Below are positions 1 through 6,089 of a stretch of 6,089 bases of DNA, in pieces. The DNA comes from a virus (Duplodnaviria; Heunggongvirae; Uroviricota; Caudoviricetes). The notes beneath the pieces were generated by a model. The model searched no databases and was not told the DNA's origin. It saw only the letters and a list, made by a program, of their open reading frames with translations. Position numbers and translations under genes: made by a program. Each line of letters starts with the position of its first letter. Positions within the stretch are counted from its first letter, which is position 1. Where the stretch lies: positions 1-6,089 of the IMG/VR virus record IMGVR_UViG_2684622669_000003. One strand, written 5' to 3'.

Positions 1-121
1 AATAACGGTCAAACATCGTGGCGTTGACAACGCACCAGTTGATTCATGCCCTCCGGGCTGAAGATTGCCGCAGCAGTACCTACAGTTGCGCCTGGTTGTG
101 ATGTGATTGCGATATCATTGC

Positions 122-943
122 TCATACGTACATATCCTGTTTACGTGCCCAGTCAGGGCGTTTAATAATTTCCACTCCGCCCCACTCATCGTTGATGCGG
201 CATTCGTGATAGGTATTCAGATCCCGGCGGAACAGAGCGTGCCCGGCATCGACATCCGGCGCATCCAGCTCGAACACGCGTACCGGATACCGACCACAAT
301 CAATGCTTTCGCTCACGGCAAGAAAGAAAAAACCATGCGGCTGACCAGTAACCCTCATTGCGCCTTCGCGGTACATTGCGTCCTGCACGTGGTAGCGGAA
401 TTCCTCGATGTGGCGTGCAAAACGGTCCATATCTGCAACCTTTTTCACGTCGACGATCACGTTGTGCTCGTTCAGCCATTTGTCTGGACGAATTCGGCAC
501 AACTCACCCGTCTCTTCATCGTTCCAGTACATTGATGCTTCGCAGTAACCAGGTGCTTCCAACATCCAGCGTGCCGCCGGATGAGCCATTGCGCTATCAC
601 GCATCAGCTCCAGTTTTCGCCACTGCTCGACATCAAGTACCGTAACACCCATATCCGCCACATCACGAAGAAATGCTTCTTCGTCAGCTTTACCTTGTTT
701 TGTCCGACGATCGAATTTCGGTGAAACGATGAAGCGTTTGTCGAATTCTCCAGGTTCCAGAAGCAGGCAGTGCAATGCGGTTCCCATATCCAGTGCAGAC
801 TTTTTCTCTTCGTCTTCTGGTGCTGCCTGAACCCATTTAAGAAGCGCCGGATTCTTGGCAACCATGTCCAGTTGCGACTTACTCACGCCGTCACCTGCGT
901 GGTAGTCTTCGTTGCTGATGTCGAAATAAATTCCCGGTTTCAT
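122..943 (-). CDS. RecE-like exodeoxyribonuclease VIII family (PD-(D/E)xK) nuclease, 273 aa
   Basis: Complete ORF in the track. RBS GAGGG 7 nt upstream of the ATG at 943; the start overlaps the stop of the upstream ORF as ATGA. N-terminus MKPGIYFDISNEDYH and a PD...(D/E)xK-like motif (RIRPD ... IVDVKK) match my recollection of phage RecE-type exonuclease domains; family assignment is from memory, not a search. Confidence 0.7.
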   Translation of the reverse strand: MKPGIYFDISNEDYHAGDGVSKSQLDMVAKNPALLKWVQAAPEDEEKKSALDMGTALHCLLLEPGEFDKRFIVSPKFDRRTKQGKADEEAFLRDVADMGVTVLDVEQWRKLELMRDSAMAHPAARWMLEAPGYCEASMYWNDEETGELCRIRPDKWLNEHNVIVDVKKVADMDRFARHIEEFRYHVQDAMYREGAMRVTGQPHGFFFLAVSESIDCGRYPVRVFELDAPDVDAGHALFRRDLNTYHECRINDEWGGVEIIKRPDWARKQDMYV

Positions 944-1239
944 GCCGCGTCCCTCTGCCCATCAAGCTGATCCGCCAGATCCCAGCGCGCTATAATTGCC
1001 ATTGCCTCGCGCCGGTAGGCATCCATCAGTTCTTCGAACTCAGGGCTGTCTTTAGCAGCCTCCAGCACTTCCTGACGAACGCCTTTGCCTGTTACAACGT
1101 CGAAAGTTGAGGACAGTTGATGAAGTCGGATGCTCTCAATCAGTTCAACTTGTCGGTCATATAGCTGTTCTGACAGGCGGTAGTCCTTGTCGAATGCCAG
1201 CATGATTTTTTGAAGATTTTTCTGCTGATTAACGTTCAT
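940..1239 (-). CDS. hypothetical early-left protein, 99 aa (function unknown; position suggests an accessory or host-interaction gene upstream of the exonuclease)
   Basis: ORF in the track is 940..1254; I prefer the internal ATG at 1239 because GGGAGGG sits 7 nt upstream and the upstream small ORF stops just before it (TGATAATG). Its stop overlaps the exonuclease start (ATGA), implying translational coupling. No family recognised. Confidence 0.6.
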   Translation of the reverse strand: MNVNQQKNLQKIMLAFDKDYRLSEQLYDRQVELIESIRLHQLSSTFDVVTGKGVRQEVLEAAKDSPEFEELMDAYRREAMAIIARWDLADQLDGQRDAA

Positions 1240-1241
1240 TA

Positions 1242-1394
1242 TCAGCCCTCCCATATCTCGTTATCGTTGGCCACATCGCGAGCTTCTTTGCTGACGAAAG
1301 CCCACTTAATACCTTCCTGTAAGGTGCGGAACTTCCAGCTCATGAATCCGCATGCAGTAACGCAGTACCAACCGTTGATGATTTTCCACTGCAT
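1242..1394 (-). CDS. small hypothetical protein, 50 aa (MQWKIINGWYCVTACGFMSWKFRTLQEGIKWAFVSKEARDVANDNEIWEG); first ORF of the leftward operon
   Basis: Absent from the ORF track (too short) but read manually on the minus strand: ATG at 1394, TGA at 1242-1244 immediately before the next ORF start. Weak AAGG RBS. Lies directly downstream of the putative leftward promoter. Aromatic and hydrophobic N-terminal half. Could be a Kil-like small protein by position only. Confidence 0.35.
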   Translation of the reverse strand: MQWKIINGWYCVTACGFMSWKFRTLQEGIKWAFVSKEARDVANDNEIWEG

Positions 1395-1413
1395 AACTTG
1401 TTACCTTGGTTTG

Positions 1414-1428
1414 TTACCGTTGAGGTAA
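1414..1428. promoter_or_regulatory. operator palindrome TTACC-GTTGA-GGTAA (leftward operator site 1)
   Basis: Perfect inverted repeat TTACC-N5-GGTAA overlapping the -10 and start region of the putative leftward promoter; member of a six-copy motif family confined to intergenic DNA. Confidence 0.55.
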
Positions 1429-1456
1429 TGATTATGCGTATTTGGTTTGATGTCAA
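1428..1456 (-). promoter_or_regulatory. putative leftward early promoter (pL-like): -35 TTGACA, 17-bp spacer, -10 AATCAT, read on the minus strand
   Basis: Minus-strand TTGACA (plus 1451-1456) and AATCAT (plus 1428-1433) with 17-bp spacing, about 30 bp upstream of the ATG at 1394; flanked by two operator palindromes. Confidence 0.4.
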
Positions 1457-1475
1457 TAGATATGAGTTAAAAAAA

Positions 1476-1490
1476 TTACCCGATAGGTAA
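1476..1490. promoter_or_regulatory. operator palindrome TTACC-CGATA-GGTAA (leftward operator site 2)
   Basis: Perfect TTACC-N5-GGTAA inverted repeat with an a/t flank extending it to 17 bp, located upstream of the -35 of the pL-like promoter. Confidence 0.55.
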
Positions 1491-1498
1491 TCAAATAG

Positions 1499-1526
1499 GC
1501 AATAAAAAAGCCGCCAGAAGGCGGCT
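1499..1526 (-). terminator. rho-independent terminator downstream of the repressor gene (minus strand)
   Basis: GC-rich hairpin AGCCGCC-AGAA-GGCGGCT (1509-1526) followed on the minus strand by TTTTTTATT; sits 22 bp after the repressor stop at 1548. Confidence 0.6.
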
Positions 1527-1547
1527 TACTTACTGAAAAATATGATT

Positions 1548-2132
1548 TTATTGTTTGTTTTTTTCGTTCTGGTTGATGACAAATTCAATGTAACTTTCGA
1601 TCTTTGCTTTCTCGGTTTCGGGTAACAAAGCGTAGCGCGAGCGGTCATAGTTGATAGTCGCAGGGTCGTGTGGGTGAATCAGTAGTTCATATCCGTGACG
1701 CCCGAATGCTGATGCAACATTCTCCAGGGTGGAAATGGAAACGCTGACCTCATTGTTTAACAGGCGGCTGATTGTCACCTGGGCGACGCCGGATGCGCGG
1801 TGAAGTTTTCCCTGCGTTGAAAGGTCGCGGCTTTCGCTCATCCAGCGTTCCAGGTTGTGAGCCGCCAGCTGACCAATGTCGCTTGGTCCGACAGGTTGAA
1901 AACCTTCCTGAGAAAGCGAGCGATCGATATCAAGCCAGTTACGGGGTTTATTGGCGGCAGCTTCAATTTTTCGCGCAACCTGGTCGCCGATAACCTTCTT
2001 GCCAAGAGCCCAGCGGTTTACCAGATTTGCCTGAGTTCCAAGTTTTTCTGCCATCCGCGTCTGAACACCATTGAATTCACGGTCGATCAAGTCGTTGAGA
2101 TTTTGCCTGCGGACGTCCTGGATACTTTTCAT
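1548..2132 (-). CDS. prophage immunity repressor candidate, 194 aa, two tandem Cro/C1-type HTH domains, no recognisable S24 peptidase/autocleavage domain
   Basis: Complete ORF in the track. Two segments with the classic HTH pattern (TRMAEKLGTQANLVNRWALGKK and ASGVAQVTISRLLNNEVSVSISTLENVASAFG). Divergently oriented to a cro-like gene with operator palindromes between them; followed by a terminator. The C-terminus lacks the Ser/Lys dyad context typical of LexA/CI-like cleavable repressors, as judged by eye. Confidence 0.7.
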   Translation of the reverse strand: MKSIQDVRRQNLNDLIDREFNGVQTRMAEKLGTQANLVNRWALGKKVIGDQVARKIEAAANKPRNWLDIDRSLSQEGFQPVGPSDIGQLAAHNLERWMSESRDLSTQGKLHRASGVAQVTISRLLNNEVSVSISTLENVASAFGRHGYELLIHPHDPATINYDRSRYALLPETEKAKIESYIEFVINQNEKNKQ

Positions 2133-2187
2133 TTTCTGGAAAATCGCCTCATATATGAATCAGTAGATGATTCAATTTAAAGCAATA

Positions 2188-2202
2188 TTACCCAACAGGT
2201 AA
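2188..2202. promoter_or_regulatory. operator palindrome TTACC-CAACA-GGTAA (rightward/divergent operator site 1), followed by a degenerate copy at 2205-2219 (gcACC-ACATA-GGTaa)
   Basis: Perfect TTACC-N5-GGTAA in the repressor/cro intergenic region; the adjacent degenerate site keeps the ACC-N5-GGT core. Confidence 0.55.
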
Positions 2203-2225
2203 ATGCACCACATAGGTAACTATCC

Positions 2226-2254
2226 TTGATTTTTGTTACCTTATGGGTGAATAT
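2226..2254 (+). promoter_or_regulatory. putative rightward early promoter (pR-like): -35 TTGATT, 17-bp spacer, weak -10 GAATAT (exact -10 uncertain)
   Basis: TTGATT at 2226-2231; AT-rich -10 candidates at 2249-2260; about 30 bp upstream of the cro-like start at 2287; an operator palindrome occupies the spacer. Confidence 0.4.
2236..2250. promoter_or_regulatory. operator palindrome TTACC-TTATG-GGTGA (rightward operator site, one mismatch)
   Basis: Imperfect member of the TTACC-N5-GGTAA family, between the -35 and -10 of the pR-like promoter. Confidence 0.5.
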
Positions 2255-2286
2255 TTATTATCTGAAATAAATATCAGGCAATAGCT

Positions 2287-2517
2287 ATGAGCGATAACGG
2301 ACATTTCGATTTCAAAAAGCACTGGCTTGCACTTACTCCAGATGAGCGTGAAGCCTTCGCACAGGAAGCCGGAACGACGAGTCACTATATCCAGACTCAC
2401 TTAACAGGTAAGCGCAAAATGCCAGGTAAGGTATTGATGAATGGGCTTTTTAAAGCCTGTAAAACAAGACAATGGCTGCGCTCAAAAGCAGAACTGGCAT
2501 ACTTCTTCTACTCATGA
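2287..2517 (+). CDS. Cro-like small HTH regulator, 76 aa
   Basis: Complete ORF in the track, divergent from the repressor and first gene of the rightward operon. Putative HTH (EAFAQEAGTTSHYIQTHLTGKRK). Followed by a strong terminator. Assignment is by position and size; sequence similarity to lambda or P22 Cro is not evident from memory. Confidence 0.6.
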   Translation: MSDNGHFDFKKHWLALTPDEREAFAQEAGTTSHYIQTHLTGKRKMPGKVLMNGLFKACKTRQWLRSKAELAYFFYS

Positions 2518-2539
2518 TATCCAGCCACAACCCTCTGTA

Positions 2540-2561
2540 GACCGCCACTCGGCGGTCTTTT
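2540..2561 (+). terminator. rho-independent terminator after the cro-like gene (tR1-like position)
   Basis: Hairpin GACCGCC-ACTC-GGCGGTC followed by TTTT, 23 bp after the stop at 2517. A weaker AT-rich hairpin (AACCA-AATC-TGGTT) and a T9 run follow at 2593-2619. Confidence 0.6.
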
Positions 2562-2668
2562 CATATCTATTCGCACCTCAAAGGTAATAAAAAACCAAAT
2601 CTGGTTGATCTTTTTTTTTGTGTCAGCACAAAATAACCGTAATCCCAATACTAATAACGGGGCTTACC

Positions 2669-2869
2669 ATGGAAATCATTACACGTATTGATGCCGCAAA
2701 GCGCGGACTTAAACGCTACTACACCGGAAAACCATGTAAGCACGGACATGACAGTGAACGCTGGGTTTACAACGGACACTGTGTTGAGTGCACCATGGAA
2801 TCAAACCGTCGCATCAGGGCAGAGATTAAGCAGATCATGATTAATTCCTCCCCACAACATTCAAGCTGA
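2669..2869 (+). CDS. small zinc-finger-like protein, 66 aa (CxHxH ... CxxC), in the cII position
   Basis: Track ORF 2618..2869 begins at a TTG immediately after a T9 run with no RBS; I prefer the ATG at 2669, with GGGG 6 nt upstream. Motif KPCKHGHDSERWVYNGHCVEC suggests metal binding. No family confidently recognised. Confidence 0.5.
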   Translation: MEIITRIDAAKRGLKRYYTGKPCKHGHDSERWVYNGHCVECTMESNRRIRAEIKQIMINSSPQHSS

Positions 2870-2884
2870 TAGCGGAGATTAATC

Positions 2885-3736
2885 ATGAGCAGACATGCAA
2901 CAGATTGGGCCTGGGAGACAGATCCGGGTAGCTCGTCATTAAAGCTCATACTGCTCTCGATGGCTGACAGAGCCGATGAATATAACCTCTGCTACCCCAG
3001 CATAGAACGCCTCGTTAAAGACACTTGCCTGAATAAAAAAACCGTACAGGCCGGGCTTATATCGCTCATGAAAATGGGGCTTATTTCAGATACCGGAGAG
3101 AGAAAGGGAGCGACGAAAAGAGTGCGGGTTTTCTCTCTTAATATAACCAAAAACGGGAACATTAAAGGCAACCGGGAAGGGAGCAATGAACCCGAAAACG
3201 GTAATGTTCCCGAAAACGGTAATGTTCCCGAAAACGGTAATGTTCCCGAAAACGGGAATATACCCAAAAACGGGATGTTGAATGATCCCAAAAACGGGAT
3301 GTTGAATGATCCCAAAAACGGGATCCAGAACCAGTCATATAACCAGTCATTTAACCAAGAGAGGGAGAGCAGGACAAAAGCCGGGGATTCTGTGCCTCAT
3401 GACCCCGGCGCAAACAACGCCGTGATGAATAACTTTGTTCCTCCTGGTGGGCCAGGGCAATTAGGCAAATTTGTCATGCATGAACAATGGCAGCCATCAG
3501 ATGACTTTCTTCGGAAAAGCTCATTGCAGGGGATCTACCTGGACAGTCTGCCAACGGCACAGGAACTTGCAGAGTTCAGAATTTACTGGATGGCTGAGGG
3601 TAAGGCATACCATCAGGCACAGTGGGAGCAGAAGCTGGCAAGGCGGCTGCAGATTAGCAGACAGAAGCAATCAACATTACCTGATAACAACGTTCCGCAC
3701 TGGAACAGCCCTGAAGCATGGGAGGATTTCTTGTGA
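2885..3736 (+). CDS. phage replication initiation protein (functional analogue of lambda O): N-terminal HTH DNA-binding domain, repeat-encoded linker, C-terminal domain resembling DnaT-like replication proteins
   Basis: Complete ORF in the track. GGAG RBS 7 nt upstream of the ATG. N-terminal region (LKLILLSMADRADEYNLCYPSIERLVKDTCLNKKTVQAGLISLMKMGLIS) fits the winged-HTH pattern of phage replication initiators. Linker is encoded by tandem DNA repeats (NGNVPE x4, NGMLNDPK x2). Stop overlaps the start of the P-like gene. Domain naming is from recollection. Confidence 0.7.
   Translation: MSRHATDWAWETDPGSSSLKLILLSMADRADEYNLCYPSIERLVKDTCLNKKTVQAGLISLMKMGLISDTGERKGATKRVRVFSLNITKNGNIKGNREGSNEPENGNVPENGNVPENGNVPENGNIPKNGMLNDPKNGMLNDPKNGIQNQSYNQSFNQERESRTKAGDSVPHDPGANNAVMNNFVPPGGPGQLGKFVMHEQWQPSDDFLRKSSLQGIYLDSLPTAQELAEFRIYWMAEGKAYHQAQWEQKLARRLQISRQKQSTLPDNNVPHWNSPEAWEDFL
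3191..3324. repeat. iteron-like direct repeat array: 7 units with core CCC(G/A)AAAACGG, spaced 18,18,18,18,24,24 bp; followed by a 12-bp direct repeat pair CCAGTCAT(A/T)TAA at 3331-3354
   Basis: Seen directly: cccgaaaacggtaatgtt x3, cccgaaaacgggaatata, cccaaaaacgggatgttgaatgat x2, cccaaaaacgggat. Located in the linker-coding part of the initiator gene, the arrangement known for ori-lambda inside gene O. Confidence 0.65.
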
Positions 3737-4518
3737 ACAACGTTTTTACCGCGATACAAAACCGTGACGGAGAAGCCCTTTCTCGCATGTCAGGTTATGA
3801 GCATCAGTACACTAACAATGACAACGTGGTGAACATGTCAGCAGAGAGGCTTGTTGATGCCCTTTTCAAACAGTTGAAACAACTGTTTCCGGCGGCAGTG
3901 GTAACCAACCTGAAGACGCCAGAGCAGGAAGTTGCTGCAAAACAGCAGTGGATTGCTGCGTTTGCCGAAGGGGGGATCCGAACCCGTGAACAGGTTTCTG
4001 CTGGTATGCGCCACGCCCGCGCCAGTGAATCTCCGTTCTGGCCGTCGCCAGGGCAATTCATCAAGTGGTGTAAAGACAGCAAGATGGTTCTTGGCGTCAC
4101 CATTGACGATGTGATGGCGGAGTTTCACCGGTACAGCAAGGAAAAAAGTTTATATCCTGGTGGTCCCGAAAGATTCCCGTGGCGGCATCCGGTTATGTAC
4201 TGGGTCGTATGTGATACCCGCCGTGCAATGTATCAGCGCCAGCTTAGCGAGATTGAGGTTGAGAAACACGCGCGCAGGCTGCTCGATGATTGGGCGAAAA
4301 AGGTGGCTTCCGGACAGCAGATACCCGAGCCGGTGATCAGCATACAGGCAAAGCCAGAGCCCATGAGTACACCTCCGGACACAGGGAGAGACGTTTACCA
4401 TCCATCAGGGCGAAGTTTCGGGTGCATGCCTAACGCCGCCACCCTTGGGGGAATAACACCAGCGCAGTGGCTGATGGAGGAATACAGGCGGGGAAAGGCG
4501 GCAGGATTTATCAAGTAA
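3733..4518 (+). CDS. P: lambda P-like replication protein (DnaB helicase loader)
   Basis: Translation aligns by eye with recalled lambda P (FPA...EQV.AGMR.AR....PF.PSPGQF..WC, YP....PW....YW, IPEPV). Start chosen at GTG 3733 (GGAGG 7 nt upstream, GTGA overlap with the initiator stop, as in lambda O/P); an alternative ATG at 3718 gives the track ORF 3718..4518. Confidence 0.8.
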   Translation: MNNVFTAIQNRDGEALSRMSGYEHQYTNNDNVVNMSAERLVDALFKQLKQLFPAAVVTNLKTPEQEVAAKQQWIAAFAEGGIRTREQVSAGMRHARASESPFWPSPGQFIKWCKDSKMVLGVTIDDVMAEFHRYSKEKSLYPGGPERFPWRHPVMYWVVCDTRRAMYQRQLSEIEVEKHARRLLDDWAKKVASGQQIPEPVISIQAKPEPMSTPPDTGRDVYHPSGRSFGCMPNAATLGGITPAQWLMEEYRRGKAAGFIK

Positions 4519-4523
4519 TACCA

Positions 4524-4543
4524 GCGCGATAGCGCATTTTTTT
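4524..4543 (+). terminator. possible weak terminator after the P-like gene (short GC stem GCGC-GATA-GCGC followed by T7)
   Basis: Only a 4-5 bp stem, but all GC and followed by seven T residues; 6 bp after the P-like stop. Confidence 0.25.
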
Positions 4544-4555
4544 ACGCCTCGATAA

Positions 4556-4570
4556 TTACCTAATGGGTAA
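4556..4570. promoter_or_regulatory. operator palindrome TTACC-TAATG-GGTAA (third locus, site 1)
   Basis: Perfect TTACC-N5-GGTAA with A/T flanks, upstream of the -35 of the promoter preceding the ORF at 4636. Confidence 0.5.
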
Positions 4571-4589
4571 CAAAATATTCTAAATTCTA

Positions 4590-4618
4590 TTGATTTCATG
4601 TCTTATGTGGTTTTTAAT
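4590..4618 (+). promoter_or_regulatory. putative sigma70 promoter: -35 TTGATT, 17-bp spacer, -10 TTTAAT, driving the post-replication gene block
   Basis: TTGATT at 4590-4595 and TTTAAT at 4613-4618, about 18 bp upstream of the ATG at 4636; same -35 hexamer as the pR-like promoter. Confidence 0.45.
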
Positions 4619-4632
4619 TACCTAGGAGGTAA
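4618..4632. promoter_or_regulatory. operator palindrome TTACC-TAGGA-GGTAA (third locus, site 2) overlapping the -10, transcription start and RBS
   Basis: Perfect TTACC-N5-GGTAA; the GGAGG RBS of the ORF at 4636 lies inside the palindrome. Confidence 0.5.
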
Positions 4633-4635
4633 ATC

Positions 4636-4980
4636 ATGAGAAAACAGATACAGGCTCTTGGTCGACTCAAAACAGGCCAGATGAACAAAACAGAATCTGC
4701 GTATTGCCAGCACCTTGAGCTGCGTAAACGTGCAGGAGAAATCGTCTGGTATCGATTTGAGGGTATCAAGCTGCGGTTAGCTGACAACACGTTCTATACG
4801 CCCGATTTTGCTGTGATGCTCGCCACCGGCGAGATGGAACTGCACGAAGTGAAAGGTTTCTGGACCGACGACGCCAGGGTGAAAACCAAAGTCGCCGCAG
4901 ATCAGTATCCGTTCCGAATCATCGGGGTAACGGTTAAACCAAAGAAAGCAGGTGGTGGCTGGAGCATCGAAGAGTTCTGA
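4636..4980 (+). CDS. DUF1064-like small phage protein with PD-(D/E)xK nuclease-fold signature, 114 aa
   Basis: Complete ORF in the track with a strong RBS (AGGAGG). Motif YTPDF ... ELHEVKG fits a PD-x(n)-(D/E)xK catalytic core; the DUF1064 label is from recollection of similar prophage ORFs. Confidence 0.6.
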   Translation: MRKQIQALGRLKTGQMNKTESAYCQHLELRKRAGEIVWYRFEGIKLRLADNTFYTPDFAVMLATGEMELHEVKGFWTDDARVKTKVAADQYPFRIIGVTVKPKKAGGGWSIEEF

Positions 4981-5041
4981 ATCGACGATCTTTTTAGTTA
5001 TCAATGTAATCAATAAGTTATGTGGATAAGCGAGGGTAAAG

Positions 5042-5605
5042 ATGGAAAGTAATATCAAAGGGTTAGTTGCCGCCGGGCATGAGATAGCTTCGGAACTGAA
5101 AGCAGAATGTTGTGCCGTTGATATGCGCAGTGTGGCAAAGCTGATCAGCGATTTGGCAACGCAACTGGAATTGCAACTGGTGCGTGCTAATGCGCTGGCC
5201 GAAGACCAGCAGAAAGCGATTGAGTCAATTAAGCAGGCTGATGCAGCTGTTAAGTTGGCACACGAGAAGTTTTCGGCGCTGGCGGCGGAGAATGCGGGGC
5301 TGAAGTCTGGCGCTATGGACGAAATCAAGGTTATCAACCGTGGAGGGCAGGCATATTGCGTAAAAGATGGAGTGCAAGTTAATCCCATGTATGCAAGAGG
5401 GTGGAATGACTATCGCGCAAAGTTTCTGCAATCAGACACCCCAGCTACCGATGCTTTTCTGGCTGAAATTCGTGCAGAAGCACGCAACGAGGGGATTAAC
5501 TATACCGCCAGCCGTCTTGCTGCTGCTTTCAACCACGGATTTATCAATAAGTCTTTGCGTGAAGTTTTCGACGTTACACGCATGATTCTGTCAGCGAAAG
5601 AATAG
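5042..5605 (+). CDS. hypothetical phage protein, 187 aa, alanine/glutamate-rich and predicted helical N-terminal half; ends at a TAG followed by 33 in-frame sense codons
   Basis: Complete ORF in the track; GAGGG RBS 5 nt upstream of the ATG. No family recognised. Confidence 0.65.
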   Translation: MESNIKGLVAAGHEIASELKAECCAVDMRSVAKLISDLATQLELQLVRANALAEDQQKAIESIKQADAAVKLAHEKFSALAAENAGLKSGAMDEIKVINRGGQAYCVKDGVQVNPMYARGWNDYRAKFLQSDTPATDAFLAEIRAEARNEGINYTASRLAAAFNHGFINKSLREVFDVTRMILSAKE

Positions 5606-5703
5606 TTGGCTAATGAACTGCACCCGATTGATGGCCTGTCCGGTGAATATGCGGAGAAATCCCTTGAAGAATGGGCGGAACAGATTCGCAAAGGAGGCAA
5701 CCA

Positions 5704-6089
5704 GTGAGCAAGATTGACTATGAGGCACTGCGTGCCAAGGCAGAAAAAGCAACGTGTGGTGTATGGTCGCTCGAATATGGAGAGAGCCGATTTGATTGTG
5801 ATGATGCGCTAATTCATCGCGAGGCTGCTGGATATATTCCCATTTGCAGAATTGAAGGAGCGCATCCTGAAAGCGGTTTCGATGAAGATTTCCAAATGGA
5901 ACAGCAGGCCAATGCTGAATTCATCGCCGCAGCCAGTCCAGCTACCGTGCTGGCGCTGCTGGATGAACGGGAAAGAAACCAGCAATACATCAAAAGCCGT
6001 GATCAGGAGAACGAGGATATTGCGCTAACGGTAGGGAAACTGCGTGTTGAGCTGGAAGCCGCAGAGAAGCGCAACGCAAAATTACAAAG
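5704..6089 (+). CDS. Ead/Ea22-like family protein, 5' partial (runs off the window end)
   Basis: GTG start at 5704 with AAAGGAGG 6 nt upstream; open to the window end (128 codons). N-terminus VSKIDYEALRAKAEKATCGVWS matches my recollection of the Ea22-like N-terminal motif (ALR..AEKAT.G.W). Not in the track because no stop falls inside the window. Confidence 0.55.
   Translation, partial: MSKIDYEALRAKAEKATCGVWSLEYGESRFDCDDALIHREAAGYIPICRIEGAHPESGFDEDFQMEQQANAEFIAAASPATVLALLDERERNQQYIKSRDQENEDIALTVGKLRVELEAAEKRNAKLQ

Follow-up and report, generated by a model that had tools for sequence, protein, structure and literature searches.

Among the nearest described relatives of the locus analysed here is the immunity region of phage epsilon15, whose RefSeq record (NC_004775.2) contains protein_bind features labelled 'repressor' that read ATTACC-N5-GGTAAT, the annotation covering the leftward promoter PL and a site after the replication module. 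The repressor of epsilon15 is near-identical to that of phage SPC32H, which is known from the SPC32H Rep/Ant switch (Kim & Ryu 2013; Kim et al. 2016; PDB 5D4Z and 5D50). SPC32H Rep is an uncleavable repressor. According to the discussion in PMC9638917, it occupies palindromic sites as a homotetramer, pairs its N-terminal domains in trans and is switched off by a small antirepressor, Ant; tetrameric binding to palindromic sites and inactivation by Ant are also described in bioRxiv 2025.11.27.690993.

The DNA that we analysed, 6,089 nucleotides in total and hereafter called the window, represents the early/immunity region of a temperate, phiV10-like podovirus of the genus Uetakevirus (96–97% identity), and 339 of 5,426 complete E. 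coli genomes contain at least 80% of it. It shares with epsilon15 the genus, the gene order and an identical core motif, and in both phages the sites labelled in epsilon15 have syntenic counterparts: one pair of sites 62 bp apart at PL and another pair 62 bp apart after the replication module, the second site of the latter lying over '..GGTAAatcATG', a sequence present in all six Uetakevirus genomes examined. A further point of agreement is the presence of additional sites ahead of terS, gp3, the lysis cassette and the tail-fibre/ant region. The two phages differ in that the epsilon15 repressor is only 42–43% identical overall to that of the window (53% in the N-terminal and 38% in the C-terminal domain when SPC32H Rep is compared), and in that PL of epsilon15 has a third site, 76 bp farther out. 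Unlike the epsilon15 record, that of phiV10 carries no repressor-site annotation.

Phages lambda, P22 and 434 resemble the locus in having divergent rep and cro genes around three graded palindromes, a separate leftward promoter with its own operators and a small Cro-like neighbour. They differ in that the window repressor consists of two HTH-like domains with no S24 domain, and would form another kind of oligomer and be inactivated by an antirepressor. Moreover, the operator pairs of the window bracket their promoters at 62 bp whereas those of lambda, P22 and 434 lie side by side, and approximately 14 sites are distributed genome-wide as opposed to six. A lambda cI-type immunity region (HTH plus S24 autopeptidase, cleaved with RecA) was considered and rejected: a Pfam search of the 194-residue protein returned only HTH families and no LexA/cI-type S24 autocleavage domain, its C-terminal half being HTH_3-like. 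The stoperators of mycobacteriophage L5 are similar in that many copies of a short site are scattered over the genome at the starts of transcription units; however, L5 sites are asymmetric, oriented and located in transcribed DNA, while those described here are symmetric and lie at intergenic promoters, and the protein families are unrelated.

The features of the window are as follows (coordinates, strand where there is one, description):

1414–1428, OL-proximal operator, perfect; adjoins the -10 element of the leftward promoter and spans the start region
1428–1456, minus strand, leftward early promoter (PL-like): TTGACA at 1456–1451, 17 bp, AATCAT at 1433–1428
1476–1490, OL-distal operator, perfect; its centre is 62 bp from that of OL-proximal
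1508–1527, minus strand, predicted intrinsic terminator at the end of the repressor transcript; annotated in phiV10
1548–2132, minus strand, gene for the 194-aa repressor of the SPC32H Rep family; HTH at the N-terminus (NLVNRW invariant), HTH_3-like domain at the C-terminus
2188–2202, OR site A, perfect; repressor-gene side of the divergent control region
2205–2219, OR site B, weakened (GCACC-N5-GGTAA); 17 bp from site A
2233–2261, plus strand, rightward early promoter (PR-like): TTGTTA, 17 bp, TATTAT; 9/12 matches in a promoter scan
2236–2250, OR site C, TTACC-N5-GGTGA; overlaps the -35 element and spacer of the rightward promoter
2287–2517, plus strand, Cro-like HTH protein of 76 aa, first rightward gene
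2539–2558, plus strand, predicted intrinsic terminator 3' of the cro-like gene; annotated in phiV10
2573–2587, degenerate copy GCACC-N5-GGTAA in a fourth region; two mismatches here, one in phiV10
4524–4543, plus strand, weak hairpin and T-run at the end of the replication operon; annotated terminator in phiV10
4556–4570, O3-distal operator, perfect; from motif search and genome comparison
4590–4618, plus strand, third early promoter (P3): TTGATT at 4590–4595, 17 bp, TTTAAT at 4613–4618
4618–4632, O3-proximal operator, perfect; 62 bp from O3-distal, overlaps the start region

The first-pass annotation had listed seven copies of the palindrome, and our motif search of the window recovered every one of them at exactly the same place: five perfect copies of TTACC-N5-GGTAA (1414–1428, 1476–1490, 2188–2202, 4556–4570 and 4618–4632), one copy with a single mismatch (2236–2250) and one with two (2205–2219). 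All seven lie outside real genes, as claimed, with 4618–4632 overlapping the ribosome-binding site of the DUF1064 gene that starts at 4636. The chance figure given for a perfect copy, about 0.006 per window, is arithmetically right (6089/4^10). Matches with at most two mismatches number 10 in the window, compared with a mean of 1.58 and a maximum of 5 in 200 dinucleotide-preserving shuffles, none of which reached 10. When all inverted repeats with 5+5 arms and spacers of 0–12 were counted de novo, TTACC with a 5-bp spacer was the commonest in the window (five copies as against two for the next best). The view that the motif is a real regulatory element of the prophage is supported.

Could the sites instead belong to a transcription factor of the host, exploited by the phage, and be common in the chromosome? 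We consider this highly improbable: in 150 kb sampled from E. coli K-12 there are one perfect and nine one-mismatch copies, near random expectation, while the 6.1-kb window contains five and one; furthermore, the motif accompanies the Rep gene through eight enterobacterial genera (Escherichia, Salmonella, Klebsiella, Enterobacter, Citrobacter, Erwinia, Superficieibacter and Scandinavium). Since two-mismatch matches are close to background (4 in the window and 93 per 150 kb in K-12), we accepted 2205–2219 as a site only on account of its conserved position and of its deviant arm, G(C/T)ACC, which is kept in all five phiV10-type genomes compared. The same argument from positional conservation adds an eighth site at 2573–2587, in a fourth intergenic region, where nnACC-N5-GGTAAT is kept in position in seven genomes; a conserved promoter-like block comes next (TTGATC at 2605–2610, 18 bp, CAAAAT at 2629–2634). 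The earlier statement that the family is confined to three control regions thus does not hold; phiV10, a near-identical phage, has 14 sites carrying no more than one mismatch, spread across at least eight intergenic regions.

The geometry at the leftward and third promoters is similar. The PL-like promoter has 10/12 matches in the promoter scan and keeps its -35 TTGAC in five genomes; the half-sites of the OL-proximal operator are invariant in four of the five phiV10-type genomes, and the spacing of the OL pair is 62 bp in 10 of the 13 genomes and loci listed, the exceptions being 63 bp in BUCT711 and a Klebsiella locus (L010) and 61 bp in a Scandinavium locus (L012). Comparison of five phages places P3, on the plus strand, in exact register with the PL cassette on the minus strand, with TTGATT invariant; the promoter scanner missed P3 because the second base of its -10 element, TTTAAT, is not the canonical A. 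Upstream of the O3 pair, the hairpin at 4524–4543 folds at -8.7 kcal/mol (z -2.35), with conserved stems and variable loops. As the O3-proximal palindrome contains a Shine-Dalgarno sequence and RNA could fold into a stem of 5 bp closing a loop of 5 nt, it might be argued that the palindromes act in the transcript, as hairpins, RNase III sites or translational operators. We give this reading very little credence: 1476–1490 and 4556–4570 lie upstream of the -35 elements and 2236–2250 lies over a -35 element and spacer, all before the predicted starts, a 5-bp A/U-rich stem is marginal, and the compensatory variation expected of an RNA stem is missing since the arms are constant between genomes.

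The divergent rep/cro region contains three sites that are graded in quality. The half-sites of OR site A are invariant in five genomes while its spacer varies; OR site B, weakened in the window, has a perfect counterpart in epsilon15 and SPC32H, with the offset unchanged; and the GGTGA arm of OR site C is invariant in the five genomes, in which the PR-like block as a whole is almost invariant. The promoter scan of the window yielded no convincing candidate for a maintenance promoter of rep.

What binds these sites? The adjacent 194-residue regulator, proposed earlier as the natural binder, is the best candidate judging by its homology: a phmmer search against the PDB aligns residues 1–190 with SPC32H Rep (5D50_A, E 4e-42), a full-length homology, and it also matches 5D4Z_A (residues 92–198, E 4e-20). 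In agreement with this, the epsilon15 curators label the motif as repressor-binding. The description of the regulator as a tandem-HTH protein is correct at the sequence level; in the homolog, however, the N-terminal domains alone bind the palindromes. The C-terminal HTH-like domain of SPC32H Rep (92–198, PDB 5D4Z) was reportedly found by Kim et al. in 2016 to be the module for tetramerisation and antirepressor binding. A trans-paired tetramer is known for SPC32H Rep and would be putative for the window protein. The latter is 100% identical to the repressor of phiV10 and of phage ZX5, whose overexpression suppresses the lytic cycle (PMC9782041); the same study tested a Bro-N type antirepressor (PMC9782041), its Bro-N annotation being taken from the phiV10 record. 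Ant and its LexA box fall outside the window; in phiV10, p24 is 88% identical to SPC32H Ant and has the LexA box CTGTATAAATACACAG just upstream.

The highly conserved Cro-like neighbour may, on sequence grounds, be a second binder of the palindromes. It matches phrog_35, 'transcriptional repressor' (E 5.6e-13), and is better conserved than Rep: between the window and epsilon15 (gp39) the identities are 76% and 42%, respectively, with AGTTSHYIQ and HLT of its HTH invariant. It is plausible, although we favour Rep, that this protein is the main or an additional binder of the motif. It would share operators with the maintenance repressor and provide a lambda-like early shut-off in lytic growth, the invariance of the core then reflecting the constraints of two proteins. 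Co-occurrence fails to separate the two candidates, the HTH of the Cro-like protein being equally invariant. Conversely, we found neither a Pfam match nor a solved homolog for the 76-residue protein, the epsilon15 sites are assigned by the curators to the repressor, and silencing at distant sites (terS, lysis, int) is a requirement of a maintenance repressor. Sharing of sites by both proteins would also fit the assignment to Rep, and the Cro-like protein is therefore a partial rival only.

Comparison with relatives shows a footprint on the half-sites, with columns invariant at 68 of 70 positions (97%) in five phiV10-type genomes, compared with 10 of 35 (29%) in the spacers and 210 of 353 in other intergenic DNA. 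TTACC-N5-GGTAA is the top inverted repeat in six of six Uetakevirus genomes, each with 8–11 perfect copies (10 in SPC32H), and is also present at six further enterobacterial loci whose Rep homologs are full-length. Five loci with N-domain relatives that have a different recognition helix lack it, a contrast confounded by phylogeny, and the search for relative loci was seeded with the recognition-helix peptide itself. The sites have the make-up of the Uetakevirus operator, a 15–17-bp palindrome whose TTACC/GGTAA arms are invariant and separated by 5 bp, placed syntenically at PL, in the divergent rep/cro region and at the promoter after the replication genes. As to the spacers, phiV10-type phages tolerate G/C and avoid A beside TTACC (3 of 58 half-sites), whereas epsilon15-type phages often have A there (15 of 36; Fisher p 2e-5, the sites not being independent).

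Taken together, the palindromes are very probably operators of the prophage maintenance repressor, a member by homology of the SPC32H/epsilon15 Rep family. We infer that Rep would form a tetramer whose paired N-terminal HTH domains, with recognition helix NLVNRW, each read one 15-bp palindrome. At PL and P3 one site adjoins the -10 element and covers the start while the second lies 62 bp, about six helical turns, upstream, so one tetramer could clamp both and enclose the promoter. In the rep/cro region, where the perfect, GCACC-arm and GGTGA-arm sites are 17 and 31 bp apart, site C would occlude the -35 element of PR, and sites A and B, toward the rep gene, would presumably serve autoregulation. 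The degenerate copy lies 3' of the terminator behind cro, and elsewhere in the phage the motif may guard further transcription-unit starts. Induction would proceed not via RecA-mediated cleavage but via an antirepressor under SOS (LexA) control, whose gene would lie outside the window.

The earlier proposal that the motif defines the immunity specificity of the prophage is not supported for the core, since an identical core is common to phages whose repressors are 42–100% identical, so that the core alone cannot set specificity. A single operator core and an invariant helix throughout the genus despite 42% Rep identity might, rather tentatively, indicate either cross-repression or specificity outside the half-site. 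On the first alternative, Uetakevirus phages from Escherichia, Klebsiella and Salmonella cross-repress and are one immunity group; on the second, specificity could reside in the spacer base beside TTACC or in Rep–Ant pairing.

The original observation of TTACC-N5-GGTAA is correct, and the system is already known, the motif being annotated in epsilon15; with that annotation and a structurally characterised repressor family at hand, no new question is opened. What we observed directly are the sites, their enrichment and conservation, the promoter geometry and the homology. The immunity module is a common one, found also among O157 typing phages and in phiV10, a phage employed as a reporter, and the mapped phiV10-type operator set, eight window sites with their promoter geometry, is useful for annotation and for engineering virulent derivatives. 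Finally, the operator map helps to interpret the published tetramer model of SPC32H Rep. If the proposed mechanism is true, the trans-paired Rep tetramer would have its counterpart on the DNA in the conserved 62-bp bracket at PL and P3, with one tetramer per promoter.

The window shares 96-97% identity with the early region of the Escherichia phages phiv142-3, PAS61 and phiV10, temperate podoviruses of the genus Uetakevirus, the type member of which is Salmonella phage epsilon15. At least 80% of the window was found in 339 of 5,426 complete E. coli genomes. There was no whole-window match above about 97% among complete E. coli genomes or phage records, and the window therefore represents a phiV10-lineage variant absent from those collections. 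Its genes, promoters and copies of the palindrome TTACC-N5-GGTAA are as follows.

Features of the window (coordinates, strand where relevant, description)
122-943, minus strand, recE-like nuclease
940-1254 and 1242-1394, minus strand, two small genes
1414-1428 and 1476-1490, perfect palindromes
1456-1451 (TTGACA), 17 bp, 1433-1428 (AATCAT), minus strand, leftward promoter PL, from a promoter scan
1548-2132, minus strand, 194-aa regulator (Rep)
2188-2202, site A, perfect palindrome
2205-2219, site B, two mismatches, left arm GCACC
2236-2250, site C, one mismatch, right arm GGTGA
2233-2238 (TTGTTA), 17 bp, 2256-2261 (TATTAT), rightward promoter PR, overlapped by site C
2287-2517, plus strand, Cro-like 76-aa protein (phrog_35)
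2573-2587, palindrome with two mismatches, GCACC-N5-GGTAAT
2669-2869, plus strand, 66-aa protein
2885-3736, plus strand, DnaT/O-like initiator
3718-4518, plus strand, lambda-P-like protein
4556-4570 and 4618-4632, perfect palindromes
4590-4595 (TTGATT), 17 bp, 4613-4618 (TTTAAT), plus strand, putative third early promoter P3, 19 bp after operator 4556-4570
4636-4980, plus strand, DUF1064 protein
5042-5605, plus strand, eae-like protein

A pattern search of the window returned five perfect copies, the one-mismatch copy at 2236 and the two-mismatch copy at 2205, in full agreement with the coordinates, copy counts and chance estimate of the first-pass annotation; all the copies listed there are intergenic, and none falls inside a real gene. 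Allowing up to two mismatches, we found ten matches compared with a mean of 1.58 in dinucleotide-preserving shuffles (n = 200), none of which reached ten. In a motif-blind count of all 5+5 inverted repeats with spacers of 0-12 bp, TTACC with a 5-bp spacer was the top repeat of the window, with 5 copies (runner-up, 2). The two-mismatch copies at 891-905 and 2397-2411 were treated as chance, being intragenic and of a kind that occurs at background rate. Were the sites those of a host transcription factor, they should be common on the host chromosome; in 150 kb of E. coli K-12 we counted a single perfect copy and nine with one mismatch, roughly as expected at random and at about 100-fold lower density than in the window, and we reject this explanation.

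The motif is thus real and its main initial interpretation was right, the system itself being already known from the operator annotation of epsilon15 and from the solved structure and characterisation of the repressor family in SPC32H. In the RefSeq record of epsilon15, seven protein_bind features bear the label 'repressor', and all of them read (A)TTACC-N5-GGTAAT. A full-text literature search for the operator sequence returned noise only. In each of the six Uetakevirus genomes examined, TTACC with a 5-bp spacer outnumbers every other 5+5 inverted repeat (perfect copies: phiV10, 8; SPC32H, 10; Tyrion, 9; BUCT554, 8; BUCT711, 9; epsilon15, 11); the repressors of these phages are 42% to 100% identical to the window protein. 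The arrangement is syntenic in these genomes. The leftward promoter has two operators spaced by about 62 bp, the region between the repressor and cro-like genes has three (offsets 0, +17 and +47/48), and a further pair, again with a spacing of about 62 bp, precedes the first gene after the replication module, its second copy always reading ..GGTAAatcATG.

The sites had been described as confined to three intergenic regions, which is not borne out. phiV10 carries 14 sites with at most one mismatch (0.64 expected), including sites before the small terminase gene, gp3/p06, the lysis cassette and int, on both sides of the antirepressor (ant) homolog p24 and downstream of the post-cro terminator. 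The counterpart of this last site is a fourth region within the window, at 2573-2587, where seven genomes, epsilon15 and a Klebsiella phage among them, keep nnACC-N5-GGTAAT at the same place. On its 3' side the same seven genomes conserve a block of ATCCAAATCTGG TTGATC, 18 bp and CAAAAT (to 2634), and the region 2573-2634 may hold a separate promoter for the replication genes.

At the genome left end, two operator copies 18 bp apart lie at or before the small-terminase start (phiV10, 87-119; Tyrion, 67-99; epsilon15, 12-44). The phiV10 pair is located within the terS CDS as annotated (41-715), which suggests that the start codon there may have been placed too far upstream. Upstream of int, several genomes share a conserved one-mismatch copy, ggtaTTACC-N5-GGTATac (phiV10, 26870; SPC32H, 26960; Tyrion, 28568; epsilon15, 26882), which is part of a longer palindrome (GGTATTACC..GGTATAC-like) and in epsilon15 overlaps annotated integrase-binding and RNase III sites; possibly, this copy is no repressor site. 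Within the DnaT/O-like gene of the window, tandem arrays of 18 bp x 4.6 (CCCGAAAACGGTAATGTT) and 24 bp x 2.6 (CCCAAAAACGGGATGTTGAATGAT) occupy 3191-3324, and a third (12 bp x 2.4) comes next at 3329-3357; together they look like a lambda-style origin with iterons within the initiator gene. We rejected the 18-bp iterons as Rep sites: GGTAAT is present, but the partner arm at N5 has three mismatches by eye.

Operator 1414-1428 begins with the last T of the PL -10 element and so covers the PL start region; the second PL operator is centred 62 bp upstream of the first. Likewise, the last T of the P3 -10 element starts operator 4618-4632. Both promoters share a 12-bp context, TCTATTGA, whose last five bases are the first five of the -35 hexamer, and the same order of elements: operator, TATTGA (the first five -35 bases and one before), 17 bp, and a -10 fused to the second operator. 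Overall, 61 of 116 bases are identical between window 1385-1500 (minus strand) and 4546-4661 (plus strand), and the exact register is kept in five phages (window, phiV10, Tyrion, SPC32H and epsilon15). P3 has no A at position 2 of its -10, and for this reason the promoter scanner missed it; since a weak but conserved hairpin and T-run (4524-4543) precede it, we predict that it is an independent, repressor-guarded promoter. A search for rep's own promoter at 2133-2187 (minus strand) gave poor candidates only (TTGAAT-16-TATGAG, not conserved in Tyrion).

To follow conservation, the three control regions were aligned across five phiV10-type genomes (window, Tyrion, BUCT554, a Superficieibacter prophage and an Erwinia prophage), the repressors of which are 73-78% identical to that of the window. 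Invariant positions make up 68/70 half-site columns, 10/35 spacer columns and 210/353 other intergenic columns (half-site versus spacer, Fisher p = 5e-14). The imperfect arms, G(C/T)ACC of site B and GGTGA of site C, are conserved too, which indicates that the sites would form a tuned affinity series rather than products of decay. TCACC recurs as a variant half-site in many one-mismatch copies across genomes, and at the operators the window differs from phiV10 only in spacers or in an already degenerate arm.

Which protein binds? The NLVNRW stretch of the N-terminal HTH of Rep (residues 36-41) is invariant in all six repressors. Another six loci from enterobacteria, with genes for full-length Rep homologs, have 4-7 perfect sites each within 7.5 kb, and five loci of relatives that share only the N-domain and differ in the helix (Paraburkholderia, Hydrogenovibrio, Thiomicrospira) have none, a suggestive contrast. 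These findings fit Rep as the candidate binder but are confounded by shared ancestry and by search seeding, as the genome-contig scan was seeded with MKSI..RR plus NLVNRW and was unable to find full-length relatives whose recognition helix had changed. As with Cro in lambda, the sites may well be shared by the Cro-like protein. It is even better conserved than Rep (58-84% versus 42-78% identity to the window proteins across the genus), and between window and epsilon15 it is 76% identical with AGTTSHYIQ and HLT invariant. This 76-aa protein matches phrog_35, with no Pfam family and no solved homolog.

The family of the regulator is settled by a solved homolog: the 194-aa protein is homologous over its full length to SPC32H Rep (PDB 5D50, E 4e-42 over residues 1-190) and also matches the crystallised C-terminal fragment 5D4Z (E 4e-20). 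Pfam places HTH_3 at 106-147 and a weak YdaS-like HTH at 21-61, and detects no peptidase S24 domain. Kim et al. 2016 reportedly assigned the DNA-binding domains of Rep to the N-terminus, and the tetramer and Ant interface to residues 92-198. In a published discussion of the SPC32H system, Rep binds DNA as a tetramer, each palindromic site being contacted by a pair of DNA-binding domains from different dimers, and tetrameric Ant disrupts the Rep tetramer (PMC9638917). The repressors of phiV10 and vB_EcoP_ZX5 match the 194-aa protein at 100% identity; in ZX5, repressor overexpression suppresses lytic development, and no operator was defined in that study (PMC9782041).

phiV10 p24 is 88% identical to SPC32H Ant. 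A LexA-box-like CTGTATAAATACACAG precedes p24, and SPC32H ant has such a box as well, the form common to the two being CTGTATAAA..ACAG just upstream of the gene (ant and element: phiV10, 20543-20800 and 20822-20837; SPC32H, 19676-19936 and 19958-19973). Together with the missing S24 domain, this points to induction by a putative SOS-controlled antirepression encoded outside the window. Although Ant shows 88% identity, the repressors of phiV10 and SPC32H share only 42% (38% in the C-terminal domain, the reported Ant target), which raises the question how a single Ant can fit C-terminal domains of Rep that differ so much.

Our analysis adds to the known system a map of eight sites for the phiV10 type, the conserved graded sites, and the cassette, with its 62-bp bracket, that PL and P3 have in common. 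It also shows the core motif to be genus-wide. Core and recognition helix are common to phages with 42%-identical repressors, and therefore the core alone cannot distinguish immunity types. The base adjoining TTACC is A in 15/36 epsilon15-type and 3/58 phiV10-type half-sites; because the sites are not independent, this possible difference between types is a lead only.

Follow-up and report, generated by a model that had tools for sequence, protein, structure and literature searches.

The window analysed here, a stretch of 6,089 nucleotides from the IMG/VR virus record IMGVR_UViG_2684622669_000003 (Caudoviricetes), is the early region of a phiV10-like prophage belonging to the genus Uetakevirus, a group of epsilon15-like podoviruses. 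Most of it aligns at 96-97% identity with the corresponding early regions of phiV10, phiv142-3, PAS61 and other phages. No match to the whole window near 100% was obtained in the RefSeq genomes of E. coli, the best ones displaying 96-97% identity at 95-97% coverage. The genes follow each other in the order RecE-like exonuclease, two small genes, terminator, rep, cro-like gene, terminator and a gene encoding a 67-aa protein, and the series continues with a DnaT/O-like initiator, a lambda-P-like loader, a DUF1064 gene and an ea-like gene (Table 1). No RNA family was detected in the window using Rfam.

Table 1. Features of the window, numbered from the first nucleotide of the 6,089-nt stretch.
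Feature	Position	Strand	Remarks
RecE-like exonuclease, 273-aa ORF	122-943	minus	Own stop at 122
OL-like control region	1414-1490		Perfect candidate operators 1414-1428 and 1476-1490, 62 bp apart, bracketing the leftward promoter
Intrinsic terminator ending the rep transcript	1508-1527	minus	8-bp stem with 6 GC pairs, then a T-run; terminator annotated there in phiV10
rep, lysogeny (immunity) repressor, 194 aa	1548-2132	minus	ATG-to-stop ORF; end coordinate includes the stop codon
Rep aa 153-194, putative C-terminal module, equivalent of the SPC32H CAD	1551-1676	minus	Tetramerization and Ant docking, p53-like TetDloop; aligns to 5D4Z/5D50 residues ~157-197
Rep aa 85-152, second HTH_3-like unit, putative equivalent of the SPC32H middle dimerization domain (MDD)	1677-1880	minus	Pfam above cut-off; Foldseek to 5D4Z
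Rep aa 1-70, putative N-terminal HTH DNA-binding domain (DBD)	1923-2132	minus	AlphaFold helices, sub-threshold Pfam, homology
OR-like control region between rep and cro-like gene	2188-2250		Candidate operators 2188-2202 (perfect), 2205-2219 (2 mismatches), 2236-2250 (1 mismatch)
cro-like gene, 76 aa, divergent from rep	2287-2517	plus	PHROG 35 'transcriptional repressor', E=5.6e-13
Terminator after the cro-like gene	2539-2558
Possible weak operator GCACCTCAAAGGTAA	2573-2587		2 mismatches; after the cro-like terminator; weak evidence
67-aa Cys/His-rich protein, conserved	2666-2869	plus	PHROG 1081, function unknown, E=8e-43
DnaT/O-like initiator	2885-3736
Lambda-P-like loader	3718-4518
Third candidate operator pair	4556-4632		4556-4570 and 4618-4632, both perfect, 62 bp apart; between the P-like and DUF1064 genes
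DUF1064 gene	4636-4980

The RecE-like ORF is separate here; in phiV10, RecE and RecT are annotated as one fused protein of 586 aa, and in other relatives as two genes. A Cro role is presumed for the product of the 76-aa gene from its position only. The Cys/His-rich protein, encoded past the cro-like terminator and ahead of the replication genes, bears a weak resemblance to the N-terminus of endonuclease VII. Within the initiator gene, tandem repeats of 18 bp (4.6 copies), 24 bp (2.6 copies) and 12 bp (2.4 copies) occupy positions 3191-3357; these iteron-like repeats encode the repeated peptides PENGNV and NGMLNDPK. By analogy with lambda O, this part of the initiator gene may harbor a replication origin.

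The 194-aa ORF had been placed at 1548-2132 and proposed to encode an immunity repressor by a sequence-only reading of this DNA. The ORF is real and is located on the minus strand, a point absent from that reading. Its product, Rep, is 100% identical at the amino acid level to gp40 of phiV10, to the repressor (ORF21) of vB_EcoP_ZX5 and to proteins of a dozen other phage records; the GenBank note for gp40 mentions 'two helix-turn-helix motifs ... similar to putative repressor epsilon15p38'. Since all of the 12 nucleotides (out of 585) that differ between rep and the gp40 gene are synonymous, rep is considered to be under purifying selection. Homologues retrieved among 5.8 billion proteins amount to 86, all of them around 194 aa in length and matching HTH families only. 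A 1.25-kb segment containing rep is present in 540 of 5426 complete E. coli genomes (~10%).

Two Cro/C1-type HTH-like segments had been noticed in the Rep chain, and this layout is recovered by Pfam, by an AlphaFold model and by alignment to a protein of solved structure. When the whole protein is compared to Pfam, HTH_3 is matched in two stretches (E=1.2e-9), along with HTH_26, a LacI-type HTH and a YdaS/Cro-like HTH. Scanned alone, residues 85-194 pass the cut-offs of both HTH_3 (25.8 bits, cut-off 23) and HTH_26 (24.9 bits, cut-off 22); residues 1-75 remain sub-threshold, with 16.1 bits for HTH_3 and 20.6 bits for YdaS. The AlphaFold model displays four N-terminal helices (residues 4-19, 24-31, 35-43 and 50-59, pLDDT 85-92), followed by a low-confidence linker, a second helical HTH-like domain and a C-terminal helix. 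Among 32 homologues, no substitution is seen at N36, R40 and W41 in the region of the N-terminal recognition helix, and L37 is almost always kept (>=90%). In the C-terminal module of the same proteins, Y162, L170 and F184 are invariant and I160, D163, R164, P171, K175, E179 and I182 nearly invariant.

The roles of these domains can be approached through the repressor of the Salmonella phage SPC32H. Using phmmer, residues 1-190 of Rep were aligned to residues 2-197 of PDB entry 5D50_A, 'Repressor' (E=4e-42), with residues 1-75 falling on its N-terminal domain, and Rep also matches 5D4Z, a C-terminal fragment. The same two entries are the top PDB matches of the AlphaFold model in Foldseek, 5D4Z with a TM-score of 0.80 and an rmsd of 2.9 A over 100 residues. 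BLASTP comparison with SPC32H Rep gives 42% identity over the full length (E=2e-53), distributed as 54% in the DBD, which is the best conserved part, 32% in the middle domain and 47% in the C-terminal module, the last two having thus diverged between the two proteins. In entry 5D50, the Rep of a temperate Salmonella phage is in complex with Ant. Rep and Ant of SPC32H, together with host LexA, were reportedly studied by Kim & Ryu in 2013 and by Kim et al. in 2016.

The layout attributed to SPC32H Rep, as conveyed at second hand (Kim et al. 2016 via PMC9986798), consists of an N-terminal DBD, an MDD and a C-terminal module that both tetramerizes and binds Ant, DNA binding being ascribed to the N-terminal HTH only. 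The same source calls the structural mechanism of repression by this protein not well characterised. According to a secondary description, SPC32H Rep is a tetramer on DNA, in which the paired DBDs are drawn from different dimers. The second HTH unit of the present Rep is, by analogy, read as a dimerization domain and not as a second DNA reader, because the solved homologue uses that unit in this way. Rep and SPC32H Rep have in common a homology extending over the full length, the three-part architecture without peptidase, the phage genus, and the position of the gene in the genome. The latter, with the recombination operon on one side and the cro-like/replication operon on the other, is also that observed in phiV10, Tyrion and BUCT711.

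In order to locate an autocleavage domain, the whole protein was searched against Pfam, and no Peptidase_S24 match was found even at E<=1, nor any C-terminal domain besides HTH families at the same threshold. No S24 domain is present in the 86 homologues either. Neither an S24 domain with its Ser-Lys dyad nor a linker Ala-Gly or Cys-Gly site, the marks of autocleaving repressors of the LexA/CI type, was found, and both dipeptides are absent from the entire Rep protein. Residues 1-190 are wholly accounted for by the 5D50 fold. The absence of an autocleavage domain, asserted in the sequence-only reading together with a proposed Pfam search for S24, is thus upheld by that search and by the lack of a cleavage dipeptide. 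As judged in silico, RecA would therefore be unable to make Rep cut itself. Lambda CI, P22 C2 and LexA resemble Rep in their N-terminal Cro/C1-type HTH and in a position between divergent early promoters with several operators. Unlike them, Rep possesses no S24 domain, Ser-Lys dyad region or Ala-Gly site, and its C-terminal part would, by homology, be made of an HTH-like dimerizer and a p53-like tetramerizer in place of S24.

The sites on which Rep could act were sought as repeated palindromes. The motif TTACC-N5-GGTAA occurs perfectly 5 times in the window versus 0.00 expected, and 8 times in phiV10 versus 0.04 expected. On the basis of this enrichment and of synteny, these palindromes are considered candidate Rep operators. 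In the OL-like region, the two sites bracket a leftward promoter (TTGACA-17-AATCAT, with the -35 hexamer TTGACA at 1451-1456 and the -10 at 1428-1433) located just past the rep terminator. In the OR-like region, the site at 2236-2250 lies inside the rightward promoter, between its -35 (2233-2238) and its -10 (2256-2261). The third pair brackets a promoter-like sequence recognized by eye, TTGATT-17-TTTAAT, with the same geometry as in the OL-like region; a promoter is therefore presumed at 4556-4632, and the pair suggests either a third early promoter controlled by Rep or a looping anchor.

A comparison with relatives was performed at each of these places. The 62-bp pair downstream of rep is also found in SPC32H and Tyrion, and as a 63-bp pair in BUCT711; a 62-bp pair occupies the position of the third pair in SPC32H, Tyrion and BUCT711. 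The OR-like arrangement of 17 bp and ~30 bp recurs in SPC32H (4239, 4269 and 4286), and BUCT711 displays a 17-bp pair in its OR-like region (4416 and 4433). SPC32H accordingly shares the same palindromes with the same spacing at three sites syntenic to those of the window. At the spot syntenic to the possible weak operator, sites with 1 mismatch were observed in Tyrion and BUCT711 (4046-4060 in both). The half-sites TTACC and GGTAA do not vary between phages of E. coli, Salmonella, Enterobacter and Klebsiella, even though their Reps share only 42-78% identity with the present one. A covariation of the half-sites with the divergence of Rep in SPC32H, Tyrion and BUCT711 was expected and not seen, the half-sites being invariant; the case for the operators is therefore built on synteny, spacing and enrichment, and not on covariation. 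Within the operator sites, the differences from phiV10 are confined to the spacers, which are AT-rich in SPC32H and mixed in this window. The 5-bp spacers are the only part of the operators to differ among the phages of the four host genera, an observation that bears on immunity specificity and cross-repression.

The symmetry of these sites also bears on the use of the two HTH units. A structure prediction had been proposed to see whether the two units pack as a pseudo-dimer. In the corresponding alternative, both units of one chain would contact DNA as an intramolecular pseudo-dimer on one operator, and the Pfam scores speak in its favor, since HTH families are matched more strongly by the second unit (HTH_3 and HTH_26 above cut-off, and LacI-type) than by the first. 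In the solved homologue, however, the second unit is the dimerization domain, a third C-terminal module is present, and the name DBD is given to the N-terminal domain only, as far as the secondary source reports. The operators, being symmetric palindromes made of identical half-sites, suit two identical DBDs and not two different HTHs. Furthermore, these half-sites do not change from phage to phage, yet conservation is far lower in the second unit than in the DBD. The AlphaFold monomer model shows no confident interdomain packing (pTM 0.41, pLDDT below 50 for linker residues 75-81) and, taken alone, speaks neither for nor against a pseudo-dimer. Because of the domain roles in the homologue and of the symmetry of the operators, the pseudo-dimer is not supported and is considered very improbable. 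The preferred reading is that of a single DNA-binding HTH per chain, followed by a dimerization unit.

In an early region of lambdoid style, rep is flanked by two divergent promoters, one PL-like and the other PR-like; this position supports the immunity repressor proposed beforehand, and the published behavior of the identical ZX5 protein leads to the same conclusion. In the ZX5 study, overexpression of this repressor resulted in zero free phage and decreased the mRNA of holin by 99.97% and that of endolysin by 99.99%. The assignment of Rep as an XRE-family antitoxin or accessory regulator, instead of an immunity repressor, was also considered. The record of phage BP9 annotates the protein as 'VapI antidote', and the only NCBIfam matches of Rep are to HTH and antitoxin families (HigA, HipB and RstR). 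All of these matches are far below their cut-offs, however, and this reading was therefore rejected as scarcely credible: no toxin gene adjoins rep, the divergent promoters that flank it are rich in operators, Rep is homologous to an experimentally defined repressor (5D50), and the overexpressed identical protein blocks lytic development in ZX5. Rep is accordingly treated below as the repressor of lysogeny.

The window itself does not contain the partner of this repressor. No Ant or Bro-N homologue was found in it by tblastn or by Pfam and PHROG searches of all the main ORFs, and a scan for LexA boxes returned no perfect one; matches with 1 mismatch numbered 3 versus 2.0 expected, which is the chance level. 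The statement that the window holds no antirepressor candidate or LexA box is thus correct, as is the corollary that the trigger would lie elsewhere. In phiV10, gp24, a protein of 85 aa annotated 'hypothetical', matches 5D50_E, 'Anti-repressor protein', with E=2.9e-46 and ~88% identity; no Pfam or NCBIfam family was matched by this Ant. A perfect LexA box, CTGTATAAATACACAG, is located 21 bp upstream of the gp24 ATG. ZX5 and the E. coli prophage carry CTGTATAAATATACAG before ant, which also fits CTGT-N8-ACAG, and the ant gene of SPC32H has a perfect LexA box of its own. The distance between rep and ant is ~11.3 kb on the phiV10 map and ~27 kb in the integrated E. coli prophage (CP8-3, at guaA). 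A cognate Ant under a LexA box is therefore found in relatives with an identical Rep (phiV10, ZX5 and the CP8-3 prophage), and the trigger is placed outside the window because these phages encode ant behind such a box far from rep. Of the 36 phage records with a Rep homologue, 35 also have an Ant homologue, and the ant region occurs in 529 of the 5426 E. coli genomes, as compared to the 540 that contain the rep region. Judging from the relatives with an identical Rep, the prophage from which the window originates would also carry ant.

The ant region of the relatives displays further features. The phiV10 gp24-type ant adjoins a tail-fibre gene. A palindrome resembling the Rep operators (TTACC-N5-GGTAA) lies ~40-50 bp upstream of the ant LexA box, and another one just 3' of ant in the E. 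coli phages (SPC32H, L006 1399-1413; ZX5, L007 1411-1425 and 1791-1805; phiV10, L001 20497-20511). The palindrome 3' of ant sits inside an inverted repeat ahead of the ash and Bro-N genes, long and perfect in phiV10 and imperfect in ZX5. Through these ant-side palindromes, Rep might also regulate the induction module, or else the divergent tail-fibre gene. The Ant homologue is labelled 'hypothetical protein' in ZX5, in phiV10 and in the RefSeq E. coli genomes, which likely represents an annotation gap in roughly 530 E. coli genomes. The places concerned, including those of Ant and of the neighbouring Bro-N protein in ZX5, are L007 1501-1758 and 2074-2769 (ZX5) and L005 8037-8294.

The ZX5 study assigned the role of anti-repressor to another protein, the Bro-N protein ORF4 (gp23 in phiV10), encoded just downstream of ant. 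Overexpression of ORF4 was described there to lower the prophage titre ~1000-fold and rep mRNA by 75%. The Bro-N domain is matched with E=1.6e-21, a Rep-operator-like palindrome separates ant from the ash and bro genes, and these additional ash and Bro-N genes distinguish the E. coli phages from SPC32H, from which the Bro-N gene is absent at that position. The abstract and sections 3.3 and 3.8 of the study nevertheless report no binding data for ORF4. The sections considered name only ORF4, ORF12 and ORF21 as tested, and the Ant homologue, annotated 'hypothetical', is apparently not among them. The gene directly behind the LexA box encodes the Ant homologue, which shares 88% identity with the SPC32H protein seen in the crystal; immediately before bro, no such box was observed. 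It is consequently improbable that the Bro-N protein is the operative antirepressor, instead of or beside Ant. This protein, which is not the homologue of SPC32H Ant, may contribute to antirepression.

Ant is thus retained as the probable antirepressor, and a switch can be outlined by homology with SPC32H. The N-terminal HTH of Rep would bind DNA, as shown for SPC32H, the second HTH_3-like unit would have been turned into a dimerization domain and the last ~40 residues would form the tetramerization module. On DNA, Rep would be a tetramer with DBDs pairing across dimers. Motif statistics and synteny suggest that the operators cover the leftward promoter of the recombination genes, the rightward promoter of the cro-like and replication genes and a third one ahead of the DUF1064 and ea genes. 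Upon DNA damage, LexA would be stripped from the perfect SOS box located ~20 bp upstream of the 85-aa ant, a gene and a box observed in the relatives with an identical Rep. Ant would then bind the C-terminal module of Rep and convert the tetramer into dimers, and Rep would leave the DNA, as can be deduced from the 5D50 complex. A secondary description of SPC32H states in this respect that Ant is produced once LexA is inactivated, and that an Ant tetramer binds two dimers of Rep and disrupts the Rep tetramer. Tetramerization of the present Rep, its disassembly by Ant and its resistance to cleavage on SOS induction are presumed from this homology, with indirect support from the conserved C-terminal residues and the overexpression phenotype in ZX5.

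Induction by an antirepressor, as in some Salmonella prophages, had been put forward for this locus, and the published mechanism of the SPC32H Rep, a full-length homologue from a Salmonella phage, supports it. The Gifsy/Fels-2-type prophages and coliphage 186 (Tum) follow the same logic, in which a non-cleavable repressor is combined with a small antirepressor repressed by LexA; they are likened to the present system by this regulatory logic alone. SPC32H differs from them in that its Ant binds the C-terminal module and splits the tetramer, according to the secondary account.

The spacing of the operators raises a further point. The pairs separated by 62 bp, or about six helical turns, place one site upstream of the -35 and the other over the -10/+1 (1414-1490 and 4556-4632). 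This distance is observed in 5 of 6 pairs in the E. coli, Salmonella and Enterobacter relatives, and the Klebsiella phage displays 62 and 63 bp. Such a geometry extends across the genus and fits a single tetramer clamping each promoter. One Rep tetramer, with its DBD pairs formed across dimers, could thus hold both operators and wrap the promoter in a micro-loop, the splitting by Ant freeing both sites at once; this picture is proposed tentatively and is rather doubtful at present. The geometry may have been described already. Rep-type sites near ant could also set up a feed-forward loop in which Rep would damp the induction module as well.

The 194-aa ORF is therefore assigned, with a probability of about 0.9, as the repressor of lysogeny in an E. 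coli podovirus prophage of the phiV10-like, epsilon15 type (Uetakevirus), orthologous to SPC32H Rep, non-cleavable and controlled by an antirepressor. The system is already known: phage repressors of the same sequence have been deposited, and for the family to which they belong a structure has been solved and a mechanism of antirepression published. Rep is thus of little weight as a discovery and its practical value resides in annotation: 540 of 5426 complete E. coli genomes label rep only as 'helix-turn-helix domain-containing protein' and ant as 'hypothetical protein'. The combination of rep, ant, the LexA box and the TTACC-N5-GGTAA operators provides a complete and testable switch for a widespread family of E. 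coli prophages, which includes the O157-associated phiV10-like phages employed in detection tools.

What the first reader, a model, noticed from the sequence alone, without database searches (positions are those of the whole stretch)
3191..3354. Putative replication origin: iteron array embedded in the initiator gene
Seven direct repeats with an AAAACGG core at 18- and 24-bp spacing, followed by a 12-bp repeat pair, lie in the linker-coding region of the initiator gene, immediately upstream of the P-like helicase-loader gene. This mirrors ori-lambda inside gene O. The repeats also impose hexa- and octapeptide repeats on the protein linker.
Basis: partly seen in the sequence, partly recalled or inferred. 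Interest (0 to 1): 0.55.

Follow-up and report, generated by a model that had tools for sequence, protein, structure and literature searches.

The report
Phage replication origin inside initiator gene
The repeats are real and are very probably the binding sites of a prophage replication origin that lies inside the gene for its own initiator protein, as in phage lambda; this is an expected arrangement, shown here for a large initiator family for which I found no published origin.

Summary
Seven exact copies of CCVRAAAACGGK sit at 3191-3322, spaced 18,18,18,18,24,24 bp. An eighth, one-mismatch copy lies at 3146, and a 12-bp pair follows at 3329-3352. Chance expects 0.34 copies.

The array lies in the part of a 283-aa initiator gene that encodes a predicted disordered linker. 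The protein has an N-terminal winged helix (Pfam HTH_36) and a C-terminal domain like that of DnaT. A lambda-P-type helicase loader gene follows, with its start overlapping the initiator's stop.

The repeats are selected as DNA, not as peptide. In relatives from many bacterial groups the same 11-mer occurs in all three reading frames. Where it encodes P-E/K-N-G, the synonymous sites are frozen (Pro = CCC in 53 of 53, background 17%). The layout is conserved: units spaced 17-18 bp, then units spaced 24 bp, then GAACCnnTCA 12/13-mers. The repeats travel with the N-terminal domain whatever the C-terminal domain is. One relative joins this N-terminal domain and its repeats to a lambda-O C-terminal domain. 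The proven lambda iterons occupy the same position in gene O and are also read in three frames.

I rate it a new member of a known kind, of modest interest.

The parts
2885..3736 (+). Replication initiator gene (283 aa). It encodes an N-terminal winged helix (aa 1-88, nt 2885-3148), a disordered linker (aa 89-190, nt 3149-3454) and a DnaT-like three-helix C-terminal domain (aa 191-265, nt 3455-3679).
   Evidence: Pfam HTH_36 at aa 18-67 (E 2e-10) and DnaT domain PF17948 at aa 196-264 (E 1e-15). phrog_1032 'replication initiation protein', E 4e-111. AlphaFold2 pLDDT is above 93, about 45-50, and above 92 for the three segments. The C-terminal domain matches solved DnaT C-terminal domains 4ou6 and 6aep (E 1e-20).
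3146..3157 (+). Outlying iteron copy ACCAAAAACGGG, 45 bp upstream of the array. Its 3' flank CGGGAACATTA is the reverse complement of the left flank of the 18-bp units.
   Evidence: (inverted repeats I3-I5). An upstream outlier is also present in relatives, often in another reading frame: TQKR in L001 and L003, DPKTE in L002.
3191..3274 (+). Distal sub-array: five iteron cores, CCCGAAAACGG[T/G] at 3191, 3209, 3227 and 3245 and CCCAAAAACGGG at 3263, spaced 18 bp apart. Each unit is an imperfect dyad, TTCCCG-AAAA-CGGTAA.
   Evidence: Spacing of 17-18 bp at the 5' side of the array recurs in distant relatives.
3263..3322 (+). Proximal sub-array: three cores CCCAAAAACGGG at 3263, 3287 and 3311, spaced 24 bp apart. 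Dyad: at 3287 and 3311 ATCCC-AAAAAC-GGGAT, with the same outer arms as the lambda iterons; at 3263 the left arm is TACCC (4 of 5).
   Evidence: Spacing of 24 bp next to the 12/13-mers is the commonest spacing in relatives (41 of 115 intervals between neighbouring copies).
3329..3364 (+). 12-mer repeats AACCAGTCATAT and AACCAGTCATTT, with a partial third copy AACCAAGAGAGG. Candidate unwinding or single-strand-binding element.
   Evidence: Two to three copies of GAACCnnTCA at a period of 11-14 bp follow the last iteron in most relatives, and a 13-bp period puts the copies in two reading frames. Duplex stability is locally low but not extreme (z 1.5).
3374..3384 (+). Degenerate iteron-like site ACAAAAGCCGG to the right of the 12-mers.
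   Evidence: In 18 of 73 distinct close relatives this site reads ACAAAAAACGG.
3733..4518 (+). Lambda-P-type helicase loader gene. Its GTG start overlaps the initiator's TGA stop (GTGA at 3733-3736).
   Evidence: PF06992, E 1e-56. phrog_109 'P-like helicase loader', E 8e-93. The same overlap is annotated in phage Tyrion.

Best explanation
The repeat array is the initiator-binding (iteron) part of the prophage's origin of replication, embedded in the linker-coding part of the initiator gene.

Inferred mechanism:
1. Rightward early transcription makes the initiator.
2. Its N-terminal winged helix binds the 11-12-bp cores CCCRAAAACGG(G), probably as dimers because each unit is an imperfect dyad around an A-tract.
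3. Occupation of the 18-bp-spaced and 24-bp-spaced sites builds an O-some-like nucleoprotein complex.
4. DNA next to the 24-bp units opens; the GAACCAGTCAT 12-mers are the candidate site.
5. The DnaT-like C-terminal domain holds the opened strand, docks the P-like loader, or both.
6. The loader delivers host DnaB.

Shown here: the repeats exist, they are under DNA-level selection, they track the N-terminal domain, and they have the lambda-type position and gene context.

Inferred only: binding, opening, loader recruitment and origin activity.
For: Repeats and their significance.

Initiator and P-loader identity.

Disordered linker.

DNA-level selection:
- The core occurs at 6.5 per kb in the linker zone of 36 loci, against 0.066 per kb elsewhere on both strands. 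Frames 0/1/2 are used 73/12/9 times, and 12 of 28 loci use two or more frames.
- In 72 independent cluster representatives, the peptides of the other two frames ([TSPA]QKR, PKT[ED]) occur 31 and 15 times, against about 0.6 in shuffles.
- In P[EK]NG motifs defined from the peptide alone, Pro = CCC in 53/53 (background 0.17, p 1e-41), Lys = AAA in 35/35, Glu = GAA in 18/18 and Asn = AAC in 51/53.
- GAACCAGTCAT repeats with a 13-bp period are read in two frames.

Conserved layout: units spaced 17-18 bp, then units spaced 24 bp, then 12/13-mers.

Link to the N-terminal domain:
- Relatives that share only the C-terminal domain (Tyrion, SPN1S) lack the repeats.
- The N-terminal domain plus repeats combines with a DnaT-like, a lambda-O-like or other C-terminal domains.
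- Relatives with a changed wing and recognition-helix start carry different dyad iterons in the same layout.

Lambda benchmark: same position in the gene, iterons read in three frames, same ATCCC/GGGAT arms.

Literature:
- A lambdoid origin is iterons plus an AT-rich tract in the middle of O, and iteron number varies between phages and lengthens O (PMC7466680).
- Domesticated DopC proteins with the same HTH_36 + DnaT_C architecture, which are not origins, have no iterons (PMC5509034).
Against: - No experiment on this module was found. No binding or replication data exist for this initiator.
- The region after the iterons is not clearly AT-rich. Its GC content equals the gene average (0.48). 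The 40-bp stability z is 1.5, against 3.2 for lambda's tract, and the least stable stretch in the gene (3128-3167) lies on the other side of the array.
- Dyad symmetry is imperfect.
- The instances counted in the comparative tests are related by descent and by tandem duplication, so the p-values overstate independence.
- Sequence similarity of the N-terminal domain to lambda O is weak: BLASTP finds none, and hhalign gives E 0.0014 at 17% probability.
Confidence: 0.8

Rival explanations
1. The repeats are initiator-binding sites, but their main role is autoregulation or copy control: a roadblock inside the initiator's own gene, or pairing between copies. Replication would start elsewhere, for example in the very AT-rich intergenic region 4519-4635 downstream of P.
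For: Region 4552-4591 is the least stable 40-mer of the window (z 3.3). It holds two TTACC-N5-GGTAA palindromes. The 12-mer region is only mildly unstable.
Against: The palindromes at 4556 and 4618 match those that flank the repressor gene (1414, 1476, 2188, 2236), so they look like operators of a promoter. In lambda and the Stx phages the origin is the iteron array itself together with its flank (PMC7466680). The conserved 12/13-mers next to the array are not explained by a roadblock role. Domesticated DopC lost its iterons together with its origin function.
Confidence: 0.1
2. The repeats are a protein-level feature: a repetitive flexible linker of PENGNV and PKNGMLND units that expands and contracts by slippage and has no role as DNA.
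For: Copy number varies among close relatives: one to four 18-bp steps and one to five 24-bp steps. The segment is predicted to be disordered.
Against: The same DNA motif is kept in all three reading frames, where it encodes unrelated peptides. Synonymous sites are frozen across distant taxa. Spacings of 17, 23 and 25 bp, and 13-bp repeats, are kept although they shift the reading frame. DopC proteins do without the repeats.
Confidence: 0.03
3. The repeats are a recombination joint: sequence shared between mosaic phages that promotes exchange of N-terminal and C-terminal modules. No protein would bind them.
For: The boundary between modules lies just after the repeats. In GF-2 the similarity to lambda O starts directly after the 12-mers. 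The N-terminal domain is found with several different C-terminal domains.
Against: This does not explain the dyad symmetry, the conserved 17-18 and 24-bp spacing, or why the arm sequence changes with the wing and recognition helix. Recombination at this site is better seen as a by-product of an origin shared between phages.
Confidence: 0.03

Closest known systems
ori-lambda inside gene O of phage lambda, and the six-iteron origins of Stx phages P27 and 933W
   Same: - The iteron array lies in the part of the initiator gene that encodes the linker between the DNA-binding and loader-binding domains.
- Each iteron is a dyad around an AAAAC centre; the last two 24-bp units have the ATCCC...GGGAT arms.
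- The iterons are read in several frames in relatives, as in lambda.
- Copy number varies and changes the length of the linker.
- A P-type loader gene follows, and transcription is rightward from a Cro/CI-controlled region.
   Different: - The initiator is Pfam HTH_36, not Phage_rep_O. It has no BLASTP similarity to O and only shares PHROG 'O-like' families with it.
- The spacer between the arms is 6 nt instead of 9.
- There are two spacing classes (18 and 24 bp), against 20-24 bp in lambda.
- The downstream element is a set of GAACCnnTCA 12/13-mers of average GC content, not a strongly AT-rich tract.
- The C-terminal domain is DnaT-like, not the lambda-O C-terminal domain.
DopC/DopE of Cellvibrionales and Oceanospirillales (Brezellec et al. 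2017, PMC5509034)
   Same: The two-gene architecture is identical: an HTH_36 N-terminal domain plus a DnaT C-terminal motif, followed by a lambda-P-like protein.
   Different: DopC and DopE are resident chromosomal genes. The authors found no iterons in them, and the locus is not an origin. The copy in this window is in a prophage and carries a full iteron array. It looks like the mobile ancestor type of that pair.
E. coli DnaT (primosomal protein I), after which these phage proteins are often annotated
   Same: The C-terminal three-helix domain is about 50% identical to the DnaT C-terminal domain (PDB 4ou6, 6aep, 9zbt). That domain forms filaments on single-stranded DNA in the preprimosome (PMC13377028).
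   Different: The N-terminal domain is a sequence-specific winged helix, not the DnaT N-terminal domain. The context is an origin plus a P loader, not PriA/PriB-dependent restart. 'Primosomal protein' is a misleading name for this protein.
Iteron plasmid origins whose unwinding element contains 13-mers bound on one strand by Rep (RK2 TrfA and others; PMC4081077)
   Same: Direct repeats bound by a winged-helix initiator lie next to short 12-13-bp repeats where opening occurs (for the reference). The analogy is inferred.
   Different: The plasmid iterons lie outside the rep gene. Their unwinding elements are AT-rich and are accompanied by DnaA boxes. Here no DnaA box lies near the array; the only one is at 5021-5029.
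Phage P22 origin inside gene 18
   Same: The origin is annotated inside the initiator gene. Its iterons have a TAAAAC centre, and GAATCAGTCA follows the last iteron directly, as the GAACCAGTCA element does here.
   Different: gp18 is of the lambda-O type at its N-terminus. It is followed by a DnaB-type helicase (gene 12), not by P.

Membership tests
Lambdoid (ori-lambda-type) origin embedded in the initiator gene | Several direct repeats (iterons) lie inside the initiator gene, in the part that encodes the inter-domain linker | tested here: met
   Eight copies at 3146-3322, within aa 88-146 of a linker with pLDDT about 45-50. The position matches lambda: nt 307-438 of 852 here, nt 349-433 of 900 in lambda.
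Lambdoid (ori-lambda-type) origin embedded in the initiator gene | Each iteron has internal dyad symmetry around an A-rich centre | tested here: met
   TTCCCG-AAAA-CGGTAA has 5 of 6 arm positions complementary; ATCCC-AAAAAC-GGGAT (units at 3287 and 3311) has 5 of 5. Divergent relatives keep a dyad with other arms, for example TCGGA-AAAA-TCCGA and GTGCCA-AAAG-TGGCAC. The symmetry is imperfect.
Lambdoid (ori-lambda-type) origin embedded in the initiator gene | An AT-rich unwinding tract directly flanks the iterons | tested here: inconclusive
   The 12-mer region 3322-3361 has a 40-bp stability z of 1.5 and GC 0.48, equal to the gene average. Lambda's tract has z 3.2. In GF-2 the equivalent region is the least stable in its gene (z 2.25).
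Lambdoid (ori-lambda-type) origin embedded in the initiator gene | The repeats are conserved as DNA, independently of the reading frame | tested here: met
   Frames 0/1/2 are used 73/12/9 times. Codons are frozen. Peptides of the other two frames are enriched about 30-50-fold over shuffles. Lambda's own iterons are in frames 0, 2, 2 and 1.
Lambdoid (ori-lambda-type) origin embedded in the initiator gene | The initiator gene is followed by a gene that delivers the host helicase (a P-type loader) or by a helicase gene | tested here: met
   Gene 3733-4518 matches PF06992 (E 1e-56) and phrog_109, and its start overlaps the initiator's stop.
Lambdoid (ori-lambda-type) origin embedded in the initiator gene | The N-terminal domain of the initiator binds the iterons specifically | not testable with these tools
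   Support is indirect only. The repeats follow the N-terminal domain and not the C-terminal domain, and they change when the wing and recognition helix change.
Lambdoid (ori-lambda-type) origin embedded in the initiator gene | The fragment supports replication that depends on the initiator and the loader | not testable with these tools
   No experimental report was found. One weak hint exists: an 8.46-kb circular plasmid record whose listed genes include only a related initiator-plus-P module as replication functions.
Lambda O protein family (Pfam Phage_rep_O, PF04492) | The N-terminal domain matches the family model | tested here: not met
   Pfam reports HTH_36 and DnaT only. BLASTP against lambda O finds nothing. 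hhalign aligns the helix and wing with E 0.0014 but only 17% probability. Both proteins hit phrog_678, 345 and 391 'O-like'. The relationship is remote homology at best.
DnaT (primosomal protein I) | DnaT C-terminal single-strand-binding domain | tested here: met
   PF17948, E 1e-15. PDB 4ou6, 6aep and 9zbt, E about 1e-20. Foldseek TM-score 0.85-0.93 normalised to the target.
DnaT (primosomal protein I) | DnaT N-terminal oligomerisation domain and a PriA/PriB restart context | tested here: not met
   The match to full-length DnaT (9zbt_D, 179 aa) covers only its residues 85-170. The N-terminus is an HTH_36 winged helix. The context is a prophage early operon.
Iteron plasmid origin (Rep with two winged helices) | Iterons outside the rep gene, with DnaA boxes and AT-rich 13-mers nearby | tested here: not met
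   The iterons are inside the gene. The only DnaA box is at 5021-5029 and is not significant. The 12-mers are not AT-rich.

The most novel reading that the evidence does not exclude
The array may be one example of a conserved three-part origin cassette: iterons spaced 17-18 bp, then iterons spaced 24 bp, then GAAYCnnTCA 12/13-mers. The cassette travels with the HTH_36 winged helix through a very large phage initiator family (3,667 clusters at 50% identity match some part of the protein).

The 12/13-mers stay the same even where the iteron arms change. This suggests that something other than the specificity-determining surface recognises them.

In the version with a DnaT-like C-terminal domain, that domain would form a filament on one strand of the opened 12-mers, as DnaT does in the preprimosome. 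The protein would then be a DnaA-like initiator in two parts: one domain binding the double-stranded origin, the other forming a single-strand filament that marks where P and DnaB are loaded. It would also be the phage ancestor of the bacterial DopC/DopE helicase-loading pair.
Probability: 0.25. Interest if true: 0.6.

Novelty: new member of a known kind. Interest (0 to 1): 0.35.

Why it matters
- **Prevalence.** This replication module is in 424 of 5,426 complete E. coli genomes, in phiV10-like phages that are used as O157 reporter phages, and in relatives across Gammaproteobacteria and beyond.
- **Practical use.** Knowing where the origin lies and what its motif is helps in three ways: avoiding damage to the origin when these phages are engineered or recoded, predicting replication incompatibility between prophages, and correcting the misleading name 'primosomal protein/DnaT'.
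- **A method.** Motif kept in three frames, frozen synonymous codons and conserved non-triplet spacing together give a cheap computational way to recognise origins hidden in coding sequence.
- **A link to bacterial genes.** The result supplies the mobile, origin-bearing counterpart of the domesticated DopC/DopE pair.
- **Limits.** It does not change the picture of how lambdoid phages start replication.

Tried and rejected
- **Literature.** Searches for phiV10 origin, iterons with O, DnaT or primosomal protein, and the motif itself in both orientations found nothing on this origin. All motif hits were unrelated PCR primers.
- **Known RNA families.** Rfam at gathering thresholds found none in the window. 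The single-strand fold of 3130-3400 is only mildly better than shuffles (z -2.3), which the dyads explain.
- **Genome scan.** A 9-sequence alignment worked.
- **Viral scan.** It returned only near-identical N-terminal domains. It was useful for copy-number variation but not for diversity.
- **A possible counter-example.** Protein P0181 has an HTH_36 + DnaT architecture but no peptide repeats. I hoped it was a DopC-type negative control. It turned out to be a phage gene that still carries three dyad sites GTGNCAAATTGNCAC followed by AAACCA 12-mers.
- **DopC check.** I could not fetch a dopC locus to verify the published absence of iterons myself.
- **P22.** gp18 might have belonged to this family, which would have made the origin already known. 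It is of the lambda-O type instead.
- **Operator pattern.** TTACC-N6-GGTAA matched only the iterons themselves. The real operator-like sites have a 5-nt spacer.
- **Fold search.** For the N-terminal domain it gave only generic winged-helix proteins.
Full report
**1. What the window is**

The 6,089 bases are the early region of a lambdoid prophage of Escherichia coli. From left to right the genes are:
- a PD-(D/E)XK-like protein, on the minus strand (122-943);
- a CI-type repressor, on the minus strand (1548-2132);
- a small cro-position gene (2287-2517), followed by a terminator-like hairpin (2539-2558);
- a 66-aa gene with no family match (2669-2869);
- the gene that holds the finding (2885-3736);
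- a lambda-P-type gene (3733-4518; PF06992, E 1e-56);
- a DUF1064 gene, then further genes.

The 852-bp gene is 94-96% identical to the replication gene of phage phiV10 and its relatives. It is present at 90% identity or more in 424 of 5,426 complete E. coli genomes.

**2.

Tandem Repeats Finder reports three arrays:
- an 18-bp array (3191-3273, 4.6 copies);
- a 24-bp array (3263-3324, 2.6 copies, 100% matches);
- a 12-bp array (3329-3357, 2.4 copies).

The shared core CCVRAAAACGGK matches exactly seven times, at 3191, 3209, 3227, 3245, 3263, 3287 and 3311. It matches once more with one mismatch at 3146. With one mismatch allowed, chance expects 0.34 matches, and none of 200 shuffles reaches 8. 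The copies are in frame and give PENGNV and PKNGMLND peptide repeats.

The array is mid-gene, about 380 bp before the P-like gene, not directly before it.

**3. The protein around the repeats**

The 283-aa product has three parts.
- The N-terminal part is a winged helix (Pfam HTH_36; residues 1-88 modelled with pLDDT above 93).
- The C-terminal part is a three-helix domain (residues 191-265, pLDDT above 92). It is about 50% identical to the single-strand-binding C-terminal domain of E. coli DnaT (PDB 4ou6, 6aep, 9zbt).
- Residues 90-190 between them are predicted to be disordered (pLDDT 44-52). The repeats encode residues 103-156 of that segment.

PHROGs places the protein in phrog_1032 'replication initiation protein'. 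It also gives weaker N-terminal hits to three 'replication initiation O-like' families that lambda O hits too. BLASTP finds no similarity to lambda O. A profile comparison aligns the recognition helix and wing with E 0.0014 but only 17% probability. I therefore treat the N-terminal domain as at most a remote relative of the lambda-O N-terminal domain.

**4. The repeats are selected as DNA, not as peptide**

This is the central result. It rests on relatives from phage records, from one genome per species and from 50%-identity cluster representatives.

(a) Identical DNA in distant relatives.
- Vibrio phage H20 has an N-terminal domain 58% identical over residues 1-85 (41% over the first 181 aligned residues) and an unrelated C-terminal part. 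It carries 4.6 copies of a 24-bp unit with the identical 12-mer CCCGAAAACGGT, followed by 2.5 copies of a 13-bp unit AGAACCAGTCATT.
- A 13-bp period puts successive copies in different reading frames (QNQSL, then EPVI). That makes sense only for a DNA element.

(b) The core is used in all three frames.
- In 36 loci the core occurs 94 times in the linker zone (6.5 per kb), against 15 times in the rest of the loci on both strands (0.066 per kb).
- Reading frames 0, 1 and 2 are used 73, 12 and 9 times. Twelve of the 28 loci that have the core use at least two frames.
- Examples: ACC CAA AAA CGG (TQKR) in PPompW and GF-2, and GAC CCA AAA ACG GAA (DPKTE) in H20.

(c) An independent protein set agrees. 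In 72 cluster representatives, the peptides expected from the two other frames ([TSPA]QKR and PKT[ED]) occur 31 and 15 times in the linker. Composition-matched shuffles give about 0.6, and the rest of the proteins gives 1 and 0.

(d) Synonymous sites are frozen. I selected motifs from the peptide alone (P-[EK]-N-G; 53 distinct instances).
- Proline is CCC in 53 of 53 (17% in the same genes outside the linker, p 1e-41).
- Lysine is AAA in 35 of 35.
- Glutamate is GAA in 18 of 18.
- Asparagine is AAC in 51 of 53 (background 47%).

The instances are related by descent and by duplication, so these p-values overstate independence. Even so, the loci come from different orders of bacteria, with N-terminal identities of 40-87%, where silent sites should long since be randomised.

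**5. A conserved layout**

Spacings between successive cores fall into two classes: 16-18 bp (31 cases) and 23-25 bp (48 cases). In most loci where both classes occur, the 17-18-bp steps come first and the 24-bp steps come last.

Spacings of 17, 23 and 25 bp shift the reading frame and are kept all the same.

Directly after the last core comes (C)AGAACCAGTCA. Two or three copies of GAACCnnTCA follow at a period of 11-14 bp (13 bp in 11 loci, 12 bp in 9).

Among 73 distinct close relatives, copy number ranges from one to four 18-bp steps and from one to five 24-bp steps. The commonest pattern is 45,18,18,24,24. The pair of AACCAGTCAT copies is almost constant. With 45,18,18,18,18,24,24, this window has more 18-bp steps than any relative examined.

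**6. The repeats belong to the N-terminal domain**

- Phages Tyrion and SPN1S share only the DnaT-like C-terminal domain, joined to other N-terminal domains. They lack the repeats.
- The N-terminal domain with its repeats occurs with several partners: a DnaT-like C-terminal domain (this window, PPompW, Superficieibacter, Marinobacterium), a lambda-O C-terminal domain (GF-2), or other C-terminal parts (most loci).
- In GF-2 the C-terminal 144 residues are 62% identical to lambda O. The similarity begins right after the 12-mers, and a lambda-type P follows. So nature has exchanged lambda's 'N-terminal domain plus iterons plus AT-rich tract' for this 'N-terminal domain plus iterons plus 12-mers'. 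That is the strongest single argument that the two cassettes do the same job.
- Relatives that lack the conserved wing motif DTGERKG-T and the N/D-x-K-T start of the recognition helix carry different dyad repeats with the same layout. Examples are TCGGA-AAAA-TCCGA (Sphingobium), GTGCCA-AAAG-TGGCAC (Zoogloeaceae), GTGCC-CAAAGA-GGCAC spaced 18,18,18 then 24,23 (Desulfovibrio), and GTCGG-TAAAT-GCCGAC spaced 18,18,24,22,24 (Methylotenera). Each array is again followed by GAAYC 12-mers.
- A phage initiator with no visible peptide repeat still has three sites GTGNCAAATTGNCAC about 21-23 bp apart, followed by AAACCA 12-mers.

**7. Comparison with the proven case**

In the lambda record the four annotated iterons lie at nt 349-433 of the 900-nt O gene. 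They are read in frames 0, 2, 2 and 1, and have the form ATCCCTC-AAAAC-GAGGGA. Here the array lies at nt 307-438 of 852. The last two 24-bp units read ATCCC-AAAAAC-GGGAT: the same outer arms, but a spacer three bases shorter.

Published work defines lambdoid origins as iterons plus an AT-rich tract in the middle of O. It shows that Stx phages have six iterons instead of four, with a correspondingly longer O protein. It also shows that the iterons next to the AT-rich tract are the essential ones (PMC7466680).

The one feature not clearly matched here is the AT-rich tract.
- Lambda's tract is the least stable 40-mer of its gene (z 3.2).
- Here the 12-mer region reaches z 1.5, with GC equal to the gene average.
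- The least stable stretch of the gene (3128-3167, z 2.3) is on the other side of the array.
- In GF-2 the equivalent 12-mer region is the least stable in its gene.

**8. Published negative control**

Brezellec et al. (PMC5509034) described the DopC/DopE pair, which has exactly this two-gene architecture: HTH_36 plus a DnaT C-terminal motif, followed by a P-like protein. The pair is domesticated in Cellvibrionales and Oceanospirillales. The authors found no iterons in dopC, and GC skew places the chromosomal origin elsewhere. So the protein can do without the repeats when the locus is not an origin. I could not fetch a dopC locus to check this myself.

**9. Most likely mechanism**

The steps below are inferred. 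Only the anatomy and its conservation are shown.
1. The initiator's winged helix binds the cores, probably two subunits per dyad.
2. Occupation of the closely spaced distal sites (18 bp) and the proximal sites (24 bp) bends and wraps the DNA, helped by the A-tracts.
3. The DNA opens beside the proximal sites, in or next to the GAACCAGTCAT repeats.
4. The DnaT-like domain may hold the opened strand. In DnaT this domain forms a filament on single-stranded DNA and marks the helicase-loading site (PMC13377028; PMC4132743). The domain may also dock the P-like loader, the role the C-terminal domain of O plays in lambda (the lambda O-P contact is stated from general knowledge, not from a tool result).
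5. P delivers host DnaB.

The operon layout allows transcription from the Cro/CI-controlled promoter region at 2188-2261 to pass through the origin, as in lambda.

**10. Rivals**

- A purely protein-level repeat is excluded by the frame and codon tests.
- A recombination joint without binding does not explain the dyads, the spacing or the co-variation.
- The serious rival is that the sites are bound but serve autoregulation, while replication starts in the very AT-rich spacer after P (4519-4635, z 3.3). However, the two palindromes in that spacer are the same TTACC-N5-GGTAA motif that flanks the repressor gene, so it looks like an operator-controlled promoter. I give this rival 0.1.

**11. Novelty and verdict**

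I found no paper that describes this origin or its motif. The kind of element is textbook, and annotation pipelines already call the two genes 'replication initiation protein' and 'P-like helicase loader'.

I rate it a new member of a known kind, with confidence 0.8 that it is the iteron part of the origin, and interest 0.35.

The more novel reading is a conserved three-part cassette whose 12/13-mers are read by something other than the specificity surface, possibly as single strands by the DnaT-like domain. The evidence does not exclude it. I put it at 0.25.

Noticed in passing
window 1414-1428, 1476-1490, 2188-2202, 2236-2250, 4556-4570, 4618-4632: Six TTACC-N5-GGTAA palindromes occur in three pairs (0.07 expected by chance). 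Two pairs flank the CI-type repressor gene, like OL and OR operators. The third pair lies in the very AT-rich spacer after the P-like gene, in front of the DUF1064 gene, which suggests a third repressor-controlled promoter downstream of the replication genes.
   Followed up: partly
window 3733-3736: The GTG start of the P-like gene overlaps the TGA stop of the initiator gene (GTGA), which suggests translational coupling. The same overlap is annotated in phage Tyrion.
   Followed up: no
L003 (Edwardsiella phage GF-2) 1501-2343: A natural chimera. The N-terminal domain and iterons are of this family (the core has changed to the near-perfect palindrome AATCCCAAAATTGGGATT, peptide PKIG). They are joined to a C-terminal domain 62% identical to lambda O, and a lambda-type P follows.
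   Followed up: yes
L127 = NZ_CP148379.1 (8,461-bp circular E. coli plasmid record): The record lists a DicA-like repressor, Cro, YdaT, a related DnaT-like initiator and a short P gene, plus hokD, rem and a few others. No plasmid replicon type is given. It may be a natural lambda-dv-like replicon driven by this type of module, or an excised or misassembled prophage fragment.
   Followed up: partly
L128 (phage P22) 1841-1985: The origin annotated inside P22 gene 18 has TCGGTAAAAC-type iterons. Right after the last one comes GAATCAGTCA, the same junction motif that follows the iterons in this window and its relatives, although gp18 belongs to the lambda-O family.
   Followed up: partly
window 3374-3384: A decayed iteron-like site ACAAAAGCCGG lies to the right of the 12-mers. 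In 18 of 73 distinct close relatives it reads ACAAAAAACGG, so in those phages the 12-mers are flanked by iterons on both sides.
   Followed up: partly
window 5021-5029 (minus strand): A perfect DnaA box TTATCCACA lies in the AT-rich spacer before ORF 5042-5605. With one mismatch allowed, 1.2 are expected by chance, so it may mean nothing.
   Followed up: no
window 2669-2869: A 66-aa ORF sits in the position of lambda cII. It has a Cys/His-rich stretch (KPCKHGHDSERWVYNGHCVEC) and matches no Pfam family. Genes of similar size, annotated as hypothetical, sit in the same place in Tyrion and SPN1S.
   Followed up: no
window 2539-2558: A strong terminator-like hairpin (8 pairs, 6 of them G-C, followed by a T run) lies between the cro-position gene and the replication genes, in the position of lambda tR1.
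   Followed up: no
L104, L106, L118 (Granulosicoccaceae, Desulfovibrio, Halieaceae genomes): In these distant hosts the same CCCRAAAACGG core alternates between reading frames within one gene. L104 uses frames 2,0,2,0 with spacing 25,23,25. L118 uses frames 2,0,0,1,0,2 with spacing 16,18,16,23,23. These are the clearest single-locus illustrations of DNA-level constraint.
   Followed up: yes

Follow-up and report, generated by a model that had tools for sequence, protein, structure and literature searches.

Positions 4519–4635 of the window, by which we mean the whole 6,089-base stretch of DNA analysed, probably form the boundary between two early rightward transcription units, where a weak terminator would close the first unit and a promoter repressed by the phage repressor, Rep, would serve a distal operon. 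Control by Rep of this predicted distal early operon, which begins with a junction resolvase gene, is well supported by comparison. Binding of Rep at the palindromes, activity of the promoter, looping of the DNA and efficiency of the terminator are what we infer from the arrangement.

The window is 96–97% identical, over 85–93% of its length, to the Escherichia phages phiv142-3, PAS61 and phiV10. It comes from a prophage of the phiV10/epsilon15 type, a temperate podophage of the genus Uetakevirus (the epsilon15 group). A leftward operon holds the gene for a PD-(D/E)XK exonuclease (122–943) together with two small ORFs, and the repressor gene, of the Rep type by its match to PDB 5D50, lies on the minus strand at 1548–2132. 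The rightward cro-like gene (2287–2517) is followed by a 66-amino-acid ORF, a DnaT/O-like gene (2885–3736) and a lambda-P-type replication gene (3718–4518, plus strand; Pfam PF06992, Phage_lambda_P, E 1e-56), which is the final gene of the replication unit 5′ of the cassette. First in the distal unit is a DUF1064 gene (4636–4980, plus strand), which matched both Pfam PF06356 (E 3e-7) and PHROG 190, “Holliday junction resolvase” (E 2e-42); its product is probably a Holliday-junction-resolving nuclease. A 187-amino-acid Eae-like ORF and the start of an Ea22-like ORF lie 3′ of it. Within the DnaT/O-like gene, tandem repeats at 3191–3357 (18 nt × 4.6, 24 nt × 2.6 and 12 nt × 2.4) encode a repetitive peptide with NGNVPE repeats and may be the iterons of an origin, as in lambda O. 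An Rfam search of the whole window gave no matches.

The cassette at 4519–4635 opens, on the plus strand, with a hairpin (4524–4543) made of GCGC at 4524–4527, a GATA loop and GCGC at 4532–4535, followed by a single A and seven T residues at 4537–4543. The predicted upstream operator, TTACCTAATGGGTAA, occupies 4556–4570, with its centre ∼62 bp 5′ of the predicted start site. A −35-like hexamer, TTGATT (4590–4595, plus strand), agrees with TTGACA at four of six positions, and a −10-like hexamer, TTTAAT (4613–4618, plus strand), stands after a 17-nt spacer and agrees with TATAAT at five of six. Adjoining the −10 is the motif ATGTGGTT (4605–4612, plus strand), whose TRTGG is kept in all seven phages compared. 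The predicted downstream operator, TTACCTAGGAGGTAA (4618–4632), covers the last base of the −10, the predicted start site and the Shine-Dalgarno sequence GGAGG (4625–4629), which falls inside the palindrome; the ATG follows at 4636. With a start about 7 nt past the −10, the 5′ end of the transcript is predicted at ∼4624–4626, leaving a leader of just 11–12 nt with the ribosome-binding site at its extreme 5′ end. A repeat search found an 18-nt direct repeat, TAATTACC..GGTAA, at a spacing of 62 bp. The earlier note on this DNA had placed an operator pair and TTGATT-17-TTTAAT between the P-like gene and the DUF1064 ORF, with one palindrome over the −10, start and ribosome-binding site, and all of these elements are where it put them.

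The palindromes are far too frequent to be chance matches. Allowing up to one mismatch, TTACC-N5-GGTAA occurs six times in the window against an expectation of 0.07, and none of 200 shuffles of the window reached six. Both palindromes of the distal cassette are free of mismatches, and their half-sites are identical to those of the sites flanking the repressor gene, where the remaining four (1414, 1476, 2188 and 2236) are found. Within the window the palindrome is confined to regulatory gaps.

We compared the gap in the window with its counterparts in phiV10, BUCT554, Tyrion, epsilon15, SPC32H and the Klebsiella phage BUCT711, whose Rep proteins are, respectively, 100, 75, 78, 42, 42 and 45% identical to that of the window. 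In all six relatives the hairpin and its T-run are present, both palindromes are free of mismatches and the −35 has TTGA; in each, the −10 ends at the operator and an ATG lies 3–5 nt past it. All seven phages space the two operators 62 bp apart at this site; at the leftward promoter of the immunity region, PL, six of them do so and the seventh has 63 bp. In a comparison of five lineages, identity is 100% at all 20 half-site positions, against 49% in the operator centres, 83% in the −35 (with TTGA invariant), 80% in the −10 and 64–71% in the spacers. Fixed half-sites with free centres have the appearance of a protein footprint rather than of general conservation. A candidate reading in which the cassette is more conserved than its neighbours was rejected: between the window and SPC32H the whole cassette is 76% identical and the adjoining DUF1064 gene 85%. 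Since the cassette is the less conserved of the two, only its functional positions seem to have been held.

The genes flanking the cassette vary. On its 5′ side is either a P-type gene or a DnaT-type gene alone, and on its 3′ side either DUF1064 or a RuvC-like resolvase, the latter in epsilon15, in Tyrion (by the annotation of its record) and in a Serratia prophage, where it has an IGIDPG motif. Two unrelated resolvase folds, DUF1064 (PHROG 190) and RuvC-like, thus share the first-gene slot in a non-orthologous replacement; in the sequence pieces used here the slot is at 8988–9452 of L004 (epsilon15) and begins at 11329 of L205 (reverse complement). The same gap of the Serratia prophage, whose Rep is 54% identical, contains a terminator, TTGCAA-17-AATGAT, two operators and the RuvC-like gene. 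One of its operators lies within the spacer and the other overlaps the −10 and start, and its core has A at −11. Judged by its sequence, the design recurs there although the geometry differs.

Larger collections gave the same association between cassette and repressor. A phage collection contained the cassette in 32 records, all from phages that also have a Rep homologue, and Rep alone led to 78 viral contigs, in 73 of which the cassette is present in the orientation expected. A scan with the geometry as pattern found at least 120 viral loci, many with one copy per strand ∼3 kb apart, corresponding to PL and the distal promoter. The IMG/VR set was picked by the motif itself and is therefore uninformative on half-site conservation, the invariance being imposed by the search pattern. 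The junction was found in 530 of 5,426 complete E. coli genomes.

Taken as hexamers, TTGATT-17-TTTAAT matches the consensus at 9 of 12 positions, with T at −7 and T instead of A at −11. Pairs scoring 9/12 number six in the window and 7.4 ± 2.7 in shuffles; because the hexamers alone are at chance level, we did not count their promoter score as evidence. Sigma-70 normally requires A at −11. A promoter scan skipped the pair because TTTAAT lacks an A at its second position, and since A is missing from −11 in the E. coli clade, promoter activity may be low or may call for a helper. The Salmonella relatives admit an alternative −10, TAAATT, behind an 18-nt spacer. What points to a sigma-70 promoter at 4590–4618 is conservation and a layout shared with PL. 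We also considered a leftward promoter-like pair, AAGACA-16-TAGAAT (4604–4577), and rejected it: phiV10 has TAGATC as this −10, and pairs of such quality occur about as often as chance predicts.

The motif next to the −10 was seen elsewhere. On the transcribed strand of phiV10, ATRTGGTT occurs six times against 1.3 expected, and five of the six copies are intergenic, 30–50 nt 3′ of an operator (at the head, tail-fibre, lysis and replication genes and at the distal promoter). Its positions are 4605–4612 in the window, 3311, 20924, 24742, 33138 and 35119 in phiV10, and 2991, 24754 and 35956 in the epsilon15 record. ATRTGGTT could be a promoter element or the binding site of some factor.

The hairpin at 4524–4543 had been proposed as a possible weak terminator. 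Hairpin and T-run are conserved (seven of seven phages compared and 72 of 74 unique IMG/VR cassettes, with an invariant stem), and the phiV10 record labels the homologous hairpin a putative terminator, the sole feature marked in that gap. Against this, the stem has four G-C pairs closed by a tetraloop, short of the minimum of five pairs demanded by our terminator scan, and the 47-nt fold of −8.4 kcal/mol has a z of only −1.6. We regard it as a putative weak intrinsic-terminator-like element.

The closest parallel to the distal cassette within the window is PL. The PL cassette (1414–1490, minus strand) consists of operators at 1476–1490 and 1414–1428, TTGACA at 1456–1451 and AATCAT at 1433–1428. 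Base for base, both cassettes run operator, 19 nt, −35, 17 nt, −10, and in both the second operator begins with the final T of the −10. The distal cassette is thus the geometric twin of PL, not of the rightward promoter beside the repressor gene. The right operator region for the cro-like gene (2188–2254, plus strand) has sites at 2188–2202, 2205–2219 (two mismatches) and 2236–2250 (one mismatch), and its promoter, TTGATT-17-GAATAT (2226–2254, plus strand), carries one operator between −35 and −10 and two further upstream. The earlier description of the distal promoter as nearly identical to those flanking the repressor gene therefore fits its −35, which matches that of the rightward promoter, but not the rest of it, and its geometry is that of PL.

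A fourth cassette was found beyond the strong terminator 3′ of the cro-like gene (2539–2558, plus strand). It occupies 2573–2634 on the plus strand, 5′ of the replication genes, and comprises a degenerate operator (2573–2587), TTGATC (2605–2610), 18 nt and CAAAAT (2629–2634). In the window the operator has two mismatches, as against one in phiV10 and Tyrion. The −10 of epsilon15 and BUCT554 again leads into TTACC. The fourth cassette is of the same type as PL and the distal cassette, with operators that have decayed here and are near-intact in BUCT554 and phiV10.

The earlier framing, in lambda terms, falls short as to the repressor. The window repressor is 100% identical to that of phiV10 and can be aligned end to end with SPC32H Rep (PDB 5D50, E 4e-42, 42% identity); by this match it is a homologue of SPC32H Rep, not of lambda CI. 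SPC32H Rep, as outlined in a paper that cites Kim et al. 2016, is a tetramer in which different dimers supply the DNA-binding pairs for palindromic sites, and the antirepressor Ant is described as disassembling that tetramer. For the C-terminal domain of SPC32H Rep a looping-type tetramerisation fold has been proposed, and by a summary of the SPC32H work a single Rep tetramer is enough for repression.

Homologues with as little as 42% identity share both the recognition helix NLVNRW and the operator half-sites, and the variants NLVSRW and NLISRW of E. coli and Serratia prophages are still paired with TTACC-N5-GGTAA. The Rep-based locus search yielded only repressors that are 100% identical, and among the Rep homologues and loci examined we found no relative with an altered half-site or a heteroimmune repressor. 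Because recognition helix and half-sites are kept at 42% identity, immunity specificity may lie elsewhere; within the genus it may reside, for instance, in the operator centres or in the pairing with the antirepressor.

Operators of this kind are spread over the whole genome. The complete phiV10 genome has 14 sites with at most one mismatch, where about one would be expected anywhere. They lie 5′ of the terminase, head, tail-fibre, lysis and integrase genes and also at PL, at OR and in the two rightward cassettes, and epsilon15 has sites at places matching this set. If terS starts at 121, all 14 fall in intergenic DNA, which makes up 6.7% of the genome; under the RefSeq start at 41, the figure is 12 of 14, the terminase pair at 87 and 105 then lying inside the coding sequence. 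The presence of operators at 87–119 suggests that the RefSeq start is probably too far upstream, and in epsilon15, too, the site lies 5′ of terS, which favours a start at 121 in phiV10. One further stretch of phiV10, at 20484–20524 and 3′ of p24, is a long perfect hairpin, GGAGTGCTTATAT...ATATAAGCACTCC, with an exact palindrome (20497–20511) at its top; it may serve as a terminator or a composite site instead of being a plain operator.

Part of this set is already annotated. The epsilon15 RefSeq record, NC_004775, labels seven sites as protein_bind “repressor”, and one of them, 35906–35922, aligns with 4555–4571 of the window and so with the upstream palindrome at 4556–4570. Other labels lie before terS, gp3 and the tail-fibre gene and in OL. 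The site over the −10 and ribosome-binding site is unlabelled in that record, as is any promoter. As far as we could establish, these labels are predictions. Our literature search, outside of which lay the primary papers on SPC32H and epsilon15, returned no transcription or binding data for the distal site, no operator map and no description of a third promoter. The claim of a third operator-guarded promoter thus stands as to the site, which is conserved, but not as to its being singular: the window has the fourth cassette and phiV10 has 14 sites, and the distal pair reads as one of many.

These data suggest how the junction might work. A weak intrinsic terminator would close the replication unit and insulate the distal promoter from it. 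That promoter would serve an early operon encoding the junction-resolving nuclease and then the Eae- and Ea22-like genes, an operon that in phiV10 would extend as far as a putative regulator, with which the genome map ends; p55 of phiV10, the last gene of the operon, gave no Pfam or PDB matches. In a lysogen, Rep on the downstream operator (4618–4632) would occlude the −10 and the start site. Because the upstream operator is exactly 62 bp away, about six helical turns, both sites should lie on the same face of the DNA. The upstream operator most likely adds cooperativity, and one Rep tetramer, with its two DNA-binding pairs, could hold both sites and loop out the −35 region. The antirepressor of SPC32H is reportedly controlled by LexA. 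On induction, an antirepressor would split the Rep tetramers and free the distal promoter at the same time as PL, PR and the remaining promoters marked by operators. With a freed promoter of their own, the distal genes would be independent of read-through or antitermination, in keeping with our having seen no indication that they rely on read-through.

Another reading is that the palindromes are roadblocks, in which Rep halts polymerase leaking past the weak terminator and the distal genes are expressed by read-through once Rep has been removed. Mycobacteriophage L5 stoperators act in this way. The sites do lie directly 3′ of a weak terminator, the −10 is without A at −11, the hexamers score no better than chance, and operator sites are dispersed through short intergenic gaps genome-wide, all of which this reading would accommodate. 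However, TTGA, the 17-nt spacer and the position of the −10 are conserved in the layout of PL, which with its consensus TTGACA must be a promoter, and a conserved terminator just 5′ would oppose expression by read-through. In addition, the Serratia variant retains a promoter-like core with A at −11, and L5 stoperators are asymmetric and orientation-dependent, in contrast to the palindromes here. We therefore think a pure roadblock unlikely.

Still less probable, in our judgement, is that the pair acts chiefly at a distance, as an anchor 2.3 kb from OR that steadies Rep on OR/OL through DNA looping and exerts no local control. There are parallels for such looping in lambda OL-OR, in OD of TP901-1 and in the flanking sites of phage 186, and the tetrameric state of Rep, its proposed looping tetramerisation fold and the several operator clusters inside 3.2 kb would all suit an anchor. 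But an anchor needs neither exact placement over the −10, start and ribosome-binding site nor a conserved −35 and −10 with an ATG directly 3′ in every phage; sites of this kind are also found in front of late operons at distances of tens of kb, and a single tetramer is said, in the summary of the SPC32H work, to suffice for repression. That the cassette is a relic or recombination linker, a duplicated PL control region kept for module exchange and with no present regulatory role, is the most doubtful reading of all: it sits at a mosaic joint whose flanking genes differ between phages, it has the layout of PL and the fourth cassette (2573–2634) shows that such operators can decay, yet a relic should decay evenly, whereas half-sites are 100% and centres 49% identical, only functional positions have been held (76% for the cassette against 85% for the DUF1064 gene, window versus SPC32H), and the Serratia prophage arrives at an equal design by a different layout.

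We thus favour a Rep-repressed promoter behind a weak terminator. Extended to the genome, the operator set raises the possibility, which we put forward tentatively and think rather less likely than its opposite, that in Uetakevirus prophages one tetrameric repressor silences every transcription unit, late genes included, without an antitermination cascade. At PL and at the distal promoter, one Rep tetramer would then clamp both operators across a loop of ∼62 bp, the antirepressor would free all units together by splitting the tetramers, and a phage factor acting at ATRTGGTT could compensate for the defective −10.

Roughly a tenth of complete E. coli genomes carry the junction, and its workings therefore bear on the silencing of a very common type of prophage. 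These phages depart from the lambda plan in that a control region guarded by the repressor belongs to every early unit and apparently to every late one, an organisation that would explain how a single antirepressor can switch on the whole genome. That the first gene of the distal unit encodes a junction-cutting nuclease is a plausible reason for tight control by two operators. It is also of practical use that the record of phiV10, the nearest relative of the window with good annotation, is without operator or promoter features, and that these are transferable from epsilon15.

As to known systems, the feature is real, ordinary for its genus and largely known; it has been annotated in part and is not a new kind of system. 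The Salmonella phage epsilon15 (NC_004775) has the same palindrome, ATTACC-N5-GGTAAT, in the same gap between replication and resolvase genes, with the hairpin and the promoter-like core. Its predicted repressor sites are credited to Kropinski et al. 2007. The epsilon15 record differs in marking the upstream site only, and that of phiV10, which is much closer to the window, in marking the terminator only. SPC32H has a Rep homologue and the same type of cassette at the corresponding place; the antirepressor gene lies outside this window. We take the source for its Rep-Ant lysis-lysogeny switch to be Kim & Ryu 2013 and Kim et al. 2016 (PDB 5D50 and 5D4Z).

With lambda and P22 and their CI or C2 repressors, the window shares operators that stand on either side of the repressor gene and overlap the divergent early promoters, and a cro-like gene after the rightward promoter. 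Lambda has OL and OR only and reaches its distal early genes through N antitermination. Here, by contrast, each unit has its own terminator and operator-guarded promoter, and at least four operator-bearing regions lie in the window, which departs from the two-operator immunity plan of lambda; the earlier statement that the arrangement is absent from canonical lambda was correct by textbook knowledge. Rep itself is a tetramer from another family than the lambda repressor, and it is taken out by an antirepressor instead of by cleavage.

Repressors with dispersed operators are known: C1 of P1, gp71 of L5 with its stoperators, CI of coliphage 186 at pB and CI of TP901-1 at OD. These systems resemble the present one in having one immunity repressor with many genomic sites, some of them at promoters well away from the immunity region. 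They differ in that neither the proteins nor the site sequences are related to those found here, and in P1 the prophage is a plasmid and the immunity circuit more elaborate. Nor are the sites stoperators of the L5 type, which lie in transcribed DNA away from promoters, since the half-sites are perfectly palindromic and bracket a promoter-like core. It is the fixed 62-bp operator pair bracketing a promoter that is specific to this phage group.

Follow-up and report, generated by a model that had tools for sequence, protein, structure and literature searches.

An in-frame amber codon in the eae gene of an Escherichia albertii prophage is very probably a recent nonsense mutation

Introduction

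Why does an open reading frame that ends at an amber codon continue in the same frame, without interruption, up to the very start codon of the next gene? This question is raised by a stretch of prophage DNA of 6,089 nucleotides (hereafter the window), in which a 187-codon open reading frame on the plus strand (5042-5605, with an ATG start at 5042) is closed by a TAG at 5603-5605, in the context TCA GCG AAA GAA TAG TTG GCT AAT GAA. Past this TAG, the frame stays open for 33 codons, (L)ANELHPIDGLSGEYAEKSLEEWAEQIRKGGNQ, until a TGA at 5705-5707 that shares the sequence GTGA (5704-5707) with the GTG start (5704-5706) of an Ead/Ea22-family gene. A first-pass annotation of the window had described the stop, the open codons and the overlapping TGA, all of which we confirmed in the sequence, and had called the downstream gene Ea22-like, in agreement with the match of this gene to Pfam Ead_Ea22 (PF13935, E 3e-30). 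It had left two explanations side by side, namely, an amber mutation in a gene that originally encoded a 221-aa protein and stop-codon read-through. The features of the locus are as follows:

5042..5605, plus strand: truncated eae, 187 sense codons and TAG, matching residues 1-187 of the complete Eae-family protein (221 aa)
5603..5605, plus strand: amber TAG, very probably derived from GAG (Glu188) via G-to-T at 5603
5606..5707, plus strand: orphaned 3' end of eae, 33 codons and TGA, equivalent to residues 189-221 of the intact protein
5691..5697, plus strand: Shine-Dalgarno AAGGAGG of the Ea22-like gene, as read from the sequence, inside the eae tail
5704..6089, plus strand: 5' part of the Ead/Ea22-family gene (PF13935), with a GTG start, continuing past the contig end

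The probability of 33 open codons, computed from the base composition of the window, is 0.18, and runs of at least 33 codons make up 23% of all inter-stop runs in its six frames, so that the earlier estimate of a chance of about 20% holds. The openness of the 33 codons is not significant by itself, and the case is decided by comparative data.

Results

The window is the complete contig BBWB01000064.1 (6,089 bp) of assembly GCA_001515025.1, from Escherichia albertii K7744. Accessions BBWB01000001-116 correspond to strain K7744, isolated in 2009 from a symptomatic human in Japan, the draft genome of which was obtained by MiSeq sequencing with a redundancy of 67x and assembled with Platanus 1.1.4 (Ooka et al. 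2015, supplementary table S1, PMC4700944). In RefSeq, the two parts of the frame appear for E. albertii as two proteins, WP_237764192.1 (187 aa, "hypothetical protein") and WP_237764193.1 (33 aa, "eae protein").

The contig belongs to a lambdoid prophage and carries a DUF3799 nuclease-like gene, a cI-like repressor gene, an O-like and a P-like replication gene and a DUF1064 gene, followed by eae and the Ead_Ea22 gene. The eae gene of the window thus lies in a lambdoid or P22-like early region with an Ead/Ea22-family neighbor, and the order from the cI-like repressor through O-like, P-like, DUF1064 and eae to Ead_Ea22 was also found in the loci L002 and L216. The pair formed by eae and the Ea22-like gene is located 3' of O-P-DUF1064 in the prophage of the window, in E. 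coli LS45 and in L216. The early-left region, following abc2 and DUF2737/orf56, is the site of eae in P22, phage L and the E2348/69 prophage. The eae/Ea22-like module evidently moves between two genome positions.

The O-like gene (2885-3736) contains tandem repeats at 3191-3357 (18 bp x4.6, 24 bp x2.6, and 12 bp x2.4), translated as NGNVPE and KNGMLNDP peptide repeats, which we take to be similar to the lambda-type origin iterons sited within the O gene. Its product has 283 aa in the window and 271 aa in the near-identical E. coli prophage L216, indicating that the copy number of the repeats varies. At 3733-3736, the O-like gene ends and the P-like gene begins in a shared GTGA (TGA stop, GTG start), as at the eae/Ea22-like junction.

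The identity of the interrupted gene became apparent when the stop was replaced by Glu: the resulting 221-aa sequence matches phrog_614 across residues 1-221 (E 9e-67). A tblastn search against phage genomes found this family in 222 records, the named ones being Eae or EaE and including the founding P22 eae, which is matched over residues 76-218 (E 2e-13). Similarity to the Eae family (P22 eae/phrog_614) extends over the C-terminal module, and sequence searches with the 221-aa sequence returned no Pfam, NCBIfam or PDB relative indicating a function.

An alignment of 50 homologues (A1) divides the protein into three modules, namely, a coiled-coil N-terminus (residues 1 to 87) and a C-terminal module (residues 134 to 221), both conserved, and between them a hypervariable middle (residues ~88 to 133). 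The truncated gene retains the first two modules entirely and the third up to its residue 54, and the TAG falls within the conserved C-terminal module. E187, the residue directly before the TAG, is invariant over the 50 homologues of A1, as are N191, L208, E209, A212, and R216 in the tail; in alignment A2, the invariant columns include A141, E150, G151, R158, G166, F167, D177, R180, M181-L183, E187, A190, and R216. AlphaFold, run on the alignment of 50 sequences, gave a poor model (mean pLDDT of 52, and <50 over most of residues 131-221), and the helices that it places at 172-190 and 203-216, in this low-pLDDT region, were not relied on.

The family at large is composed of three-module mosaics, in which the middle spans 0 to ~70 residues and the C-terminal module comes in at least three alternative forms (P0001-P0135, A1). 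Open reading frames in the fetched eae loci range from 41 to 291 aa, and the annotation "Eae protein" extends to short remnants, for example P0133 (64 aa). Three proteins of 187 aa from the same 90% cluster (P0123, P0126, and P0129) were considered as further truncated copies and rejected, because they carry a different C-terminal module; their equal length is a coincidence.

What stands at codon 188 in intact relatives? All 82 fetched loci have GAG opposite the TAG, and over 105 distinct homologous contexts the codon is GAG in 103 and GAT in 2, with a stop in none. In 81 of the 82 loci, the frame then continues for exactly 33 codons to the GTGA overlap, so that the tail belongs to a single open reading frame; in E. 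coli LS45, for instance, RefSeq holds an intact 221-aa protein (WP_042095183.1), the stop of which overlaps the Ea22-like start. As the frame of the window stops at codon 188 and lacks the full-length product with its C-terminal tail of ~34 residues, we consider the window to hold a disrupted member of the Eae family.

The closest alleles differ from the window by hardly more than the stop itself. The E. coli prophage L216 (GCA_042809365.1) is near-collinear with the window and 99.07% identical to it over 6,040 aligned bases, and its intact 221-aa eae differs at 2 of 666 nucleotides, G5222A (E61K) and G5603T. The intact eae of L217 likewise differs at 2 of 666 nucleotides, one of them being G5603T, and in four further loci (L001 and L004-L006, including E2348/69), G5603T is the sole difference in the 270-nt C-terminal module. 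At the protein level, the open reading frame of the window is 99% identical to two 221-aa proteins, P0001, which shares 218 of 221 residues with the eae sequence of the window, and P0128, which is identical except for E61K and E188. Orthologues hence carry a sense codon that is one substitution away from the stop, and the two differences from the intact L216 gene argue for a recent GAG-to-TAG transversion.

Read in frame, the sequence after the stop (LANELHPIDGLSGEYAEKSLEEWAEQIRKGGNQ in translation) is homologous to the C-terminal end of the intact proteins. It is identical in amino acids to the tails of P0128 and of the E2348/69 prophage protein, which has a different N-terminus and an identical C-terminal module reading SAKEELANELHPIDG, and it is kept in P22 Eae, phage L EaE, a Klebsiella phage protein and a divergent E. 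coli allele (MILTSTEFMANAPEGDFDRSFSDGVLEDIAEQLRKGVIQ). Matches obtained by tblastn in Lelliottia, Enterobacter, Phytobacter, and Pseudescherichia also extend to residue 218-219. The tail has a pN/pS of 0.27, with 8, 5, and 14 polymorphic sites at codon positions 1, 2, and 3, respectively; this predominance of third-position changes, together with the pN/pS, shows the tail to be under purifying selection. Most replacements concern position 193 (L/P/A/S/Q) and the last four residues, which overlap the Shine-Dalgarno of the next gene. Aligning homologues across the stop had been proposed at the outset as a check, with homologues ending at residue 187 and lacking a conserved tail as the disproof; we found the opposite, a sense codon in 105 of 105 contexts and a tail conserved as far as P22 Eae. 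The first of the two initial explanations, an amber mutation of an originally 221-aa protein, is thereby supported by the intact alleles, by GAG or GAT at codon 188 throughout, and by the conserved tail.

Some of the matches deserve a separate mention. Enterobacterial eae C-terminal modules occur in a contig of an "Actinomycetes bacterium" metagenome-assembled genome (L207, JAFAFN010000164.1; 92% identity) and in a 397-bp contig of a Streptomyces assembly (L214, NZ_JBGVSN010000053.1; 94% identity), and both contigs probably stem from enterobacterial phage DNA that is a contaminant or was mis-binned. In E. coli 382634_2f, the 41-mer of the GAG allele lies under no annotated feature (H78, NZ_CP039403.1, 1829244-1829284), and neighboring genomes annotate a hypothetical protein at the matching place; H78 may be another disrupted or unannotated eae copy.

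The open and intact frame after the TAG, ending at the conserved GTGA junction, could also be read as the product of functional suppression, in which a suppressor or near-cognate tRNA would decode UAG and yield 187-aa and 221-aa isoforms, and low-level near-cognate read-through of UAG does occur in any bacterium. Nevertheless, a conserved stop at codon 188 is found in 0 of the 105 contexts, all of which have GAG or GAT, so the TAG is not a conserved recoding site. The window contains no tRNA gene, and the stability of the fold predicted for 5590-5740 does not exceed that of shuffled sequence (z = 0.47), giving no significant RNA structure; the base that follows the TAG is U, and a stop followed by U is a strong termination context in E. 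coli. None of the 12 genes called in the window has another in-frame TAG, and we thus see no sign of TAG reassignment, a code in which many in-frame TAGs and a suppressor tRNA go together. Programmed read-through and TAG recoding were accordingly rejected, for want of a homologue stop, a tRNA gene, a further in-frame TAG or an RNA structure, and the second initial explanation, stop-codon read-through, finds no support in the 0/105 homologue stops, the z of 0.47 and the U after the stop. We regard a functional read-through of this UAG as extremely improbable.

A different reading of the same junction is that of a split gene, in which ribosomes stopping at the UAG would restart at the UUG at 5606 and produce the tail as a separate 33-aa peptide. 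Such reinitiation would keep the ribosome flow into the GTGA junction, and the peptide might complement the 187-aa fragment. The TTG directly follows the stop (UAGUUG), bacterial ribosomes are known to restart in this way after terminating close to a start codon, and the tail is listed by gene callers, as well as by RefSeq, as a 33-aa open reading frame with a TTG start. However, this TTG is the Leu189 codon of the intact homologues, and it is essentially devoid of Shine-Dalgarno pairing, with -0.9 kcal/mol compared to -8.9 to -11.6 kcal/mol at the four other starts tested. Moreover, the two-gene arrangement is seen in no homologue, nothing points to an association of the 187-aa and 33-aa fragments, and the RefSeq name "eae protein" presumably comes from similarity rather than from expression. 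The weak pairing and the Leu189 codon of the intact relatives also led us to reject a designed, independent small gene starting at TTG 5606, and reinitiation at this codon appears very unlikely.

The distribution of the TAG allele was followed with a 41-mer centered on the TAG, which is unable to seed a megablast match on the GAG allele. It had 0 matches in 5,426 complete E. coli genomes, in which the GAG 41-mer was found at 494 places in 421 genomes, and 0 matches in 50,697 phage records and 72,556 plasmids. Exact TAG patterns were likewise found 0 times in GTDB species representatives, IMG/VR and JGI metagenome contigs, and the exact GAG pattern was found in at least 120 IMG/VR stretches. 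Among ~15 billion proteins, the exact 187-aa and 33-aa products each occur on this one contig only. Judged from the collections searched, the TAG allele appears to be strain private.

This rarity also fits an artefact of sequencing or assembly, in which the true base of K7744 at 5603 would be G, the gene would be intact, and the TAG would exist in the deposited contig alone. The allele is unique to one draft contig of 6,089 bp and absent from every other collection searched, and this contig is short and comes from mosaic multi-copy prophage DNA, with up to eight related places per E. coli genome. The assembler used for the K7744 draft, Platanus, merges near-identical variants, and G-to-T is a typical oxidative-damage artefact. 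Against this, consensus substitution errors are rare at a depth of 67x, the redundancy reported for this MiSeq draft, and the bases of even a merged bubble would come from real reads. The remainder of the contig gives no sign of poor quality, with 99.07% identity to an E. coli prophage, the open reading frames of which are intact, and the contig is recorded in two samples, which are perhaps not independent. On balance, we consider an artefact unlikely, with a small but real chance of being the explanation.

Discussion

Altogether, these comparisons argue strongly that the TAG at 5603-5605 arose recently through a nonsense mutation, private to this strain, which hit eae in a lambdoid prophage of K7744 and very probably truncated a 221-aa protein. 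As shown by the intact alleles, the ancestral gene encoded a 221-aa Eae-family protein, with its stop codon overlapping the GTG of the next Ead/Ea22-family gene. We propose that the GAG codon of Glu188 was converted to TAG by a G-to-T transversion at 5603 and that release factor 1 would now end translation at the UAG, 34 residues early, giving a 187-aa product. This product is probably inactive or impaired, since it would lose the end of a conserved module, including the invariant N191, L208, E209, A212, and R216. The 33 downstream codons would be an untranslated remnant, too recent to have decayed; hence, the intact tail would reflect the recency of the mutation and not selection on a read-through product.

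A nonsense mutation at this position may also affect the neighboring gene, as the stop-start coupling of eae to the Ea22-like gene would be lost, the overlap being uncoupled by 99 nt. The Shine-Dalgarno of the Ea22-like gene, AAGGAGG, located six bases upstream of the GTG, forms an anti-Shine-Dalgarno duplex of -11.6 kcal/mol and is conserved as CAAAGGAGGCAACCAGTGA in 60 of the 82 loci. With this strong Shine-Dalgarno of its own in an unstructured region, the Ea22-like gene is probably still translated, by independent initiation. Its counterpart in L216 encodes a 266-aa Ead_Ea22 plus DUF551 product.

An alternative would be that the TAG is tolerated, with eae working either as a split gene (the 187-aa fragment and a reinitiated 33-aa peptide) or via low-level read-through of the UAG. 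If so, an accessory gene of a prophage would offer a naturally occurring case of fragment complementation or leaky termination; we grant this reading a very slim chance. A nonsense mutation of the type favored here is already-known biology, and its biological weight is small, as it would be one more point lesion in a non-essential prophage gene of a single draft genome. The consequences are rather for annotation, where WP_237764192.1 and WP_237764193.1 are very probably two fragments of the same interrupted gene, for which a single pseudogene entry with an internal stop would be more fitting. More generally, an open frame that follows a stop and ends in a stop-start overlap calls for comparison with intact alleles before recoding is invoked.

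The locus can be set beside three known situations. In phage Qbeta, the A1 protein is made by UGA read-through, and the likeness to this programmed read-through lies in an in-frame stop after which an open extension looks like coding sequence. In programmed read-through, though, relatives share the stop and the extension forms a domain of its own, whereas the relatives of the window eae all have a sense codon, and what looks like an extension is the regular end of one conserved module. The locus also resembles an ordinary amber pseudogene mutation, with a stop one base from the sense codon of the relatives, a downstream frame that is still homologous and a private allele, and no difference from this situation was found for the TAG of the window.

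The last comparison is with the P22-type Eae proteins. P22 eae (AAF75010.1), phage L EaE and the Klebsiella phage protein align with the protein of the window over the whole C-terminal module, including the tail, and an Ead/Ea22-family gene follows the eae of the window with a GTGA overlap, as in many lambdoid prophages and, in our set, in 81 of the 82 homologous loci. Unlike the P22-type genes, the frame of the window is broken by the TAG at codon 188, and its eae pair lies 3' of O-P-DUF1064, whereas P22, phage L and the E2348/69 prophage have theirs beside abc2 in the early-left region. In keeping with the mosaic nature of the Eae family, the window Eae also differs from that of P22 in its N-terminal and middle modules.
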